From contig CBDBNA010000005.1 of assembly GCA_965207695.1 (NCBI GenBank), positions 121,144 to 185,143 of the forward strand: DNA of 64,000 nucleotides. Direction: 5' to 3'. The notes under the pieces are model-generated. The model did no database searches, was not told where the DNA came from, and saw only the letters and a list, made by a program, of their open reading frames with translations. Made by a program: the position numbers and the translations under genes. Below, in pieces: positions 1-64,000 of the stretch (within the stretch, counting starts at the first letter, position 1; each line of letters begins with the position of its first letter). The stretch comes from Dehalococcoidia bacterium (GTDB lineage: Bacteria > Chloroflexota > Dehalococcoidia > Bin125).

Positions 1-62
1 CCCTCGCCGAAGCCGCCCGTGCCATCGTACCGCCCTTCGGGCGCGGGATCACCGCGTCCCTA

Positions 63-590
63 TTGAGACGTGCCGAAGGGTCGTGGGGTTCCCGTCCGTC
101 ACCCCCACCCCTCTCCCCGCCCTGTACCATGTCCACGGGCGGACCCACCGCCCAATCCGCGCGAAAGGGCGCCCGCGTGACCACCGAGCCGAAGTCTCCG
201 CCGCCTCCCGCCGCGCTCGGGCATAACGACGCGGCCCTGCACGATCAGGTCGGCCGTCTCTCCTCGCAACTGACGGAGTTGCGCGAGGAGGTGGAGCGGC
301 TGTCCGAGCGCAGCGTCTACGCCACTGCCATCACGACCTTGGCTTCGCCAGACTATGAACTCCTGCGTGACATCCCGATCACCGTGGAGGAGGATGGGGA
401 CGAAACCAGCGTCAGTTGGTTCGAGATCGGTCTGATGGGTGTGGACGACACCCCGGACGGAGCCCTCATTTCGTTTGAGAACCGCTTACTTCGCCTCTTC
501 GACGATCTCAACGCGATGGCGGATGACAAGTTGGGCCCACTCCCGTCTCGCTGGAAGCGGACGCTCGCGACGGTCATCCGTCACGCATGA
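63..590 (+). CDS. HicB-like antitoxin (UPF0150/HicB RNase-H-like fold); true start possibly at M at nt 129
   Basis: C-terminal segment PITVEEDGDETSVSWFEIGLMGVDDTPDGAL fits the HicB_lk_antitox pattern (..EeDGgyvA.vPeLpGc.sqGdTleEA). Its stop overlaps the next ORF's ATG by 4 bp (ATGA), which is typical TA coupling. Sits in a lower-GC patch. Confidence 0.45.
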   Translation: MRRAEGSWGSRPSPPPLSPPCTMSTGGPTAQSARKGARVTTEPKSPPPPAALGHNDAALHDQVGRLSSQLTELREEVERLSERSVYATAITTLASPDYELLRDIPITVEEDGDETSVSWFEIGLMGVDDTPDGALISFENRLLRLFDDLNAMADDKLGPLPSRWKRTLATVIRHA

Positions 591-883
591 AGCTTCCCGT
601 GTTCTCCTCGCGTGATGCCCAGCAAATGCTGCGGAAGCTCGGGATCGAGGCCGAGCAGACCAAAGAGGTGCACGGCAAGTTCTACTACGAGGGGAATCTC
701 ATCACCCAGTTCACGTTCCCGGGAAGCCACGGCGGGAGGGACTTGTCTCCGATCGTGAGGCAGTCCATCAGAAAGAACTCAAAACTCCCCCCGGAAGAAT
801 TCGTCAGGCTAATCAACTGTCCAATGCGACACGACGAGTACGTGGAAGCGCTCAAGAGGAAGGGCTTCATCCCGCCCGACTGA
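587..883 (+). CDS. HicA-like mRNA interferase toxin with a C-terminal extension
   Basis: KEVHGKFYY...FPGSHGGRDLSPIVRQSIRK resembles the HicA core (GSHh.f.hP....vPvHggkDLk.gtlksIlKq). About 56% GC against a roughly 70% background. Translationally coupled to the upstream ORF. Confidence 0.5.
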   Translation: MKLPVFSSRDAQQMLRKLGIEAEQTKEVHGKFYYEGNLITQFTFPGSHGGRDLSPIVRQSIRKNSKLPPEEFVRLINCPMRHDEYVEALKRKGFIPPD

Positions 884-1065
884 TCGGACGCCTGCGCCAG
901 ATGGACGAGGCCGGCCGGGTGCTACCCTTGGGACATGATGCAGTCGCTCAACGACGTGGCGCGCCCCCTCGCAACACGGGATGACCTGCACGCGGCCGAG
1001 ATCCGCGTCATCGGCGCCGTCGCGGCCATGCTCACCGTCGCGGTCCTGATTCTCAGCTTCACTTA

Positions 1066-1100
1066 GCCCCCGAGCCTGGCGTCGGGGGCGCTGCGCGTCC
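1066..1100. repeat. Short variant of the dispersed hairpin repeat (family A): CCCCCGAgcctggcGTCGGGGGCGCTGCGCGTCC
   Basis: Shares the GTCGGGGGCGCTtCGCGTC tail with the copies at 1216, 1356, 8360 and 7643. Contains an inverted repeat CCCCCGA/TCGGGGG. Confidence 0.4.
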
Positions 1101-1215
1101 GCGTGTCCGTAAGTGCTACAATGCGCGCGCCGGAGCCGGGGGCGCTACCCCCGCGGCCGTAGTGACCAAGGCATTGGACGGCCGCACCCCGTCGCCGGGG
1201 CGGCTCCGACACGCG

Positions 1216-1257
1216 CCCCCGACGATATATCGCGAGCCGTCGGGGGCGCTTCGCGTC
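1216..1257. repeat. Dispersed hairpin repeat family A, copy 1 (CCCCCGACGATATATCGCGAGCCGTCGGGGGCGCTTCGCGTC)
   Basis: Near-identical to the copies at 1356-1397 and 8360-8401. A 9-bp inverted repeat CCCCCGACG/CGTCGGGGG with a 13-nt loop. Confidence 0.8.
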
Positions 1258-1355
1258 TGCTAGACTGCTGGCGTGGGCGCGGGAGAGTTGCTAGCTCCCC
1301 GCGGGGCTGAGCCCTCTACGCTGGGGCCTCGTGGCAGCGATTGCCCACGCCAGCG

Positions 1356-1397
1356 CCCCCGACGATACATCGAGAGCCGTCGGGGGCGCTTCGCGTC
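1356..1397. repeat. Dispersed hairpin repeat family A, copy 2 (CCCCCGACGATACATCGAGAGCCGTCGGGGGCGCTTCGCGTC), about 30 bp upstream of the uvrD start
   Basis: Direct repeat of 1216-1257 (about 93% identity), lying 140 bp downstream of it. Confidence 0.8.
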
Positions 1398-1428
1398 CGA
1401 CCCCGACCGCCGCTGCTACGCTCCCCCC

Positions 1429-3894
1429 ATGCCGACCTCGCAGCGGCCCGACCTCCCCACCCTCGACCTCGACGGCCTCAACCCCGCCCAGCGCGAGGCG
1501 GTGACCGGGCCCGCCGGCCCGCTGCTCATCCTGGCCGGACCGGGCTCGGGCAAGACGCGCGTCATTGCCCACCGCATCGCCTGGCTGGTGCGCGAAACCG
1601 GCGTGCCGCCCTGGCGCATCCTGGCCGTCACCTTCACCAACAAGGCCGCCCGCGAGATGCGCGCCCGCGTCGAGGCGCTGCTGCCCGGCGGCCCCGACGA
1701 CCTCGGCACGCGCGGCATGGGGCTGGGCACCTTCCACGCCGTCTGCGCCCGCATCCTGCGCGCCGACGGCGAGGCGGTCGGCGTGCCGCGCGGCTTCGTC
1801 ATCTACGACGACGACGACCAGATCGCCATCGTCAAGCGCGCCCTCGAAGAGCTGTCGGTCGATACCCGCTACCACCCGGCCCGCCGCGTGCTGAGCGCCA
1901 TCTCGCGCGCCAAGAACGAGGGGCTGAGCGCCGAGACGGTGAGCGCCCACGCCGGCGACTACCGCCAGGAGGTCGTGGCGCGCTGCTTCGAGCGCTACCA
2001 GGCGGCGCTGCGCGAGAACGCGGCGGTCGATTTCGACGACCTGCTGGGCCGCACGCTGGAGCTGTTTGCGACGCAGCCGCCCGTCGCCGCGCGTTACCAG
2101 GAGCGGTTCGCGCACGTCCTGGTCGACGAGTTCCAGGACACGAACATCGTGCAGTACCGGCTGGCCCGCGCCTGGGCGGCCGGCCACGGCAGCCTGACCG
2201 TAGTGGGCGACCCCGACCAGTCGATCTACTCCTGGCGCGCCGCCGACATCCGCAACATCCTGCACTTCGCGCGCGACTTCCCCGACGCCACGACCGTGCG
2301 GCTCGAGCAGAACTACCGCTCGACCAAGGCCATCTGCCGCGCCGCCGACGCCGTCATCGACAAGGCCGCCGAGCGCATCCACAAGGAGCTTTGGACCGAC
2401 AACGCCGAGGGCGACCGCCCCGTCGTCTTCGAGGCCTACACCGAGGCCGAGGAGGCCGACGAGGTGGCCCGCGAGATCGAGTCGCGCATGGCCGCCGGCG
2501 ACTGGCGCCCCGGCGACGTCGCCGTCTGCTACCGCACCAACGCCCAGTCGCGCGTCGTCGAGGAGGCCTTCCTGCGCCGGGGCATCCCCTACCGGCTGAT
2601 CGGCGGCACGCGCTTCTACGCCCGCCGCGAGATCAAGGACCTGCTCGCCCTCTGCCGGCTGACCCTCAACCCGCACGACGACGTCGCCTTCGAGCGCATG
2701 GTCAACGTGCCGGGGCGCGGCGTCGGGCAGCGCACCCGCGCCCTGCTGCTCGACTGGGCCGACCGCCGCGACGCCTCGCTCTCGCAGGCCGCGCTGGCCG
2801 CCGTCCGCGGCACTGCATCACCCGACGGGGGCGACCCCCCGAGCGTCACGGCCCGCGCCCGCGCCGCCCTGCAGTCGTTCCTGGCCGTCGTGCAGGGCGC
2901 CCGCGAGCGCGCCGCGACGGGCACCGTCGAGCAGGTCATCGACCAGTTGCTGCGCGAGACCGGCTACCAGGACTACCTCTACCGCACCTTCGACGACGGC
3001 GAGGACCGCTGGAACAACGTGCAGGAGTTGCGCACCGTCGCGGCCAACTACGACGCCCTCGCCCCGGCGCCGAGCGAGGCCCTGCCCGACGCCCCCGGCG
3101 ACGAGGCCGCCGCGCCCGCCTCGGCGCTCGCCACCTTCCTGGCCGACGTCGCCCTCGTCGCCGACGTCGACAACCTCGAGGAGGGCCCGGCCGCCGTCAC
3201 GCTCATCACCCTGCACGCCGCCAAGGGCCTCGAGTTCCCCGCCGTCTTCCTCATCGGCATGGAGGAGAACATCCTGCCGCACGTGCGCTCCTTCGACGAC
3301 CCGTCGGCGCTCGAGGAGGAGCGCCGGCTCTGCTACGTGGGCATGACCCGCGCCCAGCGCTGGCTGTACTGCGGCTACGCCTTCCGCCGCGCGCTGGCCG
3401 GGCGGGCCGGGCACAACCCGCCCTCGCGCTACCTGGCCGACCTGCCGCCCGACGCGATCGACCGCCGCGGCCGCGCCGGCTCGTCGGCCCCCGGCCCGCT
3501 CAGCCCCGACGTGCGGCCGGCCCGCAACCGCTGGCTCACCTGGGACGACGCCGACTCGGCCCCGCCCGACCCGCGCGCCCGCGCCCGCCCCGCCGCCCCG
3601 CGCGCCCGTCCCGACCCCGACCGCTGGGACGGCGTCGACCCCGACCCCGACGCCCCACCCGCCCGCCGCCGCGTCCGCGAGGAGCCCGCCCCCTACGCCG
3701 CCGCGCCGCCGCCGCCCTCCCCCGCCGAGGCCCCCCTGCACCCCGGCGAGCGCGTCACGCATCGGGCCTTCGGACCCGGCGTCGTCGTGGCCGTCAAGTC
3801 CTCCGGCCGCGCCGACACCGAGATCACCGTCGCCTTCGACGGGGCGGGGATCAAGAAGCTGCTGCTGTCGCTCGCGCCGCTGGAGCGGGGGTAG
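1429..3894 (+). CDS. uvrD: ATP-dependent DNA helicase UvrD/PcrA (821 aa)
   Basis: Walker A GPGSGKT; helicase motifs (TFTNKAAREM, VLVDEFQDTN, VVGDPDQSIYSWRAA, QNYRST); C-terminal UvrD_C / Tudor-like tail. Start chosen at MPTSQRPDLPTLDLDGLNPAQREAV; the ORF-track N-terminal extension is upstream run-through. Confidence 0.9.
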   Translation: MPTSQRPDLPTLDLDGLNPAQREAVTGPAGPLLILAGPGSGKTRVIAHRIAWLVRETGVPPWRILAVTFTNKAAREMRARVEALLPGGPDDLGTRGMGLGTFHAVCARILRADGEAVGVPRGFVIYDDDDQIAIVKRALEELSVDTRYHPARRVLSAISRAKNEGLSAETVSAHAGDYRQEVVARCFERYQAALRENAAVDFDDLLGRTLELFATQPPVAARYQERFAHVLVDEFQDTNIVQYRLARAWAAGHGSLTVVGDPDQSIYSWRAADIRNILHFARDFPDATTVRLEQNYRSTKAICRAADAVIDKAAERIHKELWTDNAEGDRPVVFEAYTEAEEADEVAREIESRMAAGDWRPGDVAVCYRTNAQSRVVEEAFLRRGIPYRLIGGTRFYARREIKDLLALCRLTLNPHDDVAFERMVNVPGRGVGQRTRALLLDWADRRDASLSQAALAAVRGTASPDGGDPPSVTARARAALQSFLAVVQGARERAATGTVEQVIDQLLRETGYQDYLYRTFDDGEDRWNNVQELRTVAANYDALAPAPSEALPDAPGDEAAAPASALATFLADVALVADVDNLEEGPAAVTLITLHAAKGLEFPAVFLIGMEENILPHVRSFDDPSALEEERRLCYVGMTRAQRWLYCGYAFRRALAGRAGHNPPSRYLADLPPDAIDRRGRAGSSAPGPLSPDVRPARNRWLTWDDADSAPPDPRARARPAAPRARPDPDRWDGVDPDPDAPPARRRVREEPAPYAAAPPPPSPAEAPLHPGERVTHRAFGPGVVVAVKSSGRADTEITVAFDGAGIKKLLLSLAPLERG

Positions 3895-4034
3895 GGGCGG
3901 GGCAGCGCCCCTGTGTAAGATACGAAACATCCGTTCTTAGCGTTTCGCGCGCTTATGGTACCTCGGCGGTTGCTAGGTCGTTGCTCGTTGATACCGTGAC
4001 TCTCCGTCTTCTGAACGTGAAGGAGAATTACCCG

Positions 4035-5780
4035 ATGGACCTCACGGAAGCCGCAGCGCTGCTCGACAAGATTGCCGAAGAGCAATGCCACCCATTCAAG
4101 ATCGCGTCCGAGTTCAGGAAGCGGGCCGCGATCCCCGCGGATGCGGTAGTCCGGACCGCAGCTGCCGCTCTGCAGTACGACCTCACTGAGTCGGGCGAAT
4201 CGAGACGCGAGACATACGGGCCATTCGCTCCGATGCTCCAGACCGAAGACTTCGTGACGCCGCCGTATACGTGGGACGTACAAGACGACGTGCTGAATGC
4301 GTGGCAGCAACTTGCGGAGCTCGTCCATTCGCCGGTGGTCGCCGCCCGCCTCCAGGACTTGCTCTGGGTCACGAGCTTCGGCGAAGCCCCACACGAACAC
4401 GCGCGTGCCGCGATCAACAACTACATCTCGGCGTCAGCATTGCCCCACTGCGATGGGCTGGAGGCATTCGACTGCCTCGACCGGGCGTTCGATCTGTCCC
4501 GCCAACTCAATGTCCCCGGGGTGGGGGAACGTATCAGGCAGCGAGCTGTCGAAGAGCTTGTAGCCGAGTACAACCGCCTTGAGGCCGACGCACGTCCGGG
4601 CGTGGTGATCCGCCTCCTCACACTGCTGGTCAGCCTGCCCGCGGCCGATCAGCCGGATGATCTGCGCGGACTCCTGGACCAGGCTCACGTGCTCTTCGCG
4701 GGCAACTACCCAGACAATCGAATCGCACTGTTCCAGTTGCAACAGCGGCTCGCCCGCGGCGATCAAGCGGAGATTGAGCGCCTTCAGCGGGAAAGCGTCG
4801 AACTCTGGATCCAATGGGCGGCGCAGCAAGAGAGCGGCTGGCTTCGATTGGATGCCTTGGGCAAGGCCCTGGAGATCGCGAACAGCACAAGAACCACCGC
4901 GGACATGCGTGAGCCCATCCGGCTCATGATGCAGCAGACCGATCCGAGCGACCTCTACACCGAGTCGGCGGAGGTATCGTTCGAACTCCCGGCGGACGAG
5001 GTCGAGCGACTCATCGCTCTGATAGTCGGTGACGACAGCGTCGGTCGTGCCCTCGACCGCCTCGGCGCTTGGTGGCCTCCAACAGGCGACCTCCAGGAAA
5101 CTTCAGCTGCTGTTGATGAGCAGATGGAGAAGCTTGTGTTCTGGCGTCTCATCCCTCAGGTCATCACCGATCCCACGGGACATCCGCTTCGCGTCGTCGA
5201 CACTGACGAGGCAAAGCGTGCACTGGCAATGGTGCAGCACGGTGCATTTGCTGCGCGAGTCCATGCAGTGATCACAAGAAGAGCGCTCCTGGCGATTCAG
5301 GAAGCGTACGCCCCAGGCCAGCGAGAGCTTCATGAGGCCTTTCAGACCGCTCTAATCAACTCGCAACAGGCCGAGGTGTTTGCCAGGACGCTCCAACACT
5401 ACTGGGCCGGCCGGTTTGACGAGGCCATACACATCGCGCTGCCCCGCATCGAAGCTGTCCTTCGGCAAGCTCTGCTGATGGCAGGCGGCATCGCCCGCAA
5501 GCAACCGCATGGGGGGCGCTCTGGGGGGGTAAAGGCCCTCGGAGAAGTCCTTCAGGCACTGTCCCGGTGGATGCCCGAGGAGATGCGTTTCCCTTTCCGT
5601 GTCCTCCTGACCGATGACCGTGGCCTCAACTTACGAAATCGGTACATGCATGGTTTGCCTCCGCAGGACGAAAGCCAGCAAGCAACCGAGCAAGACGCCT
5701 CCCTCGTAATCCACATCATCACCCATCTTCGGCTGCTTAGTCTCCAACCATCAACGGAACCACCAGCGGACGACGACTAG
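4035..5780 (+). CDS. Hypothetical 581-aa all-alpha protein with a C-terminal HEPN-like domain (motif LRNRYMHG = R-x4-H-G); candidate RNase-type defense or abortive-infection protein
   Basis: Strong SD AAGGAG 9 bp upstream of the ATG. About 60% GC, clearly below the flanking genes. C-terminal ...IHIALPRIEAVLRQALLMAGG...LRNRYMHG fits the HEPN Rx4-6H signature. No similarity to housekeeping families that I recognise. Confidence 0.55.
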   Translation: MDLTEAAALLDKIAEEQCHPFKIASEFRKRAAIPADAVVRTAAAALQYDLTESGESRRETYGPFAPMLQTEDFVTPPYTWDVQDDVLNAWQQLAELVHSPVVAARLQDLLWVTSFGEAPHEHARAAINNYISASALPHCDGLEAFDCLDRAFDLSRQLNVPGVGERIRQRAVEELVAEYNRLEADARPGVVIRLLTLLVSLPAADQPDDLRGLLDQAHVLFAGNYPDNRIALFQLQQRLARGDQAEIERLQRESVELWIQWAAQQESGWLRLDALGKALEIANSTRTTADMREPIRLMMQQTDPSDLYTESAEVSFELPADEVERLIALIVGDDSVGRALDRLGAWWPPTGDLQETSAAVDEQMEKLVFWRLIPQVITDPTGHPLRVVDTDEAKRALAMVQHGAFAARVHAVITRRALLAIQEAYAPGQRELHEAFQTALINSQQAEVFARTLQHYWAGRFDEAIHIALPRIEAVLRQALLMAGGIARKQPHGGRSGGVKALGEVLQALSRWMPEEMRFPFRVLLTDDRGLNLRNRYMHGLPPQDESQQATEQDASLVIHIITHLRLLSLQPSTEPPADDD

Positions 5781-5785
5781 CCCCA

Positions 5786-5807
5786 CCCCCAACAGCACGG
5801 GGGCTTT
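5786..5807 (+). terminator. Possible intrinsic terminator (CCCCCaacagcacGGGGG followed by CTTT)
   Basis: A 5-bp GC stem immediately after the stop of the 4035-5780 gene, followed by a short T tract. Weak. Confidence 0.3.
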
Positions 5808-5874
5808 GAGTTGGCGCCGGTCCAGCGATTGTCCCCGCCTCGTATACTGCGCCGATGACAGCAAGGGGTGACCG

Positions 5875-6267
5875 ATGAGCAAGTGGAAGTGGGCCGCTGG
5901 GGCCATCGGCGTCATTGCGTTGGGCGCGTTCGCGGCGGCGTGGGCGCTCACCGAGGCAGACGTACTGCGCTGGGGCGCCACCGCCGCCCTGCACGACCGC
6001 ATTGAGGCCTTAGAGCGTCGGGCCGAGGCCGCGCCGAAGACGCCTGACTGGACCGTGCTCTCGCGCGAGGGGCCGGTGTTCCGCGTCGTCGGCGGCGCCC
6101 CCATCGTCGAAGCGTGCATCACCTACACGTCGCCGTCGGGCGTGCAAGAGCGCTGCCGCCTCATGGCGACGCGCGGCCCGGGCGGCGAAGCGGAGATGAT
6201 AGAAGACGTCGGCCCGTGCTGGGACCTGGCCCGCATCGGCGCCCCCCTGCCCGATTGCTGGCGCTGA
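5875..6267 (+). CDS. Hypothetical small secreted or membrane-anchored protein (130 aa)
   Basis: N-terminal hydrophobic segment WAAGAIGVIALGAFAAAWAL. RBS-like AAGGGG upstream. Lies inside the lower-GC island. Confidence 0.4.
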   Translation: MSKWKWAAGAIGVIALGAFAAAWALTEADVLRWGATAALHDRIEALERRAEAAPKTPDWTVLSREGPVFRVVGGAPIVEACITYTSPSGVQERCRLMATRGPGGEAEMIEDVGPCWDLARIGAPLPDCWR

Positions 6268-6273
6268 CCACAC

Positions 6274-6339
6274 CTACCCGGACATCCGCGGCGACGTGTG
6301 CATCTCCCTGCCCGCCCGCGGGCCCGCCGGCGACGGCAG
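6274..6339. repeat. 66-bp direct repeat B1 (CTACCCGGACATCCGCGGCGACGTGTGCATCTCCCTGCCCGCCCGCGGGCCCGCCGGCGACGGCAG)
   Basis: About 85% identical to 7578-7643. Together the two copies bracket the 6406-7575 gene. Confidence 0.8.
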
Positions 6340-6405
6340 TTCCGGGGACACCCGTCAGTTGGCACGCCGAGCTAGCATCGTGCGAGCATCCTTGAGCGGA
6401 TCCTG

Positions 6406-7575
6406 ATGACGAACAACCTGACCCTCTTCGACGACTTCGAGCGGACGAACACGTGCGAGAAGCCCTCAGCCCAGGAGATGGTCGATTTCATCAATGAGTC
6501 GGCTTGGCCATCGAGCGAGCGGGTCCGCGCCGTCTTCGAGCGGTGGTTCTCGCACTACCCCGACGATCGGAAGAAGAACCTACGTCGCCGCTTTCGCGAA
6601 GGTGCTCACCAGCACGACTCCGCGGCCTTCGAGCTCATGCTGCACGAACTCCTGCGCCGCCTGGATTTCGCGGTGGTCGTGGAGCCGGAACTCCGAGAGG
6701 GTCACGGAAGGCCGGACTTCGCGATCACGGACCGGCGTGGGCGCGCTTCGTACATCGAGGCGACCGTTGCGGAGTATACGGGTATGCGCCTCGGAGATCC
6801 GCTTCAGAACGAAGTCTTCGATACGATCAATGAGATACGTCCGCCGGACGGGATCGCATTGAGGGCAGACCCTCGCGGCGCGTTGGAGCAGGCCCCATCC
6901 CGCACGAGAGTCCAGGACACCGTCCGGGAGTGGCTGGAGGGGATCGATCCGGCACGCATCATCGACGGGGCGCCGGTCGAGAACCGGCGCCTCAAGTTCC
7001 GATGTGGGAAATGGAGGTTGAAGCTGACTGCGATTCCCTGGAAACGGGGCAACGCTCACCAGTTGATCCAGGCCGGGCCAATGCCTTTCAGCACCGACAT
7101 CGACGACGTCGCTTACTTGAAGAGCAAGCTACTTACCAAGGCACGCAAGTATCGCAACTTGGACAAGCCGTTGATCGTCGCCCTGAGCATCCCCGGCTCG
7201 CCCGTGGATGCCGACGGCCAGCTAGCGACGCTCTTCGGCGAGCGGGATGACTGCCACTCAATCGGGGGCGCTCACACGGTCGTGACGGGCACGGCTCGGA
7301 CTCCGGACTCAGCCTGGCTCGACAACGACGGGCCGCGTTCCCGGGGGCTCCATGGCGTCACGTTCTTTGGTGACTGGATGCAGTCCGTCGCCGGCTCTCA
7401 CGCCTGCACGTACATCAATCCCTTCATCGACGCCAAGATTCCCGACGAACTGCTTCAGTTAGGCAGTGCCCGGGTCGAAGACGGAACAGTCGTCTATGAG
7501 GAAGGCCCCCGCCTCGGGGAAATCCTCCGACTCCCCAAGGACTGGCCCGGCCCTCCGGGGATGCCGTCGGACTAG
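6406..7575 (+). CDS. Hypothetical 389-aa protein, possibly with a PD-(D/E)xK-like nuclease core; flanked by 66-bp direct repeats
   Basis: Lower GC in its 5' half. Segment AFELMLHELLRRLDFAVVVEPELREGHGRPDFAITD...ASYIEATV resembles an E...PD...ExK-type core with an atypical last position (T instead of K). No family that I recognise. Confidence 0.5.
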   Translation: MTNNLTLFDDFERTNTCEKPSAQEMVDFINESAWPSSERVRAVFERWFSHYPDDRKKNLRRRFREGAHQHDSAAFELMLHELLRRLDFAVVVEPELREGHGRPDFAITDRRGRASYIEATVAEYTGMRLGDPLQNEVFDTINEIRPPDGIALRADPRGALEQAPSRTRVQDTVREWLEGIDPARIIDGAPVENRRLKFRCGKWRLKLTAIPWKRGNAHQLIQAGPMPFSTDIDDVAYLKSKLLTKARKYRNLDKPLIVALSIPGSPVDADGQLATLFGERDDCHSIGGAHTVVTGTARTPDSAWLDNDGPRSRGLHGVTFFGDWMQSVAGSHACTYINPFIDAKIPDELLQLGSARVEDGTVVYEEGPRLGEILRLPKDWPGPPGMPSD

Positions 7576-7577
7576 CC

Positions 7578-7666
7578 CTACCCGAACATCCGCGGCGCCG
7601 TGTGCATCTCCCCGCCCGTCCACGGGTCGGCCAGCGACGGCAGCGCCGGGGGCGCTTCGCGTCCCC
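7578..7666. repeat. Direct repeat B2 (66 bp) fused to a partial family-A tail (CGCCGGGGGCGCTTCGCGTCCCCC)
   Basis: 7578-7643 matches 6274-6339. 7643-7666 matches the 3' part of the family-A repeat, so the A and B families appear to be related. Confidence 0.75.
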
Positions 7667-7704
7667 CACCCCCGCCCCTGCTACCCTCCACCCGAGGAGG
7701 CCCC

Positions 7705-8160
7705 ATGCCCACGTTCTCCGTCAACGACGACGCCCCCGACTGGCAACGCGACCACACCCGCCGCTACCTCGACTCGAACGGCGCCGACGGGCACGACTGG
7801 ATCGCGCCCAACGGCGACGGCCCCTACCCCACCCTGCTGCTGCTGACCGTCGGCCGGCGCAGCGGCGCCGAGCGCACGCTGCCCCTGATCTACGGCGATT
7901 ACGACGGCGCCTACGTGATCATCGCCTCGAAGGGCGGCGCGCCGGCCCACCCCTCCTGGTACGTCAACCTGGCCGCCAACCCCGAGGTCTGGGTGCAGGT
8001 GCGCGACCGCCGCACCGCCGCCACGGCCCGCACCGCCTCGGGCACCGAGCGCGCCGCCCTCTGGAAGCAGCTCGCCACCATCTACCCGCCCTACGACGAG
8101 TACCAGGAGCGCGCCAACCCGCGCGAGATCCCGGTCGTCGTGCTCGACCCGCACGACTAG
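7705..8160 (+). CDS. Deazaflavin (F420)-dependent nitroreductase/quinone reductase family protein (Ddn-like, PF04075)
   Basis: PTLLLLTVGRRSGAERTLPLIYGDYDGAYVIIASKGGAPAHPSWYVNLAANPEVWVQV is the characteristic family signature. RBS GAGGAGG upstream. Confidence 0.8.
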   Translation: MPTFSVNDDAPDWQRDHTRRYLDSNGADGHDWIAPNGDGPYPTLLLLTVGRRSGAERTLPLIYGDYDGAYVIIASKGGAPAHPSWYVNLAANPEVWVQVRDRRTAATARTASGTERAALWKQLATIYPPYDEYQERANPREIPVVVLDPHD

Positions 8161-8359
8161 GGCCTCAGGCGCCTCCCCATCCATCTCGATGGAGCGGAGG
8201 CCGTCGGGTGAAGTCGGCCGCCGGCCGCGCGTCCGGGGTGCTATACTGAGCGAGCCGGAGCCGGGAGGCGTCAACTCCCGCCGCCGTGCATCCAGGGGTC
8301 GCCATTTGGCCCCATGGTGCGTATAGGCGGCACTCCGCACACGGAGCGGCCCCGACCCG

Positions 8360-8401
8360 CCCCCGACGATACACCGTGGACCGTCGGGGGCGCTTCGCGT
8401 C
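8360..8401. repeat. Dispersed hairpin repeat family A, copy 3 (CCCCCGACGATACACCGTGGACCGTCGGGGGCGCTTCGCGTC)
   Basis: Matches 1216-1257 and 1356-1397. Sits 16 bp upstream of the 8418 start codon. Confidence 0.8.
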
Positions 8402-8417
8402 CGCGCCCGGAGTTCCC

Positions 8418-8828
8418 ATGCCCTCCTCCGTCATCCCCTCGTTCCGCTACGCCGACGCGCCCCGCATGATCGACTTCCTCTGCGACGCCTTCGGCTTCGA
8501 GCGCAACCTCGTCGTGCCCGACAGCGATGGCGGCGTCGCGCACGCGCAGCTGACCCTGGGCGACGGCATGATCATGCTCGGCTCGGCCCGCGACGACGAC
8601 TTCGGCGCGCTGGTCGTGACGGCCGCCGCGGCCGGCGCGCTGACCAGCTCCCCCTACGTGATCGTGCCCGACGTCGATGCGCACTGCGCGCGGGCCCGCG
8701 CCGCCGGGGCGGAGGTCGTGATGGAGCCGGCCGACCAGGACTACGGCGGCCGCCTCTACGCCGCCCGCGACCCCGAGGGGCAGCTCTGGAACTTCGGCTC
8801 CTACGACCCCTGGGCGGCGCCGGAGTAA
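8418..8828 (+). CDS. VOC family protein (glyoxalase/bleomycin-resistance fold)
   Basis: FRYADAPRMIDFLCDAFGFERNLVVPDSDGGVAHAQLTLGDGMIMLG...VVMEPADQDYGGRLYAARDPEGQLWNF is typical of VOC / PhnB-like proteins. Confidence 0.75.
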   Translation: MPSSVIPSFRYADAPRMIDFLCDAFGFERNLVVPDSDGGVAHAQLTLGDGMIMLGSARDDDFGALVVTAAAAGALTSSPYVIVPDVDAHCARARAAGAEVVMEPADQDYGGRLYAARDPEGQLWNFGSYDPWAAPE

Positions 8829-8838
8829 CCCCCCGCCG

Positions 8839-10353
8839 TCAGCCGATCCGCACGCCCTCGGCCGGGTAGCGGTAGCGCGCCTGGCCGCGGTCGGGCACGG
8901 TCAGCGCGACCATCAGCGGGGCCAGCCGGCCCACGAACATCAGCACGATCAGGATCGCCGTGCCCGCGCCCGAGAGCGTCGCCGTCACGCCCTGCGACCA
9001 GCCCACGTTGGCCAGCCCCGACATCGCCTCGAAGACCAGCGGCAGCACGGGGCCGTCCTCGGCCAGCATCATCGCGACCACGCCGACCGTCAGCGCCACG
9101 ACGCCCAGCAGCACGACCGCGATCGCCCGCAGCACGACGGCGTGCGGGATCTCGCGGCCGAACAGCTCGGCCTGGTGCCGCCCCCGCAGCGACGACACGA
9201 CCACCGCCAGCCCCACGACGAACGTGCCCACCTTGATCCCGCTCGCCGTCGAGGTGGAGGCGCCGCCGATGAACATCAGCGGCAGCAGCACGACGGTCGT
9301 CACGTCCTGCAGGGCGCTCATGTCCACCGCCGACATGCCCGTCGTGCGGTTGACCGAGAGGAAGAAGGAGTTGACCAGCGCCTCGAGCGGGGTGCGGCCG
9401 TCGAGCACGCGGCCCGACTGCACCTCGGCGGCGAGGAAGAGCGCCATGCAGCCGACGAGCAGGCCGGCCATCATCAGCACGACCATGCGCGTGTCGAGCG
9501 ACCAGCGCCGCCAGCCGCGCCGCAGGTCGAACACGGTCACGAAGGACAGGCTGCCCAGGAACGCCGCCACGCCCATCACGATCAGCGGGTAGGGCGCGCC
9601 GATCTGCGCTTGGAAGCTCTGCCGCCCGCCCATCAGGTCGAAGCCGGCGCTGTTGAAGGCCGAGACGGCGTGGAACAGCGCCGACCAGACCGCGCCCGCC
9701 CCGCCGAACTCGATCAGGAACCAGGGCAGCAGGAGGAGGAACGTCAGGACCTCCGCCACCGCGACGTAGATCAGCACCCGCCGCAGCAGCCGGCCGATGT
9801 CCCACTCGCCCGAGCCCGTCAACTCCATGCCGAAGAGGCTGCTGCCGCGCAGCCCGAAGCGGCGCCCCAGCAGCACCAGCAGCGAGCCCGCGTAGATCGT
9901 CACGCCCAGGCCGCCGATCTGGATCAGCGCGATGATCACGGCCTCGCCGAAGCCGCTCCAGTGCTCCGCCGTGTCGACCCGCACGAGGCCGGTCACGCAG
10001 ACCGCCGAGGTCGCCGTGAACAGCGCGTCGAGCCCGTTCGTCCAGCGGCCCGACTCCGCTGCCCAGGGCAGCGACAGCAGCGCCGCGCCGATGAGGATCG
10101 CCGCCCCGAAGGCGCCCACCAGGTACCAGGGCGTGGGGCGCAGGCGGATCACGCGCCGCGGGCGCTCGAGCGCGAAGACCTCCGTCTGCACGCGCCGGCG
10201 CCGCAGGACCACGTCGCCGGGGCGCCGCACCGTGCGCGACCGTGTCGTGCGCGCCTCCCCGCCGCCTCCGCCGCCGCCCCGTCCCCGCCGCGCCGCCGCC
10301 CGCCGCCACCCGGCCCGAAGCCACGCCCGCGGTCGCACAGCCATCGCCTCCAC
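8839..10353 (-). CDS. trkH: TrkH/KtrB family potassium uptake transporter
   Basis: Multi-pass membrane protein with repeated selectivity-filter-like segments (IQIGGLG, SAFNSAGF, GASTSTASGIKVGTF). N-terminal Arg/Gly-rich extension; the true start may lie downstream. Confidence 0.85.
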   Translation of the reverse strand: MEAMAVRPRAWLRAGWRRAAARRGRGGGGGGGEARTTRSRTVRRPGDVVLRRRRVQTEVFALERPRRVIRLRPTPWYLVGAFGAAILIGAALLSLPWAAESGRWTNGLDALFTATSAVCVTGLVRVDTAEHWSGFGEAVIIALIQIGGLGVTIYAGSLLVLLGRRFGLRGSSLFGMELTGSGEWDIGRLLRRVLIYVAVAEVLTFLLLLPWFLIEFGGAGAVWSALFHAVSAFNSAGFDLMGGRQSFQAQIGAPYPLIVMGVAAFLGSLSFVTVFDLRRGWRRWSLDTRMVVLMMAGLLVGCMALFLAAEVQSGRVLDGRTPLEALVNSFFLSVNRTTGMSAVDMSALQDVTTVVLLPLMFIGGASTSTASGIKVGTFVVGLAVVVSSLRGRHQAELFGREIPHAVVLRAIAVVLLGVVALTVGVVAMMLAEDGPVLPLVFEAMSGLANVGWSQGVTATLSGAGTAILIVLMFVGRLAPLMVALTVPDRGQARYRYPAEGVRIG

Positions 10354-10355
10354 CT

Positions 10356-10412
10356 CCCCCCGACGATACGCCCTCCGTCGCTACGCGCAGTCGTGAGGGG
10401 CGTCGGGTGTAC
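10356..10412. repeat. Divergent, longer variant of the family-A repeat (CCCCCGACGATACGCC...GGGGCGTCGGGTG)
   Basis: Head CCCCCGACGATAC and tail GGGGCGTCGGG resemble family A. Lies in the divergent intergenic region between trkH and the next plus-strand gene. Confidence 0.45.
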
Positions 10413-10463
10413 CATGGCCGCAGGTCGCAGAGCGACGTCCCAGGAAGGGATCCGACGTGCCCG

Positions 10464-11108
10464 ATGAACCGCAGTCCGCTCAGCCGCCTCCTCCACATCC
10501 GCCGCCTTCGTCGAACCCCGGCAGGATTCTCAGGGACGCTGGACAACCCCGGCGTCAGGCGAATAACGAACTCCGCTGACGACGCCGTGGACCCCGCTGA
10601 TGATCCGGGCGTCCCCCCGCCCCACGCTGCGCAGTCATTCGATCCCGAGAACTACCCGAGCCTCGACTTGGCGTTCCGGCAAGGCGTGCGCTCGTACTCG
10701 CAAGTCGCCGCCCGACTCACGGCCGTCCACGGACGGATCGATGCCCTTCAGTGGGCTGTGATATGGCTGACGGTCGCGTTCCCGATCGGTGTGCGGGCAG
10801 CCGACGGGGCCGCGAGCTTCACATCGGGATTCGCCATCGCTGCGTTCGCGTTGGCGGGAGTCACAGTCTTCCTGGGGCTGGCAGCCCGCGCATGGTCTGG
10901 AATGACGCTGGTCAACCCCGCCCGTCTCTACGCGCACTGGCTCCACCTGCCCGAAAAGGAGTTCAAGCTCCGCAGTCTCTATTGGGCGGGCCAGCACTTC
11001 GAAGAGAACTCCCGGGCCGTGAACCGGAAGTCGTTGCTTGCGTCGCTCATGGTCCTACTCCTGCTCGTCGAAGTCGGGCTGTTCGTCGCCTGGTTCGCGA
11101 GCACGTAG
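10464..11108 (+). CDS. Hypothetical membrane protein (start could instead be the in-frame ATG at 10413)
   Basis: Three to four predicted TM segments (WAVIWLTVAFPIGV, FAIAAFALAGVTVFLGLAA, LLASLMVLLLLVEVGLFVAWF). Lower GC (about 60%). The long 5' extension in the ORF track overlaps the trkH 5' end and is unlikely to be real. Confidence 0.45.
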   Translation: MNRSPLSRLLHIRRLRRTPAGFSGTLDNPGVRRITNSADDAVDPADDPGVPPPHAAQSFDPENYPSLDLAFRQGVRSYSQVAARLTAVHGRIDALQWAVIWLTVAFPIGVRAADGAASFTSGFAIAAFALAGVTVFLGLAARAWSGMTLVNPARLYAHWLHLPEKEFKLRSLYWAGQHFEENSRAVNRKSLLASLMVLLLLVEVGLFVAWFAST

Positions 11109-11139
11109 AGGCCGCTCCGGGCCTCCTTCCAGGCGCCTT

Positions 11140-11238
11140 GGGAGCCCCTTGGGAGCCCCTTCCGGACCCCTTCTGCACCCCTTCTGCACCCCTTCCGGAC
11201 CCCTTCTGCACCCCTTCTGCACCCCTTCCGGACCCCTT
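11140..11238. repeat. Perfect 11-bp tandem repeat array, 9 units (GGGAGCCCCTT x2; then [CCGGACCCCTT CTGCACCCCTT CTGCACCCCTT] x2 + CCGGACCCCTT), giving a 33-bp higher-order period
   Basis: Read directly from the sequence. Intergenic: 32 bp after the stop at 11108 and about 100 bp before the 11338 start. Confidence 0.95.
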
Positions 11239-11337
11239 GACGGACGAACGGACAACCCGCTACGATCATCCACAGAACCGCGTAACGCGTTCTGAGGCAC
11301 TTCGCGAACAATAGCTCGTCCCGACGCACGGGAGCCA

Positions 11338-12012
11338 ATGAGAGGCCCTCGTGTGTCCACTTCCATCGACGACCAACTACCCGATCCGCTGCCCGTCCGC
11401 GCCCGCAAGTGGGGCGCCGGCCCCCGCGTCCAGGAGCGCCTGCGCTCCGTCGCCGACCTCCGTCGGCGCGGCCTCGGGCGAGCCGAGATCGCCGCGAAAC
11501 TCGGCGTCTCCCCACCGACGATCTCCCGCGACCTGGCCCGCGTCGACCTGATCGAGCAGCACCAAGAGGCCGAGTTCGTGCACACGCAGCAGATCGAGTG
11601 CCTACTCTCCCTGCGCGAGCTCACGCTGGTCTGCTGGCACGTCATCTCCCGCTACCGCTACGACCCGGACCGCATCGCCGACATGGCCGCCGTCGCGAGC
11701 GTCGTCGTCGCCGCGCAGCGCGAGGCCGGGCGCATTCTCGCCGGCTCCCGAGACCCCAACGCCGGCGACTCCGACGGCGAGAATCGGGAGGACCAAGACA
11801 TAACCGAGGGAGAAACCCTCCTGATGAGCCTTCTCAACATCCAGAGACCCGATTATGGAGAGGGCGAGATCGCCGATCTGCGTCGGGCCGTCGACGCCGA
11901 TTTCTCCCGTTACCTGAAACCCTCCCGGCTCGCCGTCATCCAGCGCGGCCTGGCCCTCGTTCAACGCGACGCCCCCGACGCGCTGACGAACGCCGCCGCG
12001 CCCGACGACTGA
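11338..12012 (+). CDS. Hypothetical HTH-domain protein (sigma-70 region-4 / small-terminase-like helix-turn-helix), 224 aa
   Basis: LRRRGLGRAEIAAKLGVSPPTISRDLARV is a classic HTH. GC drops to about 52% in the 3' half. Bracketed by tandem-repeat arrays. Confidence 0.5.
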   Translation: MRGPRVSTSIDDQLPDPLPVRARKWGAGPRVQERLRSVADLRRRGLGRAEIAAKLGVSPPTISRDLARVDLIEQHQEAEFVHTQQIECLLSLRELTLVCWHVISRYRYDPDRIADMAAVASVVVAAQREAGRILAGSRDPNAGDSDGENREDQDITEGETLLMSLLNIQRPDYGEGEIADLRRAVDADFSRYLKPSRLAVIQRGLALVQRDAPDALTNAAAPDD

Positions 12013-12058
12013 CGCCGCGGCGCCGGCGCGGGCCCCGGCCGAAAAAAATGGCCGATTT

Positions 12059-12088
12059 CCTGCAAATTCCTGCAAATTCCTGCAAATC
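12059..12088. repeat. 10-bp tandem repeat x3 (CCTGCAAATT CCTGCAAATT CCTGCAAATC), preceded by an A7 run
   Basis: Read directly. Low-GC, 47 bp after the stop of the HTH gene. Confidence 0.9.
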
Positions 12089-12189
12089 GGCTCCCGGCGT
12101 TCGCTTCGCGGACCTCAAGATCCCCGCCGGCCCACACTGACCGACTCCGTCCCGGCACGATCCCGGGCCCCCGCCCGAGCCCCGCCGGC

Positions 12190-13239
12190 TCAGGCCTCCT
12201 CGCCCTCCCGGAAGCGCTGCTCGAAGCGGGCGCAGGCCTCGCGCAGGGCGTCCTCGGCCTCGATCCCTTGACGACGCATCAGGTCGCCCATCGCGAACAG
12301 GAGATCGCCGAACGCTCCAGACGCCTCCCCCCCGTCGGCGGCCCCAGCCAACGCCGCCGTCAGCGCCTCCGATAGCGCCGCCGGGACGTCGGCCGGGTCC
12401 CCTCCGGCGCCCCCCCGCGCCGCCCGGCCCGACAGTCGCTGCGCCCGCGCCAGGGCCGGCAGCGCCGCCGGGACGCCGTCGATCGCCGACTTTGCCCGCC
12501 CCCCGCCCGCCTTCCGCTCCTCCGCCTTCAGCGCCTCCCAGTTGCGCTCGACCTCGCCGGGCGTGGCCGCCTGCTCCTCCCCGAAGACGTGCGGGTGACG
12601 GCGCACCAGCTTCGCCCGGATGCCCTCCGCGACGTCGCCCAGCGTGAAGTCGCCCGACTGCTCGGCCAGGCGGGCGTGCAGCACGATCTGCATCAGCAGG
12701 TCGCCCAGCTCCTCGCGCAGGGCGTCGCGTGCCTCGGGGCCGGCGTCCGGCCGGGCCAGCCCGTCGAGCGCCTCCAGGACCTCGTACGTCTCCTCGAGCA
12801 GGTGCGGCCGCAACGACGCGTGGTCCTGGGCCAGATCCCAGGGGCACCCCCCCTCGGGGTCGCGCACGCGCCGGATGACCCCCACCAGCCCCCGCAGGTC
12901 GCCGCGCACCTCCTCGGCCGGCAGGGCCGGCAGCGCCAGCGCGATGAGCCCATCCTCCTCCCAGCCACGGCTCTCCGCGACGGCCCCAGCCGTGCTCGGC
13001 TGCCCCGCCGCGGCCCCGCCCGCGCCGTCGGACAGGAGCGGCCTGACGGGTGTCTCCGGCGGGTACTTGGCCAGCAGCGCCGATGGGTCTCCCGCCCCCC
13101 CGGCCAGCACGATCGTCGCCAGCGTCGCGTCGGCCTCGGCGCAGCGCGCCGCCGCCACGACCTGCACACCGGCCGCGGCGTCGATGCCCGCCGCCGCTAG
13201 CAGCGCGTCGATCGGGACGGGCGCGGGGTCGGTCGGCAT
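12190..13239 (-). CDS. mazG: Nucleoside triphosphate pyrophosphohydrolase MazG (tandem MazG domains) with an N-terminal extension
   Basis: CPWDLAQDHASLRPHLLEETYEVLEAL, then a second EEL(G)DLL(F/M)Q/A motif. Ala-rich linker. Confidence 0.8.
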   Translation of the reverse strand: MPTDPAPVPIDALLAAAGIDAAAGVQVVAAARCAEADATLATIVLAGGAGDPSALLAKYPPETPVRPLLSDGAGGAAAGQPSTAGAVAESRGWEEDGLIALALPALPAEEVRGDLRGLVGVIRRVRDPEGGCPWDLAQDHASLRPHLLEETYEVLEALDGLARPDAGPEARDALREELGDLLMQIVLHARLAEQSGDFTLGDVAEGIRAKLVRRHPHVFGEEQAATPGEVERNWEALKAEERKAGGGRAKSAIDGVPAALPALARAQRLSGRAARGGAGGDPADVPAALSEALTAALAGAADGGEASGAFGDLLFAMGDLMRRQGIEAEDALREACARFEQRFREGEEA

Positions 13240-13320
13240 GGGCGAACTCCACGGCGGCTACACTGCCGGCGGCCGCGCCCGGATGGGATCCGCGCCGGCG
13301 AAGGGCGAAGGGCACGCGGC

Positions 13321-14067
13321 ATGGATCGTAGCGCAGCCCCCGCTCTCGGCCGCCGCCTGCGGGAGCCGCCGCGGCTGCCCCCGGCCCTGCGTCCCTGGGC
13401 CTGGCGGCTGGCCGTGCTGGCCTTCGCCGTGGCGCTGCTGACCCTGCCCATCGCCTGGAGCGTGCGCTTCACGGCCCAGTCGGCCTGGTGGTGGGAGCGC
13501 GGCTTCGACCGCTACGACGCCGAACGCCGCACCGGCCTCGACCGGGCGGAGGTCGACCGGGCCGGGGCCGCCCTGCGCGCCTACTTCCTCTCGGACGACG
13601 AGCGGGCGGAGATCCCCGTCACGACCCCCGACGGCGCGACCGAGCCCCTGCTCAGCGAACGCGAGATCCTGCACATGGTCGACGTGAAGCTCCTGATCGT
13701 CCGCACCTACGACGCCGGCTGGGCCGCGATTGGGGTCATCGTCGCGTTCCTGCTGGGCGCCTGGTACTGGCGCAGACCCCGCGTCGGCGACGCCCTGGCT
13801 GGGGCGGGGCTCTACGCGGGCGCCGGCATCGGGCTGGCGATCGTTGTGCTGGGGGTCGTCGCCGTGACCGGCTTCGACGAGGCCTTCCGGCAGTTCCACC
13901 TGCTGTTCTTCACCAACGACCTCTGGCAATTGTCGAGCCGCGACCGCCTGATCCAGATGTTCCCGCAGGGCTTCTTCTTCGAGACGACGCTGCTGATCGG
14001 CGCGGCGACGATCGCCGTCGCGGGCGGGACTGCGCTGGCCGGCTGGGCCTGGCGCCGGCGCGGCTAG
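13321..14067 (+). CDS. TIGR01906/DUF1461 integral membrane protein (Lit-like lipoprotein intramolecular transacylase family)
   Basis: Topology and the segments RAYFLSDDE...EREILHMVDVK...FRQFHLLFFTNDLWQ...MFPQGFF match DUF1461. Confidence 0.7.
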   Translation: MDRSAAPALGRRLREPPRLPPALRPWAWRLAVLAFAVALLTLPIAWSVRFTAQSAWWWERGFDRYDAERRTGLDRAEVDRAGAALRAYFLSDDERAEIPVTTPDGATEPLLSEREILHMVDVKLLIVRTYDAGWAAIGVIVAFLLGAWYWRRPRVGDALAGAGLYAGAGIGLAIVVLGVVAVTGFDEAFRQFHLLFFTNDLWQLSSRDRLIQMFPQGFFFETTLLIGAATIAVAGGTALAGWAWRRRG

Positions 14068-14306
14068 TTCATCGAGCCGCAGCCGCACGACCCGCGGCCA
14101 CAGGGGCAGCCGCCGTCGGCCCGCGCATCGGCCTCCACCTCGCCGGGGCCGGGCGTTGCGCCGCTCAGCACGGCCGCCATCGTGATGACCTTCATCGCCC
14201 GGTGGCCGCAGCTGCACTGCGTCGAGGGCTCCGCCGCGGCCGAAACCGGGCGCAGTTGCGTGAAGCGCTCGTTGCAGCGCCGGCAGTAGTACTCGTAGAT
14301 CGGCAT
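14064..14306 (-). CDS. FmdB-family zinc-ribbon protein (80 aa)
   Basis: MPIYEYYCRRCNERF...CSCGH. C-terminal CPCGRGSCGCG cysteine cluster. Convergently overlaps the stop of the upstream gene by 4 bp. Confidence 0.7.
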   Translation of the reverse strand: MPIYEYYCRRCNERFTQLRPVSAAAEPSTQCSCGHRAMKVITMAAVLSGATPGPGEVEADARADGGCPCGRGSCGCGSMN

Positions 14307-14332
14307 CGTCCCACTCCCCCGCCCGGCGGGCG

Positions 14333-16353
<2,021 letters not shown>

Positions 16354-16357
<4 letters not shown>

Positions 16358-18333
16358 GAGGGGGCCTCTCCGTTTGTAGCGCCGGTCGTAGCGCCGTTCG
16401 TAGCGCCGTTCGTACCGGCCGATGGATGCGTCGCCGGGTCGGGCGTCGCGACGCCCGCCGGGGCGTGCAGCGCGCGTCCCCGCGCGTGACTCTCCAACAC
16501 CTGGGCGGCAGGCGAGGACTCGTCATCCGGCGTCCCGTGCGAGCCGTCCCGGGCGAGGTCGTAGGCGGCATCGTGCAGGGGCCGCGCACCGAGTTCGCGC
16601 TGCTTCTCGGCGAGCAGCCGCGCGTGCTCGCGCGCATCCTCCTGCATATGGAGGTGGCGGATGTTCCCGGCGATGTCCCGCGCCGCGACGCCCGGCTCGG
16701 CCAGCAGCGGCGGCGCGACGGGCCGCGCCCGCAGTTCCTCCGCCAGGGCCCCCAACTCACCCTCCCGCGATGCCGCGTCCTCGCCCGCCAGCAGCGAGCG
16801 CAGCAGTTCCCGCCGCAGCGCGTCGGGCACGAAGCCGGGCGTGCCGGCGTCCACCTCTGCGGCGGCGGCCGGGCCGTGCTGCAGCAGCGTGATCAGCGTC
16901 TCGGCGTGCTTGTCGATGCGCGTCAGCCGGCGGCGGGGCGGCGGCGCGGCGGCCGCTTCCGGGCGCGCGGCCGGCCCCGGCGAGGCCCGCAGGTGCGGCG
17001 GCACTTCGGCGATGCTGGCCCGCCGCCGCAGCGTGTCCACGTCGATTCGGCACATCTGCGCCAACCGCTGCATGTACTCGGCCCGCACGATCGGGTCGCT
17101 CGTCGCGGCGACCAGCGGCAGCAACTCCCCCATCAGCACGCTGCGCGCGCGGGGGTCCTCCAGGTCGTGCGCCTCGCGCCCGCGCCGGAAGCGATAGTCG
17201 AGGTAGCCCGGCGCCTCCCGCACCAGCGCCGACCAGCGCTCCGGGTCGAGCCGGATCAGGTCGTCGGGGTCGCGGTCCGGCGGCAGCTCGATGATGCGGA
17301 TGTCGGCCGCCAGCGTGTTCTGCATCCGCACCAGGCCCCGCGCCGTCACGACCGGCCGCGGCTCCGTGCCCACGGCCTCGCGCGCCGTGTCGATGCCGCG
17401 CACGGTCGCCGCCGCGCCCGCCGCGTCGGCGTCGAGCGCGAGCAGGATCTTGCGCGTCAGCGGCTTGATCAGCGCCACTTGCCGCTCCGTCAGCGCCGTC
17501 CCCATCGACGCGACGACGTGCGTCTGCTCGTGCTGGTGGGCGGCGATCACGTCCATGTAGCCCTCGACGACGATCACGTGGTCGGCGCGGCGGATGTCGT
17601 CGCGGGCGCGGTCCAGGCCGTAGAGCAGCGAACTCTTGTCGAACAGCGGCGTCTGCGGCGTATTGAGGTACTTGACATCCGAGTCGTCGAGGGCGCGCGC
17701 GCCGAATCCGACGCAGCGGCCCTGCGGGTCGCGGATGGGGAAGATCAGCCGGCCGCGGAAGCGGTCGCGGACGGGACCCTCCCCCTCGACGCTGAGCCCG
17801 GCGGTCGCGATCTCCTCCGCGCTGTAGCCCCGCGCCGACAGGTAGCCGCGCAGCGCGTCGGGCGCCGCCGGGGCGTAGCCCAGGCCGAACTGCTCCGCCA
17901 CCGCGTCGGGCACGCCGCGCCGTTCGAGGTAGCCGCGCGCCTCCGCCGCCTCCGCGTCCGCGAGGCTGCGGCGGTAGAAGCGCGCCGCCGCCTCGTTGAC
18001 GCTGCGCAACCGTCCCAGCCGCTTCTGGCGCTCCTCGGCCTGGGCGTCCATCGGGGCCACCTGGACGCCCGCCCGCTCGGCCAGGATGCGCAGCGCCTCG
18101 CGGAACTCCACCCCCTGGCGCTTCATGACCCAGGAGAAGACGTCGCCGCCCTCGCTACAGGCGCCGAAACAGCGCCACGTCTGGCGGCTGGGGTCGACGA
18201 TGAACGAGGGCGTCTTCTCGGCGTGGAAGGGGCACAGGGCCTTGAACGTGCGGCCCGACTTGCGCAGCGCGACCGACTCGCCCACCAACTCGGCGATGTC
18301 CACCCGCGCCTTGACCTCGTCGACGACGCTCAA
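16354..18333 (-). CDS. dnaG: DNA primase DnaG
   Basis: Zinc-binding [11 protein letters not shown]; TOPRIM core ([23 protein letters not shown]). Its stop overlaps the rpoD start by 4 bp. Confidence 0.9.
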
Positions 18334-18491
18334 CCCGCACTCCCCCTCGCGCGTGCCAAGCCGGCGCCGTCTCCCCAGCAGCCGAGGACGGCCCCGCTTC
18401 TTGCGCCCCAGTGTAGACAGGCAGTCAAGCTGTCAAGTCGGCCGTTTGACAGGTGCGGCCCGAGGGACCGTTCGGGAGGCCGGGCGGCGGG

Positions 18492-20282
18492 CTACTCGGC
18501 GATGCTGATCGTGATCGCGTTGTTGCCGTCGTTGCTCTCCGCGATCCCGTTGGCCGGATCGACAATGGCCGACAGCGACTGCCCCTCGCCGATGACGACG
18601 GCGCTCTGCAGGTCGAGCGTGCCCTGCGGGGCGAGCGGCCCCGGCCCGTCGTAGGACAACTCGTCGACGACGAAGCCGTCGAGCACGATCAGCACCACGA
18701 TCGGCGGCTCGGCGGCGCTGCCGCCGACGTTCGTGACGCGCACGAAGACCGTGCGGTCGGATTGCAGCTGCAGCGCCTGCGCCACGAGGTCGGGGCGGGA
18801 GGGCGGCGCGAACGTCGCACTGATGGTGTTGTTCGTCTCGTCGCTCTCCTCGATCGTGTTGTCGCGGTCCACCACGACCGTGATCTCCAGCGCATCGGTC
18901 AGCGAGATCGGCAGTTCCACGACCTGACTGCGGTGCGCCGGCAGCGTCAGCACGACGGTCGCTTCGTCGAGCACCAGCCCGTCGGACGCGCGCGTCAGGC
19001 TGACCAGGATCGGCGTGTTGGCCAGGTTGCCCTCGCCGGCGTTGGTGATCGTCACGACGACCGACTGGCCCGTCCCCACGTCGACCGCCGTCGGCGTCAG
19101 ATCAGGCATGGCCTCCTCGTCGGCCGGCTCTTCGTCGTCCTCCGCGCCGTCACCCTCGTCCTCGCCGTCCTCGTCTTCCTCGCCCTCCTCGTCCTCGTCC
19201 GGGTCGACCGTTACCGTCACCCGATCGTCGTAGCGGCGGTTCGTGTCGGAGATCGCGACGACCTGCAGGATGAACGTGCCGTCGCCGCTGGGCTGCCAGG
19301 GGATAGTCAGGCTATAGGTCCCGTCCCCCAGCGCCTGCAGTCCCTCGACGTTGGCGAACGGCACGGTATCCACGAACAGCGTCATGCCGACCAGCCGGCC
19401 CACCCCGTCGGCGAACACGACGACCTCCACCTCCAGATCGTCCGTCCAGCGGAAGCCGGCTCCGTCGGCCGGCGTCTGGATGCTCAGGAACCCCTCGTCG
19501 ACCGGGGCCGCCTGCTCATCGGCGGCCTCTGCTTCCTGCGGCTGCTGCGTCGCCGCCGGTTCGGGCGGCGCGGCGCCCAGCACGTCGAGCAGGATCTGCG
19601 CGCTCGCCTCGGTCCCGTCGGCGGTCTGCGCGAAGACGTCAGCGGTGACCGTGCCGGCCTGCGCCGGCGTCCACTCCAGCAGGCCGTCGTAGACGCCGGG
19701 CTCCGACTCGACCGCGCCGGCCTCCGCGACGAGCGTCCCCTCGACGATGAGCCGGAACCGCACCACGGCCGCCTCCTGCGATCGGGCCCGCACCTGCAGC
19801 TCCAGCGGCTCGTTGACGACCGGGGCGCCGGCGCTCGTGCGCGTGGCGTTGACGGTCAGGGCGCCGCCCAGCCGACTGGCGTCGTCGGTCACCTCGACGC
19901 GGAACTCGATCAGGCTCTCCTCGCCGCTCAGGCCCTGCGCGGCCACGCTGATCGTCACGAAGCCCAGCCGCTCTGGCAGCCAGGGAATCGAGGCGCTGTA
20001 GGTGCCCTGCGCGGGGTCGTGGACGGGCTGCGCGTCGGCCGCGATCGGTTCGCCGTCGACGAACAGGGCGATGCGCGTGATCGGTTCGTCGTCGGTGACG
20101 GTGACGCGAATCTCGGTGGGGTCGCCCAGCAGCACGACCTGGTCGTCGCGCAGCGAGGCGACAATGACGGCCGAGTCGCGCACCTCGCCGCGGTCGGTGA
20201 GGATCATGATCACGACGACCGCGATCAGGACGATCGCCCCGAGGAAGCCGGCGACGAGCAGCGAACCGACGCGACTGGTCAT
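18492..20282 (-). CDS. Membrane-anchored hypothetical protein with Ig-like repeats, a strongly acidic linker (DPDEDEEGEEDEDGEDEGDGAEDDEE) and two C-terminal CARDB-like domains
   Basis: Single N-terminal TM segment LLVAGFLGAIVLIAVVVIMIL. CARDB-type endings ...EESDETNNTISATF and ...ESNDGNNAITISIAE. Start chosen at MTSRVGS. Confidence 0.55.
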   Translation of the reverse strand: MTSRVGSLLVAGFLGAIVLIAVVVIMILTDRGEVRDSAVIVASLRDDQVVLLGDPTEIRVTVTDDEPITRIALFVDGEPIAADAQPVHDPAQGTYSASIPWLPERLGFVTISVAAQGLSGEESLIEFRVEVTDDASRLGGALTVNATRTSAGAPVVNEPLELQVRARSQEAAVVRFRLIVEGTLVAEAGAVESEPGVYDGLLEWTPAQAGTVTADVFAQTADGTEASAQILLDVLGAAPPEPAATQQPQEAEAADEQAAPVDEGFLSIQTPADGAGFRWTDDLEVEVVVFADGVGRLVGMTLFVDTVPFANVEGLQALGDGTYSLTIPWQPSGDGTFILQVVAISDTNRRYDDRVTVTVDPDEDEEGEEDEDGEDEGDGAEDDEEPADEEAMPDLTPTAVDVGTGQSVVVTITNAGEGNLANTPILVSLTRASDGLVLDEATVVLTLPAHRSQVVELPISLTDALEITVVVDRDNTIEESDETNNTISATFAPPSRPDLVAQALQLQSDRTVFVRVTNVGGSAAEPPIVVLIVLDGFVVDELSYDGPGPLAPQGTLDLQSAVVIGEGQSLSAIVDPANGIAESNDGNNAITISIAE

Positions 20283-20501
20283 GCTTGCCCGGGGGCTCCC
20301 TCCACCCAGCCGCGGGCGGCCGGGGAATCGAGCGGCGCGATACGGCAGCACCCCGTCACGGCGCAGCCCCGGCCGAGGACCGACACGCGCGGCTGCGCCC
20401 CCAGCTTCGGCCCATCATATGCCGCGGCAGGCTTGAGCGCCCGCCCTCGCCGCGCAAGACGCCGGGCCCGGCGGCCGGGTTCCGCGCGCGCCCCGACGGG
20501 C

Positions 20502-23225
20502 TCAGGCGAGCGCCGCCTGCGCCGCCGCCAGCCGCGCGACCAGCACCCGGTAGGGAGAGCAGGAGACGTAGTCGAGGCCGGCCGCGTGGCAAAACCCCAC
20601 CGAGGCCGGGTTGCCGCCGTGCTCCCCGCAGATGCCGATCTTCAGGTCGGGGCGCGTGCGGCGCCCCCGCTCGACGCCGATCTCCACCAGCGCGCCCACG
20701 CCGCCACGGTCCAGCTCCACGAAGGGGTCGCGCTCCAGCACCCGTCCCTCCAGGTAGGCCGGCAGGAAGTGGCCCGCGTCGTCGCGGGAAAGGCCGAAGG
20801 TGGTCTGCGTGAGGTCGTTGGTGCCGAAGGAGAAGAAGTCGGCGTGGGCGGCGATCTCGTCCGCGGTCACGCAGGCGCGCGGCAACTCGATCATCGTGCC
20901 GATCGTGTAGTCGAGCCGCCGGCCCTGCTCGGCGAAGACCTGCTCGGCGACCGCGACCAGCCGCTCCCGCGTCGTCGCCAGCTCGGAGGCCGTCGCGACC
21001 AGCGGCACCATGATCTCCGGGATCACGACCACCCCGTCGCCGGCGGCCTCGCAGGCGGCCTCCAGGATCGCGCGCGTCTGAACTTCGTAGATCTCGGGGT
21101 ATGTAACGGCCAGGCGCACGCCCCGGTGGCCGAGCATGGGGTTGAACTCCGCCAGCGCCTCGACGCGGCGGCGCACCGCGTCCCGGCCGGCGCCCAGGTC
21201 GGCCGCCACGCGCTCCTGCTCGGCCTCGGTCTGCGGCAGGAACTCGTGCAGCGGCGGGTCGAGCAGCCGGATGGTGACCGGGTAGCCGTCCATCGCGCCG
21301 AAGATGCCCACGAAGTCCTCGCGCTGGATGGGCAGGATCTTGACGAGCGCCGCGCGCCGCGCCGCCGGGTCGTCGGCGAGGATCATCTCGCGCACGGCAA
21401 GCAGCCGGTCGGGGCCGAAGAACATGTGCTCGGTCCGACAGAGGCCGATGCCCTCCGCCCCGAAGTCGCGCGCCTTGGCCGCGTCCTCGGGCGTGTCGGC
21501 GTTGGTGCGGACGCGCAGGCGGCGCGTGTCGTCGGCCCAGTCGAGCAGCGACTGCAACGAGTCCGGCAGCTCCGGCTCCTCCAGCGGCACGGCGCCCAGC
21601 ATCACCTGGCCCGTGCTGCCGTCGATGGAGATCGTGTCCCCGCGCGCCACGGTCACGACGCCTTGCCCCGGCACGTCGACCTGGAACTGCCCCGCGCCGT
21701 AGTCGAGCGCGAGGGCGCCGCAGCCGCTGACGCAGGGCGTCCCCCAGCCCCGCGCGACCACGGCCGCGTGCGAGGTCATGCCGCCACGGGCCGTCAGGAT
21801 GCCCTGCGCGGCCAGCATGCCCTCGATGTCCTCCGGGCTGGTCTCGAGCCGCACCAGGATCACCTGGGCGCCGCGCGCCGCCCAGTCGGTCGCCTCTTGG
21901 GCGGAGAAGACGACCTGTCCCACGGCCGCGCCCGGCGACGCCGCCAAGCCCGTCGCGATCACCGAGCGGGGCGCGTCGTCGGCGAAGACCGGGTGCAGCA
22001 ACTCCGACACCTGCTCGGGGTCGATGCGGCGCAGCGCCTCCTCGCGGTCGATCATGCCCTCCGCCACCAGGTCTGTGGCGACGCGCACCATCGCCGGGCC
22101 GGTGCGCTTGCCGGCGCGCGTCTGCAGGATCCAGAGCCGCCCCTGCTGCACCGTGAACTCGATGTCCTGCATGTCGCCGAAATGCCGTTCGAGCCGCTCA
22201 CAGGCGGCGAGCAGCGAAGCGTAGGTATCGGGCTGGGCCGCCTCCATCGAGGCGGGCGCGCCGGGCGCGCGGGCGGCCTCCGCGACCGGCAGGGGCGTAC
22301 GCACCCCTGCGACCACGTCCTCGCCCTGCGCGTTGACCAAATACTCGCCGAAGATGCCGGGCGCGCCGCTCTTCGGGTCGCGCGTGAAGCAGACGCCCGT
22401 CGCGCAGTCGTCGCCCAGGTTGCCGAAGACCATCGACTGCACGGTGCAGGCCGTGCCCCAGTCGTGCGGGTAGCCGTAGAGGTCGCGGTAGACGGTGGCG
22501 CGCTCCGTGTGCCAGGAGTCGAACACGGCGCCGATCGCGTTCCACAACTGCTCCCACGGGTCGTCGGGGAAGTCCCGCCCGAGCTTCGCCCACACGACGC
22601 CCTTGTAGGCCGCCACGAGGCCCCGCAGCGCCGCGGCGCTCAACTCCGTATCCGATCCCACCCCCGCCTTCGCCTTGGCCGCCTCCAGCAGCGCCTCGAA
22701 GGGGTCCTCGGCCAGGTCGCCTTCGCGCTTCACGCCCAGCACGACGTCGCTGTACATCGCCACGAAGCGCCGGTACGAGTCGTAGGCGAAGCGCGGGTCG
22801 CCCGACCGGCGGGCCAGCCCCTCGGCCGTGCGGTCGTTGAGGCCCAGGTTGAGCACCGTGTCCATCATCCCCGGCATCGAGACCCGCGCGCCGGATCGCA
22901 CCGAGAGCAGCAGCGGGTTCTCCGCGTCGCCGAAGCGCGTCCCCACCCGCTCCTCGACCCAGGCCAGCCCGGCCCGGACCTCGTCGCGCAAGCCGTCGGG
23001 GAAGGCGCCGCCCGCGCCATGGAAGTCGTTGCAGACCGCGGTCGGGATCGTGAAGCCCGGCGGGACGGGCACGCCCAGCCGGCTCATCTCGTGCAGGCCC
23101 GCGCCCTTGCCGCCCAGCAACTCCCGCATCGACGCGTCGCCGTCGGCCACGCCGTCGCCGAAGCGATAGGCGAGGGGGCTTCGTGGAGTCAGGCTGGGGC
23201 TGGGCTGCGAGGCGCTGCTGGGCAT
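20502..23225 (-). CDS. ppdK: Pyruvate, phosphate dikinase
   Basis: N-terminal ATP-grasp (ASMRELLGGKGAGLHEMSRLGVPVPPGFTI), central phosphohistidine domain (GGMTSHAAVVARGWG), C-terminal PEP-utilising TIM barrel. 907 aa. Confidence 0.9.
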   Translation of the reverse strand: MPSSASQPSPSLTPRSPLAYRFGDGVADGDASMRELLGGKGAGLHEMSRLGVPVPPGFTIPTAVCNDFHGAGGAFPDGLRDEVRAGLAWVEERVGTRFGDAENPLLLSVRSGARVSMPGMMDTVLNLGLNDRTAEGLARRSGDPRFAYDSYRRFVAMYSDVVLGVKREGDLAEDPFEALLEAAKAKAGVGSDTELSAAALRGLVAAYKGVVWAKLGRDFPDDPWEQLWNAIGAVFDSWHTERATVYRDLYGYPHDWGTACTVQSMVFGNLGDDCATGVCFTRDPKSGAPGIFGEYLVNAQGEDVVAGVRTPLPVAEAARAPGAPASMEAAQPDTYASLLAACERLERHFGDMQDIEFTVQQGRLWILQTRAGKRTGPAMVRVATDLVAEGMIDREEALRRIDPEQVSELLHPVFADDAPRSVIATGLAASPGAAVGQVVFSAQEATDWAARGAQVILVRLETSPEDIEGMLAAQGILTARGGMTSHAAVVARGWGTPCVSGCGALALDYGAGQFQVDVPGQGVVTVARGDTISIDGSTGQVMLGAVPLEEPELPDSLQSLLDWADDTRRLRVRTNADTPEDAAKARDFGAEGIGLCRTEHMFFGPDRLLAVREMILADDPAARRAALVKILPIQREDFVGIFGAMDGYPVTIRLLDPPLHEFLPQTEAEQERVAADLGAGRDAVRRRVEALAEFNPMLGHRGVRLAVTYPEIYEVQTRAILEAACEAAGDGVVVIPEIMVPLVATASELATTRERLVAVAEQVFAEQGRRLDYTIGTMIELPRACVTADEIAAHADFFSFGTNDLTQTTFGLSRDDAGHFLPAYLEGRVLERDPFVELDRGGVGALVEIGVERGRRTRPDLKIGICGEHGGNPASVGFCHAAGLDYVSCSPYRVLVARLAAAQAALA

Positions 23226-23325
23226 GACACGCGTCCTTCGGCTGCCGGACGAGTGCGGAGTATATCCGCACCGGGCCCAACGGCGGCCGATCGCTATGAC
23301 GCGTCACCCGTACGGGCGCGAACGG

Positions 23326-25173
23326 TTATTCGACGGTGACGGTCTTGGCGAGGTGCCGCGGCTGGTCGACGTCGGCGCCGCGGGCGGTCGCCAGGTAGTA
23401 GGCGATGAGCTGCGCCGGGATCGCGGTCGCGAACGGCGCGATGAGGGGGTCGCAGGCCGGGATGGGGATGAACACGTCGGCGGCCGCCTCCAGCTCAGCG
23501 TCGCCCTCCGTGCCCACGGCGATGACTGTCGCGTCACGCGCCTGCACCTGCTGGATGTTGCTCCACATCTTGTCGTAGAGCGGGTCGCGCGGCGCCAGCG
23601 CCACCACCGGCATGCTGCGGTCGATCAGCGCGATCGGCCCGTGCTTCATCTCTCCGGCCGGGTAGCCCTCGGCGTGGATGTAGGAGATCTCCTTGCACTT
23701 CAGCGCCCCCTCCATCGCGAGCGGGTACTGCAAGCCGCGGCCCAGGTAGAGCATGTGCTCGACGTGCCGGCAGACGCGGCCCACCTCGCGGCAGATCTCG
23801 GCCTGGGCCAGCGTCCGGTCGACGATGCCCGGCGCCGTCAGCAGCGCGTCGATGGCGCGCTCCAGCGTCGCCCCCCGCAGGTGCCCCCGCGCCGCCCCGA
23901 TGCGGCAGGCGAGCACGTACAGCGCCGCCATTGAGGCCATGAACGTCTTGGTCGAGGCGACGCCGATCTCCGGGCCGCAGCGCAGGTAGATCGCCGAGCC
24001 CGCCGCCAGCCGCGTCGCCTCCGACTCCTCGACGTTGGTGATCGCCACGCGCGGGGCGCCCCAGTGGTCGCGCACCTGCGCCATCGCGCCCAGCGTGTCC
24101 ACCGTCTCGCCCGACTGCGTCACCGCCACGACCAGCGTCTCCGGCCCCAGCAGCGGCGCCCGGTAGCGGAACTCCGAGGCGTTGTCGCAGTCGGTCGGCA
24201 GGCCGGCCAGCGATTCCATGTAGTAGCGGCCGACCATGCCGGCGTGCATCGACGTGCCCATGCCGACGATCAGCACGCGGCGCAGGGAGCGCAGTTGCTC
24301 GTCGCTCAGCCGCACGTCTTCCAGCGAGACGCCGGCCGGGTTGACGTGCGCCCGCCCGCGGATGCAGTCGGACAGCGCCCGCGGCTGCTCCATGATCTCC
24401 TTCTGCATGAAGTGCGTGTAGGGCCCCTTGGCCACGGCGACCGGGTCCATGGAGACGCGTTGCGGCGCAAGCGCGACCTCGGCGCCGTCGAGATCCCGGA
24501 TCGTCGTCTCGGCGGCGCTGATCCGCGCCCACTGCCCGTTGGCCAGCGGCTGCATGAGCGTTGTGTGGGGCAGCAGGGCCGGCACGTCGCTGGCGACGAA
24601 CATCTCCCCCTCGCCGACGCCCAGCACGATGCCGCCCGCGTTGCCCAGCCGCGCCGCGTAGAGTCGCTCCGGCCGGCGGCGCTCCATCGCGACGACGGCG
24701 TTGCCCCCCTCGATCTCGCCGAGCACGCGGCGGAAAGCCTCGTCGAAGTCGTGCCCTTCGCGCAGGTACAGGCCGATCAGCTGCGGGATGACCTCGCTGT
24801 CGGTCTCCGAGCGGCACTCGACGCCCGCCGCCGCCAGCCGATCGCGCAGCGTGCGGTAGTTCTCGACGATGCCGTTGTGCACGACGATCGCCGCGCCGTC
24901 GCTGGAGAGGTGCGGGTGGGCGTTGCCGTCGGAGACGGCGCCGTGCGTCGCCCAGCGGGTGTGGCCGATTCCGGTGCGTCCCGCCGGCGGCGTGGTGAGC
25001 GATGCTTCCAGCTCGGCCAGCTTGCCGGCGCGCTTCATGACGGCCAGCGCGCCGTCGTGGTCGAGGACGGCCAAGCCGCTGCTGTCGTAGCCGCGATAGT
25101 TGAGCCGCTGCAGGCCCTCGAGCACGATGGGGCCGGCCGCCTGCTTGCCCACATAGCCGATGATGCCGCACAT
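23326..25173 (-). CDS. glmS: Glutamine--fructose-6-phosphate aminotransferase GlmS
   Basis: MCGIIGYVG N-terminal nucleophile start; SIS domains; C-terminal ...AKTVTVE. The ORF-track extension to 26976 is run-through. Confidence 0.9.
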   Translation of the reverse strand: MCGIIGYVGKQAAGPIVLEGLQRLNYRGYDSSGLAVLDHDGALAVMKRAGKLAELEASLTTPPAGRTGIGHTRWATHGAVSDGNAHPHLSSDGAAIVVHNGIVENYRTLRDRLAAAGVECRSETDSEVIPQLIGLYLREGHDFDEAFRRVLGEIEGGNAVVAMERRRPERLYAARLGNAGGIVLGVGEGEMFVASDVPALLPHTTLMQPLANGQWARISAAETTIRDLDGAEVALAPQRVSMDPVAVAKGPYTHFMQKEIMEQPRALSDCIRGRAHVNPAGVSLEDVRLSDEQLRSLRRVLIVGMGTSMHAGMVGRYYMESLAGLPTDCDNASEFRYRAPLLGPETLVVAVTQSGETVDTLGAMAQVRDHWGAPRVAITNVEESEATRLAAGSAIYLRCGPEIGVASTKTFMASMAALYVLACRIGAARGHLRGATLERAIDALLTAPGIVDRTLAQAEICREVGRVCRHVEHMLYLGRGLQYPLAMEGALKCKEISYIHAEGYPAGEMKHGPIALIDRSMPVVALAPRDPLYDKMWSNIQQVQARDATVIAVGTEGDAELEAAADVFIPIPACDPLIAPFATAIPAQLIAYYLATARGADVDQPRHLAKTVTVE

Positions 25174-25241
25174 GGCCGTACGCCTTTCGGTCACCCCGCC
25201 AGGATGCCCGACTCGGATTGGCCCGCCGTCCGCGCCCGAGC

Positions 25242-26684
25242 TCAGCCGGGCGCCGTCGCCATCGCTCCGGAGGGGAGCGGCTCCGGCGCCCAGCTGCGCC
25301 CGTTGCTGCGCGGCGCTCGGCCCGGCGCGGGAGCGGACCACTCCGCGGCGGTGAGCCACTCTACGACCTCCCCGACCGTATAGACAAAGGCCAGCGGCCT
25401 TCGCAGTGCGATCTCCAGGTCTTCGGCCGTCATGTCGTCGAGGAAGTGGCGGCCGTAGTAGTCGAGGCTCGATCGGGGCAGGAAGACGGGCGCGTCGGCG
25501 TCCGGCGCCTCCGCGCGCACGGCGGCGGCGAAGTCGGCCCCCGGGATCAGCCCAGAGACGTTGACGCGGCCGCCGAACAGCCGGTTCGGCGTCGCCACGA
25601 CCTGCAGCTCGACGCCCAGCAACGCCCCCGCCTCGGCCGCCAGACGCCGCAGCGTGGGCGCGATCAGTGTGCCGCAGGCCAGCAGCGCCCGCCCGTGCCG
25701 GGCCGGCCCTACCCGTCCGGCGCGGATGCGGCGCCGCGTCCGCGCCCAATCGTCGAGCAGCGAGCGAGTCATGCCGACGCCGTTCTCCCACTGCGGGAAG
25801 CCGTCGTAGCGCGCCGCCGACGGGATGCGCCCCCCGGCGCGGAGGTAGAACTCGTCCGAGGCGAAGACCCGCGATCGACCGCACTCCTCGCGAGCTCGCC
25901 GCTGCCAGCGCCCAACCTGCTGCACGACGCGCCGCGCCTCGGCCGGCGTCTGCGCACGCATGCCCGGATGATCGATGCGAGCTTCGCCATCGATGCTGTT
26001 TCCCACCGGGACCGCGCCGATATTCAGCACGTTGTCGTGGCCCAACAACTCCCCGATCGTCTCGTCCAGCGCCGCGCCGTCGTTCACGCCGGGGCAGACG
26101 ACGATCTGCGTCTGCACCTCGATCCCGATCGCGGCCAGCCGCCGCAGCTGCTCGCGCACGTCGGGGGCGCGCGGGTTGCCGAGCAATTCGCGTCGCAGCG
26201 CTGGGTCGGTCGCGTGCACCGACACGTTGAGCGGGCTCAGGCGCTGCTCGGCCAGCCGCTCCCAATCGTCCTCCTCCAGGTTGGTCAGCGTGACGAAATT
26301 GCCGTGCAGGAAGGACAGCCGGTAGTCGTCGTCCTTGACGTAGAGCGGACGCCGCAGCCCCTTGGGCAACCCTTTGAGGAAGCAGAAGAAGCACTTGTTG
26401 TTGCACAGCGACGTGCCGCCGAAGGCCTCGCCGGTGAACTCGATGCCCAGCGTCTCGTCGGTCGGCTTCTCGAACTCCACGACGCCGGGCGCCCCGTCGT
26501 GGATCACGTCCAGGGCGACGAAGTCGTCGGTCGTGCGGAAGCGGAAGTCGATCGCGTCGCGCGGGGCGACCCCGTTCACCGCGACGACGCGGTCGCCGGG
26601 GCGCAGCCCGGCCTCGGCCGCCAGGCTGTCCGCATCGACCGACGCGATGGGCTGCCCGGGCGCGGGTTCGGCGCGCGGGGTCAC
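25242..26684 (-). CDS. DUF512 / PDZ-domain putative radical-SAM-related protein (TIGR03279-like)
   Basis: N-terminal PDZ (GLRPGDRVVAVNGV), then the DUF512 core (LCNNKCFFCF...NVSVHATDP...IVVCPGVND). Confidence 0.7.
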   Translation of the reverse strand: MTPRAEPAPGQPIASVDADSLAAEAGLRPGDRVVAVNGVAPRDAIDFRFRTTDDFVALDVIHDGAPGVVEFEKPTDETLGIEFTGEAFGGTSLCNNKCFFCFLKGLPKGLRRPLYVKDDDYRLSFLHGNFVTLTNLEEDDWERLAEQRLSPLNVSVHATDPALRRELLGNPRAPDVREQLRRLAAIGIEVQTQIVVCPGVNDGAALDETIGELLGHDNVLNIGAVPVGNSIDGEARIDHPGMRAQTPAEARRVVQQVGRWQRRAREECGRSRVFASDEFYLRAGGRIPSAARYDGFPQWENGVGMTRSLLDDWARTRRRIRAGRVGPARHGRALLACGTLIAPTLRRLAAEAGALLGVELQVVATPNRLFGGRVNVSGLIPGADFAAAVRAEAPDADAPVFLPRSSLDYYGRHFLDDMTAEDLEIALRRPLAFVYTVGEVVEWLTAAEWSAPAPGRAPRSNGRSWAPEPLPSGAMATAPG

Positions 26685-27514
26685 GGCGCGGCCTCGGCGC
26701 CGCCGGCGGCGGGGACGTGAAGCAGGGCCTCGTCGGGCAGGTCGGGGAAGCGCTCCCGGTAGACGCCGCGGTACGCAGCCGGCAGCCGGCCGGCGATCTC
26801 GCGCATGATTCGCGTGTGCGCGGCCTCAACCACGTCCCGGTTCGTCGCGCCCTCGTGGCTGATCCAGAAAGGCTCGCCGAAAACGACGCGCATGCGTGGG
26901 CGCTGGAAGAACACCCCCCAGCCCTTCCGCAGTTCCTGGCTGCCCGTGATCGCGACGGGTAGCACCGGCGCGCCACTGCGCAGCGCGATCAGCGCCGCGC
27001 CCGGATAGGCCTCGTTCATCTCGGCCGTATCGGAGCGATGCCCCTCGGGCAGCACGCCCACGATCTCGCCGCGCGCCAGCAGGCGCTGCGCCTCCCGCAA
27101 CGCGCCCAGGTCGGCCTCGAAGCGGCGCACGGGGAAGACGCCGCACATCGCGAACAGGTAGCCGATGAAGCCCTTCTGGAGGAGTTCGATCTTGGCCATG
27201 AACTTCGGCCAGCGGGGGTACATCGCCGACGCCAGCATGGGCGGGTCGGCCGAGGAGAGGTGGTTCGAGACCATGATCACGCCCCCCGACTTGGGCAGGT
27301 TGTCCAGCCCGACCCGCTCCCACTTCGTCCAGATACGGAAGAACAGGATCGCGATGCCGCAGGTGAACAGGTACCAAACCCGCGAGCCGTTGGGCATCCC
27401 GGCGAGACCGACCCGGCGCAGCGCCGCAGACTCCTCGAAGAACAGCCACGTGGTGGCATGCCGCGCTCGCAGCGACAGCGCCGCCCGCGCCCGCCCGACG
27501 CCCGCCCGGCTCAT
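26681..27514 (-). CDS. plsC: 1-acyl-sn-glycerol-3-phosphate acyltransferase (PlsC family)
   Basis: HxxxxD acyltransferase motif (SNHLSSADP) and the VLPEGHRS / FPEG-type motif. Confidence 0.8.
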   Translation of the reverse strand: MSRAGVGRARAALSLRARHATTWLFFEESAALRRVGLAGMPNGSRVWYLFTCGIAILFFRIWTKWERVGLDNLPKSGGVIMVSNHLSSADPPMLASAMYPRWPKFMAKIELLQKGFIGYLFAMCGVFPVRRFEADLGALREAQRLLARGEIVGVLPEGHRSDTAEMNEAYPGAALIALRSGAPVLPVAITGSQELRKGWGVFFQRPRMRVVFGEPFWISHEGATNRDVVEAAHTRIMREIAGRLPAAYRGVYRERFPDLPDEALLHVPAAGGAEAAP

Positions 27515-28260
27515 GCGGAGCGCCCGTCCGAGGCCGGCGAGTCGCAAAGCGCCCGCCGCACGATGGTCAACACCCGCTCGATCGCGGTCTCCAGGTCGTC
27601 GCCGCTGGTGTTCACGTCCTCCGCGCCGACCGCGGGGCGCAACGGCGCGGTCGCGCGGCCCTGATCGATCGCGTCGCGACTGCGCAGATCGTTGAGCACC
27701 TCGTCGTCCGTCACGCGCCGGCCCGAGGCGCGCATCTGCTCGGCCCGCCGCCGGGCGCGCACGGCGTCCGAGGCGTGCAGGTAGATCTTCACCAGCGCCT
27801 CTTGCGCGACCACGGTGCCGATGTCGCGGCCCACCATCACCATCTCGCCCTGCCGCGCCATCTCCTGCTGCTGCTCGACCATCCGCTCGCGCACGCCCGG
27901 CACGCTCGCCACGACCGAGACGGCGTCCTCCACCGCCTTGCTGCGCAGATGCGGCGTGGCGTCGGCGCCGTCCACCGCGATCGACGCCGTCTCCGGACTG
28001 CCCGCGGGCGGATGTCCCACGCTCAGGTCGACCGCCTCCGCAAGCCGCACGAGCGCCGCGGGGTCGGCGGCCGTCGGATCCGGCAGGAGGCCGCGCTCGA
28101 TCGCCGCCCAGGTCAGCGCCCGGTACATGATGCCGGTGTCCAACATGGGCCAGTCCAGCCGCTCGGCGACGGCCTTGCCGATCACCGTCTTGCCGGACGC
28201 CACCGGCCCATCGATCGCGACTACGCGCAGCCGGGCGCCGGCGCCGATCTCGTTCACCAT
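27511..28260 (-). CDS. cmk: Cytidylate kinase
   Basis: IDGPVASGKT P-loop, ...LDTGIMYRALTWAA..., GRDIGTVV. Confidence 0.85.
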   Translation of the reverse strand: MVNEIGAGARLRVVAIDGPVASGKTVIGKAVAERLDWPMLDTGIMYRALTWAAIERGLLPDPTAADPAALVRLAEAVDLSVGHPPAGSPETASIAVDGADATPHLRSKAVEDAVSVVASVPGVRERMVEQQQEMARQGEMVMVGRDIGTVVAQEALVKIYLHASDAVRARRRAEQMRASGRRVTDDEVLNDLRSRDAIDQGRATAPLRPAVGAEDVNTSGDDLETAIERVLTIVRRALCDSPASDGRSA

Positions 28261-28310
28261 CGCCTCCAGTATGGCATCGGGCGCCGTCTCGGGCCGCTCT
28301 CTCAGGTGCG

Positions 28311-29087
28311 TCACCCGTCGCGGGCGGGCCGGGCATCCCGACGCAGCCGCCGGACCTCGTGCGGCGTCAGGGGACGGATCTCGCCCGGCGCGAGGTCGCG
28401 CAGCCGGATGGGCCCGAAGCGCACGCGGATCAGCCGCAGCACCGGATGCCCCACCGTCTCGCACATGCGCCGCACCTCCCGCTTGCGGCCCTCGGTCATG
28501 ATCAGCGTGATCCAACTGGTCGCCGGCTCGTCGCCGTCGGCCGGACGGCCGGGCCGTTTCGACCGCTTCGGCTTGCCTCGCGCGAGGCCGTCCTCCAACT
28601 CCACACCGTCGTAGAGCCGCTGCAGCGTGGCGTCGCTGGGCCGTCCGGCCACCTCCACCAGGTACTCCCGCTGCAGGCCCGCGCGGGGATGGAGCAGCCC
28701 GTCGACCAGCGGGCCGTCATTCGTGAGCAGCAGCAGGCCCTCGCTGTCCATATCCAGCCGCCCGAGCGGCACGCAGCGCCCCGCGTCGGGCGGCAGGAAG
28801 TCGGTCACGGTGCGACGGCCCCGGTCGTCGGAGGCGGCCGACAGCACGCCGGCCGGCTTGTGTAGGACGAAGTAGCGGCGCCCTTCGGCGGCGGGCAGTG
28901 GCGCGCCGTCCAGGGTGACGTGGTCGCGGGCCGGGTCCACCCAGGCGGCCTCGTCGGTGACGACGACCCCGTTCACCGACACCCGACCCGTTTCGATGAT
29001 CGCCGCCGAGCCTCGCCGCGAGGCCACTCCCGCCCGGGCGAGCATGACCTTCAGTCGCAGCCCCGCGCCGCGATCGCCGCCGCTCAT
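28311..29087 (-). CDS. rluB: Pseudouridine synthase, RsuA/RluB family, with an S4 domain
   Basis: S4 (LKVMLARAGVASRRG...GRVSVNG); catalytic GRLDMDSEGLLLLTNDG. Confidence 0.8.
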   Translation of the reverse strand: MSGGDRGAGLRLKVMLARAGVASRRGSAAIIETGRVSVNGVVVTDEAAWVDPARDHVTLDGAPLPAAEGRRYFVLHKPAGVLSAASDDRGRRTVTDFLPPDAGRCVPLGRLDMDSEGLLLLTNDGPLVDGLLHPRAGLQREYLVEVAGRPSDATLQRLYDGVELEDGLARGKPKRSKRPGRPADGDEPATSWITLIMTEGRKREVRRMCETVGHPVLRLIRVRFGPIRLRDLAPGEIRPLTPHEVRRLRRDARPARDG

Positions 29088-29103
29088 GCGTCCGACCGCC
29101 GAT

Positions 29104-29754
29104 CTAGTCCGACCAGCGATCGAAGCGCAGCACCTCGTCGAGCGGCTTGCGCGTGACGGGGCCGAAGCGCCCCAGCGGATAGCCGACCGGGATCAGGCAG
29201 TAGGGCGCCATCGTCTCGGGCAGGCGCAGCGCCGCGGCGGCGGCCCCGTGGTCGATCAGCCCCAGGGTGGTCGGAGCAGCGCCAAGGCCCAGCGACCGCG
29301 CCGCCAGCAGCACGTTCTGCACGGCGGGCCAGACCGCGACGTTGCCGGCCGCGTGTTGCTCGGGCGTCGGCGGCTCCCCGAAGTCGTGGCAGGCCACGAT
29401 CAGCGCCGGCAATTCGTGCATGTGCTCCATCTGCCACAGGACCGCGTCGAGCATGCGACGCCGCTTCGCCGGCGACTGATGCGGCACCTCTTCGAGGTTG
29501 TCCAGCCGCGGCCCGATGTACGCCTCGACGCCGCGGCGGTTGAGGTCGGCCAACTCACGCTTCACCGCCGGGTCGCGAACGATGATCCAGCGCACGCCCT
29601 GCTGGTTCGAGCCGGTGGGCGCCTGGTTGCCGGCATCGACCAGCTTGCGCAGCAACTCCTCCGGCACTTCCCGGGTGTCCAGCCGGCGCATCGCGCGGCA
29701 GTTGTAGATCACGTCGAAGACGCCCATCTGCTCGCTTGACTCCGTCATCGTCAT
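29104..29754 (-). CDS. Nitroreductase family protein
   Basis: CRAMRRLDTREVPEELLRKLVDAGNQAPTGSNQQGVRWIIV is the nitroreductase fold signature. Confidence 0.75.
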   Translation of the reverse strand: MTMTESSEQMGVFDVIYNCRAMRRLDTREVPEELLRKLVDAGNQAPTGSNQQGVRWIIVRDPAVKRELADLNRRGVEAYIGPRLDNLEEVPHQSPAKRRRMLDAVLWQMEHMHELPALIVACHDFGEPPTPEQHAAGNVAVWPAVQNVLLAARSLGLGAAPTTLGLIDHGAAAAALRLPETMAPYCLIPVGYPLGRFGPVTRKPLDEVLRFDRWSD

Positions 29755-32210
29755 CGCCCTCCTCCATGGGATCGTCGCAGCCGTCGCAGCGCCATGCGCC
29801 CGGTCAGGGCCGCCAGCGGCGCGGCCACCGCCACGACGACCAGCAGCCACGCCGGGATGCCGCCTTCATCCTGCGCCTCGCCGCCGTTGTCCGCCACTCC
29901 GTTGGGCGGCTTCTCGTCGTCCTCCAGCGATTCGAGCAGCGGCGTCACGGCATCGCTGCCCGGCGAGGGGACGGCGTTCACGACCCAGCCGTCGTCGGTC
30001 AGGGCGATGGATCGGCCCTCCTCCGGCAGCGGGACCGACGCCGTCCCGTAAGCGACCCCACCGACGATGCGCCCGTGCGGGTCGAGCAGGACCACGCTGT
30101 CCCCGCCGTTCGCGAGGCCGTTCCCGATCCGCCCGTCCACCAGCACGACGTCCACGGCGCCGCCGGCGGCTTCCGGGGAGCCGCCGATCGCCACGTACGC
30201 GCCCGGCGCGACGACGCCGCCCGGCAGCCGATCCTCGGCGGCGGCGTCGGCGATCATCCAGCCGGTCAGGTCGATCGAATCCGCGCCGTAGTTGTGGACC
30301 TCCACCCACTCGAAGGCGGCGTCGCGCGAACCCTCGCCGGCGCTGGCGAAGATCTCCGTGATGCGCAGCGGCGGCAGGGGCCCCGTGGGGGCGCGCTCGC
30401 CATCCTGCGATGAGGCCTCATCGTCAGGCAGCATCACTTCGTCCGTCGCGGCGGCATCGGCGGTCGCCGGCGCTTCATCCTGCGCCGCGGCATCTTCTTC
30501 GACTCGCTCGTCGGGCGGCGCCGGATCCTCCTCGGCCGTCGGTTGCGGCGTCACATCGCCGCTGCCGGGCGACGGCGCGACGTTGATTACCCAGCCCGCA
30601 TCGCTCAGCGCGATCGACCGGCCGACCTCCGGCAGCGGGACCGACGCCGACCCGTAGGCGACCTGATCGACGAGCCGCCCCCACGGGTCGCGCAGCGTGA
30701 CGCTGTCGCCGCGGTTGGCGAGGCCGTTGCCGATCCGCCCGTCCTCCAGCACGATGTCCGCCGCACCATCGGCCGCCTCGGCGGAGCCGCCGATCGTCAC
30801 GTACGCGCCCGGAGCGACCACGCCCCCCGGCAGCACATCCATCGCGACGTTGTCTGTGATGGTCCAGCCCGTGAGGTCGATCGGATCCGTACCCGCGTTG
30901 TGGACCTCCACCCACTCGAAGGCGGCGTCGCGCGACCCCTCGCCGGCGCTGGCGAAGATCTCCGTGATGCGCAGGAATGGCGGCGGACCCGGTGGGGCTT
31001 GCTGTTCTTCCTGGGCCGGCGGTTCTTCTTCAGACGCCTCCTGCGACGGCTGCGACGCTTCCGCGGGGGACGGCGCAGGCGGCGTCACATCGCCGCTGCC
31101 GGGTGATGGCGCGCCGTTGAGCACCCAGCCGTCGCCCCGTAGTGCGATCGAGCGGCCCGCCTCCGGCAGCGGGACCGATCCCTGGCCGTAGGCGACCTCG
31201 TCGACCAGCCGCCCCTCTGGGTCGCGCAGCGTCACGACGTCGCCCGTGTTGGCGAGGCCGTTGCCGATCCGCCCGTCCTCCAGAACGACGTCCGCCGCGC
31301 CTTCGGCCGCCTCAGCGGAGCCGCCGATCGTCAGGTACCCGTCCGGCGGGACCACGCCGCCCGGCAGCACGTCCACCGCGATGTTGTCGGCGAGCGTCCA
31401 GCCCGTCAGGTCGATCGGCTCGGAACCAGCGTTGCGGACCTCGACCCACTCGAAGGCCGCGTCGCGCGCGCCCTCGCCGGCATTGGGCAGAATCTCCGTG
31501 ATGCGCAGCGGCGACGGGGAGATCTGCTCTTCGGCGGGGGCATCCGAGGCCTCCGGCGCGGGAGCGGCCTCCGCAGGGGGAGGCGCCGGCGCCGCCGTGT
31601 GCGGCGCGCCGGGAGAGGGCGTTGCGGCCATCCAGCCCCCATCGCCCCGCGACAGCGTCTGCCCGAGAGGCGGCGGAGTGACATCCGAGATCGTCTGGTC
31701 GCCGCCCCACGACACGCCGTCGACGGTCGCGCCGGCCGGGTCGATCAGCAACACGCGGTCGCCGCCGTTGGCCAGCCCGTTGCCGATCCGCCCGTCCTCC
31801 ACAACGACCAGCGTCACGCCCGCCGGGAGCACCGCCGCCAGCTCCGCCCCGCCGCCAACGATCAGGTACGCACCGGGCGCCAGCGTCGTCGCCGGGATGG
31901 AATCCTCGGCGCGGTTGTCGGCGAGCCGCCAGCCCGTCAAGTCGACCGGGGCAGCGCCTGCGTTGTGGATCTCCACCCACTCGAAGGCGGCCTCCTGCTG
32001 ACCGCGACCGGCCTCGGCGCGGACCTCGGTGATCGCGACGCCGCGGGGCGCCTGCGCGAGCGCCGTGACCGGCGTCGCCCCGCTCGCGGCGCTCGCGGCC
32101 CAGGCCGGGCCCAGCAGCGCCGCGACGGCAGCCGCCAGCACGCCACGGGAACCAAGTACGTACCAACTCCTGCTGGGCCAGCGCGGCACGATGACTCCTT
32201 CGCCCGGCAT
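29751..32210 (-). CDS. Secreted, membrane-anchored protein with four tandem lamin-tail-domain (LTD) repeats
   Basis: Signal peptide; four repeats of about 130 aa, each with FEWVE(I/V)HNAG..P(I/V)DLTGW...GRIGNGLAN...V.L.DP.G; C-terminal TM segment plus a basic tail. The underlying DNA is a roughly 390-bp tandem repeat x4. Confidence 0.7.
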   Translation of the reverse strand: MPGEGVIVPRWPSRSWYVLGSRGVLAAAVAALLGPAWAASAASGATPVTALAQAPRGVAITEVRAEAGRGQQEAAFEWVEIHNAGAAPVDLTGWRLADNRAEDSIPATTLAPGAYLIVGGGAELAAVLPAGVTLVVVEDGRIGNGLANGGDRVLLIDPAGATVDGVSWGGDQTISDVTPPPLGQTLSRGDGGWMAATPSPGAPHTAAPAPPPAEAAPAPEASDAPAEEQISPSPLRITEILPNAGEGARDAAFEWVEVRNAGSEPIDLTGWTLADNIAVDVLPGGVVPPDGYLTIGGSAEAAEGAADVVLEDGRIGNGLANTGDVVTLRDPEGRLVDEVAYGQGSVPLPEAGRSIALRGDGWVLNGAPSPGSGDVTPPAPSPAEASQPSQEASEEEPPAQEEQQAPPGPPPFLRITEIFASAGEGSRDAAFEWVEVHNAGTDPIDLTGWTITDNVAMDVLPGGVVAPGAYVTIGGSAEAADGAADIVLEDGRIGNGLANRGDSVTLRDPWGRLVDQVAYGSASVPLPEVGRSIALSDAGWVINVAPSPGSGDVTPQPTAEEDPAPPDERVEEDAAAQDEAPATADAAATDEVMLPDDEASSQDGERAPTGPLPPLRITEIFASAGEGSRDAAFEWVEVHNYGADSIDLTGWMIADAAAEDRLPGGVVAPGAYVAIGGSPEAAGGAVDVVLVDGRIGNGLANGGDSVVLLDPHGRIVGGVAYGTASVPLPEEGRSIALTDDGWVVNAVPSPGSDAVTPLLESLEDDEKPPNGVADNGGEAQDEGGIPAWLLVVVAVAAPLAALTGRMALRRLRRSHGGGR

Positions 32211-32675
32211 GGACCGGGTCGCGGGAGTCTAGGCGCTTGGTGGAGTGCGGGGGCGTCTCGACGCCCCCGGCGCGCTACGACGACCGGTGCACGATCACGC
32301 GCTCGTGGACGACCGTCTCGCTGCGAGGCGCCGCTCCGTTCCGACGCGCGCCGTTCGACCGCTGCCCGAATACGGCGCGCGCGCCGGCGTCCAGCGCCGC
32401 GCGCGCGCCGGCGCGGACCGCCCAGTCGGCCACGGCGGCAGCCACGATCACCGTCGCCGCGCGGCGCATCGTCGGGACCAGCGGCGCGAGGTCGGAGCGG
32501 AGCGCCGGCAGCAGCGACGGGATGTCGCGATCGCGTCCGTGCTCATACAGCGCGTCGTCGATCGGGACGGGCAGCCGCGACGGGGAGGAGGAGGCCATGG
32601 CCGGAGTATACGAACGCGATCCGCTTCGGCGGCCGTTCGTTCCGTCCACTTGTCCCCGTTACGTGCGCGGCGAAG

Positions 32676-33470
32676 TCACAGCGGCGCGGGCAGCGCCGCC
32701 TCGACGGCGTCCGTCACGTCGAGTGCGGGGCCGTCGTCGCCCGGAGCGGGCAGGTCCCGCCCGGCGCCCGCCCGCCAGGCCGCGACAGCCTGCAGCGACG
32801 CGATGATGAACTCCGGCTCCCGCCGCACGCCCAGCGCCCGGATAGCGAGGAACAGATCCGAGTCGCGGTCGGCCGGGTCCGGCGCGGCGTCCCAGAGTGC
32901 GTCGAGCGCTCCACCGCGCAGCGGGTAGCGGCACCAACTGACGATCGGCCCGCGGTCCAGCGCCGTCGTCACCCGTTGCAGCATCAGCCCACTCGTCGAG
33001 GCACGCGCGGCGATCAGCACCTCGATGACCTCCTGCCAGGTCCCCACCGGCCCGCCGGGCTCGGCAGGGTGCAGGTTCAACAGCGGCAGATGCTCACACA
33101 GCGCCGCCGTCGTGATCAGCATGTAGCCTGCCAGCATGCCGGCGTCGGGCCGGTAGGGCGTGATCGCGTCGAGGACCGCGCGGTCGAAGTCCTCCCGCCA
33201 GGCGGCGAGCTGGCCGCCCGGCGGCGACAACTCGCCGCCGACGCGCCGCCGCCAGTCCCCCGACGAGATCGTCACGAGCGGCGTTCCGGCGGCGGCCACT
33301 CTGTCGAGGAAGGCATCGGTGTTGGCCGACTGTCCTCGCTCGCGGTTGCAGAACACGACCACGATCTCGGCATCGAGCCGGCCCGCCCGGATCGCCGCCT
33401 GCGTCGATTCGAACAGCAGCCGGGAGCTGGTGCCCTTGGCCGTCGCGAACCAAGCGATGCGCAGTGTCAT
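32676..33470 (-). CDS. Formyltransferase-fold protein (PurN/Fmt N-terminal-domain-like)
   Basis: MTLRIAWFATAKGTSSRLLFESTQAAIRAGRLDAEIVVVFCNRE...LAGYMLI...LLNLHP resembles the formyl_trans_N domain. Confidence 0.55.
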   Translation of the reverse strand: MTLRIAWFATAKGTSSRLLFESTQAAIRAGRLDAEIVVVFCNRERGQSANTDAFLDRVAAAGTPLVTISSGDWRRRVGGELSPPGGQLAAWREDFDRAVLDAITPYRPDAGMLAGYMLITTAALCEHLPLLNLHPAEPGGPVGTWQEVIEVLIAARASTSGLMLQRVTTALDRGPIVSWCRYPLRGGALDALWDAAPDPADRDSDLFLAIRALGVRREPEFIIASLQAVAAWRAGAGRDLPAPGDDGPALDVTDAVEAALPAPL

Positions 33471-33709
33471 GGCTCCGGGTCGAGCTCCCGCAACTCCTGG
33501 ATGCGCTGCTCCGCCCGGTCGAGCAACTCCTGCGCGCGGCCCGCGAGCGCCGCCCCCTGCTCGTACGCCGCCAGCGCCTCCTCGAGCGGCAGGTCGCCGC
33601 TCTCCAGGCGCGCCAGCGTCTCCTCCAGGCGCGCGACCAGTTGTTCGTAGGAGGGCTCGTTGGCGGCCTCGCCGGGCTCCGGTGGCTCGGACTTCTTGGC
33701 TGGGCTCAC
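33467..33709 (-). CDS. xseB: Exodeoxyribonuclease VII small subunit (GTG start)
   Basis: SYEQLVARLEETLARLESGDLPLEEALAAYEQGAALAGRAQELLDRAEQRI is the typical XseB coiled coil. Confidence 0.8.
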   Translation of the reverse strand: MSPAKKSEPPEPGEAANEPSYEQLVARLEETLARLESGDLPLEEALAAYEQGAALAGRAQELLDRAEQRIQELRELDPEP

Positions 33710-35049
33710 GGCGTCGCTCCGTCCTCGGCGACGGTCCCGCCCGGGGACACGTCGAGGATGCGCGCGCCCGCCGACCCGTCGTGCAGGCGCAGGCGCACGC
33801 GATCGTCGGGCGTGAACTGCGCTGCCCGACTGAGCACGGCGCCGCTCGCATCCTCGACGATCGCGTAGCCGCGCGCCAACGTGGCCCGCGGATCGAGCGT
33901 GGCCAGTCGCGCCGCCTGCCCGGCCAGGCCCAGCCGCGCCGTCGCAACCCGCCCCTGCGCGACCTCCCAGCCGCGCCCCAGCAGCGCGTCGAGCCGCAGG
34001 CGCTCGGAGTCGCAGTCTGGCGCCGCCACGTCGAGCCGCTCCCGCGCGGCGTCCAGGTCGATCCGCGCCGACTCCGTCATCCGATCGATCGCGCGGCTCA
34101 GCGCCTCGCGGCGCTCGTGCAGCCGCGCCGCTTCCTCGGCGCGTTCGGGCGCGACCAACTCCGCCGCGGCCGACGGCGTGGGCGCGCGCACGTCGGCGAC
34201 GAAGTCGATCAGCGTCACATCCGTCTCGTGCCCCACGGCGCTGACGAGCGGCAGGGCGCTCGCGTAGGCGGCCCGCACGACGATCTCGCTGTTGAACGCG
34301 GCCAGGTCCTCCGCCGAGCCGCCGCCGCGCGCGACGATCAGCACGTCGATCGGCGCGCCGTCGTCCGCCGACGCGTTGAGCGCCTCGATCGCTTGGACGA
34401 CCGACACCGACGCGCCCTCGCCCTGCACCCGGCAGGGAGCGAGCACGAGACCCGCCAGCGGCCAGCGCCGCGCGAGCACCGTCTGCACGTCGTGCCAGAC
34501 GGCCCCGGCCGGCGACGTCGCGACGCCGATCGCGCGCGGGTAGGCGGGCAGCCGGCGCTTGCGTCCCGGGTCGAACAGTCCCTCCGCCTCGAGCTGGCGG
34601 CGCAGCCGCTCGAACTCGGCCTGCTGCACGCCCAGCCCCTCGGGCTGCAGCGCATCGACGTAGAGTTGCAGCTCGCCGCGCTCGGCCCACAGGGAGACCC
34701 GCCCGTGCAAGAGCACTTGCTCGCCCTCCTCCACCCGGACGCCGCGGTTCTCGCGGCGGAAGAAGACGCAGGACAGCGCGCCGTCGGCGTCACCGAGCGT
34801 GAAGTACAGGTGCCCCGCCTGCGAGCGCGACAGGTTGCGCAACTCCCCCGACACCCAGATGTCGCCGACCACCGGGTCGGTGTCGAGCAGTTCGCGCAGG
34901 TAGGCCGCGACCTGGCCCACGGCGTACGCCGCGACGCCCGGCGGCTTGCGCGGCCCCGGCGAGTAAGTAGCGGCGAACTCCGCGATCCGGGAGATGTCGT
35001 CGGGGAGGGCGAGGCCGGGGTCGTCGGTGGCGGGCCGGTCGAGCGTCAT
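33706..35049 (-). CDS. xseA: Exodeoxyribonuclease VII large subunit
   Basis: OB-fold N-terminus (GDIWVSGELRNLSRSQAGHLYFTLGD), then the catalytic domain (LIVARGGGSAEDLAAFN). Start chosen at MTLDRP. Confidence 0.85.
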   Translation of the reverse strand: MTLDRPATDDPGLALPDDISRIAEFAATYSPGPRKPPGVAAYAVGQVAAYLRELLDTDPVVGDIWVSGELRNLSRSQAGHLYFTLGDADGALSCVFFRRENRGVRVEEGEQVLLHGRVSLWAERGELQLYVDALQPEGLGVQQAEFERLRRQLEAEGLFDPGRKRRLPAYPRAIGVATSPAGAVWHDVQTVLARRWPLAGLVLAPCRVQGEGASVSVVQAIEALNASADDGAPIDVLIVARGGGSAEDLAAFNSEIVVRAAYASALPLVSAVGHETDVTLIDFVADVRAPTPSAAAELVAPERAEEAARLHERREALSRAIDRMTESARIDLDAARERLDVAAPDCDSERLRLDALLGRGWEVAQGRVATARLGLAGQAARLATLDPRATLARGYAIVEDASGAVLSRAAQFTPDDRVRLRLHDGSAGARILDVSPGGTVAEDGATP

Positions 35050-35113
35050 CGCCCGCAGCGTACCGCCTCGCGCGCCGGTCGCGGCGCGCCGGTGCGGCTT
35101 ATGCAGGCGTGGC

Positions 35114-35686
35114 TTATGAGGCCGCTTCCAGCCGCTCCAGGTAGTGGCCGCTGCGCGTATCGACCTTGAGCAGGTCGCCCGGCCCAACAAACAACGGCAC
35201 CTGCACCGTGAGGCCCGTCTCGAGCGTGGCCAGCTTCGTCGCGCCGGTCGCCGTGTCACCCTTCAGGCCGGGGTCGCTCTCCGTCACGCGCAGCGGCACG
35301 GAGGCCGGCAACTCGACGCCGATCACCTCGTCACCGGCGAACAGCACCTCGGCGCTGCCGTTCTCGGCCAGGTAGTTCAGCGCCTCGCCCACCTTGGCGC
35401 GCTCCAGGGGTTCCTGCTCGTAGGTCTCGGTGTTCATGAAGTAGTGCAGGTCGCCGTCGGCGTAGAGGTACTGCATGACCTGCCGCTCGACGCGCACGTC
35501 GTCGAACTTGCTGCCCGCTTGGAAGGTCTTCTCGAGGCTGTGGCCGGCGCGCAGATCGCGCAGCTTGAGCCGCACCTGGGCCGATCCCCGCCCCACCTTG
35601 ATGTGCTCCCAATCCGTCACTTGGTAGAGCGTCGAGTCCATCGCCACGACGACCCCCTTGCGCAGATCGCCGGTCGTGATCACCAT
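35114..35686 (-). CDS. efp: Elongation factor P
   Basis: 190 aa. KPGKGxA-type loop region (HIKVGRGSAQVRLKLRDL) and an OB-domain C-terminus. Confidence 0.9.
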   Translation of the reverse strand: MVITTGDLRKGVVVAMDSTLYQVTDWEHIKVGRGSAQVRLKLRDLRAGHSLEKTFQAGSKFDDVRVERQVMQYLYADGDLHYFMNTETYEQEPLERAKVGEALNYLAENGSAEVLFAGDEVIGVELPASVPLRVTESDPGLKGDTATGATKLATLETGLTVQVPLFVGPGDLLKVDTRSGHYLERLEAAS

Positions 35687-35737
35687 CCTGCGAGCCCTCC
35701 CGTCGCGCCCCGTCGCCGGGTTCGCCCTGCCCGATTC

Positions 35738-36826
35738 CTAGGCGCCCACCATGCGCAGCTTGGGCGCGGTCGTGAAGTTGCGGAAGCGGCCGTTCTCCAG
35801 CACGCCCATGTCCTCGATGCGGATGCCGCCCCAGCCGGGCAGATAGATGCCCGGCTCGACGGTGATCACCATGCCGTCGGCCAGCACGTCCTCCGATGTG
35901 CGGCCCAGCCGCGGGTGCTCGTGGATCTCCAGGCCCACGCCGTGTCCGAGTCCGTGCCCGAACCGGTCGCCGTAGCCCGCTTCGCTGATGATGTTCTGCG
36001 CGATCATGTGCGCCTGCCCGCCGGTCATGCCGCTTTCGACGGTCGCCTCGGCGGTCTCCTGGGCGGTCAGGACGATGTCGTAGACCTCCTGGAACTTCGC
36101 GTCCGGTTCGCCCAGGACGATCGTGCGGGTCATGTCCGAGCAGTAGCCGTCGACGATCACGCCCATGTCGATGACGATCGGCTTGCCCGCCTCCAGCGGC
36201 ATCTCGCGCGGATAGGCGTGCGGCATCGCGCCCCAGGGGCCGCCGCCGACGATCGTCGCGAAGGACATCGCCTCGGCGCCGTGCTCGCGGGCGTACTTCT
36301 CGATCTCCCAGGCGACGCGCAACTCGCTCCAGCCCGGCTGCACCCGGCCGGCGACGTCGTTGAAGGCCTCGTCGCCCAGCAGCACGGCCCGCTCCAGCGC
36401 GTCCAACTCTTCGGCATCCTTGACGGCCCGCACCTGCTCGACGAGGCCCTCGCTCTGCACCAGCGCCGGCCGCTTGGGCGCGGGCATGGCCGCCAGGGTG
36501 TCGCGCAGCTGCTTGTGCGCCGCGACGCTCATCTGCGCCGCCTCGAAGCCCAGCTTGCGCCCGCCCAGCGCCTCGACGAAGCCCGGCAGCCAGTCGGCCT
36601 GCGCGCCCTCCTGCTTGTACAGCGTGAAGTCGGGCGCTTGCGACCCCACCTGTTCCCAGTAGCGGAAGTCCGTCGCCAGCAAGGCGGCGTCGGCGCTCAC
36701 CACCAGCCAGCCCGCCGAGCCGGTGAAGCCCGACAGATAACGGCGGTTGTACGGATTCGTGACCAGCAGTGCGTCGAGCCCCGCCTCCTCAATGGCAGCA
36801 CGCGCGCGCGTCAGGCGATCGGACAT
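35738..36826 (-). CDS. pepP: Xaa-Pro aminopeptidase / M24 family peptidase
   Basis: Creatinase N-terminal domain plus M24 metal ligands ([19 protein letters not shown]). Sits in the aroQ-pepQ-efp arrangement. Confidence 0.85.
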
Positions 36827-36917
36827 GGCGGTCTCCTCCAGCCGGAATGCAAGCGATGACGGATCGAAGTGTACGCAGGCCGCGGCGCTCTGCCCACGGG
36901 GAGCGCGGGCAGGGGCG

Positions 36918-37364
36918 TTAGGAAGCGCCGCGACGTTCGTGCAGCAGCCCCACCAGGGCGTCCAGCGCCGCCAGGTAGCCGCGCCAGCCCAGCCCGCTCA
37001 CCACCCCCGCGACCACGGGCGCCGTCACCGACTCGTGCCGGAAGTTGTCGCGCGCGTAGATGTTCGTCAGGTGCACCTCGACCACGAGCCCGGGGAAGTG
37101 CTCCAGCGCGTCGCGCAGCGAGAGTCCGTAGTGGGCCAGGGCGCCGGGGTTGATGATCGCGCCCTCGGCGTTCTTCTCCTGCTGCAGGAAGTCGATGATC
37201 GCGCCCTCGTGGTTCGACTGGTAAGGGCGCACCTCGACCGACCACTCCTGCGCGCGCTGCTGCACCAGCCCCTCGATCTCGCTCAGCGTCTGCGTCCCGT
37301 ACATCTCCGGGTTGCGCTCGCCGAGGATGTTCAGATTCGGGCCCGAGATAAGCAGAACCTTCAC
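36918..37364 (-). CDS. aroQ: Type II 3-dehydroquinate dehydratase
   Basis: MKVLLISGPNLNILGERNPEMYG...QSNHEG...IINPGALAHY. Confidence 0.9.
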   Translation of the reverse strand: MKVLLISGPNLNILGERNPEMYGTQTLSEIEGLVQQRAQEWSVEVRPYQSNHEGAIIDFLQQEKNAEGAIINPGALAHYGLSLRDALEHFPGLVVEVHLTNIYARDNFRHESVTAPVVAGVVSGLGWRGYLAALDALVGLLHERRGAS

Positions 37365-38389
37365 GGCGCCACCTCCGCGACCTCACCGGGCAGGAAACCG
37401 GCGTCCGGTGCCGGGTCGGGCGCCCGCGACGCGCGGCGCCGGCGCTCCCGGCGGCTGAACAACTGATCGCTGATGCCGTCGAGCGATTGCTCGATCGCGG
37501 CCCGCTTCGCTGACTCCGTCACGTGCGTGTAGATCTGCGTCGTCGCGACGTTGGAGTGCCCCAGCAGTTCCTGCACGACCCGCACGTCGGCGCCGCGCTC
37601 GAGCATGTGCGTGGCGAACGAGTGCCGCAGCAGGTGCGGGTGCACGACCTTCGGCAGGCCCGCGGCGACCGCGTAGCGCTGCACCGCGAGCTGCACCGCC
37701 CGGGCCGACAGCGCCCCGCCGAAGCGGTTCAGCCACAACGCGTCGGGGGAGCCCTCGGCCACCAGCTGCGGCCGGCCCGAGCGCACGTAGTCTTCGATCG
37801 CGAGGTAGGCGTGATCGCCGAGCAGCGCCACGCGCTCGCGGTCGCCCTTGCCGCGCACGCGCAGGACCGCGTTCTCCCAATCGACGGAGCGCAGCGTCAG
37901 ACCGACCAGCTCGCTGACCCGCAGGCCGGAGCCGTAGAGCACTTCCAGGATGGCGCGGTCGCGCAGCCCGCCGGGCGTGTGCACGTCGGGCGCCTCGATC
38001 AGGCGCTCGACCTCGCGCACGCTCAGGAAGCGGGGCAGGGTGCGGGGCGTCTTGGGGGTCGCGGCCAAGCGCAGCGGGTCCGTCGGCAGGGTGCGCTGCT
38101 GGAAGAGGTGCCGGAAGAACGACTTGATCGTGCTGGCGCGGCGGCGCAGGCTCCCCTGCGCGACGCCATCCTCCTTCAGCCCGGCCAGATAGGCGCGGTA
38201 GGTCAGGCGGCTGACCTCGGCCAGCGACAGTTCGCGCTCGTCCAGGTAGCGGATGAAGTGCGAGAGGTCGGTGCGGTAGTTGCGCAGCGTGTGCGGGGAG
38301 AGATTGCGCTGTAGGCGAAGCTCGTCGAGGTAGGCGTCCAGCAGGGCGGCGCCGTCCTCCGCTGCCCGTGGCAGGGGTTCTGCGGTCAC
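37361..38389 (-). CDS. xerC: Tyrosine recombinase XerC/XerD with an Arg-rich C-terminal extension
   Basis: N-terminal SAM-like domain (LSPHTLRNYRTDLSHF); catalytic R..HxxR..Y (LRHSFATHML...TQIYTHV). Confidence 0.85.
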   Translation of the reverse strand: MTAEPLPRAAEDGAALLDAYLDELRLQRNLSPHTLRNYRTDLSHFIRYLDERELSLAEVSRLTYRAYLAGLKEDGVAQGSLRRRASTIKSFFRHLFQQRTLPTDPLRLAATPKTPRTLPRFLSVREVERLIEAPDVHTPGGLRDRAILEVLYGSGLRVSELVGLTLRSVDWENAVLRVRGKGDRERVALLGDHAYLAIEDYVRSGRPQLVAEGSPDALWLNRFGGALSARAVQLAVQRYAVAAGLPKVVHPHLLRHSFATHMLERGADVRVVQELLGHSNVATTQIYTHVTESAKRAAIEQSLDGISDQLFSRRERRRRASRAPDPAPDAGFLPGEVAEVAP

Positions 38390-38587
38390 GTCAGACCTTG
38401 TCCAAACCCCGCCACCACGCGAGCGCGCTCACTGTAGGGGCAGCGAGCCCGCGCCGAATAATGGCAGTGTAACGCGGCGTAAAGCCGGCGTTAAGCCGAA
38501 TCCGGGCCTATCTGGCGGCGGGATGGCGGCGCTCGCGAACCCCGCGGCCGGCGCCCGCGACTTCCCTCGTGACGCCGACGGAGGGTG

Positions 38588-41383
38588 CTAACTCGACTTG
38601 CGCGCCCGCTTCTTCGCGGCCCGTTTCCTGCCGCGCGGCTTCGCGCCGCGCGACGCCGGCGCGCGCCCGGCGGCGCGCTTGCTCGCGCCCTTGCGGGCCC
38701 GCTTGGGCGCGAGCGCCCGCTCCGCGATCAGCGTCAGGGCCTGCTCCAGGGTCACTTGGCTGGGGTCCAGCGCGCGTGGGATGCTGGCGTTGGTCGTGCC
38801 GTCGGTCACATAGGGCCCGAAGCGTCCGTCGAGCAGCCGCACCGGCCGGCCCGAATCGGGGTGCGCGCCCAGATCCCGCAGCGCGCGGCTCGACGGGCGG
38901 CGCCGGAAGCCGGCGCTCTTCGGCTTCGCGAACAATTCCAGGGCCCGCTCCAGCGTGATCGTGTAGACGTCGTCTGTGTCCTCGATGGAGCGGGTGTCCT
39001 TCGGGTCGTCGCCGCGCTGCAGGTAGGGCCCGAAGCGCCCGTTGGCCGCGACGATCGACGCCCCGCCCTCCGGCGCGGCGCCCAGCACGCGCGGCAGCGA
39101 CAGCCACAGCAGCGCGTCCTCCAGGGTGACGTCGTCGAGTTCCATGCCCGGCGGCACCGACGCCCGCCTGGGCATCTCGGCGCGCTTCGTGCCGGGGGGC
39201 GGGTTCGGCCCGCGCTGCACGAACGGCCCGTAGCGCCCCGACTGCAGCAGCACGGGCTCCCGAGAGTCCGGGTCGCGGCCCAGGTCGCGCGGGCCCTCCA
39301 CGCGCCGGCTGAGCAACTCCATGGCGCGCTCCGCCGTCAGGTCGGCGGGCGCTTGGTCGGGCGGCAGCGAGGCCGTGTTGCCCTCGCCGCCCTCCCCGCG
39401 TTGCAGGTACGGCCCGAAGCGGCCGATGCGCACGACGATCGGCTCCTCACTGCCGGGCGCCTCCCCCACCGGGATCAGCGGGAAGGCGATCTCCGGCAGC
39501 TGCGCCTCGATCCGCCCCAATAGGCCCAGCCCCACGCCTGCCTCCCCGTTCCCATCCTCCCCGGGCTCTCCGAAGTAGAACGCGCGCAGGTGCGAGCCGG
39601 AGTCGGCCTCGCCGCGCGCGATGGCGTCCAGGGCCTCCTCCATGTCGGCGCTGAAGTCGGGCTCCACGAGGTCGCCGAAGTGGCGCTCCAGCAGGTCGGT
39701 CACGGCGTAGGCCAGGAAGGTCGGGACCAGCGCGTTGCCCTGCGTGAAGACGTAGCCGCGATCCTGGATCGTGCTCAGGATCGACGCGTAGGTGGAGGGG
39801 CGGCCCAGGCCGTCCTCCTCCAGCTTGCGCACCAGCGACGCCTCGGTGTAGCGCGGCGGCGGCTGCGTCTCGTGCCGCTTCGCCTCGACATTCGTTGGGC
39901 GCAGCGTCTCGCCCACCTCGACTGTGGGCAGCAGCCGCTCGTCGCCCTCTGCGGGCGCATAGGCCCGCAGGAAGCCGGGGAACACCACCCGCTGCCCGCG
40001 CGCCTCGAAGTGAGCGCGGTCGTCGGCGGGCCAGGCCGGGCCGAGCGGCACGTCGATGTCCACGACCGTGCGCTCGAGTTGCGCGTCGGGCATCTGGCTG
40101 GCCACGGTGCGCTGCCAGATCAACTCGTAGAGACGCCGCTGATCGCGGTTCAAGGCGCCGCGCAGCGACGCCGGCGTGCGGCGGAGGTGCGTGGGCCGGA
40201 TCGCCTCGTGCGCCTCCTGCGCGTTGCGGGAGCGGGTCTTGTAGCCGCGCGGGCCCTGCGCGAAGCCGTCGCCGTACTCCCGCGCGATCACGGTCTGCGC
40301 CTCGGCCAGGGCCTGGCTCGACAACGTGACCGAATCGGTGCGCATGTAGGTGATCAGCCCCTCACGCTCCGCCCCCAAATCCACGCCCTCGTACAGCCCC
40401 TGCGCGATCTGCATCGTGCGGCGCGCGCTGAAGCCCAGACGACGGTTCGCCTCCTGCTGCAACGTCGATGTCGTGAACGGCGGCGGTGGCCGGCGGCCGG
40501 CCGGGGTCGCCGTGACCTTCGTGACAGTCCACAGAGCGGCCGACTCCAACGCAGCGACCAGCGCGGTGATCCCATCCTCGTCCAGCAGCCGAACGCCCTT
40601 GCCGGTTTGTTCGCCGGTCGTGGAGTCGAAGTCGCGGCTGGTCGGCAGGCGATCGGATCCCAAGTGTTTCAGCGTCGCCGGCAGCGTCCCTTGCTGGGCG
40701 GCGAGGGTCGCCTCCGCGTCCCAGTAGACAGCGCGATGGAAGGCCGCCCGCTCGCGCTCCCGCTGCACCGTGAACCGCACGGCGACGCTCTGCACCCGCC
40801 CGGCCGACGTCCCCGCCCGGATCCGGCGCCACAGCACCGGCGACAGGCTGTAGCCGAACAGCCGGTCGAGGATGCGCCGCGCCTCCTGCGCCTCGACGAG
40901 GTTCTGATCGACGGCCCGCGGCGATCGCAGGGCGTCCTCGATCGCCTCCTGCGTGACCTCGTGGAAGACGATGCGCTCCACGGGCACGGCGGGCTCCAGC
41001 ACCTCGCAGAGATGCCAGCCAATGCTCTCGCCCTCGCGGTCCTCGTCCGTCGCCAGCAGCAGCTTGTCGGCCGTCTTCAATTCGCGCTTGAGCCGCCGCA
41101 CGTGCTCGGCCTTCTCCTTGGGCACGATGTACACCGGCTCGAAGTCCCGCTCGACGTTGACGCCGAGCTCCGCCCAGGCCTCGCCGCGGATCGCCTCCGG
41201 GCGCTCCTCCGCCCGGGCCGGCAGGTCGCGCACGTGGCCGTAGGAGGCATCGACGACGTAGTCCGGCCCGAGGAAGCGGCCGATCGTCTCCGCCTTGGCC
41301 GGCGACTCAACGATCACCAGCTGCTTGCCGCGTGTGGCCTTCGCCCGCGCGCGCTTGCGGGCCGGCGTCTTAGCGGCGCACAT
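38588..41383 (-). CDS. topA: DNA topoisomerase I, mycobacterial-type C-terminus (four GR(F/Y)GPY repeats plus a Lys/Arg tail, no Zn ribbons)
   Basis: TOPRIM (LVIVESPAKAETI); active-site region; C-terminal repeats GRFGPYLQ / GRYGPFVQ / GRFGPYLQ / GRFGPYVT; tail KRARKGASKRAAGRAPASRGAKPRGRKRAAKKRARKSS. Confidence 0.9.
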   Translation of the reverse strand: MCAAKTPARKRARAKATRGKQLVIVESPAKAETIGRFLGPDYVVDASYGHVRDLPARAEERPEAIRGEAWAELGVNVERDFEPVYIVPKEKAEHVRRLKRELKTADKLLLATDEDREGESIGWHLCEVLEPAVPVERIVFHEVTQEAIEDALRSPRAVDQNLVEAQEARRILDRLFGYSLSPVLWRRIRAGTSAGRVQSVAVRFTVQRERERAAFHRAVYWDAEATLAAQQGTLPATLKHLGSDRLPTSRDFDSTTGEQTGKGVRLLDEDGITALVAALESAALWTVTKVTATPAGRRPPPPFTTSTLQQEANRRLGFSARRTMQIAQGLYEGVDLGAEREGLITYMRTDSVTLSSQALAEAQTVIAREYGDGFAQGPRGYKTRSRNAQEAHEAIRPTHLRRTPASLRGALNRDQRRLYELIWQRTVASQMPDAQLERTVVDIDVPLGPAWPADDRAHFEARGQRVVFPGFLRAYAPAEGDERLLPTVEVGETLRPTNVEAKRHETQPPPRYTEASLVRKLEEDGLGRPSTYASILSTIQDRGYVFTQGNALVPTFLAYAVTDLLERHFGDLVEPDFSADMEEALDAIARGEADSGSHLRAFYFGEPGEDGNGEAGVGLGLLGRIEAQLPEIAFPLIPVGEAPGSEEPIVVRIGRFGPYLQRGEGGEGNTASLPPDQAPADLTAERAMELLSRRVEGPRDLGRDPDSREPVLLQSGRYGPFVQRGPNPPPGTKRAEMPRRASVPPGMELDDVTLEDALLWLSLPRVLGAAPEGGASIVAANGRFGPYLQRGDDPKDTRSIEDTDDVYTITLERALELFAKPKSAGFRRRPSSRALRDLGAHPDSGRPVRLLDGRFGPYVTDGTTNASIPRALDPSQVTLEQALTLIAERALAPKRARKGASKRAAGRAPASRGAKPRGRKRAAKKRARKSS

Positions 41384-42458
41384 AGGTCATTGGTCCCACC
41401 TGGCGCACGACGCCCTTCATCTCGAGCATGGCGAGGGTGCTGCTGACCGTCGCGACGGGCAATCCAGCCAGCCGCACGCAGTCGTCGACGTGCACCGGGT
41501 CGCTGCCCACGCGCTCAAGCACGGCCGACTCCGTGGGGTCGTCGGGCAGCAGCGCCGACATCTCCAACTGCTGCTCGACCATCTGCAGGTTCAACTCCTC
41601 CAGGATGTCGGAGACGTTCGTCACCAGCTTGGCCATGCCCTGCTGGATGAGGGCGTTGCTGGCCTTGCTCGTCGGCGAGCTGATCCGGCCCGGCACGGCG
41701 AACACCTCGCGGTTCTGCTCGTTGGCCCAGTTGGCGGTGTGCAGGGCGCCGCTTCCCTGCGGCGCCTCGACGACCAGCGTGCCCAGCGTCAGCCCCGAGA
41801 TGATCCGGTTGCGGCGCGGGAAGTAGTCGGGCCGCGGCGGCGTGCCCAGCGGCTGCTCCGAGACCACCGCCCCGTCCTCGGCGATGCGCTGGGCCAACCC
41901 GGCGTGCTCCGGCGGGTAGACCATGTCGAGCCCGCAGGCCAGCACGGCGATCGTGCGGCCGCCCGCCTCCAGGGCCGACTCGTGCGCGATCGCGTCGACG
42001 CCCCGCGCCAACCCGCTCACCACCGTCACCCGGTTGCCGGCCAGCCCGCTGCTCAATTCCGCCGTCACCTGCCGACCGTAGGGTGACACGCGGCGCGTCC
42101 CCACCACCGCCACCGCCCATTCGTCGGTCGGCAGGATCTCCCCACGGACGAAGAGCAGCGGCGGCGCGTCGTAGATCTCGCGCAGCCGGGGCGGATAGGC
42201 GTCGTCGTGGCGGGTGTAGACCTGCACGCCCGAGGCCTGCAGCTTGGCCATCTCGCTGTCGGGGTCGGTGCGCCCGCGGGCCTGGTGCAGCGAGCGCAGC
42301 GTCGCACCGTCGATGCCGGCCTGGCGCAGTTCGTCGTCCGGCGCCGACCACGCGTCGGCCATGGAGCCGAAGTACGCCTCCATCTGCGCCATGCGCTTCG
42401 CGCCGATGCGCGGCACGCGCGCCAGGGCGAGCCGGTAGGACAGGTCCGACTGCGGCAT
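41370..42458 (-). CDS. dprA: DNA processing protein DprA (SMF family)
   Basis: Rossmann-like DprA core (VVSGLARGVDAIAHESAL...GGRTIAVLACGLD) and a C-terminal winged-helix domain. Overlaps the topA start by 14 bp. Confidence 0.85.
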   Translation of the reverse strand: MPQSDLSYRLALARVPRIGAKRMAQMEAYFGSMADAWSAPDDELRQAGIDGATLRSLHQARGRTDPDSEMAKLQASGVQVYTRHDDAYPPRLREIYDAPPLLFVRGEILPTDEWAVAVVGTRRVSPYGRQVTAELSSGLAGNRVTVVSGLARGVDAIAHESALEAGGRTIAVLACGLDMVYPPEHAGLAQRIAEDGAVVSEQPLGTPPRPDYFPRRNRIISGLTLGTLVVEAPQGSGALHTANWANEQNREVFAVPGRISSPTSKASNALIQQGMAKLVTNVSDILEELNLQMVEQQLEMSALLPDDPTESAVLERVGSDPVHVDDCVRLAGLPVATVSSTLAMLEMKGVVRQVGPMTYVRR

Positions 42459-42584
42459 CGTGTCCTCAACACCCTCCCCGACCGCCGGGCCCCGGTGAGC
42501 CCCGCCGGTTCCGGGGTCGCGTTTCCGACAGTGACGGTAGCAAGCCCCCCGCGCGCTCTGTCCAGTGCCCCCGCCGCGCGACCG

Positions 42585-43883
42585 CTACCCAGTGAGCGAT
42601 CGATCCGTCTCCAACGCTTCGCCATCCGCCGCCACGGCATCGGGCGCGTGCGCCCGAACGCGGGCGATCCGCCGCCCGTCCAGGCGCACGACGGTCAGCA
42701 CCAGCCCCTCCACGCGGACCTCGTCGCCGGCGGCCGGGATCTTGCCCAGCCGGTCGAAGACGAAGCCGCCGACGGTATCCGGGTCGTCCTCGCCGAAGCG
42801 GCAGCCGAAGAGGTCGGTCAGCGAGTCGCGGGAGGCGCGGCCGTCGAGCAACGCCTCCGTGTCGGAGATGCGGTACACCGGCGCCACCGTGAAGCGGTCG
42901 TACTCGTCCTCGATCTCCCCCACGATCTCCTCCAGCAGATCCTCGATGGTCACGATGCCCGCCGTGCCGCCGTACTCGTCGAGCACGATCGCGATGTGCA
43001 CGCGCAGCGCCTTGAACTCCGCCAGCAACTCGTCGACCAGCTTGCTCTCGGGCACGAGCAGCGGCGGCCGCATCAACTCGCGCACCGGCGTCTCGCGCCC
43101 CACCAGCAGCGTCGCCAGGGCGTCCTTCGCGTAGAGCACGCCGACGATGTTGTCGATGCCGCCCTCCCAGACGGGCACCCGGGAGTAGCCGTTGTCGACC
43201 GCCACCTGCGCGGCCTCCCGCGCCGTCAGGGCCACGTCCACCGCCACGATGTCGGGGCGCGGCACCATCGCCTCGCGCACCGCCGTGTCGCCGATCTCCA
43301 CGACGCGGCGGATCATTTCCCGCTCGCCCTCCTCGATCTCCTCCTCGCCCTGCTCCAGCAGCACCTCCAGCTCGGTGGGTTCCGGCGCGTGCTCGTCGCG
43401 GCCTTTGCGGAAGCGGCTGACCAGCATCGCCGGCGCCTCCAGCACGAACGCCGGGCCCAGGAAAAGGGTGTCGAGCGCGTCCATCGCACGGGCGAAAGCC
43501 AGCCCGTAGCCCTCGGGGCTCGACTGAGCGAGGCGGCGCGGCACGGCCTGTGTCAGCCCCGCGACGATGCCGCCCACGACGGCGGTCACGATGACCACGT
43601 CCCAGGTGAAACCGAACTCGCGGATCATCACGTACTCCGCCGCCGCGAGCCCCGTGACCACCGCCAGCGTGCGGCCCACGGCGTACGAGCCCAGCGCCCG
43701 CTCGCGGTTCTGCGTGATGCGTTGCAGCCGCTGGCGGCGCGGGTCGTCGGGATCCCGGCTGTGCAGCAGCCGCGCCCGCGATCGGCTGAGGCTGACGACG
43801 CCCGCCTCCGCGATCGCCTCCAGCGCCAGCAGCGAGTAGGCCGCCAGCAGGATGATCAGGGCCGCGATCGATGGGCCGCTCAT
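42585..43883 (-). CDS. Hemolysin-family membrane protein, DUF21-CBS pair-CorC/HlyC (TlyC/CorC-like)
   Basis: N-terminal DUF21 TM region, tandem CBS domains, C-terminal CorC_HlyC domain. Confidence 0.8.
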   Translation of the reverse strand: MSGPSIAALIILLAAYSLLALEAIAEAGVVSLSRSRARLLHSRDPDDPRRQRLQRITQNRERALGSYAVGRTLAVVTGLAAAEYVMIREFGFTWDVVIVTAVVGGIVAGLTQAVPRRLAQSSPEGYGLAFARAMDALDTLFLGPAFVLEAPAMLVSRFRKGRDEHAPEPTELEVLLEQGEEEIEEGEREMIRRVVEIGDTAVREAMVPRPDIVAVDVALTAREAAQVAVDNGYSRVPVWEGGIDNIVGVLYAKDALATLLVGRETPVRELMRPPLLVPESKLVDELLAEFKALRVHIAIVLDEYGGTAGIVTIEDLLEEIVGEIEDEYDRFTVAPVYRISDTEALLDGRASRDSLTDLFGCRFGEDDPDTVGGFVFDRLGKIPAAGDEVRVEGLVLTVVRLDGRRIARVRAHAPDAVAADGEALETDRSLTG

Positions 43884-45286
43884 GACGTGTCCCGCCGGGC
43901 CCGTCGCATGCGGGCCGGGCTGCCGGCCGCCAGGCTGCCCGCCGGCACGTCGCGGCGCACCACCGATCCGGCCGCCGTGGCCGCTCCGTCGCCGATCGTC
44001 ACCGGGGCGATCAGCAGCGTGTCGCTGCCGATGAAGCAGCCGACCCCGATCGTCGTGCGGTGCTTGCGGGCGCCGTCGAAGTTGCAGGTGATCGCGCCCG
44101 CGCCGATGTTGCTATCGGCTCCCACGTCGGCATCGCCCAGGTACGAGAAGTGCCCCATCTGCACGCCGCGATGCAGGTGCGCGTTCTTCGTCTCGGCGTG
44201 CGTGCCGATGTGCACGTGCGCGTCGAGCACGGTGCCCTCGCGCAGGGTGCTGAATGCCCCCACGTCGACGCCGTCGGCCAGCACGGCTCCCTCGCTGCGG
44301 CACTGCACCAGCGCGCAGTCGTCGCCGGTGCGGGTGTCGATCAACACGGCGTTCGGCCCCACGAGGTTGCGGCGTCCCAGCGCGGTCGCGCCGCGCAGGT
44401 GCGTGCCCGGCTCGATGCGGCTCTCCTCCCCGACCACCACGCCGGCGTCGATGTAGGTCGTCGCCGGATCGACGATCGTCACGCCCGCGTCCATCCAGCG
44501 CGCGTTGATCCGATCGCGCAGCACGCGCTCCGCCCGCGCCAAGTCGCGCCGCGACTCGACGTTCAGCGGTCCGTCGGGCGCATCGACCACGACCGCCGCG
44601 GCCTCTCCCCGGTCGGCCGCGTTGGCCACGGCGTCGGTCAGGTAAACCTCGCCGGTGGCGCGGGCCGGCAGGGATGTGAGCGCGCGCCAGAGCCAGGCTG
44701 CATCGGCCCGGTAGATCCCCACGTTGACCTCGTCGATCGCCTTCGTGGCGGCGTCCGCATCGACCTCCTCCACGACGGCCCGCAGCCGCCCGCCCTCGCG
44801 GCAGACCCGGCCCAGCCCGGCCGGATCGGGCACGCGCGCCGCCGCCAGCGTCAGGCACGACGGCGGTGCGGCCAGCACGGCGCAGACGTCCTCGGCGCGG
44901 AGCAGTGCCAGGTCCCCGTTGACGATCAACACCTCGCCGTCCGCCGCCAGGTGGCGCGCCTGCAGGGCCGCGTCCGCGGTGCCCAGCGGCGCCGGCTGTC
45001 GCACGAAATCCACGCCGAGGTCCGCCGGCGCGCCCGCGCGGACCGCCGCCTCGACCGCCTCCGCGCCGTGCCCCGTGACGACGACCGCCCGCCGGACGCC
45101 GCCGTCGCGCAGGGCGTGCAGGACGTGCAGCGCCACGGGCCGCCCCACGAGGGGCTGGAGCGGCTTCGGCACATCGGAGCGCATACGCGTCCCGCGCCCG
45201 GCCGCGAGCACCACGGCAGTCGGCGGCGACGTATGGTCGTCCGGATCGGGAGGTTGGTCGGAGTCCGCGGGGTCGGTCGTGCCCAC
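43880..45286 (-). CDS. glmU: Bifunctional UDP-GlcNAc pyrophosphorylase / GlcN-1-P acetyltransferase GlmU, with an N-terminal extension
   Basis: VVLAAGRGTRM nucleotidyltransferase motif; C-terminal left-handed beta-helix hexapeptide repeats. Confidence 0.9.
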   Translation of the reverse strand: MGTTDPADSDQPPDPDDHTSPPTAVVLAAGRGTRMRSDVPKPLQPLVGRPVALHVLHALRDGGVRRAVVVTGHGAEAVEAAVRAGAPADLGVDFVRQPAPLGTADAALQARHLAADGEVLIVNGDLALLRAEDVCAVLAAPPSCLTLAAARVPDPAGLGRVCREGGRLRAVVEEVDADAATKAIDEVNVGIYRADAAWLWRALTSLPARATGEVYLTDAVANAADRGEAAAVVVDAPDGPLNVESRRDLARAERVLRDRINARWMDAGVTIVDPATTYIDAGVVVGEESRIEPGTHLRGATALGRRNLVGPNAVLIDTRTGDDCALVQCRSEGAVLADGVDVGAFSTLREGTVLDAHVHIGTHAETKNAHLHRGVQMGHFSYLGDADVGADSNIGAGAITCNFDGARKHRTTIGVGCFIGSDTLLIAPVTIGDGAATAAGSVVRRDVPAGSLAAGSPARMRRARRDTS

Positions 45287-45484
45287 GTGTGTCCCTCGGC
45301 GCGAGGACGGTCGTCGTCCCGCGCCCGGCAGCCTGCCTCAGGCCGCCAGAATCGTGCGAGAAACGTAGAAAGGGGCCGGCCCGACTGTCAACCGGAGCGC
45401 CCCGGCGGGCCGCGGGGGGCGGACGTGAGCGCGGGCGTTCGTATACTTTCCCCAGCCCGACCGCGCACCCGCCGCCGACCGGAG

Positions 45485-48400
45485 ACCGCCCGCATGCAAG
45501 CCGACCGCATCCGCAGCACGTTCCGCGAGTTCTTCGAGCAGCACGACCACCTGGCCGTGGCCAGCGCCCCGCTCGTCGCGCCGGGCGACCCGACGCTGCT
45601 CTTCACGAGCGCGGGCATGGTGCCCTTCAAGCCCTACTTCATGGGCCAGGCGGCGCCGCCGCAGCCGCGCCTGACCTCGACACAGAAGTGCTTCCGCACG
45701 ACCGACATCGACGAGGTCGGCGACGAATCGCATCTGACGTTTTTCGAGATGATGGGCAACTTCTCCCTGGGCGACTACTTCAAGGCCGAGGCCCAGGCCT
45801 GGGCCTGGGATCTGGTCACGAAGGTCGTGGGCGTGCCCGCCGACCGGCTCGTGACGACCGTCTTCCTCGACGACGACGTGGCGCACGAGAACTGGCGCAA
45901 AATTGGCGTGCCCGAGGATCGCATCTATCGCTACGGCGAGGACCAGGGCAACTACTGGTTCTCGGGCCTCAACGGCCCCTGCGGCCCATGCTCCGAGATC
46001 CACTACGACCTCCGGCCCGACGGCTCGCACCCCGGCCCCGCCGCCGACGAGGACCGCTACCTGGAGATCTGGAACCTCGTCTTCATGCAGTTCCTGCAGA
46101 ACCCCGACGGCTCCCGTACGCCCCTGCCCAAGCAGAACATCGACACCGGCGCGGGGCTGGAGCGCTGGGCGATGATGCTGCAGGACACCCCGACGCTGTA
46201 CGAGACCGACGTCTTCGCGCCGCTGCTGGCCTACGTCGCGGAGCGCTGCGCGCGCGACTACGCGACCGCGCCCGACGCGGAGCAGTCGGCGCTGCGGGTC
46301 GTCGTCGAGCACGGCCGCTCGATGACCTTCCTCGTCTCCGACGGCGTCCTGCCCAGCAACGAGGGGCGCGGCTACGTGCTGCGACGCCTGATCCGCCGCG
46401 CGCTCTACATGGCCCACACGCTGGGCATCCAGGAGCCGCTGCTGGTCGACGTCGCCGCGCAGGTCCGCGGCCACATGGGCGACGCCTACCCGGAAATCCG
46501 CGATCAGGCGGCGCTGGTCGACAACGTGCTCGCGCAGGAGGAACAACGTTTCCGCCGCACGCTGGAGACCGGCCACACGCTACTGGAGGAGCAGACGATC
46601 CCCCTCAAGCGCGTCTTTGCGGCCACCTCGGCGCCGTTCCACGAGCGCGCGCGGGCCGCCGCCGGGACCGAGGCGCTGGCCGGCGTCGCGACGGAGTGGC
46701 GCGACGCCCTGGCCGGCGAGTTGCGCGGCTTCTCCGACCTGCGCAACCGCCCCCTGGCCGATCTCTCGCAGCGGCTGGCCCTGGCGCCGGTCGAGCGACT
46801 CGCTGGGGCGGAGGAGGCCCCGGACGGGGACGCGCTCGCGGCCCTGCTCGACCGGCAACGGGCGGCCACGCAGGCCGTCGCCGGCGAGGAGGCCTTCGTC
46901 CTCTACGACACCTACGGCTTCCCCATGGAGCTCACCCGCGAGGTCGCCCGCGCGGCCGGCCTGGGCCTGGACGAGAGCGGCTTCGAGAGCGCGATGGCGC
47001 AGCAGCGCTCGCGCGGGCAGGCCGCCTCGGAGTTCCAGACCGACGCCGCCGAGCACCTCTTCGCCGGCATCGACGGCCGCACCGACTTCCTGGGTTACGA
47101 CTCGGTCGCCGCCGAGGGGCGCGTGCTCGCGCTCATCGTCGACGGAGAGCGGCGGCAGCGGGTCGAGGTCGGCGAGCCGGGCGAGGAGGCGCCGCTGGAG
47201 GTCGTGCTCGACCGCACGCCGTTCTACGCCGAGGGCGGCGGGCAACAGGGCGACTCCGGCCGCCTGGTGGGGCCCGGGGGCGAGATCGCTGTGGGCGACA
47301 CGCAGCCCCGCGGCGACCTGCAGACCCACCTGGGCACGCTGGCGGCCGGATCGATCGCCGTCGGCGACCCGGTGCAAGCCACCGTCGACCTCGAGCGCCG
47401 CCACGGGCTGATGCGCAACCACACCGCCACCCACCTGCTGCACGCGGCCCTGCGCGCCGTACTGGGCGACCACGTGCGCCAGGCGGGCTCGCTCGTCGCG
47501 CCCGACCGGCTGCGCTTCGACTACACGCAGCCCGGCGCGCCCGCCGCCGCCGAACTGGCCGATGTGCAGGAACTCGTCAACGCCCGCATCCGCGACGACA
47601 TCGCCGTGGGGACGAACGAGATGCCCTACGCGCAGGCGCTGGAGTCGGGCGCGATCGCCATCTTCGGCGAGAAGTACGCCAGCGACGTCCGCGTCGTCGA
47701 GATCTGCGACCCGGCCCCGCACGTGCACGACTGCTTCAGCAAGGAGCTGTGCGGCGGCGTGCACGCGCCCGCGACGGGCTTCGTGGGTGCGTTCCAGATC
47801 GTCAGCGACGCCAGCATCGGCGCGGGGCTGCGCCGCATCGAGGCGCTCACCGGGGCGGCCGCCGGGGCCTGGCAGCGGCGCCGGCTGGAGTCGCTGCAGC
47901 ACACGGCCCAACTGCTCAAGACGCCCCCGGAGGAGGTGCCGGCGCGGGTGCAGGCGCTGCAGGACGAACTCGCCGACGCGCGCCGACGACTGGCCGAGAT
48001 CGAGCGGCAGGCGGGCGCGGCCTCGGCCGGGGACCTGGCGGCCGACACGGTCGAAGTCGCGGGCGTGCCCCTCGCTACCGGCCACATCGAGGTCGAATCC
48101 TCCGACGCGCTGCGCCGCGCCGGCGACGAACTGCGCACGCGCATGGGCAGCGGCGTCATCGTGCTGGCGACGGTGGCCGGCGGCAAGCCGCAGTTCCTCT
48201 CGATGATCACGCCGGACCTGGTCGAGAGGGGCCTGCACGCGGGCGCCCTGATCAAGCAGGTGGCGCGGGTCGCCGGTGGCGGCGGCGGCGGCCGGCCCGA
48301 GATGGCGCAGGCCGGCGGTAAGGATCCGGGCCGGGTGGACGACGCCCTGGCGGCCGTCCCGGCCATCCTGCAGCGTTTGATCGACGAGCAGGGGCGCTAA
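45485..48400 (+). CDS. alaS: Alanine--tRNA ligase
   Basis: FREFFEQHDH...FTSAGM...class II core; editing-domain HxxxH...CGGVH (NHTATHLLHAAL ... CGGVHAP); C-terminal DHHA1. Confidence 0.9.
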   Translation, partial: TARMQADRIRSTFREFFEQHDHLAVASAPLVAPGDPTLLFTSAGMVPFKPYFMGQAAPPQPRLTSTQKCFRTTDIDEVGDESHLTFFEMMGNFSLGDYFKAEAQAWAWDLVTKVVGVPADRLVTTVFLDDDVAHENWRKIGVPEDRIYRYGEDQGNYWFSGLNGPCGPCSEIHYDLRPDGSHPGPAADEDRYLEIWNLVFMQFLQNPDGSRTPLPKQNIDTGAGLERWAMMLQDTPTLYETDVFAPLLAYVAERCARDYATAPDAEQSALRVVVEHGRSMTFLVSDGVLPSNEGRGYVLRRLIRRALYMAHTLGIQEPLLVDVAAQVRGHMGDAYPEIRDQAALVDNVLAQEEQRFRRTLETGHTLLEEQTIPLKRVFAATSAPFHERARAAAGTEALAGVATEWRDALAGELRGFSDLRNRPLADLSQRLALAPVERLAGAEEAPDGDALAALLDRQRAATQAVAGEEAFVLYDTYGFPMELTREVARAAGLGLDESGFESAMAQQRSRGQAASEFQTDAAEHLFAGIDGRTDFLGYDSVAAEGRVLALIVDGERRQRVEVGEPGEEAPLEVVLDRTPFYAEGGGQQGDSGRLVGPGGEIAVGDTQPRGDLQTHLGTLAAGSIAVGDPVQATVDLERRHGLMRNHTATHLLHAALRAVLGDHVRQAGSLVAPDRLRFDYTQPGAPAAAELADVQELVNARIRDDIAVGTNEMPYAQALESGAIAIFGEKYASDVRVVEICDPAPHVHDCFSKELCGGVHAPATGFVGAFQIVSDASIGAGLRRIEALTGAAAGAWQRRRLESLQHTAQLLKTPPEEVPARVQALQDELADARRRLAEIERQAGAASAGDLAADTVEVAGVPLATGHIEVESSDALRRAGDELRTRMGSGVIVLATVAGGKPQFLSMITPDLVERGLHAGALIKQVARVAGGGGGGRPEMAQAGGKDPGRVDDALAAVPAILQRLIDEQGR

Positions 48401-48437
48401 GGGCTATTCCCACGGGACGGGCCTCCCGGCGGGACGG

Positions 48438-48467
48438 TTGACACTCTCTCGCTCCATCCGCTATATT
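48438..48467 (+). promoter_or_regulatory. Near-consensus sigma-70 promoter: TTGACA, 18-bp spacer, TATATT
   Basis: Read directly from the sequence. Sits in a low-GC spacer, which is unusual for this genome. Predicted TSS about 48474. Confidence 0.45.
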
Positions 48468-48474
48468 GTTCTCA

Positions 48475-48692
48475 TAGAACGCGTATCGCGTGTCCTGGAT
48501 CCCGACCGACACCAGCCACGGACTCGGATGAGCCCGTGAAAGAACGTGAAAGATCGTGCAAGATCCGGCAAGTTCGTGCCGGATTCGTGCTCCCAGATGC
48601 GCCCAGATGCTCCAAAATGCGCGCCGGTGCAAGCCCATGCAACCCCATGACTCCACGTGACCGGGCAAGATCCCCAGTAAACATGGGGTTTT
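48475..48692 (+). ncRNA. Candidate roughly 215-nt small RNA (unknown family) containing about 13 degenerate 10-nt periodic repeats
   Basis: Bounded by the promoter above and a hairpin + U-tract. No RBS-supported ORF. About 52% GC in a 70% GC genome. Internal units cgtgaaagaa/cgtgaaagat/cgtgcaagat/ccggcaagtt/cgtgccggatt/cgtgctccca/gatgcgccca/gatgctccaaa/atgcgcgccg/gtgcaagccc/atgcaacccc/atgactccac. Confidence 0.3.
48672..48692 (+). terminator. Intrinsic terminator candidate: CCCCAgtaaacaTGGGG + TTTT
   Basis: 5-bp GC-rich stem, 7-nt loop, T4 tract. Confidence 0.4.
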
Positions 48693-49019
48693 CGCCTCGC
48701 AGCCTCTCGCTAGGCGCCCCGCAGAAAAAAAAGTGAAGACTCAAACCGTGATCTTGATGCCCGTGACCCGCTCCGCGCCCGCGTCGTCGCTCAACTCCGA
48801 CGCCCCGGCGCCGATGTGAAGGGGTCCTAGCGCGGCCCACCCCGCCACGCCCGCGTCCCGGTTCGATATGCTCATCGCACAGGCGTGGCGGCGCCCGCGA
48901 CGGGGAGACCAAGGGGCAAGAGCGCCGTCGAATGCAGATGCACCACCGCCGCCCAGCCGGCCCGCGCGCCGCGACGGATCGTCGGTCGCGTGGCTGAGCC
49001 CGCGCACCCGCCCGGCCGC

Positions 49020-49484
49020 GTGCTCGCCATCGACCCCGGCGAGCGCTGGATCGGGGTCGCCCTCTCCGACGACGCCCGCCGGCTGGCGCTGCCCAGCACG
49101 ACGATCGACCGGCGCGCCCTGCGCCCGGACACGCCCGCCGCGATCGCCGCCGCCATCCACGCCGCGATCGCGCCCGACGCGCCGGCGCTGCTCGTCGTCG
49201 GCGTGCCCTATCGCCCCGACGGCGCCGAGGACGCCCAGGCCGCGGCCTTCCGCGAGCTGGGCGCGGGCGTCGCCGGCGCGCTGGGGCTGCCCCTGGCCGT
49301 GCAGGGGGAACGCCACTCGAACGACGCCGCACCGGCGCCGACGACGGAGAAGCCGCGCGGCGGACGCCGGCCGGGGGCGATCAGCCCCGCACGCCGCGCG
49401 CACCGGCGCGAGAAGCAGCACGCCGCCGCCGCCGCGACCATCCTCCAGCGCTGGCTCGACATCCAGCGCGCGGGCAAGCCATGA
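49020..49484 (+). CDS. ruvX: Putative pre-16S rRNA nuclease / Holliday-junction-resolvase-like YqgF (RuvX); GTG start, upstream alternative at 48990
   Basis: VLAIDPGERWIGVALSD...LLVVGVPY RNase H-like motif. Its stop overlaps the mltG start. Confidence 0.75.
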   Translation: MLAIDPGERWIGVALSDDARRLALPSTTIDRRALRPDTPAAIAAAIHAAIAPDAPALLVVGVPYRPDGAEDAQAAAFRELGAGVAGALGLPLAVQGERHSNDAAPAPTTEKPRGGRRPGAISPARRAHRREKQHAAAAATILQRWLDIQRAGKP

Positions 49485-50554
49485 ACCGCCAGTTGGCTTG
49501 GGCGGTGAGTGGGACCCTGGTGGCCGTGCTGGCCGCGGTGGCGGTGTGGATCTCGCTCGGCAGCCCCGGCGCCGTCCTCGGCGACGCGCCGGAGCCGCGG
49601 GAGCAGCACCCCGCCCGGGGCGGGGAGACGATCGTCGTCGAGATCCCCAGCGGTCACACCGCCGAACAGATCGGCGACGAACTCTTCCGCCGCGGCGTGA
49701 TCACATCCTCGCGGCAGTTCCAGACCCTGGTCGGGCTGCTGGGCTACGAGGGCCGCCTCGTCGTCGGCACGTACGACTTCGAGCCCGGGATGCTCACCAT
49801 GGACGTGATCGAGCGCATCCGCCGCGGCGTCACGTCGGAGATCGTGGTGACGATCCCGGAGGGCTGGCAGGCGGCCGAGATCTTCGCGCGCGTCGCCGAG
49901 CACAGCCCGATCAGCGTCGCCGATCTCGAGGCCGCCGCCGCCGACCCGGCCGTGGCACGGGGCACCCTCGCCCTCGGGCGACCCGGCGGCGTCTCGCTCG
50001 AGGGCTACCTCTTCCCCAGCACCTACGTCATTTCCCGCGTCGCAACCGCGGCCGACGTCGTCCGGCAGATGCTGCGCCGCTTCGACGATCAGATCACGCT
50101 CGATATGCGGGCCGAGATCGCCGCCGCCGGCCGTCCCCTGCACCTGCTGCTGACGATCGCTTCGATCGTGGAGCGGGAGGCAGTGCTGCCCGCCGAGCGG
50201 GCCGTCATCGCCTCCGTGTTCTGGAATCGCATCGACAACGACCTGCCGCTCCAGGCCGACCCGACGGTGCAGTACGCGCTGGCGCAGGATCCAGACAGCG
50301 TCGCCCTCTACGGCCACTGGAAATCCCCTTTGACGGCCGAGGATCTGCAAGTGCCGTCGCCCTGGAACACGTATGCTTCCGACGAAGTGCCGCCGACCCC
50401 GATCGCCTCGCCGGGCATCGAATCCATCCTCGCCGCCCTGCGCCCGGCGGAGACGCCGTACTTCTTCTTCGTCGCGCGGGGCGACGGCGGGCACCTGTTC
50501 GCGGAGACCTTCGAGGAGCACCGCGACAACGTCGATCGGGTGCGCAGCCAGTAG
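49481..50554 (+). CDS. mltG: Endolytic murein transglycosylase MltG (YceG-like)
   Basis: N-terminal TM segment; YceG domain (LTIASIVEREA...DPTVQYAL...WNTY...GLPPTPIASPG). Confidence 0.85.
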   Translation: MNRQLAWAVSGTLVAVLAAVAVWISLGSPGAVLGDAPEPREQHPARGGETIVVEIPSGHTAEQIGDELFRRGVITSSRQFQTLVGLLGYEGRLVVGTYDFEPGMLTMDVIERIRRGVTSEIVVTIPEGWQAAEIFARVAEHSPISVADLEAAAADPAVARGTLALGRPGGVSLEGYLFPSTYVISRVATAADVVRQMLRRFDDQITLDMRAEIAAAGRPLHLLLTIASIVEREAVLPAERAVIASVFWNRIDNDLPLQADPTVQYALAQDPDSVALYGHWKSPLTAEDLQVPSPWNTYASDEVPPTPIASPGIESILAALRPAETPYFFFVARGDGGHLFAETFEEHRDNVDRVRSQ

Positions 50555-50587
50555 CGGGGGCCGGATGAGGCGGAGGGAGCAGCAGCG

Positions 50588-51460
50588 ATGAGCGTACGCG
50601 TGGGCCTGATCGGCCATCCACTGGGCCACAGCATCTCGCCCAGCTTCCAACAGGCGGCGTTCGACGCCATCGGCGTCGACGCCCGCTACGAGGCCTGGGA
50701 CCTGCCTCCCGAGGAGGTCGAGGAGTTCATCCGCGGGCTGCGCACGCCCGACGCCCTCGGCGCCAACGTCACGATCCCGTACAAGGAGGCGGCCTTGCGC
50801 TACGTGGACCGCCTGCACGAGACCGCGCGCTTCGTCGGCGCGATCAACACGATCGTCAACGAGGGCGGCCACTTGGCCGGCTTCAACACCGACGTCGCCG
50901 GCTTCCAGGCCGCCCTCAAGGACGTGGGCTTCGACGCCCGCGGCGTCAACGCGGTCGTCTGGGGCGCGGGCGGCGCGGCGCGGGCGGTGGCCTGGGCGCT
51001 GGTCTGGCGCAAGGCCACCTCGATCACGATCGTCAACCGCACCGCCGTGCGGGCCGCCCGCCTGCGCCACGACGTCTCCTCGGCGCTCACCGGTGGCGAC
51101 GCCGGCGGCGTGCGCCTGCGGGCCAGCGGCGCCGACGACCCCGCCGCCATCGGCGCGCTGCAGGTCTGCGACCTGGTCGTGCATTGCACCCCGGTGGGCA
51201 TGCATGGGTCGGAGGAGCCCGACGCGACACCCTTCCCCGTCGACGCGCTCAACCCGCGCGCGCTCGTCGTCGACCTGGTCGCGAATCCGCTGCAGACGCC
51301 GCTCATGCGGGAGGCCGCCGCCGCCGGCCACCGCGTCGTCGGCGGGCTGCCCATGCTCGTGCACCAGGGCGCGGCATCCTTCGAGCTGTGGACCCGCCGC
51401 GTGCCGCCCATGGCCGTCATGACCGCCGCCGCCCGCCGCGCCATGGCGGAGGTCTCGTGA
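50588..51460 (+). CDS. aroE: Shikimate dehydrogenase
   Basis: LIGHPLGHSISP...NVTIPYK...GFNTD; Rossmann VVWGAGGAARAV. Confidence 0.85.
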   Translation: MSVRVGLIGHPLGHSISPSFQQAAFDAIGVDARYEAWDLPPEEVEEFIRGLRTPDALGANVTIPYKEAALRYVDRLHETARFVGAINTIVNEGGHLAGFNTDVAGFQAALKDVGFDARGVNAVVWGAGGAARAVAWALVWRKATSITIVNRTAVRAARLRHDVSSALTGGDAGGVRLRASGADDPAAIGALQVCDLVVHCTPVGMHGSEEPDATPFPVDALNPRALVVDLVANPLQTPLMREAAAAGHRVVGGLPMLVHQGAASFELWTRRVPPMAVMTAAARRAMAEVS

Positions 51461-51512
51461 GCGTCACGGGCGGCGCCCGATCCGATGAATGCCCCGGGCA
51501 GAGGCCGATCTC

Positions 51513-52184
51513 ATGAATGAAGGCGTCGCGATCACATTCGCCGTGATCTTCGTGATCGTGGGGTTGATCGGGCTCGTCCTCTTCAAGGAGATGCGCACGC
51601 ACACCTACTGGCGGCAGCTGGCGGCGGCGAACGATCTCGACGCGATCCGCGGCCTGCTCGAAGCCGAGATCGACCACTGGCATCGGATGCGCCCGCCCAA
51701 GGGCATCAGCGCGGCGGTCTGGGGGGGCGTACAGGGCATGGAGTTGCTCGCGGCCGACGCCGGCCATGTGCAGATCACCACCAGCGCCGAGCCGGAGATG
51801 CGCGTCATCGGAGGCAAGAGCCAGCAGGTGGCGACGGCCCTCGACATCGCCCTCGCGACCGCCGTGCGCATCACCGAGATGGTCTTCTACGACGTCGCCG
51901 ACTACCTCCCCCAGGTCGTGCGCGTCGACGTCTACACCACGTTCCGCGACGCCACCCGCGCCACGCCCCAGCCGATCCTCAGCATGAGCGCCGACCGCGC
52001 CGACGCCGTGGGGCTCGACTGGGACGCCGAGGCGCGGGAGATCGCGCTGGCCTTCAACGCCACATACGACTTGGGCCCCAGCGGCGAGCCGCGTCCCATC
52101 GAGCTGCCGCCCATGGACCCCGCCCTGGCCGCCTCTCTCGCCCAAGCGGAGGAGGTGGACGAGGCGGCCGCCGCCGATCCGTAG
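51513..52184 (+). CDS. Hypothetical N-terminally membrane-anchored protein inserted between aroE and aroC
   Basis: TM segment ITFAVIFVIVGLIGLVLF. No recognised domain. Co-directional with the shikimate genes. Confidence 0.5.
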   Translation: MNEGVAITFAVIFVIVGLIGLVLFKEMRTHTYWRQLAAANDLDAIRGLLEAEIDHWHRMRPPKGISAAVWGGVQGMELLAADAGHVQITTSAEPEMRVIGGKSQQVATALDIALATAVRITEMVFYDVADYLPQVVRVDVYTTFRDATRATPQPILSMSADRADAVGLDWDAEAREIALAFNATYDLGPSGEPRPIELPPMDPALAASLAQAEEVDEAAAADP

Positions 52185-52238
52185 CGCGCGCGGCGTTGAT
52201 CGGCGGATCGCATTTCTCGCCTGCGCTACCGTCATTCC

Positions 52239-53477
52239 ATGGGATCGCTGCGCTGGTTCACCGCCGGGGAGTCGCACGGGCCGGGCCTCACGGCCATCGT
52301 CGAGGGCCTGCCCGCCGGCGTGCCCCTGAGCGAGGCCTACATCCGCGCGCAGTTGGCGCGGCGCCAGCGCGGCTACGGCCGCGGCGGCCGCATGAAGATC
52401 GAGAGCGACTACGCCCACATCCGCGGCGGCGTGCGGCACGGACGGACGCTGGGCAGCCCCGTCGCGCTGTGGATCGAGAATCGCGACCACGCCACCGGGA
52501 GCGGCCCCGACAAGCGCCCCTGGACCGAGACGATGGCCGTCGAAGCGCTGGAGCCGGGCGCCGACCCGCCCACCCAGGTGACGCGCGTCCGCCCCGGCCA
52601 CGCCGACCTCGCCGCGGCGCTGAAGTACGGCTACGACGACGTGCGCAACTCGTTGGAGCGCGCCAGCGCCCGCGAGAGCGCCGCCCGCGTCGCCGCCGGG
52701 GCCGTCGCCCGTAGCCTGGCCGAGCAGGCCGGCGCGCGCTTCTACAGCCACGTCGTGCGCATCGCCGACGTCGCCTCGGAGGAGGCCGACTTCGCCGCCA
52801 TCGACTGGGAGGCGCTGGAGGACTCCCCCGTCCGCTGCGCCGACCCCGACGCGGCCGCGCGCATGGTCGCCGCCATCGACGCCGCCAAGCGCGACGGCGA
52901 CAGCGTGGGCGGCGTCGTGGAGGCGCGGGTGACGGGCGTGCCCTTCGGCCTGGGCTCGCACGTGCACTGGGACCGCAAGCTCAGCGGCCGCATCGCGCAG
53001 GCGCTGCTGAGCATGAACGCCTTCAAGGGCGTGGAGATCGGCGACGGCTTCCGCGGCGCGGCGCGGCGCGGCGCGCAGATGCACGACGTCGTCCTGCCGC
53101 AGGACGCTTGGCCCAGCGGCGAGGCTCCCACGCGCCCCTGGCGGCGCGCCAGCAACCACGGCGGCGGCATCGAGGGCGGCACCAGCAACGGCGAGGACAT
53201 CGTCGTGCGGGTGGCGGTCAAGCCCATCGCGACGCTCGCCCACCCGCTGCCGTCGGCCGACCTCGCCAGCGGCGAGCGGGTGCAGGCCCACTACGAGCGC
53301 TCCGACGTCTGCGTCGTGCCCGCCGCCGGGGTCATCGTCGAGGCGCTGCTGGCCCTCGTGCTGGCCGACGCCCTGCTGGAGAAGCACGGCGGCGACAGCC
53401 TGGCGGAGGTGCAGCGCAACCTGGCCGCCTTCCAGGCCCGCATCGGCCCCCTCGGCGAGCGGCCGGCGGACGGATAG
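52239..53477 (+). CDS. aroC: Chorismate synthase
   Basis: FTAGESHGPGL...RPGHAD...GGRSSARET-like signatures (RPGHADLAAALKYG..., ...SARESAARVAAGAVA). Confidence 0.9.
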   Translation: MGSLRWFTAGESHGPGLTAIVEGLPAGVPLSEAYIRAQLARRQRGYGRGGRMKIESDYAHIRGGVRHGRTLGSPVALWIENRDHATGSGPDKRPWTETMAVEALEPGADPPTQVTRVRPGHADLAAALKYGYDDVRNSLERASARESAARVAAGAVARSLAEQAGARFYSHVVRIADVASEEADFAAIDWEALEDSPVRCADPDAAARMVAAIDAAKRDGDSVGGVVEARVTGVPFGLGSHVHWDRKLSGRIAQALLSMNAFKGVEIGDGFRGAARRGAQMHDVVLPQDAWPSGEAPTRPWRRASNHGGGIEGGTSNGEDIVVRVAVKPIATLAHPLPSADLASGERVQAHYERSDVCVVPAAGVIVEALLALVLADALLEKHGGDSLAEVQRNLAAFQARIGPLGERPADG

Positions 53478-53482
53478 CGGCC

Positions 53483-55246
53483 ATGCCCCCGCCCCAACCG
53501 ACGCGCATCGTCCTGATCGGCTTCAGCGCTACCGGCAAGTCGTCCGTCGCGCGCGCCCTTGCGGACCGGCTGGGCTGGACGGCGCTCGACACGGACGACC
53601 TCATCGAGGCGGCCGCCGGTCGCAGCGTGCCCGACATCTTCGCCCGGGACGGCGAGGCCGCCTTCCGCGCCCTGGAGCGCGACGCCGCCCGGCAGGCCGC
53701 CGCCTGGGAGCGAGTCGTGATCGCGACCGGTGGCGGCCTCTGGCTCGACGCGACCAACCGCGAGGCCCTCTGCGACGGCGGCTTCGTCGTCGCGCTGGAG
53801 GCGCGGCTGGGCACCATCGTCGCCCGGCACGCGCCGGCCGAGTCGGCCCGCGCCGACGCCCGGCCATTGCTCGCCGGCGGGGAGCGCCTGGAGACCGTGC
53901 GTCGCCTCAAGGCCGCCCGCCAGTCGCACTATGCCCTGGCCGACGCCACCGTCCACACCGATACGGCCTCGGTCGAGCAGGTCGCCGATCAGATCGCCGC
54001 CGTCTTCGAGCGCGACGGGGCCGCTGCCGTCGCCTCCGCGGAGCGCCCCCGCGACCTCGTACGGGGCCCCGAGACTGCCGAGCCCGACGCCTCGCCGCTC
54101 GCCGCGCACGACGCCCTGGCCGCCGTCGTGCGCACCCGTCCGGCTGCGGCCGACTACCCGGTCTACTGCGCCTGGGGCCTGCTGGAGCGGCTGCCGGAGA
54201 TCCTCGACGCGGTCGCGCCCAGGGCCGGCCGCGTCTTCCTCGTCTGCGATGCAGCCATCCAAGCGCTCTACGGGGAGGCACTCGCCTCCGCCCTGACGGC
54301 GTCCGGCCGCCGTTGCGAATCGACGACCGTGCCCGGCGGCGAGACGAGCAAGAACCCCGCGCAGCTGCAGACCCTCTTCGACTGGCTGGCCGGAGCCCGC
54401 GCGGAGCGCGGCGACGTCGTGCTGGCCCTGGGCGGCGGCGTGGTCACCGACCTGGCCGGCACGGCTGCCGCGACCTACCTGCGCGGGATGCCGCTCGTGC
54501 ACGCCCCCACGACGCTGCTCGGCATGGTCGACGCGGCGATCGGCGGCAAGGTCGCCATCGACCTGCCGGCCGGCAAGAACCTGGTCGGGGCGTTCTACCA
54601 GCCACGCGCGGTCGTGGCCGACATCCGCACGCTCGCCAGCCTGCCCCCGCGCGAACTGCGGGCCGGCTTCGCGGAGGTGATCAAGCACGCCTTCATCCGC
54701 GACGCGGCCATGCTCGACGAACTGGAGCGCGACGCCCCGGCCCTGCTCGCACTCAACGATTCCGCCCCGGCCGTCCGCGACCGAGCGGTCTCCCTCATCG
54801 CCCGCAACATGGCGATCAAGGCCGCCGTCGTCTCCGCCGACGAGCGCGAGTCGGGCCTGCGCATGACGTTGAATTACGGCCACACGATCGGCCACGCGAT
54901 CGAGGCCGTCACGTCCTACCAAGCCTGCCTGCACGGGGAGGCGGTCGCCATCGGTCTGGTGGGCGCGGCGCGGATCGCACAGGGCGTCGGCCTGATCGAC
55001 GGCGCGACGGCCGCGCGGCACGAGCGCGTCCTTGAACGCTTCGGTTTGCCTACTCGCGCCACTCCCGGCCCCGGCCTGACGACCGACACGGTGCTCGAGG
55101 CCATGCGAAGCGACAAGAAGGTCGCGGCGGGGCGGCAGCGCTGGGTGCTGCTGGAGGCGATCGGCGCACCGGTCGTCCGTGACGACGTGCCGCCGGAACT
55201 GGTTCGCGAGGTGGTGCATGGGCTGGTGGAACCGGCTGCGTCGTAG
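53483..55246 (+). CDS. aroKB: Bifunctional shikimate kinase / 3-dehydroquinate synthase fusion (AroK-AroB)
   Basis: N-terminal P-loop [14 protein letters not shown] (AroK). C-terminal AroB signatures ([19 protein letters not shown], ...[13 protein letters not shown]). Single 588-aa frame. Confidence 0.85.
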
Positions 55247-55253
55247 TCGGCCA

Positions 55254-55565
55254 ATGGACCCGCCCGCCGACGCGGCTCCGGATCAGCGGCTGACGGCGCT
55301 CGTGCATGGCTTCGTGCAGGGCGTCGGCTACCGCGACTTCTGCAGCCGCACGGCCTACCGCCTCGACCCCGACGCGCTAAGCGGCTACGCGCGCAACCTG
55401 CCCACCGGCACCACCGTGGAGGTCGTCGCGGAGGGGCCGCGCCCGGTGCTCGAGGCCCTCCTCGAACGGCTCTACGAGGGGCCGGGCATGGCCCGCGTGA
55501 TCGACATCGAGGTCTCCTGGAGCGCCGCCAGCCACGAGTTCGACCACTTCACGGCCCGCTACTAG
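55254..55565 (+). CDS. acyP: Acylphosphatase
   Basis: [13 protein letters not shown]...[18 protein letters not shown] is the acylphosphatase signature. Confidence 0.75.
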
Positions 55566-55681
55566 CCGCGCGGAACTCCGCGACATAGCGGCCATACCGC
55601 CCGCACCGCGCCTGGGTAGGATGGAAGTGCGGTCCACCACCCCCAACGGCCGCCGCGCCCGCGGCGGCCTCCACGAACGAA

Positions 55682-56368
55682 ATGAGCCCCATGGAATACA
55701 CGATCGAGCACGGTCCCGCCTTCGCCCTCGGCGTCATCCAGCTGCGCGCCGGCGAACGCATGCAGGCCGAAGCCGGCGCGATGGTCAGCATGTCCGACAC
55801 GATCGAGATGAAGTCGGAGGTCCGGGGCGGCCTCATGAAGGGGCTCAAGCGATCGGTGCTGGGCGGCGAGAGCTTCTTCATCAACAAGTTCGAGGCCTCC
55901 GGCGCCGGCGGCGAGGTCACCGTCGCGCCCGCGCTCCCGGGCGACATCGTGGCCCTGGAGGTCGGTGGGCCGTCGCTGCTGATCCAGTCCGGCTCGTTCC
56001 TCGCCGCCACCGACGGCGTCGAGATCGACACGAAGTGGGGCGGCGCCAAGAGCTTCTTTTCGGGCGAGGGGCTCTTCCTGCTCAAGGCCACCGGCGCCGG
56101 CACGATCTTCCTCTCCAGCTACGGCGCGATCCGCCTGATCGAACTCGGCGAGGGGCAGCGCTACACCGTCGACACCGGGCACATGGTCGCCTTCGACGAG
56201 AGCGTGCGCTACAGCGTCGGCAAGTCGGGCGGCTGGCGCACCACCCTGACGAGCGGCGAGGGCCTGGTCGCCAAGCTGGAGGGCCCCGGGCGCTTCTACA
56301 TGCAGACCCGCGCGCCCCAGGCGTTCATCGACTGGCTGGCGCCCAAGCTGCCCGGCAAGCGGGAGTAG
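55682..56368 (+). CDS. TIGR00266 / AIM24 family protein (DUF124)
   Basis: GESFFINKF...SGSFLA...EGLFLLKATGAGTIFLSSYGAI...GEGLVAKLEGPGRFYMQTR is typical of TIGR00266. Confidence 0.7.
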   Translation: MSPMEYTIEHGPAFALGVIQLRAGERMQAEAGAMVSMSDTIEMKSEVRGGLMKGLKRSVLGGESFFINKFEASGAGGEVTVAPALPGDIVALEVGGPSLLIQSGSFLAATDGVEIDTKWGGAKSFFSGEGLFLLKATGAGTIFLSSYGAIRLIELGEGQRYTVDTGHMVAFDESVRYSVGKSGGWRTTLTSGEGLVAKLEGPGRFYMQTRAPQAFIDWLAPKLPGKRE

Positions 56369-56414
56369 CCGTCGGGGCCTCCGAGGTTGCGCCCGGCGCG
56401 ATACGCTGACCGCC

Positions 56415-57173
56415 ATGGCCATCCCTCGCGACCGGGCCGAAGCCGCCGCCCTGCTCGGCGTCCCCGCCGACGCGGAGGCCGACGTCATCGCCGAGCGCTA
56501 CCGCATGCTGGCGCGCATCTTCCACCCCGACCGCAACCCCGACGCGCCCGACGCCGACGCCCGCATGCAGGAGCTCAACATCGCCCGCGACCTGCTCCTG
56601 CAACTGCGCGCGGAGTCGGCCGTCGTGACGCTTCCCCCGGAGCCCGAGCCGGCCCACTCGCGCCGCCAGCACGCGCGGCTGGCCGCCGTCATGCACGAGA
56701 TGCCCTACGGGGTCTACTTCATCGGTACGCAGCGCGGCGGCGACCCCTCGGGGATGATCGCCGACTGGGTGCTGCAGGTCTCCTTCAAGCCCCGCCTGAT
56801 CCTGATCGCATTCGAGCGCGACTCCTACAGCCTGGGCAGCATCCAGGCCAACCGGGCGCTCAGCGTGGCCCTGCTGGCCGAGGACTGCTTCGACGTCGCG
56901 GGACGCTTCCTCCAGCCCCGCGACCCGGCCAAGATCCGCGGGCGCACGCGCGGCCAGCAGTTGCGCGACAAGCTGGCCGGCGTCGAGTACTGGACGACCG
57001 AGCGCGGCTGTCCCGTCCTCAGCGACGCCCTCACTTGGCTCGATTGCGAGGCGCAGCAGTTCATCCCGGCCGGCGACCACATCCTCGTCGTCGCCCAAGT
57101 CCTCGACGGAGACCGCCAGCGCGACGCCGAGCCCCTGACGTCGCTCAACACCGGCTGGACCTACAGCGGCTGA
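56415..57173 (+). CDS. Fusion protein: N-terminal J-domain (HPD motif) + C-terminal flavin-reductase-like FMN-binding split-barrel domain
   Basis: AEADVIAERYRMLARIFHPDRNPD is J-domain-like. The C-terminal half (..ANRALSVALLAED..., ...GDHILVVAQVLDG) resembles flavin reductase / DIM6-like domains. Confidence 0.55.
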   Translation: MAIPRDRAEAAALLGVPADAEADVIAERYRMLARIFHPDRNPDAPDADARMQELNIARDLLLQLRAESAVVTLPPEPEPAHSRRQHARLAAVMHEMPYGVYFIGTQRGGDPSGMIADWVLQVSFKPRLILIAFERDSYSLGSIQANRALSVALLAEDCFDVAGRFLQPRDPAKIRGRTRGQQLRDKLAGVEYWTTERGCPVLSDALTWLDCEAQQFIPAGDHILVVAQVLDGDRQRDAEPLTSLNTGWTYSG

Positions 57174-57553
57174 CCGGCCGGCGGCGTTCGTCACGGTCGG
57201 CCCGGCGCGAGTGCGGCGCCGTCGTCGAGCGACGAGATGATCTTGGCGGCGGCGGCAGGCCTGGACGGGAGCCGCACACTCGACCGCGACCAGCTGCGCC
57301 GGGCGCAAGGGCCGGCGGTTGACGCGGTCGATTGGCTGAAGAGGCCAGCCCCAGGGAAGGCCTCTCGGCCGGCAACGGCGCGTGGAGTAAGAGAGTGTTA
57401 GATCAGCGACAGTGCTCGGACATGAACCCTTCTATGTTCGCTGGTTGGCACAGGTCTGAAAGCGCGTGACGGCCGCCGAACGCAGGCAGCCGGTCCTCGA
57501 GGCCTTGCGGACAGGCCGCTCGGAGCACACAAGTCCGCTAGATCGATCTCGCC

Positions 57554-58681
57554 ATGATTCGCACGGGAAGTGAGCAGGTCCACGACGTCGTTGTCGTCGG
57601 CGCCGGCGCCGCAGGCGTGGGCGTGGCGGTGACGCTCCAGCATGCTGGCATCGAGAACTTTGTGGTGCTCGACCGTCACACGGTCGGCGCTTCGTTCGCC
57701 TCATGGCCGGCCGAGACGCGCTTCATCACGCCCTCGTACGCGACCAACTCGATTGGGATGCTCGACCTGAACTCAATCGCGATCGGCACCTCACCCGCGT
57801 ACAGTTTGGGGGTAGAGCATCCGACCGGTGAGGACTATGCCGCGTACTTGCGTGCAGTCGCGCAGTTCTTTGAGCTGCCTGTTCGCCAGGATGTCGACGT
57901 CCGGCAGGTATCGAGGGTTGGCGGCGGTTTCCGCATCGAGACCGCCGACGAGAGCTTGCAAGCCAAGCACGTGATTTGGGCCGCGGGCGAGTTTCAATAC
58001 CCACGCTTCGGTGGCTTCGTTGGAAGCGAATTGTGCCGCCACACCGCGACCATCGCCAGCTATGACGATCTGGAGGGCGACGACTTCATCGTGGTGGGCG
58101 GCTACGAAAGTGGCGTCGACGCTGCCTATCACCTCGCCTGTCGCGACAAACGAGTCTGCCTGTTCGACAAGGACTGCCCGTGGGAGGAGGAGAGTTCCGA
58201 TCCCAGTGACGCGCTCTCCCCGTTCACGCTCGAGCGGATGCGTGAAGACCAGTTTGTTGAGCAAGTGGAGCTGTTCCCGAACACCACCATCGAGTCGGTT
58301 GCCCGCGTGGACACCGCGTATGAAGTGCGGGCTCAAGGCGGACGCCGGCTCCAGACGCCCGTGCCGCCACTATTGGCAGGCGGATTCGAGGGCAGTCAGA
58401 GGCTCGTCGCGGACTTGTTCGAACGACGCGAGGATGGCTCGCTGCTCCTGAGCGAAGACGATGAATCGACCCTCGTGCCGGGAGTGTTCCTCTGCGGCCC
58501 CGCGGTTCGCCACAACGATCATGTGTTCTGCTTCATCTTCAAGTATCGACAACGATTCGCGGTTGTCGCCAAAGCGATCGCCACCTCGCTAGGGCTGCCG
58601 GCGGAAGATCTGGAGGAGTACCGCAAGTGGGGCATGTATCTCGATGACCTCTCCTGCTGCGGTCAGCAATGCGCATGTTGA
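57554..58681 (+). CDS. FAD/NAD(P)-binding oxidoreductase (flavin monooxygenase / YpdA-like pyridine nucleotide-disulfide oxidoreductase family)
   Basis: N-terminal GxGxxG (VVVVGAGAAG); a second dinucleotide motif (FIVVGGYESGVDAA). About 58% GC, well below background. C-terminal Cys-rich tail CCGQQCAC. Confidence 0.65.
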   Translation: MIRTGSEQVHDVVVVGAGAAGVGVAVTLQHAGIENFVVLDRHTVGASFASWPAETRFITPSYATNSIGMLDLNSIAIGTSPAYSLGVEHPTGEDYAAYLRAVAQFFELPVRQDVDVRQVSRVGGGFRIETADESLQAKHVIWAAGEFQYPRFGGFVGSELCRHTATIASYDDLEGDDFIVVGGYESGVDAAYHLACRDKRVCLFDKDCPWEEESSDPSDALSPFTLERMREDQFVEQVELFPNTTIESVARVDTAYEVRAQGGRRLQTPVPPLLAGGFEGSQRLVADLFERREDGSLLLSEDDESTLVPGVFLCGPAVRHNDHVFCFIFKYRQRFAVVAKAIATSLGLPAEDLEEYRKWGMYLDDLSCCGQQCAC

Positions 58682-58960
58682 AGGGGATCGGGAAGGGCGC
58701 CGTCGCGTCTGGCACGCGACGCGGCCGACTGGCCAGAGCGCGAAGCATCAAGTGGCTTGGCCAAACGGCTGCCAGCATTTTCTGGATCAGCAGCATGGTG
58801 ACTTCCGGGATTGACTCCAGCGGGGACTGGTTGCAGGTATGTGCTGCATCCGCATGGCTGGTGGCCAACATCGCAACGCTCTTGACTGCCGAGGCTGATT
58901 GAGCGCGACACCGCGCCGAACTGCGGTTGGCTCGAGTAGGGTCTGCCCTATCGCGCCCGC

Positions 58961-60295
58961 TCAGTCGGGCGAGTGCTCCCAGTCCGCCATCAGCACCTCC
59001 ACCTCTTCCCCCACGGCCACCCGCTCCCGCTCGGCCGGGCAGACGGCGTAGCCGTTCGCGTAGGCCATCGACGTCAGCACGCCCGATCCCTGCGGTCCCG
59101 TCAGCCGGGCGTGCCAGCGGCCGTCGGCGGCCCGCTCCACGATCGCCCGCGCGTACACCTGGCGTGCGTCGGTGTTAATGATCGGCTCATCGGCAACGGC
59201 CATCACGACCGGCCGCTCCTGCACCTGCCGCCCCTGCATCTTGAACAGCGCCGGCCGCCCGAACAGCTCGAACGCCAGCAGCGAGGAGACCGGGTTGCCC
59301 GGCAGGCCGATGTGCGGCACGGCCCGCCCGTCGGCGGCGCTGAAGCGGCCGAAGGCCAGCGGCTTGCCGGGCTTCATCCGCACCGTCCAGAAGCGCACTT
59401 CGCCCTCCCGCGCCAGCACCTCCTTGACGACGTCGAAGTCCCCGCGCGAGACCCCCGCCGACGTCACCACCATGTCGGCCGCCGCCACCGCCTCGGCGAT
59501 CTTCGCGGTCAGCGCCGGCACCGTGTCCTGGGCGATGCCCGACAGCACCGGCACGCCCCCGTACTCCTCCACCAGCGCCGCCAGCCCGTAGGCGTTGCTG
59601 TCGTAGATCTTGCCGGGCGCCGGCGGCTCCCCTTGGGCCGAGGCGCCCGGGGTCAGCAGTTCGTCGCCGGTGGAGAGGATGGCGACGCGCGGCCGCCGCA
59701 CGACCGACACGGCGCCAATGCCCATCGAGGCGAGCACGGCGATCTCCGCCCCCCGCAGCACCAGCCCCCGCGTCAGGATCAGGGCGCCCTGGCGCACGTC
59801 CTCCCCGCGACGGCGGATGTTCGCGCCGGGCCGGGCCGCCTTCAGCACGCGCACGCTGCGCTGCGCCGTGTCGGCCGATTGCCCCGGCGCTTGCAAGCCC
59901 GTCTCGTCAGTCTCCTCGAACGGCACGATCGAGTCCGCGCCGGCGGGCATGGGGGCGCCGGTCATGATGCGCACGGCCTCGCCGGGCCCGACGGCGCCCT
60001 CGTACACGTAGCCCGCGGCCAACTCGCCGATTACCCGCAGCTCAGCGGCGCCCTCTCCATCGACATCAGCGCCGGCCGGCGCCGTATCCGCGGCCTGCAC
60101 CGCGTAGCCGTCCATGGCCGTGTTGTCGTGCGGGGGGATGTCGAACGGGGCCACGACATCGGCGGCCAGCACTTGGCCGGTGGCTTCGCGGATGGGGCGC
60201 AGCTCGGCCGGCATCTCCCGCACGAGGTCGAGGATCCGCGCCAGCGCCTCCTCCACGGGCAGCATGTCCGCGGGGGGCTCGGTCCGCCGGGGCAT
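58961..60295 (-). CDS. moeA: Molybdopterin molybdotransferase MoeA
   Basis: MoeA N-terminal domain, MoCF_biosynth domain and C-terminal domain (..PGNPVSS..., GG(V/M)S.G..D motifs). Confidence 0.85.
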   Translation of the reverse strand: MPRRTEPPADMLPVEEALARILDLVREMPAELRPIREATGQVLAADVVAPFDIPPHDNTAMDGYAVQAADTAPAGADVDGEGAAELRVIGELAAGYVYEGAVGPGEAVRIMTGAPMPAGADSIVPFEETDETGLQAPGQSADTAQRSVRVLKAARPGANIRRRGEDVRQGALILTRGLVLRGAEIAVLASMGIGAVSVVRRPRVAILSTGDELLTPGASAQGEPPAPGKIYDSNAYGLAALVEEYGGVPVLSGIAQDTVPALTAKIAEAVAAADMVVTSAGVSRGDFDVVKEVLAREGEVRFWTVRMKPGKPLAFGRFSAADGRAVPHIGLPGNPVSSLLAFELFGRPALFKMQGRQVQERPVVMAVADEPIINTDARQVYARAIVERAADGRWHARLTGPQGSGVLTSMAYANGYAVCPAERERVAVGEEVEVLMADWEHSPD

Positions 60296-60336
60296 CGGCC
60301 CACCTCTCTCCGCCGGGATCTCGCGCGGGGGCGCGG

Positions 60337-60588
60337 CTAGTCGAGCATCAGCGTCAGGCAGGTCGTGGTGCGCTTCACCCCGGTGATCGTCTGGATCGCC
60401 TCGGTGATGCAGCCGCCCAGCCGGTTGAGATCCTCGGCCTCGATCTGCGCGACGACGTCGAACGGGCCGGTCACGGTGTCCACCTGCATCACGCTCGCAT
60501 CGCGGTAGTGGATGTCCTTAAGGTGGTCCGCGACGGACTTCGCCGTGCCCACTTCGGTCTCGATCAGGACGTAGCTCTTGACGGCCAT
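60337..60588 (-). CDS. Stand-alone Lrp/AsnC ligand-binding (RAM) domain protein, 83 aa
   Basis: KSYVLIETEVGTAKSVADHLKDIHYRDASVMQVDTVTGPFDVVAQIEAEDLNRLGGCI is the AsnC C-terminal-domain pattern. No HTH present. Confidence 0.6.
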   Translation of the reverse strand: MAVKSYVLIETEVGTAKSVADHLKDIHYRDASVMQVDTVTGPFDVVAQIEAEDLNRLGGCITEAIQTITGVKRTTTCLTLMLD

Positions 60589-60699
60589 GGCAGGGGGCTC
60601 CTTCGCTCTCGCGTCGATCGGCGCGAGTGTAGCAGCGCCGCGCCGCGTCGCCGCCGGCCGCGATTGCCCTCCGCCGGGGCCGTAAGTACGGTGACCGCG

Positions 60700-61764
60700 A
60701 TGGCGCTCCCCGACCTCGCCACCCTGGAAGCCGACGCCCGGCGCGAGTTGGCCGCCGCGTCCGACGCGGCCGCGCTCGACGGTTGGCGCACGCGCTACCT
60801 GGGCCGCAAGGGACGGCTGACCGGCGTGCTGCGCGGCGTCCGCGACCTGCCGCCGGCCGACCGGCCCGCCATCGGCAAGGGCGCCAACACGCTCAAGGGC
60901 GCGCTCGAAGCGGCGCTCGACGAGCGCCGGGAGGCGCTGCGGCGGGGCGCCGCGGCCGCGCAGGCCGCCGCCGTCGATGTGACGCTGCCCGCGCGCTCCC
61001 TGCCCCAGGGCCAGTTGCACCCCGTCACACTCACGCGCCGCGCCATGGAGGACGTCTTCCGGGAGATGGGCTTCGACGTCGTCGAGGGCCCCGAGGTCGA
61101 GTGGGACAGCTACAACTTCGACCGCCTGCGCATCCCGCGCGACCACCCCGCGCGCGATATGTGGGACACGATCTGGATCGACCCGGAGGACGCCGGCGGC
61201 GCGGCCGGGGGCACGGGGCCGCCGCCGCGGCGGCTGCTGCGCACCCACACCTCGCCCATGCAGATCCGCTACCTGGAGACGCACCGGCCGCCGATCCGCG
61301 TCATCGTGCCGGGGGCCTGCTACCGCTACGAAGCGACCGACGCCACGCACGAGTGGATGCTCACCCAGATCGAGGGGCTCGTCATCGACGAGGGCGTCTC
61401 CTTCCCAAACCTGAAAGGCACGCTGGAATCGTTCGTGCACCGCTTCCTCGGCCCCGAACTGGAGACCCGCTTCCGCTGCGACTACTTCCCCTTCGTCGAG
61501 CCCGGCGCCGAGCTGGGCATTCGCTGGGGCGGACGCTGGCTGGAGGTGCTGGGCGCCGGCATGGTGCACCCGGAGATCATCGAGGCGGCCGGGCTCGACC
61601 CGGAACGCTACACCGGCTTCGCCTTCGGCATGGGGGTCGAGCGCTTCGCGATGCTGCGCTACGGCATCGACGACATCCGCTACTTCTACGCCAACGATCT
61701 GCGCTTCCTGGAACAATTCCGTGGCGAGGCCGGCCGCCCCGAATCCGCCGGGAGCGCGACGTGA
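60700..61764 (+). CDS. pheS: Phenylalanine--tRNA ligase alpha subunit
   Basis: Class II motifs (..TRYLGRKG...; FRCDYFPFVEPGAE; GAGMVHP). Confidence 0.9.
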   Translation: MALPDLATLEADARRELAAASDAAALDGWRTRYLGRKGRLTGVLRGVRDLPPADRPAIGKGANTLKGALEAALDERREALRRGAAAAQAAAVDVTLPARSLPQGQLHPVTLTRRAMEDVFREMGFDVVEGPEVEWDSYNFDRLRIPRDHPARDMWDTIWIDPEDAGGAAGGTGPPPRRLLRTHTSPMQIRYLETHRPPIRVIVPGACYRYEATDATHEWMLTQIEGLVIDEGVSFPNLKGTLESFVHRFLGPELETRFRCDYFPFVEPGAELGIRWGGRWLEVLGAGMVHPEIIEAAGLDPERYTGFAFGMGVERFAMLRYGIDDIRYFYANDLRFLEQFRGEAGRPESAGSAT

Positions 61765-64000
61765 GGGTCCCGCTGCGCTGGCTGGCCGACTACGTGCCCA
61801 TCACGCTGCCGGTGGAGGATCTGGCGCACCGCCTCTCGATGGCCGGCGCGGAGGTGGAGTCGATCGAGCGCACCGGCGACTGGGGCGACCTCGTCCGCGT
61901 CGGCCTCGTCACCGGCGTCGAGCCGCACCCCGCCGCCGATCGCCTGCGCTTGGCCACCGTGGACTACGGCGGCGACGCGCCCCAGACGGTCGTCTGTGGC
62001 GCGCCCAACGTCGCGGCGGGGCAGAAGATCGCCTTCGCGCTGGAGGGCGCCTCCCTCCACGACGCGCATTCGGGCAAGACCCGCAAGCTCAAGCGGTCGA
62101 AGATCCGCGGCGTCGTCTCGGCCGGTATGGTCTGCTCGGAGTTGGAGCTCGGCCTCTCCGATGAGCACGAGGGCATCCTCGTCCTCGACGACGCGGCCGC
62201 CGTCGGGACGCCGCTGAGCGAGGTGCTCGGCGAGACCGTGCTCGACATCACGCCCACCCCCAACCGGCCCGACCACTTCTCCGTGCTCGGCATCGCCCGC
62301 GAGGTCGCGGCGCTGACCGGCCAAGCCGTGCGCGAGCCGGAGATCGAGTACGCGCAGGAGGGGCCGCCGATCACGGAGGCGACGTCCGTCGAGATCGCCG
62401 ACCCCGACGTCTGCGGCCGCTACATCGCGACGATCATCCGCGGCATCCGCGTCGGCCCCTCGCCGGAGTGGCTGCAGCGGCGCCTGGCCGCGGCCGGGCA
62501 GCGCCCGATCAACAACGTCGTCGACGTGACGAACTTCGTCATGCTGGAGATGGGCCAGCCGCTGCACGCGTTCGACTACGACCGCCTCGATGAGGGCCGC
62601 ATCGTGGTGCGCCGGCCGCGGCCCGGCGAGGCGATCACGCTGCTCGACGGCAGCGACCACCAGCTCGGCGCGGATCACCTGCTGATCGCCGACGCAACCA
62701 CGGGGCGGGCGCTGGCCGGCGTGATGGGCGGCGCCGACTCGGAGGTCGCACCGGACACGACCAGCGTCCTGCTCGAGGCGGCCAGCTTCGCGCCCGACAA
62801 CACGCGCCGCACGGCGGCGGCCCTGAAGCAGCGCACCGAGGCCTCGCTGCGTTTCGAGAAGGGGCTCAACCCGGAACTGGCGGCGCTGGCCTCGGCGCGG
62901 GCGATGCGGCTGCTGCTGGATACCGGGGGCGGCATCGCCGACAACGGCGTCGCCGACGCGTACCCGGCCAAGCGGCCGCCGGCGCGCGTGCAACTGACAT
63001 CGCAGCGGCTGGAGCGCATCGCCGGCGTGGCCATGCCCACCGAGACCGTGCGATCGATCCTCAGCGGCCTGGGCCTGCCCACCCGCTGGAAGCCGCCCGG
63101 CACCTATGTCGTGGAGACGCCGCCCTGGCGCACCGACATCGCGCTGCCCGACGACGTCGTCGAGGAGGTCTGCCGCATCTACGGCTACGACAACCTGCCC
63201 AGCCGGGGCCTCGCTGGCGTGCTGCCGGAGCCGAGCCTCGATCGGCCGCGCCGGGTGCGCGAGTCGATCCGCGACGCCCTCGCCGCCGCCGGCTGCAGCG
63301 AGGTCATCACCTACGGCGCGACCAGCGCGGCCGCGCTCGACGCCGTCCCGGCCGGCCCCGGCGATGCCCCCACGGGCGACGACGCCCTCGCCCTGCTGAA
63401 CCCGATGAGTTCGCAGCACGCGCGAATGCGCACGTCGCTGCGGCCGGGCGTGCTGGCCAGCTACGCCGCCAACGCCCGCGGCGGCGCGCGGGCGGCGGGA
63501 CGCCTGCAGATCTTCGAGGCGGGCAAGGTCTTCCTCCCCCGCCCCCACGACCTGCCCCGTGAGCGCACCGACGTCGTGCTGGCGATGGGCGGCACGCCCG
63601 CCGCCTCCGCCCACGACCCCGGGCCCCGCGCCGCCGACCTGTACGACGCCAAAGCCCTGCTCGACGCGGTGGCGGCGGCGCTGCGCCTGCCTTTCGACTA
63701 CGAGGGCGCCGAGCCGCCCGACGCAGCGCTGCTGCCCGGCGTCAGCGCCCGCGTCGGCGTCGTGCAGGGGACGGGTAAGCGGCGGCGCGTGACGCCGGTG
63801 GGGGTGGTCGGGCGGCTCGACCCCGCCGTCGCGGAGCGGATGGGCATCGCGGGCGACGTGTTCCTCGCCGAACTCGACGTCGACGCACTGGCCGCGTGCG
63901 ACCCCGAGCCGCTGCGGATCGGCACGCTGAGCCGCTACCCGGCGGTCGTGGAGGACCTGGCGATCGTCGTCGAGGCCGACCTGCCCGCGGCTCGGGTCCA
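61761..64000 (+). CDS. pheT: Phenylalanine--tRNA ligase beta subunit (GTG start; 3' end truncated by the window)
   Basis: VRVPLRWLADYVPI...tRNA-binding domain (VEPHPAADRLRLATVDYGG), B3/4 and B5 domains. Open frame to the window end. Not in the ORF track because of the GTG start. Confidence 0.85.
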   Translation, partial: MRVPLRWLADYVPITLPVEDLAHRLSMAGAEVESIERTGDWGDLVRVGLVTGVEPHPAADRLRLATVDYGGDAPQTVVCGAPNVAAGQKIAFALEGASLHDAHSGKTRKLKRSKIRGVVSAGMVCSELELGLSDEHEGILVLDDAAAVGTPLSEVLGETVLDITPTPNRPDHFSVLGIAREVAALTGQAVREPEIEYAQEGPPITEATSVEIADPDVCGRYIATIIRGIRVGPSPEWLQRRLAAAGQRPINNVVDVTNFVMLEMGQPLHAFDYDRLDEGRIVVRRPRPGEAITLLDGSDHQLGADHLLIADATTGRALAGVMGGADSEVAPDTTSVLLEAASFAPDNTRRTAAALKQRTEASLRFEKGLNPELAALASARAMRLLLDTGGGIADNGVADAYPAKRPPARVQLTSQRLERIAGVAMPTETVRSILSGLGLPTRWKPPGTYVVETPPWRTDIALPDDVVEEVCRIYGYDNLPSRGLAGVLPEPSLDRPRRVRESIRDALAAAGCSEVITYGATSAAALDAVPAGPGDAPTGDDALALLNPMSSQHARMRTSLRPGVLASYAANARGGARAAGRLQIFEAGKVFLPRPHDLPRERTDVVLAMGGTPAASAHDPGPRAADLYDAKALLDAVAAALRLPFDYEGAEPPDAALLPGVSARVGVVQGTGKRRRVTPVGVVGRLDPAVAERMGIAGDVFLAELDVDALAACDPEPLRIGTLSRYPAVVEDLAIVVEADLPAARV

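What the first reader, a model, noticed from the sequence alone, without database searches (positions are those of the whole stretch)
11109..11337. Perfect 11-bp tandem array (9 units, 33-bp super-repeat) in the intergenic region upstream of an HTH-protein gene
Units GGGAGCCCCTT / CCGGACCCCTT / CTGCACCCCTT repeat with no mismatch over 99 bp (11140-11238). The 11-bp period is roughly one helical turn, so the invariant CCCCTT cores all face the same side of the helix. That geometry is typical of iteron or operator arrays bound cooperatively by a dimeric DNA-binding protein, and of phage pac/cos small-terminase binding sites. The array is hypervariable-prone through slipped-strand mispairing and could act as a phase-variable spacer controlling the downstream HTH gene. 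It generates spurious proline-rich ORFs on both strands.
Basis: seen in the sequence. Interest (0 to 1): 0.6.

Follow-up and report, generated by a model that had tools for sequence, protein, structure and literature searches.

The report
Promoter-adjacent 11-bp variable tandem repeat
A real, non-coding array of nine 11-bp repeats sits directly against the promoter of a conserved regulator gene in an uncultured Chloroflexota bacterium; related genomes carry different numbers and versions of it, so it is a fast-evolving repeat locus and there is no evidence that it is a protein-binding operator or a phage packaging site.

Summary
Window 11140-11238 holds nine head-to-tail 11-bp units (xxxxxCCCCTT), with a perfect 33-bp super-repeat and two decayed units upstream (11118-11139). 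This is far beyond chance.

- **Position.** The array starts 10-30 nt after the stop codon of a co-directional 140-aa membrane-protein gene. It ends inside the -35 box (TTGACG 11237-42; -10 TACGAT 11261-66) of a promoter invariant in 13 related loci.
- **Comparison.** Distant relatives have one unit (CCGACCCCTT|GACG) or none. One clade has 6-12 units, with 95-163 bp between stop codon and -35. Unit order, number and in some lineages unit sequence differ; flanks are conserved. This is a VNTR grown from the 11-mer next to the -35 box.
- **What is conserved.** Position, the ~11 (or 21) bp register and a C-rich, G-poor sense strand. The array has the best Rho-loading-like window in 64 kb and the only four-tetrad G-quadruplex motif.
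- **Rejected.** Phage pac/cos, plasmid iterons and coding repeats.
- **Not shown.** An operator array. The gene's own operator is more plausibly the invariant palindrome at 11319-33.
- **Phase variation.** Repeat changes cannot alter -35/-10 spacing. Two samples of one species carry identical arrays.

Ordinary kind, modest interest.

The parts
10686..11108 (+). Upstream co-directional gene: a 140-aa predicted membrane protein with no Pfam or NCBIfam family. Its stop codon TAG is at 11106-11108.
   Evidence: tblastn with the L003 orthologue covers all 140 aa at 10686-11105. There are no family hits. The gene is intact in most relatives. In L001 and L002 only the last ~40 codons remain.
11108..11125 (+). 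Short GC hairpin (GAGGCC-GCUCCG-GGCCUC) overlapping the stop codon, with no U-tail.
   Evidence: Read from the sequence. It is not called as an intrinsic terminator. The 31 nt after the stop codon are identical in the window, L134 and L003.
11118..11139 (+). Two decayed repeat units (CGGGCCTCCTT, CCAGGCGCCTT) at the 5' edge of the array.
   Evidence: Register parse anchored on the -35 box. The same two units occur in L003 and L134.
11140..11238 (+). Nine perfect-core 11-bp units (xxxxxCCCCTT). A 33-bp super-repeat spans 11156-11238. This is the VNTR itself.
   Evidence: Orthologous arrays of different length and composition are shown.
11145..11236 (-). Nine GGGG tracts separated by 7-nt loops on the minus strand. 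This is the template strand for the upstream gene.
   Evidence: It is the only G>=4, loop<=7 quadruplex motif in 64 kb. A four-layer G4 enters the minimum-free-energy fold when G4s are allowed, -56.8 against -46.9 kcal/mol with RNA parameters.
11156..11233 (+). The most C-rich, G-poor 78-nt stretch of the window (43 C, 10 G), with a C-run every 11 nt. It has the composition of a Rho utilisation (rut) site.
   Evidence: C/G is 4.30, in the top 0.003% of all 78-nt windows on both strands. The criteria are taken from PMC6407284. The RNA is no more structured than shuffles, z +0.25.
11237..11266 (+). Sigma-70-type promoter of the HTH gene: -35 TTGACG (11237-42), 18-nt spacer, -10 TACGAT (11261-66).
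   Evidence: One search found one site, against a mean of 0.0 in shuffles. TTGACG and TAnnnT are invariant in 13 loci. It is one of only four TTGAC-N16-19-TAnnnT sites in 64 kb.
11273..11294 (+). Hairpin or palindrome at the predicted 5' end of the transcript (CAGAACCGCGUAACGCGUUCUG).
   Evidence: Folding of 11272-11360 gives z -2.88. The pairing is kept in relatives with some two-sided changes. A near-identical element follows the promoter at 48438.
11319..11333 (+). Invariant palindrome TCCCG-ACGCA-CGGGA in the leader. It is the better candidate for the regulator's own operator or for a translational-control hairpin.
   Evidence: It is identical in all 13 loci down to 44% protein identity. 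It is unique in the window. It takes part in a fold that covers the GTG start.
11353..12012 (+). HTH regulator gene (219 aa; the alternative start ATG 11338 would give 224 aa).
   Evidence: Pfam HTH_23 and HTH_38. There are only 14 homologues in 5.8 billion proteins. The model shows an HTH at residues 24-60 plus a long helical hairpin, with no PDB fold match.

Best explanation
The array is a promoter-adjacent variable-number tandem repeat (VNTR).

**Origin.** The 11 bp that ancestrally lay directly upstream of the -35 box (CCGACCCCTT|GACG, still single-copy in distant relatives) were amplified. The mechanism is slipped-strand mispairing or unequal recombination. One clade of uncultured Chloroflexota now carries 6-12 head-to-tail copies.

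**Evolution.** Units are gained, lost and locally duplicated much faster than the flanks change. The perfect 33-bp triplet in this window is one recent duplication.

**Why it is tolerated.** The array lies wholly outside the core promoter. Each event also moves upstream DNA by about one helical turn. The -35/-10 geometry is therefore never touched. This makes the array a spacer rather than an on/off switch.

**What is and is not conserved.** Unit sequence is not conserved across the clade. Position, the ~11-bp register, a length of about 95-165 bp and a C-rich, G-poor sense strand are conserved.

**Most likely function, if any (inference).** The function would depend on composition and length, not on a specific sequence. 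The array would act as an untranslated C-rich insulator between the upstream gene's stop codon and the regulator's promoter. Rho could load there on read-through RNA, or the G-rich template strand could impede read-through polymerase. I put about 0.9 on the VNTR origin and dynamics, and about 0.3 on the insulator role. The remainder is effectively neutral DNA.
For: **Shown**
- The repeat is real and far beyond chance.
- The last unit overlaps a promoter whose -35 and -10 boxes are invariant in 13 loci.
- Orthologous sites have different arrays: 9 units (window), 6 (L134), 8 (L003/L004), about 10 (L006/L007), degenerate 6 (L002), heavily decayed (L001).
- Some lineages carry new unit types: GGTGGACCCCG and GGTGGAGTCCG in L135 and L136, and a 21-bp unit in L137.
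- L008, L012 and L013 have a single unit, and L009-L011 have none.
- The stop-to-(-35) distance is 95-163 bp in array-bearing lineages, against 21 bp in L009.
- Adjacent units are the most alike: 27% are identical, against 10% between arrays.
- Between the window and L003, the flanks at 11046-11135 and the leader are 93-100% identical, while the arrays differ in most units.
- Unit-number differences that are not multiples of 3 rule out coding.

**Compositional evidence**
- The best 78-nt window has C/G 4.30, the highest in 64 kb. All relatives' arrays reach 1.55-3.0.
- This meets the published rut definition: C>G over 78 nt with a C every 11-13 nt (PMC6407284).
- The array RNA is unstructured, z +0.25.
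- The array starts 10-30 nt after a co-directional stop codon.
- The array is decayed in the one lineage (L001/L002) where the upstream gene is truncated.
- It is the only four-tetrad G4 motif in the window.
Against: - A neutral repeat should not persist at one site across lineages whose synonymous sites are near saturation (third-position identity 0.66). Some selection is therefore likely, and its target is unknown.
- Within five lineages the CCCCTT core varies much less than the 5-mer: 4 core changes against at least 10 in the 5-mer among 14 unit types. That pattern fits a binding site or a G-tract requirement.
- No other gene end in the window has a C-rich 3' flank. Of 33 gene ends, none exceeds C/G 1.5. 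Rho loading zones are therefore not a general feature here.
- L009 has the same gene order and no spacer.
- Mosaic similarity between lineages means the identical flanks may reflect recombination rather than constraint.
- No transcript, read-level or protein-binding data exist for this organism.
Confidence: 0.55

Rival explanations
1. The array is a sequence-specific protein-binding platform. Its direct repeats, one per helical turn, would be bound cooperatively by a transcription factor: the adjacent HTH protein, an OmpR/PhoB-type regulator, or a head-to-tail multimer. Binding would activate or repress the abutting promoter.
For: - The spacing is 11 bp and the array abuts the -35 box.
- In five lineages a conserved 6-7 nt core (G..CCCCTT) alternates with variable positions, as in pho or ArcA boxes (PMC3798270).
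- The promoter-proximal unit (G/A)ACCCCTT is kept in every array lineage and in L008 and L012.
- The plasmid R1 parC site shows that sets of five 11-bp iterons next to a promoter can be operators (PMC2241845).
Against: - Distal units lose the core in L135, L136 and L137 while still being amplified.
- The HTH recognition helix is invariant in lineages with nine, one or no units.
- A better autoregulatory candidate exists: the invariant palindrome at 11319-33.
- No second array or pair of cores occurs in the window or in related loci.
- The promoter already has a near-consensus -35 box.
- No response-regulator gene lies in the neighbourhood.
Confidence: 0.17
2. The array is a G-quadruplex / i-motif element. 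The nine GGGG tracts on the minus strand (CCCC on the plus strand) would extrude under the negative supercoiling behind the active promoter. This would modulate the promoter or block read-through.
For: - It is the only G>=4, loop<=7 motif in 64 kb, with nine consecutive tracts.
- A G4 enters the minimum-free-energy fold of the G-rich strand.
- Four or more tracts are kept in L134, L003, L007 and L002.
- The C-runs are the least variable part of the unit.
Against: - L001 has at most three tracts even with 12-nt loops. L135, L136 and L137 need loops longer than 7 nt.
- The AA/TT next to the tract is equally conserved, which a G4 does not require.
- Seven-nucleotide loops are at the weak end of the G4 definition.
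- Extrusion from a duplex with over 70% G+C is unproven.
Confidence: 0.1
3. The array is a phase-variable (contingency) repeat. Frequent slippage within a population would switch or tune expression of the HTH gene.
For: - Perfect repeats are slippage-prone, and copy number differs among species.
- Distal repeats can tune a promoter by re-spacing upstream elements, as at nadA (PMC2791445).
Against: - The array is upstream of -35, so the -35/-10 spacer is untouched.
- Whole-turn increments preserve helical phase.
- No conserved element upstream of the array could be re-spaced. Only the stop codon and a small hairpin lie there.
- L006 and L007, from two different samples, carry identical arrays.
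- The unit is 11 nt, against 1-7 nt typical of contingency loci.
Confidence: 0.08
4. The array belongs to a mobile-element site: a phage pac/cos site bound by small terminase, or plasmid replication or partition iterons.
For: Only the geometry supports this: tandem direct repeats next to a small DNA-binding protein gene. There is a weak Pfam RepB (ParB-like) HTH hit, E 2.8e-4, below the family cutoff.
Against: - The block TrkH / 140-aa protein / HTH / MazG / Lit / Zn-ribbon / RpoD is syntenic in all relatives.
- No terminase, Rep, ParA or ParM gene is present.
- The protein has no relative in viral contigs.
- PHROGs hits are confined to the HTH.
- The fold is not terminase-like.
Confidence: 0.01

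Closest known systems
Promoter-associated variable tandem repeats, for example the TAAA tract upstream of the nadA promoter of Neisseria meningitidis (PMC2791445)
   Same: A perfect tandem tract lies upstream of the core promoter and outside the -35/-10 spacer. Its unit number differs between genomes, and slippage is the presumed mechanism.
   Different: The unit here is 11 bp, a whole helical turn, not 4 bp, so helical phase is preserved rather than rotated. No flanking operators or distal promoter elements are identified. Within-strain switching is not shown. The organism is an uncultured Chloroflexota bacterium, not a pathogen.
The parC centromere/operator of plasmid R1: two sets of five 11-bp iterons flanking the par promoter, bound by ParR (PMC2241845)
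   Same: Five or more contiguous 11-bp direct repeats lie directly against the promoter of a gene for a small DNA-binding protein.
   Different: This locus is chromosomal and syntenic. It has no ParM or ParA partner. The repeats lie on one side of the promoter only. The protein is an HTH protein, not a ribbon-helix-helix protein. The unit sequence is not conserved among relatives. The array is not predicted to be curved, whereas parC is described as strongly curved.
OmpR/PhoB-family direct-repeat sites: ArcA boxes with 2-5 repeats at 11-bp centre-to-centre spacing (PMC3798270), and pho boxes (PMC4447250)
   Same: The centre-to-centre spacing is 11 bp. A conserved core alternates with variable spacer positions. 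The repeats lie next to or overlapping the -35 region.
   Different: There are nine or more units, not 2-5. A good -35 box is present, whereas pho boxes replace it. No cognate regulator is nearby. The motif was not found at other promoters in the sequence available.
Rho utilisation (rut) sites as defined for RhoTermPredict (PMC6407284)
   Same: More than 78 nt with C much greater than G, C residues every 11-13 nt, untranslated, unstructured, downstream of a stop codon, and followed within 150 nt by a hairpin.
   Different: Natural rut sites are not tandem repeats. The presumed release zone would lie in the next gene's promoter and leader. Other gene ends in this window are not C-rich. Rho dependence is untested.
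G-quadruplex motifs upstream of promoters in GC-rich bacteria (the basis of G4PromFinder, cited in PMC6407284; otherwise from my own knowledge)
   Same: A canonical G4 motif lies directly upstream of a promoter in a genome with over 70% G+C.
   Different: There are nine tracts in a strict tandem repeat, and the motif is only partly conserved in relatives.

Membership tests
Variable-number tandem repeat (slippage-generated minisatellite) | Head-to-tail copies of one unit, beyond chance | tested here: met
Variable-number tandem repeat (slippage-generated minisatellite) | Copy number and unit order differ at the orthologous site while the flanks are conserved | tested here: met
   Arrays of 6, 8, 9 or about 10 units, degenerate arrays, one unit, or none occur between the same stop codon and the same -35 box.
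Variable-number tandem repeat (slippage-generated minisatellite) | Length polymorphism among strains or reads of one species | tested here: inconclusive
   The only same-species pair (L006 and L007, 99.3% identity) has identical arrays. No reads are available.
Phase-variable contingency promoter | The repeat lies in the -35/-10 spacer or in the reading frame, so that unit changes switch expression | tested here: not met
   The array ends at the first two bases of the -35 box. The spacer is a constant 18 nt in 12 of the 13 loci and 20 nt in L008. The array is non-coding.
Phase-variable contingency promoter | High-frequency reversible length change within a clone | not testable with these tools
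   This needs read-level or culture data.
Plasmid iterons / parC-type centromere | An adjacent Rep initiator, or a ParA/ParM NTPase with an adaptor, on a plasmid or phage | tested here: not met
   The neighbours are TrkH, a 140-aa membrane protein, MazG, Lit, a Zn-ribbon protein and RpoD, syntenic in all relatives.
Plasmid iterons / parC-type centromere | Unit sequence conserved together with its binding protein | tested here: not met
   Units drift to GGTGGACCCCG and GGTGGAGTCCG or to a 21-bp unit, while the HTH recognition helix stays invariant.
Phage pac/cos site | Terminase genes and a phage context | tested here: not met
   The fold is not terminase-like.
OmpR/PhoB-type direct-repeat operator | Two or more direct repeats at 10-11 bp centre-to-centre spacing, with a conserved core and a variable spacer | tested here: met
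   for five lineages only.
OmpR/PhoB-type direct-repeat operator | The same motif at several promoters (a regulon), and a cognate winged-helix regulator | tested here: inconclusive
   None was found in the 64-kb window or in about 100 kb of related loci. The whole genome is not available. The public scans were swamped by unrelated repeats.
Rho utilisation site | At least 78 nt with C>G and a C every 11-13 nt, untranslated and unstructured, followed by a pause hairpin | tested here: met
   C/G is 4.30, in the top 0.003%. The RNA fold has z +0.25. A hairpin lies at 11273-94. The criteria come from PMC6407284.
Rho utilisation site | Rho-dependent (bicyclomycin-sensitive) termination of the upstream transcript, and a rho gene in the genome | not testable with these tools
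   There are no transcript data and no complete genome.
G-quadruplex motif | Four or more G-runs of at least 3 with loops of 1-7 nt | tested here: met
   Nine GGGG runs with 7-nt loops on the minus strand.
G-quadruplex motif | Conserved in orthologous arrays, and formed in vitro or in vivo | tested here: inconclusive
   Four to nine tracts are present in 5 of 9 lineages, fewer in the rest. Formation is not testable here.

The most novel reading that the evidence does not exclude
The array is under selection as a helically phased element that depends on length and strand composition. It would be either an evolvable Rho-loading or G4 insulator, or a multi-site platform for a lineage-specific factor.

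It may belong to a wider system built around this orphan HTH regulator. The gene is also followed by a conserved 2-4-unit, 10-bp array (TTC[CG]TGCA[AT], 12057-87). About 13 units of that same motif occur downstream of a second strong promoter at 48438. That promoter shares the regulator's leader palindrome.
Probability: 0.15. Interest if true: 0.6.

Novelty: new member of a known kind. Interest (0 to 1): 0.3.

Why it matters
If it is only a VNTR, its value is practical. It is a strain and species marker for an uncultured Chloroflexota lineage. It is also a clean example of a repeat growing out of promoter-proximal DNA in whole-turn steps without disturbing the promoter.

If the compositional conservation reflects function, it would show that an insulator or terminator zone between two co-directional genes can be built and resized by repeat amplification. 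It would also flag a small, very narrowly distributed HTH regulator (14 homologues in 5.8 billion proteins) with an unusually elaborate control region. That region holds an invariant leader palindrome, a 5' hairpin shared with a second promoter, and periodic arrays on both sides of the gene.

Tried and rejected
**Searches that led nowhere**
- Rfam over the whole window at gathering threshold, and around the array and the 48.4-kb region at E<=10, gave nothing meaningful.
- The exact-protein lookup for the window's own protein found no contig.
It returned over 120 unrelated contigs at 25-75% G+C. Their host organisms were not identified. One, L191, carries the identical unit CTGGACCCCTT in 38%-GC DNA that may be eukaryotic.
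- These scans show that 11-bp arrays with this core are common generic minisatellites. They gave no relatives and no regulon information.
- The PDB sequence search, the structure prediction and Foldseek recognised only the HTH.

**Hypotheses tested and rejected**
- Intrinsic curvature. A wedge-model trajectory, using parameters recalled from Bolshoy and Trifonov, gave an end-to-end ratio of 0.98 for the array. The background mean is 0.985, so the array sits at about the 25th percentile. A phased A-tract control gave 0.41. The array is not predicted to be curved, although some relatives' arrays score higher.
- A structured RNA within the array: z +0.25.
- Each unit acting as a weak -35 box: only 2 of 6 matches.
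- A link to the TGCA-type 10-bp arrays at 12057 and 48535. The resemblance is limited to TTC..TGCA and needs a gap, so I do not claim homology.
- The 12-bp repeat near rpoD (16370-16414) lies at the 3' end of the upstream reading frame, and its 12-bp period would keep that frame. It is therefore probably coding and not comparable.

Full report
**Observation**

The sequence at 11140-11238 is nine contiguous 11-bp units. The units are GGGAG x2, then (CCGGA, CTGCA, CTGCA) x2, then CCGGA, each followed by CCCCTT. Tandem Repeats Finder reports a 33-bp period with 2.5 copies at 100% identity, score 166. CCCCTT-N5-CCCCTT occurs eight times, only here, and never in 100 dinucleotide-preserving shuffles. 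Two decayed units (CGGGCCTCCTT, CCAGGCGCCTT) precede the array at 11118-11139.

An 11-bp period drifts about 17 degrees per unit against a 10.5-bp helical turn. The cores therefore share a face only locally.

**Anatomy of the locus**

The array lies between two co-directional genes.

- Upstream is a 140-aa predicted membrane protein at 10686-11108 with no known family. Its stop codon is 10 nt before the first decayed unit.
- The TT of the last unit begins a sigma-70-type promoter. The -35 box is TTGACG at 11237-42, the spacer is 18 nt, and the -10 box is TACGAT at 11261-66.
- This is one of only four TTGAC-N16-19-TAnnnT sites in the 64 kb.
- In an alignment of 13 related loci the -35 hexamer and the TAnnnT of the -10 are invariant. 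I take this as the real promoter.
- The leader then contains a hairpin at the predicted 5' end (11273-94) and an invariant palindrome, TCCCGACGCACGGGA, at 11319-33.
- The leader folds better than shuffles, z -2.88, in a structure that covers the start codon.
- Homologues indicate that the gene starts at GTG 11353 and encodes 219 aa.

**The downstream protein**

- It has an N-terminal HTH (Pfam HTH_23, E 4.7e-6).
- It belongs to a very small family: 14 homologues among 5.8 billion proteins, one of them annotated as from a Chloroflexota MAG.
- The AlphaFold model has mean pLDDT 66.6, with residues about 21-130 at 72-93. It shows the HTH followed by a long helical hairpin.
- Foldseek finds no PDB match below E 0.38.
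- The protein has no relative in viral contigs, and only its HTH matches PHROGs families.

**Comparison with relatives**

Seventeen loci from metagenome assemblies carry homologues at 44-92% protein identity. They share a conserved chromosomal neighbourhood: TrkH, the 140-aa gene, HTH, MazG, Lit, a Zn-ribbon protein and RpoD. The DNA between the 140-aa gene's stop codon and the -35 box differs as follows:

| Locus | Array | Stop to -35 (bp) |
|---|---|---|
| window | 9 units | 128 |
| L134 | 6 perfect units | 95 |
| L003/L004 | 8 units, with private 5-mers GCGGG, GCGCA, CCGCA | 117 |
| L006/L007 | about 10 units | 139 |
| L002 | 6 degenerate units | 96 |
| L001 | barely recognisable | 107 |
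| L135 | distal units drifted to GGTGGACCCCG, still locally duplicated | 141 |
| L136 | distal units drifted to GGTGGACCCCG and GGTGGAGTCCG, still locally duplicated | 163 |
| L137 | an amplified 21-bp unit plus two proximal 11-mers | contig ends in the array |
| L008, L012, L013 | a single CCGACCCC(C)TT against the -35 box | different upstream gene |
| L009-L011 | none | 21 |

The promoter-proximal unit (G/A)ACCCCTT is kept in every array lineage. The array is therefore an amplification of the 11 bp that ancestrally abutted the -35 box. It is a locus of continuing unit turnover.

- Adjacent units are the most similar: 27% are identical, against 10% for units from different arrays.
- Unit types such as CTGGA, CCGGA, GGGAG and GGAAG are shared among lineages in the same 5'-to-3' order.
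- Between the window and L003, the 90 nt before the array and the leader after it are 93-100% identical, yet most units differ.
- Length differences that are not multiples of three show that the ORFs crossing the array are not genes.

**How variable is it?**

Copy number clearly differs between species-level lineages, which are 73-81% identical in nucleotide sequence to the window. The one same-species comparison available is L006 against L007, from two samples at 99.3% identity. It shows identical arrays. Rapid phase variation is therefore not demonstrated. Because the whole array is upstream of the -35 box, slippage cannot change the -35/-10 spacer. Each event also shifts upstream DNA by about one turn.

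**Is anything conserved besides position and period?**

Not the unit sequence across the whole clade. Within five lineages the CCCCTT core is much less variable than the 5-mer: about 4 core changes against at least 10 in the 5-mer among 14 unit types. A rough binomial test gives p of about 0.05. This is suggestive only, and it vanishes when L135 and L136 are included.

What is conserved is strand composition.

- The best 78-nt window in the array has 43 C and 10 G. Its C/G of 4.30 is in the top 0.003% of all windows on both strands.
- Every relative's array reaches C/G 1.55-3.0.
- This satisfies the published operational definition of a Rho utilisation site: 78 nt, C>G, C every 11-13 nt, followed by a hairpin (PMC6407284).
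- The RNA is no more structured than shuffles, z +0.25.
- The complementary strand carries nine GGGG tracts with 7-nt loops. This is the only four-tetrad G4 motif in the window, and it is thermodynamically competitive as a single strand.
- Relatives keep 3-9 tracts, and L001 fewer.
- Where the upstream gene has been truncated to its last ~40 codons (L001 and L002), the array and its 5' flank have decayed. This is one evolutionary event, so it is weak evidence.

Three observations argue against a general Rho-type function. None of 33 other gene ends in the window has a C/G above 1.5 in the 100 nt after the stop codon. L009 keeps the same gene order with no spacer. A wedge-model calculation does not predict intrinsic curvature for the array: the end-to-end ratio is 0.98 against a background mean of 0.985, and a phased A-tract control gives 0.41 (the parameters were recalled from the literature).

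**Interpretation**

I am confident (about 0.9) that this is a promoter-adjacent VNTR. It was generated by slipped-strand or unequal-exchange amplification of the -35-proximal 11-mer. It is tolerated because it lies outside the core promoter and changes in whole-turn steps.

Persistence of a 95-165-bp array across lineages whose synonymous sites are near saturation (third-position identity 0.66) suggests some selection. Mosaic similarity between lineages weakens that argument.

The only properties that track across lineages are length, register and C-rich strand bias. The most likely function, if any, is therefore a composition-dependent insulator between the upstream gene and the regulator's promoter. 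This could work through Rho loading on read-through RNA or through a template-strand G4. I put this at about 0.3.

A sequence-specific operator array remains possible (about 0.17). Three things count against it: drift of distal units, the invariance of the HTH recognition helix in lineages with zero or one unit, and the absence of the motif elsewhere in the available sequence. The invariant palindrome at 11319-33 is the better candidate for autoregulation.

Phage pac/cos and plasmid iteron readings are rejected on context.

**Comparison with known systems**

- In geometry the array resembles parC of plasmid R1, which has two sets of five 11-bp iterons next to a promoter (PMC2241845). It also resembles OmpR/PhoB-family direct repeats at 11-bp spacing (PMC3798270). 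It fails the defining context features of both.
- In behaviour it resembles promoter-distal repeat tracts such as the one at nadA (PMC2791445). The differences are a whole-turn unit and no identified flanking operators.
- It meets the compositional definitions of a rut site and of a G4 motif. Both functional tests are beyond these tools.

**Limits**

They show that such arrays are a common generic repeat type. They could not show whether this genome has more of them. No reads, transcripts or complete genome were available.

**Verdict**

This is a real, well-delimited, evolutionarily dynamic repeat of a known kind. Its functional interpretation is open, and interest is modest.

Noticed in passing
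window 12040-12095 (array at 12057-12087); also L001-L013 and L135-L137 downstream of the HTH gene: A second periodic array lies between the convergent HTH and MazG genes: TTCCTGCAAA x3. All 11 lineages compared have 2-4 units of TTC[CG]TGCA[AT] at a 10-11-bp period at the same place. Short inverted repeats flank it (GCCGATTT...AAATCGGC in the window), and a run of seven T follows on the minus strand. Unlike the upstream array, its motif is conserved down to 44% protein identity.
   Followed up: partly
window 48438-48700: A near-consensus promoter (TTGACA, 18 nt, TATATT; 11 of 12 matches) lies between alaS and a YqgF/RuvX-like gene. It is followed by the palindrome ACGCGTATCGCGT, which matches the HTH gene's leader hairpin in sequence and position. 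About 13 units of 10 nt follow (CGTGAAAGAA, CGTGCAAGAT, CCGGCAAGTT and others) with the same motif as the 12057 array. A hairpin with a short U-tail lies at 48672-95. This may be an unannotated small RNA or a long leader. There is no Rfam match.
   Followed up: partly
window 11272-11360: The HTH gene leader is unusually constrained. The 15-mer TCCCGACGCACGGGA is identical in 13 loci. Alternative pairings of its 3' arm with sequence next to the GTG start could occlude the ribosome-binding region (fold z -2.88).
   Followed up: partly
window 10457-10579; L003 2830-3290; L012 1890-2300: A small proline-rich ORF (about 40 aa in this window, about 50 in relatives, for example VPNEPKSAQPPPPP...) lies between TrkH and the 140-aa gene. 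It occurs as one copy here, two tandem copies in L003 and three in L012.
   Followed up: no
window 10686-12190 compared with L003, L134 and L135: Similarity is mosaic. L003 is the closest relative for the upstream gene, the 5' intergenic flank and the leader (93-100%), but among the most distant for the HTH protein (70%). L134 shows the reverse pattern. This suggests recombination among lineages with a breakpoint near the array.
   Followed up: partly
window 16370-16414 (minus strand): A 12-bp repeat x3.8 (GCTACGAACGGC) lies just upstream of the rpoD start. It sits at the 3' end of the preceding reading frame, and its 12-bp period keeps that frame, so it is probably a coding repeat.
   Followed up: partly
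L138-L257 (metagenome contigs): More than 120 unrelated contigs at 25-75% G+C carry four or more CCCCTT cores at an 11-bp period. One recurrent type is AAGCCCCTT-NN with a variable dinucleotide, in low-GC contigs (for example L166, L193, L210, L219, L241). Some arrays have units that contain a full TTGACA or TTGACC hexamer (L139, L163, L223). L191 has the identical unit CTGGACCCCTT in 38%-GC DNA that may be eukaryotic.
   Followed up: no

What the first reader, a model, noticed from the sequence alone, without database searches (positions are those of the whole stretch)
48401..49019. Candidate novel small RNA in the unusually long, low-GC alaS-ruvX spacer: consensus promoter, intrinsic terminator and about 13 degenerate 10-nt periodic repeats
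alaS, ruvX and mltG are normally tightly packed, but here alaS and ruvX are separated by about 620 bp. That spacer contains TTGACA-18-TATATT (48438-48467), rare for a 70%-GC genome, and then a roughly 215-nt region of about 52% GC. About 130 nt of it (48536-48670) is a degenerate decamer repeat (cgtgaaagaa, cgtgaaagat, cgtgcaagat, ... atgcaacccc, atgactccac). It is closed by CCCCAgtaaacaTGGGG-TTTT at 48672-48692. The only ORF there (48536-48736, 66 aa) lacks an RBS, reads through the terminator, and reads the 10-nt repeat in rotating frames, so an RNA product (multi-site protein-sponge RNA, 6S-like or other sRNA) or a protein-binding DNA array is more plausible than a coding gene.
Basis: seen in the sequence. 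Interest (0 to 1): 0.7.

Follow-up and report, generated by a model that had tools for sequence, protein, structure and literature searches.

The report
Strain-variable non-coding cassette with phased decamers
A 430-base insertion, present in only some strains of an uncultured soil Chloroflexota, sits directly after the alaS stop codon and carries a strong promoter, about 13 ten-base repeats that each keep an A/G-T-G core, and a terminator hairpin; it codes for no protein and most likely makes, or is, a multi-site docking platform for an unknown protein.

Summary
TTGACA-18-TATATT (48438-48467) is the only sigma70 match of at least 10/12 in the 64 kb. Thirteen units of 10 nt (one is 11) lie at 48535-48669, and 12 carry in-phase RTG (shuffles give at most 4). 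A CCCCA-N7-TGGGG-TTTT hairpin follows at 48672-48692. GC is 59%, not 52%. The 66-aa ORF is not coding.

New finding: 48401-48830 is a 430-nt indel. Four allele types from close relatives carry it. Two equally close relatives and an 82%-identical outgroup show clean empty sites. Its right end repeats the last 19 nt of alaS. One lineage has rluD instead of alaS on its left.

Inside the cassette, array and hairpin are conserved (93-96%), against 86% at third codon positions and 70-80% in the flanks. None of 13 variable array columns hits an RTG. One allele lacks exactly one unit.

No Rfam hit, no covariation, no second copy, and no homologue in plasmids, phages or JGI and IMG/VR contigs.

Best reading (about 0.35): an accessory transcription unit giving a roughly 220-nt unstructured RNA whose phased RUG motifs dock an oligomeric protein. 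Nearly as likely (0.3): a phased DNA iteron array. Phage arrays of the same architecture sit next to terminase or replication genes. Function is unproven.

The parts
48401..48830 (+). 430-nt non-coding cassette (indel). Present in the window, L081, L083 and L086-L089. Absent, with clean empty sites, from L084, L085 and the outgroup L090-L092.
   Evidence: Alignments; relatedness matrix; nhmmer profile finds only these copies.
48438..48467 (+). Sigma70-type promoter TTGACA-18-TATATT. Other alleles read TTGACT/TTGACG-18-TAAACT: TTGAC, TAnAnT and the 18-nt spacing are kept.
   Evidence: 11/12; 0.1 expected; only match of at least 10/12 in 64 kb; allele comparison.
48474..48692 (+). Predicted primary transcript, about 219 nt. 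The start is inferred 7 nt after the -10 hexamer and the end at the U-tract. This is an inference, not an observation.
   Evidence: Inference; folds (z -1.2 and -2.1).
48468..48534 (+). Fast-evolving leader between promoter and array (70% identity window vs L081 or L086).
48535..48669 (+). Array of 13 units of 10 nt (unit 5 is 11 nt). Consensus is c-R-T-G-M-n-n-S-n-n. There are three sub-families, CGTGAAAGAT-like, ATGCGCCCAG-like and RTGCAACCCC-like. L081 lacks exactly one unit.
   Evidence: 92.8-96% identity between alleles; none of 13 variable columns falls in the 36 RTG positions, P=0.018.
48562..48585 (+). 9-bp hairpin inside the array (GAUCCGGCA / UGCCGGAUU). One pair is broken in L081 without compensation.
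   Evidence: pair 96-111 reads G-G in L081.
48672..48692 (+). Terminator-like hairpin CCCCA-GTAAACA-TGGGG followed by TTTT. The pair just outside the stem runs U/U (window), U-G (L081, L083), C-G (L086).
   Evidence: pair 201-219; 91-96% identity.
48725..48732 (+). A8 tract, kept as A7-A9 in all alleles inside an otherwise fast-evolving tail (48693-48830, 80-86% identity).
48812..48830 (+). Right-end direct repeat: CGATGTGAAGGGGTCCTAG resembles the last 19 nt of alaS.
   Evidence: 13/19 matches in the window; 15/19 for the L086 allele against the empty-site alaS end. Background is 6e-4 and 1.5e-5.
48382..48400 (+). alaS 3' end including stop TAA (CGACGAGCAGGGGCGCTAA); the left copy of the direct repeat. 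alaS itself is 45494-48400.
48831..48989 (+). Native ruvX leader. It is not part of the cassette but lies inside the finding's coordinates. It is 97-100% identical in the clade-A relatives measured (L081, L083, L086) and still recognisable in the 82% outgroup.
48932..48997 (+). 21-codon upstream ORF whose TGA overlaps the candidate ruvX start GTG at 48990. No indels between clades, but the substitution pattern gives no clear coding signal.
   Evidence: and direct reading.

Best explanation
Window 48401-48830 is an accessory, self-contained non-coding cassette. It entered the alaS-ruvX junction of one clade of an uncultured Chloroflexota with a roughly 19-nt duplication of the alaS end.

I think it most likely works as its own small transcription unit. 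The near-consensus promoter fires at about 48474. RNA polymerase crosses a dispensable 60-nt leader and then the 135-nt array, and stops at the hairpin-U4 at 48692. The product would be a largely unstructured RNA of about 220 nt. It would display 12-13 R-U-G-(A/C) motifs at a fixed 10-nt pitch. These motifs would be docking sites for successive subunits of an oligomeric (ring or filament) RNA-binding protein, so the RNA would act as a multivalent decoy or sponge. The logic is that of TRAP or CsrB, with a different motif and geometry.

Shown: the layout, the non-coding nature, the presence/absence polymorphism, and selective constraint on array, RTG cores and hairpin.

Inferred: transcription, the RNA ends, protein binding, and RNA rather than DNA as the active form.
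For: - The promoter is the only sigma70 match of at least 10/12 in 64 kb. Its TTGAC, TAnAnT and 18-nt spacing survive in alleles whose promoter region is otherwise 73-77% identical.
- The conserved block ends exactly with the hairpin-U tract. Identity window vs L081 is 92.8% for the array and 95.7% for the hairpin. This compares with 86% at alaS and mltG third codon positions, 70% in the leader and 80% in the tail.
- The pair flanking the terminator stem goes U/U, then U-G, then C-G across alleles. Two C-to-U changes in L081 keep pairs as G-U. Wobble intermediates make sense in RNA only.
- Thirteen variable columns among four alleles all avoid the 36 RTG positions (P=0.018). In-phase RTG count is 12, against a maximum of 4 in shuffles.
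- The array is not coding.
- The cassette holds no ORF for a cognate DNA-binding protein. Cis-acting DNA arrays usually sit beside such a gene, whereas sRNA genes are usually orphans.
- Weak secondary structure (z -1.2 and -2.1) fits a single-stranded binding platform.
Against: - There is no expression data.
- No known RNA-binding oligomer reads motifs at a 10-nt pitch, whereas about 10 bp is the helical repeat of DNA.
- The closest architectural analogues found (RTGM-N6 arrays in phage contigs) sit next to terminase genes or inside a replication-initiator gene. They are almost certainly DNA sites.
- The promoter hexamers are not measurably more conserved than their spacer (3/12 vs 5/18 changes).
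- The U-tract has only 4 U, and the tool's terminator scan does not call it.
- There are no compensatory pairs, and three pairs in the array are broken in L081.
- The 5' leader is unconstrained.
- The cassette is dispensable, since closely related strains lack it.
Confidence: 0.35

Rival explanations
1. The array works as duplex DNA. It would be an iteron-like landing pad on which a ring- or filament-forming DNA-binding protein (HTH or RHH type) places one reading head on RTGM in each successive major groove. The model is DNA wrapped on a small-terminase ring, ParR on parC, or initiator on iterons. The promoter and the CCCCA-N7-TGGGG inverted repeat would be parts of the same nucleoprotein site: a roadblocked promoter and a dimer operator. 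The cassette could be a leftover of an integrated element.
For: - Spacing is 10 nt in eleven intervals and 11 in one, a mean of 10.08, which equals the helical pitch of wrapped DNA.
- The motif has 4 informative bp followed by 6 degenerate bp.
- A generic scan for RTGM-N6 repeated eight times returned 240 arrays. The most similar degenerate ones are in phages. L322 has 14 CGTGC units, also with one 11-nt step, directly upstream of a 226-aa ORF and terL. L214 sits upstream of HNH-terS-terL. L236 is about 600 nt from terL. L230 lies inside a replication-initiator gene.
- Adjacent HTH motifs in small-terminase rings lie about one turn of B-DNA apart (PMC4737164).
- One allele differs by exactly one unit.
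- The cassette's ends look like an integration scar.
- The same window holds two other 10-11-nt arrays flanking an orphan HTH protein gene.
Against: - There is no gene for a binding protein in or next to the cassette.
- This reading gives no reason for the conserved block to end with a hairpin plus U-tract, or for the wobble-type stem changes.
- The shared TGCA-purine core with the other arrays in the window is too common to count as evidence (36 occurrences in the window).
- The sequence of the cassette itself has no relative in phages, plasmids or IMG/VR.
Confidence: 0.3
2. The cassette is a cis-acting leader for the downstream operon ruvX-mltG-aroE-orf-aroC-aroKB. The new promoter would drive the operon. 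A protein wrapping the RUG array in the nascent RNA would decide whether the hairpin at 48672-48692 terminates. This is the logic of TRAP and HutP attenuation.
For: - Order and orientation are right: promoter, triplet array with degenerate spacers, terminator, then same-strand genes.
- The downstream genes include shikimate-pathway genes, which recalls TRAP control of aromatic amino acid genes. This parallel is from general knowledge.
- The RNA is unstructured, as TRAP targets are.
Against: - No antiterminator alternative to the hairpin is evident.
- 138 nt of fast-evolving tail and the native, highly conserved ruvX leader lie between hairpin and ruvX.
- Strains without the cassette express the operon without it.
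- The motif (RUG) and the spacer (7 nt) differ from every known attenuation protein's site.
Confidence: 0.12
3. The cassette has no function. It would be a decaying minisatellite inside a horizontally acquired scar. The promoter and hairpin would be chance or relics, and the apparent conservation would reflect recent spread and recombination.
For: - Presence is patchy even between sisters: L081 carries it, L084 at 96.8% identity does not.
- Unit number varies.
- The neighbour-to-neighbour similarity gradient of the units is typical of slippage.
- L083 is a mosaic of two alleles, so recombination distorts the identity figures.
- Other 10-nt repeats occur in spacers of this lineage (L093; window 12057).
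Against: - Within the same cassette and the same allele pairs, array and hairpin are 93-96% identical while leader and tail are 70-80%.
- Substitutions avoid RTG (P=0.018).
- Units from different sub-families share only the RTGM core, which slippage alone does not explain.
- The only near-consensus promoter in 64 kb lies exactly here.
Confidence: 0.12
4. The array is a series of transcription pause sites. TG every 10 nt puts G at -10, T at -1 and G at +1 of the elemental pause consensus at every unit. RNA polymerase would therefore stutter through the array, for example to favour termination or Rho loading.
For: - The consensus G-10 Y-1 G+1 (extended G-11 G-10 T-3 G-2 Y-1 G+1) is given in PMC6062546.
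- The phase fits exactly, by direct reading of the sequence.
- The array has C > G skew.
Against: - The consensus carries little information. The array region has 13 matches, against 9.4 +/- 3.0 in equal-sized tiles of the window, and 14% of tiles reach 13.
- Y at -1 is always T and never C.
- R at -2 and M at +2 are conserved, which the pause consensus does not require.
Confidence: 0.03
5. The 66-aa ORF 48536-48736 encodes a small protein.
For: An open frame with a GTG start exists.
Against: - GC is flat over codon positions: 0.57/0.60/0.57, against GC3 of 0.92 in mltG and 0.8-0.98 across the window's genes.
- In L081 the frame has a stop after 7 codons and is shifted by the 10-nt deletion. 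In L083 and L086 the C-terminal part differs by frame.
- The ORF reads through the hairpin, and gene callers did not call it in any relative.
Confidence: 0.01

Closest known systems
TRAP (MtrB) binding sites in Bacillus trp leader, and HutP sites
   Same: A run of 9-13 conserved triplets separated by degenerate spacers of fixed length, in unstructured RNA, downstream of a promoter and upstream of an intrinsic terminator. An oligomeric ring reads one triplet per subunit.
   Different: The triplet here is RUG, not (G/U)AG or UAG. The spacer is 7 nt, not 2-4. No antiterminator is evident. No mtrB or hutP relative was sought or seen. The cassette is strain-variable and separated from ruvX by the native leader.
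CsrB/RsmZ/RsmY and CrcZ protein-sponge sRNAs
   Same: An orphan non-coding gene with its own promoter and terminator, whose function lies in many copies of a short motif.
   Different: Those motifs (GGA, A-rich) sit in hairpin loops at irregular spacing. Here the RNA is unstructured and the pitch is exactly 10 nt. No Rfam match even at E<=10.
Phased DNA repeat arrays bound by oligomeric proteins: small-terminase pac/cos regions, ParR-parC and omega-heptad centromeres, replication iterons
   Same: Head-to-tail short repeats at about one helical turn, a short conserved core with degenerate spacer, unit-number variation, and frequent overlap with promoters. Phage arrays with the same RTGM-N6 architecture lie beside terminase or initiator genes. 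HTH motifs in terminase rings are about one DNA turn apart (PMC4737164).
   Different: Those arrays lie next to the gene of their binding protein, on a phage or plasmid. This one is an orphan in a chromosome, bracketed by a promoter and a hairpin-U tract, with no sequence relative in phage or plasmid collections.
MITEs and other small non-autonomous insertions (Correia, BOX, PATE), and att scars of integrative elements
   Same: A few hundred bp, non-coding, strain-variable, inserted in intergenic DNA right behind a stop codon. Can carry promoters and terminators. A direct repeat of the target lies at the two ends.
   Different: No terminal inverted repeats. No second copy in 64 kb or in the other loci searched, about 3 Mb in all. 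The 19-nt imperfect repeat is longer than transposon target duplications. No integrase or transposase is nearby.
VNTR/MIRU-type intergenic tandem repeats
   Same: An intergenic tandem repeat whose unit number differs between strains (L081 has one unit fewer).
   Different: Units are only 10 nt and highly diverged from each other except for RTGM, and substitutions avoid that core. MIRUs are 40-100 nt and translationally coupled to flanking genes.

Membership tests
Any Rfam 15 family (6S, CsrB/RsmZ, 6C, T-box, HEARO and others) | Covariance-model match at or near the gathering score | tested here: not met
   No match in the whole window at gathering thresholds. None in 48300-49100 at E<=10.
6S RNA | Long, nearly closed hairpin with a large central bubble that mimics an open promoter | tested here: not met
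   The MFE and centroid structures are multi-branched with few stable helices. z is -1.2.
CsrB/RsmZ-type sponge | Many GGA motifs presented in hairpin loops | tested here: not met
   The repeated motif is RUG. Direct reading of the sequence finds four GGA in the predicted RNA, only one of them inside the array and none recurring with the repeat. Only two robust hairpins are predicted.
TRAP/HutP-type attenuator | (G/U)AG or UAG triplets with 2-4-nt spacers overlapping an antiterminator | tested here: not met
   The triplet is RUG and the spacer is 7 nt. No alternative pairing with the terminator arm is seen.
TRAP/HutP-type attenuator | Cognate ring-forming RNA-binding protein encoded in the genome | not testable with these tools
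   Only 64 kb of the genome is available.
Independent sRNA gene | Own promoter | tested here: met
   11/12 match; unique in 64 kb. By sequence only.
Independent sRNA gene | Intrinsic terminator (GC-rich stem plus U-tract) | tested here: inconclusive
   A 5-6-bp stem (4-5 G-C pairs) with only 4 U. Not listed by the scan, which needs 5 T in 8. Conserved, with a stem-extending change in other alleles.
Independent sRNA gene | A detectable transcript with defined ends | not testable with these tools
   No expression data are available.
Structured RNA | Covarying base pairs | tested here: not met
   0 of 60 predicted pairs show a compensatory change, and several pairs are broken in L081. Only four alleles, so power is low.
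DNA iteron, centromere or pac-type array | Direct repeats at about one helical turn with a conserved core | tested here: met
   Mean pitch 10.08 nt. Core RTGM carries about 5.6 bits.
DNA iteron, centromere or pac-type array | Adjacent gene for the cognate binding protein (rep, parR/parG, terS) | tested here: not met
   Neighbours are alaS, ruvX and mltG. The cassette has no conserved ORF.
MITE | Terminal inverted repeats | tested here: not met
   Left 60 nt against the reverse complement of the right 60 nt scores no better than shuffles, in both the window and L086. The repeat finder shows none.
MITE | Multiple dispersed copies | tested here: not met
   No other copy in the window or in any fetched locus. 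Whole genomes were not available.
Integrase-mediated island or its scar | Direct repeat of the target gene's 3' end at both junctions | tested here: met
   13/19 matches (window) and 15/19 (L086 allele), anchored at the junction. Background is 6e-4 and 1.5e-5.
Integrase-mediated island or its scar | Integrase gene inside the element | tested here: not met
   The 430 nt hold no ORF. No recombinase was noted among the genes annotated around it.
IS200/IS605-derived PATE | No TIR or TSD, insertion 3' of a fixed short target, subterminal hairpins at both ends | tested here: inconclusive
   Both left junctions follow CGCTAR and the right end also ends in CTAG. Conserved subterminal hairpins were not found.
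VNTR | Unit-number polymorphism between strains | tested here: met
   L081 lacks exactly one 10-nt unit.
Elemental pause array | Enrichment of G-10 Y-1 G+1 matches | tested here: not met
   13 matches against 9.4 +/- 3.0 in tiles of the window; 14% of tiles reach 13.

The most novel reading that the evidence does not exclude
The cassette encodes a new kind of protein-docking RNA: an unstructured transcript whose 12-13 RUG(M) motifs at an exact 10-nt pitch wrap around or along a large oligomeric RNA-binding protein. This would be TRAP-like logic with a new motif and geometry. The RNA would either titrate that protein in trans, or set termination at 48692 and so put ruvX-mltG and the downstream shikimate genes under a horizontally acquired control module.
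Probability: 0.12. Interest if true: 0.8.

Novelty: new variant of a known kind. Interest (0 to 1): 0.5.

Why it matters
If the array is a protein-docking platform, it is an unusually clean natural example of multivalent, phase-locked recognition. Only 4 of every 10 positions are constrained, 12-13 times in a row. It is carried on a small cassette that strains gain and lose, and it is bracketed by the strongest promoter-like site in 64 kb.

Cassette-plus and cassette-minus strains coexist in the same soil sample, so its effect on alaS read-through and on ruvX-mltG-aro expression could be measured directly.

The survey made here also suggests that RTGM-N6 arrays in phages mark packaging or replication sites. 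That could help annotate cos, pac and ori regions.

If the cassette turns out to be neutral, it still documents an insertion hot spot at the alaS stop codon in this lineage.

Tried and rejected
1. The genome-contig scan with full-length AlaS was swamped by universal motifs. It returned only relatives at 34-52% identity, so it gave no information on the spacer.
2. P0008 could not be located.
3. A second copy of the cassette was sought by blastn-short and nhmmer, in the window and in about 400 loci. None was found.
4. Plasmid and phage BLAST of the cassette gave no match.
5. An exact 25-mer in JGI metagenomes gave no match. A 20-mer and a 17-mer in IMG/VR gave no match. The 16-mer GGCAAGTTCGTGCCGG gave 70 hits, all unrelated coding sequence for GKFVP.
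6. Terminal inverted repeats were rejected.
7. A longer duplication of the alaS 3' end (about 60 nt with an internal deletion) is only weakly suggested: 19 of 500 shuffles reach the score.
8. The idea that the cassette is the native downstream flank of rluD was rejected. In L093, rluD is followed by gltX after 52 nt.
9. The pause-array idea was rejected on density.
10. A link to the orphan HTH protein at 11338-12012 through a shared TGCA-purine core was rejected as evidence. The motif occurs 36 times in the window, and the protein has no informative relatives.
11. An N-terminal extension of RuvX from GTG 48885 was rejected. The outgroup has two separate 1-nt insertions there.
12. The 'ruvX_3rd' row used a frame off by one and is not used.
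Full report
**Setting.** The window is high-GC (72.1%). AlaS (45494-48400), RuvX (start GTG 48990 or 49020, end 49484) and MltG/YceG (49481-50554) are on the plus strand. They are followed by aroE, an unknown ORF, aroC and aroK-aroB (Pfam labels from the syntenic relatives). The best AlaS matches among 185,579 species genomes are Chloroflexota/Dehalococcoidia at only 44-52% identity. The closest RluD with a name is 'MAG: Chloroflexi bacterium'. The organism is therefore an uncultured Chloroflexota without a close reference genome.

**Checking the observation.**
- TTGACA-18-TATATT at 48438-48467 scores 11/12, with 0.1 expected in shuffles of the 1.8 kb scanned. My own scan found no other match of at least 10/12 on either strand of the 64 kb.
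- Tandem Repeats Finder reports three period-10 sub-arrays. Read in register they form 13 units, one of them 11 nt. Twelve units carry R-T-G at positions 2-4, and all 13 have A or C at position 5.
- Information per position is 2.35 bits (T), 1.55 (G), 0.95 (M) and 0.74 (R). The other positions carry at most 0.6 bits.
- The in-phase RTG count is 12. In 2000 shuffles the mean is 1.5 and the maximum 4. No other place in the window has 7 or more RTG in strict register at periods 8-12.
- The hairpin CCCCA-N7-TGGGG-TTTT is at 48672-48692. The tool's terminator scan does not list it, because it has 4 T rather than 5.
- GC of the putative transcript is 58.7%, not about 52%.

**Not coding.** The 66-aa ORF has flat GC over its codon positions (0.57/0.60/0.57). 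Real genes here have GC3 of 0.8-0.98 (0.92 in mltG). In L081 the frame stops after 7 codons and is shifted by a 10-nt deletion. In L083 and L086 its C-terminal part changes frame. Gene callers did not call it in any relative.

**Not a known RNA.** Rfam 15 gives no hit in the window at gathering thresholds and none in 48300-49100 at E<=10.

**The spacer is a 430-nt indel.** A RuvX search gave a graded series of relatives, and I fetched their contigs.
- Aligning the spacers shows that window 48401-48830 is present in L081, L083 and L086-L089.
- It is cleanly absent from L084 and L085. There the alaS stop codon is followed directly by the sequence that starts at window 48831.
- L090-L092 also lack it.
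- Over ruvX-mltG, clade A (window, L081, L083-L086) is 92-98% identical, and L090-L092 are an outgroup at 82%. The cassette is therefore derived and patchy.
- L081 carries it while its sister L084 (96.8% identical, same sample ERZ24894577) does not.

**Ends of the cassette.** The last 19 nt of the cassette (48812-48830, CGATGTGAAGGGGTCCTAG) match the last 19 nt of alaS at 13 positions. The L086 allele matches the empty-site alaS end at 15 of 19. Anchored at the junction, the background probabilities are 6e-4 and 1.5e-5. Terminal inverted repeats are not supported.

**A second left context.** In L086-L088, from three independent samples, the left neighbour is not alaS but an rluD-type pseudouridine synthase. 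Its stop codon abuts the cassette at the same base (..CCGCTAG|GCCC.. against ..GCGCTAA|GGGC..), while the right flank is unchanged. In a relative with 86% RluD identity, rluD is followed by gltX with no cassette. The rluD junction is therefore a secondary rearrangement whose breakpoint lies exactly at the cassette's left end.

**Searches for other copies.** No other copy exists in the window or in about 400 fetched loci. There is no relative in plasmids, phages, JGI metagenomes or IMG/VR.

**Constraint inside the cassette.** Window against L081 gives these identities.

| Segment | Identity |
|---|---|
| alaS and mltG third codon positions | 86% |
| Segment before the promoter | 81% |
| Promoter | 73% |
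| Leader | 70% |
| Array | 92.8% |
| Hairpin | 95.7% |
| Tail | 79.6% |
| Native ruvX leader | 98.1% |

The comparison with L086 gives the same picture. Among four distinct alleles the array has 13 variable columns, and none lies in the 36 RTG positions (P=0.018). The two changes at the position after RTG stay within A/C. Units of the three sub-families share little beyond RTGM (mean spacer identity 0.36). The core is thus kept by selection or by a mechanism that needs it, not merely by recent slippage. The promoter keeps TTGAC, TAnAnT and the 18-nt spacing, although 8 of its 30 positions differ. This is suggestive but not significant on its own.

**RNA structure.** The predicted 223-nt RNA folds no better than shuffles (z -1.2). 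Array plus hairpin gives z -2.1. RNAalifold on the four alleles finds 60 pairs and none with a compensatory change. Several pairs are broken in L081, including one in the only strong internal hairpin (48562-48585). Two C-to-U changes in L081 keep G-U pairs. The pair extending the terminator stem runs U/U, U-G, C-G across alleles. Four alleles give little power. As far as it goes, the result is an unstructured RNA with a real terminal hairpin.

**Analogues.** Nothing homologous could be found, so I searched for the architecture itself: RTGM-N6 repeated eight times, in JGI metagenomes and IMG/VR.
- Of 244 arrays analysed, including the window's own, nearly all are near-perfect tandem repeats. 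The window's array is the most degenerate of all.
- The most similar degenerate arrays are in phage contigs.
- L322 has 14 units of CGTGC-N5, also with a single 11-nt step. They lie in a repeat-rich non-coding region directly upstream of a 226-aa ORF and the large terminase gene.
- L214's array lies just upstream of HNH-terS-terL. L236's is about 600 nt from terL. L319's is beside the portal gene at a contig end. L230's is inside a replication-initiator gene.
- These are DNA-level sites. In small-terminase rings, adjacent HTH motifs are about one turn of B-DNA apart, and DNA is thought to wrap around them (PMC4737164).
- This is a resemblance of architecture, not homology. It is the main argument for a DNA-level function here.

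**The pause idea.** TG every 10 nt matches the elemental pause consensus G-10 Y-1 G+1 (PMC6062546) in phase at every unit. That consensus is so weak, however, that the array region has 13 matches against 9.4 +/- 3.0 in equal-sized tiles of the window. The conserved R and M positions are not part of it. I do not favour this reading.

**Weighing.**
- Exact helical pitch and the phage analogues favour duplex DNA.
- Several points favour an RNA product: the unique promoter, a conserved block that ends precisely with a hairpin-U tract, wobble-type stem changes, and the absence of any adjacent gene for a binding protein.
- The uneven conservation within the cassette and the sparing of RTG argue against a neutral scar.
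- I put an accessory sRNA-type docking platform at about 0.35, a phased DNA iteron array at about 0.30, a cis-acting TRAP-like leader for ruvX-mltG-aro at about 0.12, a neutral relic at about 0.12, and pause array or coding together below 0.05.
- What is shown is the anatomy, the polymorphism, the insertion scar and the constraint. Transcription, the partner protein and the active nucleic-acid form are all inferred.

**Verdict.** The finding is real and more interesting than a chance repeat, but it is lineage-restricted, dispensable and functionally unresolved. It belongs to no known RNA family, and it fails the defining tests of MITEs, CsrB-type sponges, 6S RNA and TRAP sites. It shares its logic, many copies of a short motif at a fixed pitch, with both RNA sponges or attenuators and DNA iterons. 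I rate it a new variant of a known kind, with interest 0.5.

Noticed in passing
window 48831-48997: The roughly 160 nt directly upstream of ruvX are 97-100% identical in the clade-A relatives measured (L081, L083, L086). This is more conserved than third codon positions at 86%. The region is still alignable in the 82% outgroup, which has two separate 1-nt insertions, so it is not an N-terminal extension of RuvX. It holds an invariant CGATATGCT, a possible GGCGGCGC/GCGCCGTC stem, and a 21-codon uORF (48932-48997) whose stop overlaps the GTG at 48990. No Rfam match. Possibly a ruvX leader with translational coupling.
   Followed up: partly
window 11136-11265: About nine 11-nt units (CCTTGGGAGCC twice, then CCTTCCGGACC and CCTTCTGCACC in a perfect 33-nt super-repeat) run straight into a promoter-like TTGACG-17-TACGAT. 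This lies upstream of an orphan 224-aa HTH protein (11338-12012; Pfam HTH_23, weak RepB-partition hit). It looks like an autoregulatory or iteron array.
   Followed up: partly
window 12057-12087: Three perfect 10-nt units TTCCTGCAAA lie just after the stop of the same HTH gene. Region 10242-12180 (an unknown 288-aa ORF plus the HTH gene) lies between trkH and mazG, and the HTH gene has a lower GC3 (0.83) than most of the window's genes. It may be a small island.
   Followed up: partly
L086:1-700, L087, L088: In three independent samples the cassette and ruvX lie downstream of lspA/rluD-type genes instead of alaS. The junction is exactly at the rluD stop codon. This is a genome rearrangement whose breakpoint coincides with the cassette's left end.
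   Followed up: partly
L093:1848-1900: The 52-nt rluD-gltX spacer of a relative contains three 10-nt tandem units (CAAGGCTGAG) just before the gltX start. Short 10-nt repeats seem common in spacers of this lineage.
   Followed up: no
L082:2960-3650: A more distant relative (67% RuvX) has a different, C-rich insert of about 600 nt upstream of ruvX, containing a direct duplication of about 250 nt. A 559-aa ORF with a weak Baseplate_J hit lies between the alaS fragment and this insert. The junction may be an insertion hot spot. The contig is a noisy long-read assembly.
   Followed up: no
L322:10010-10160; L214:761-851; L236:10060-10150; L230:10550-10640: Phage contigs carry 8-14 phased RTGM-N6 units with degenerate spacers next to terminase genes (L322, L214, L236) or inside a replication-initiator gene (L230). 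In L322 the array is followed by a second array of about seven GAGGTCCGACTCTCGT repeats. These are candidate cos/pac or ori sites.
   Followed up: partly
window 48725-48732: An A8 run, rare in a 72% GC genome, is kept as A7-A9 in all cassette alleles within an otherwise fast-evolving tail. In L086 the minus strand could form a hairpin followed by T8, but this is not conserved in the other alleles.
   Followed up: partly
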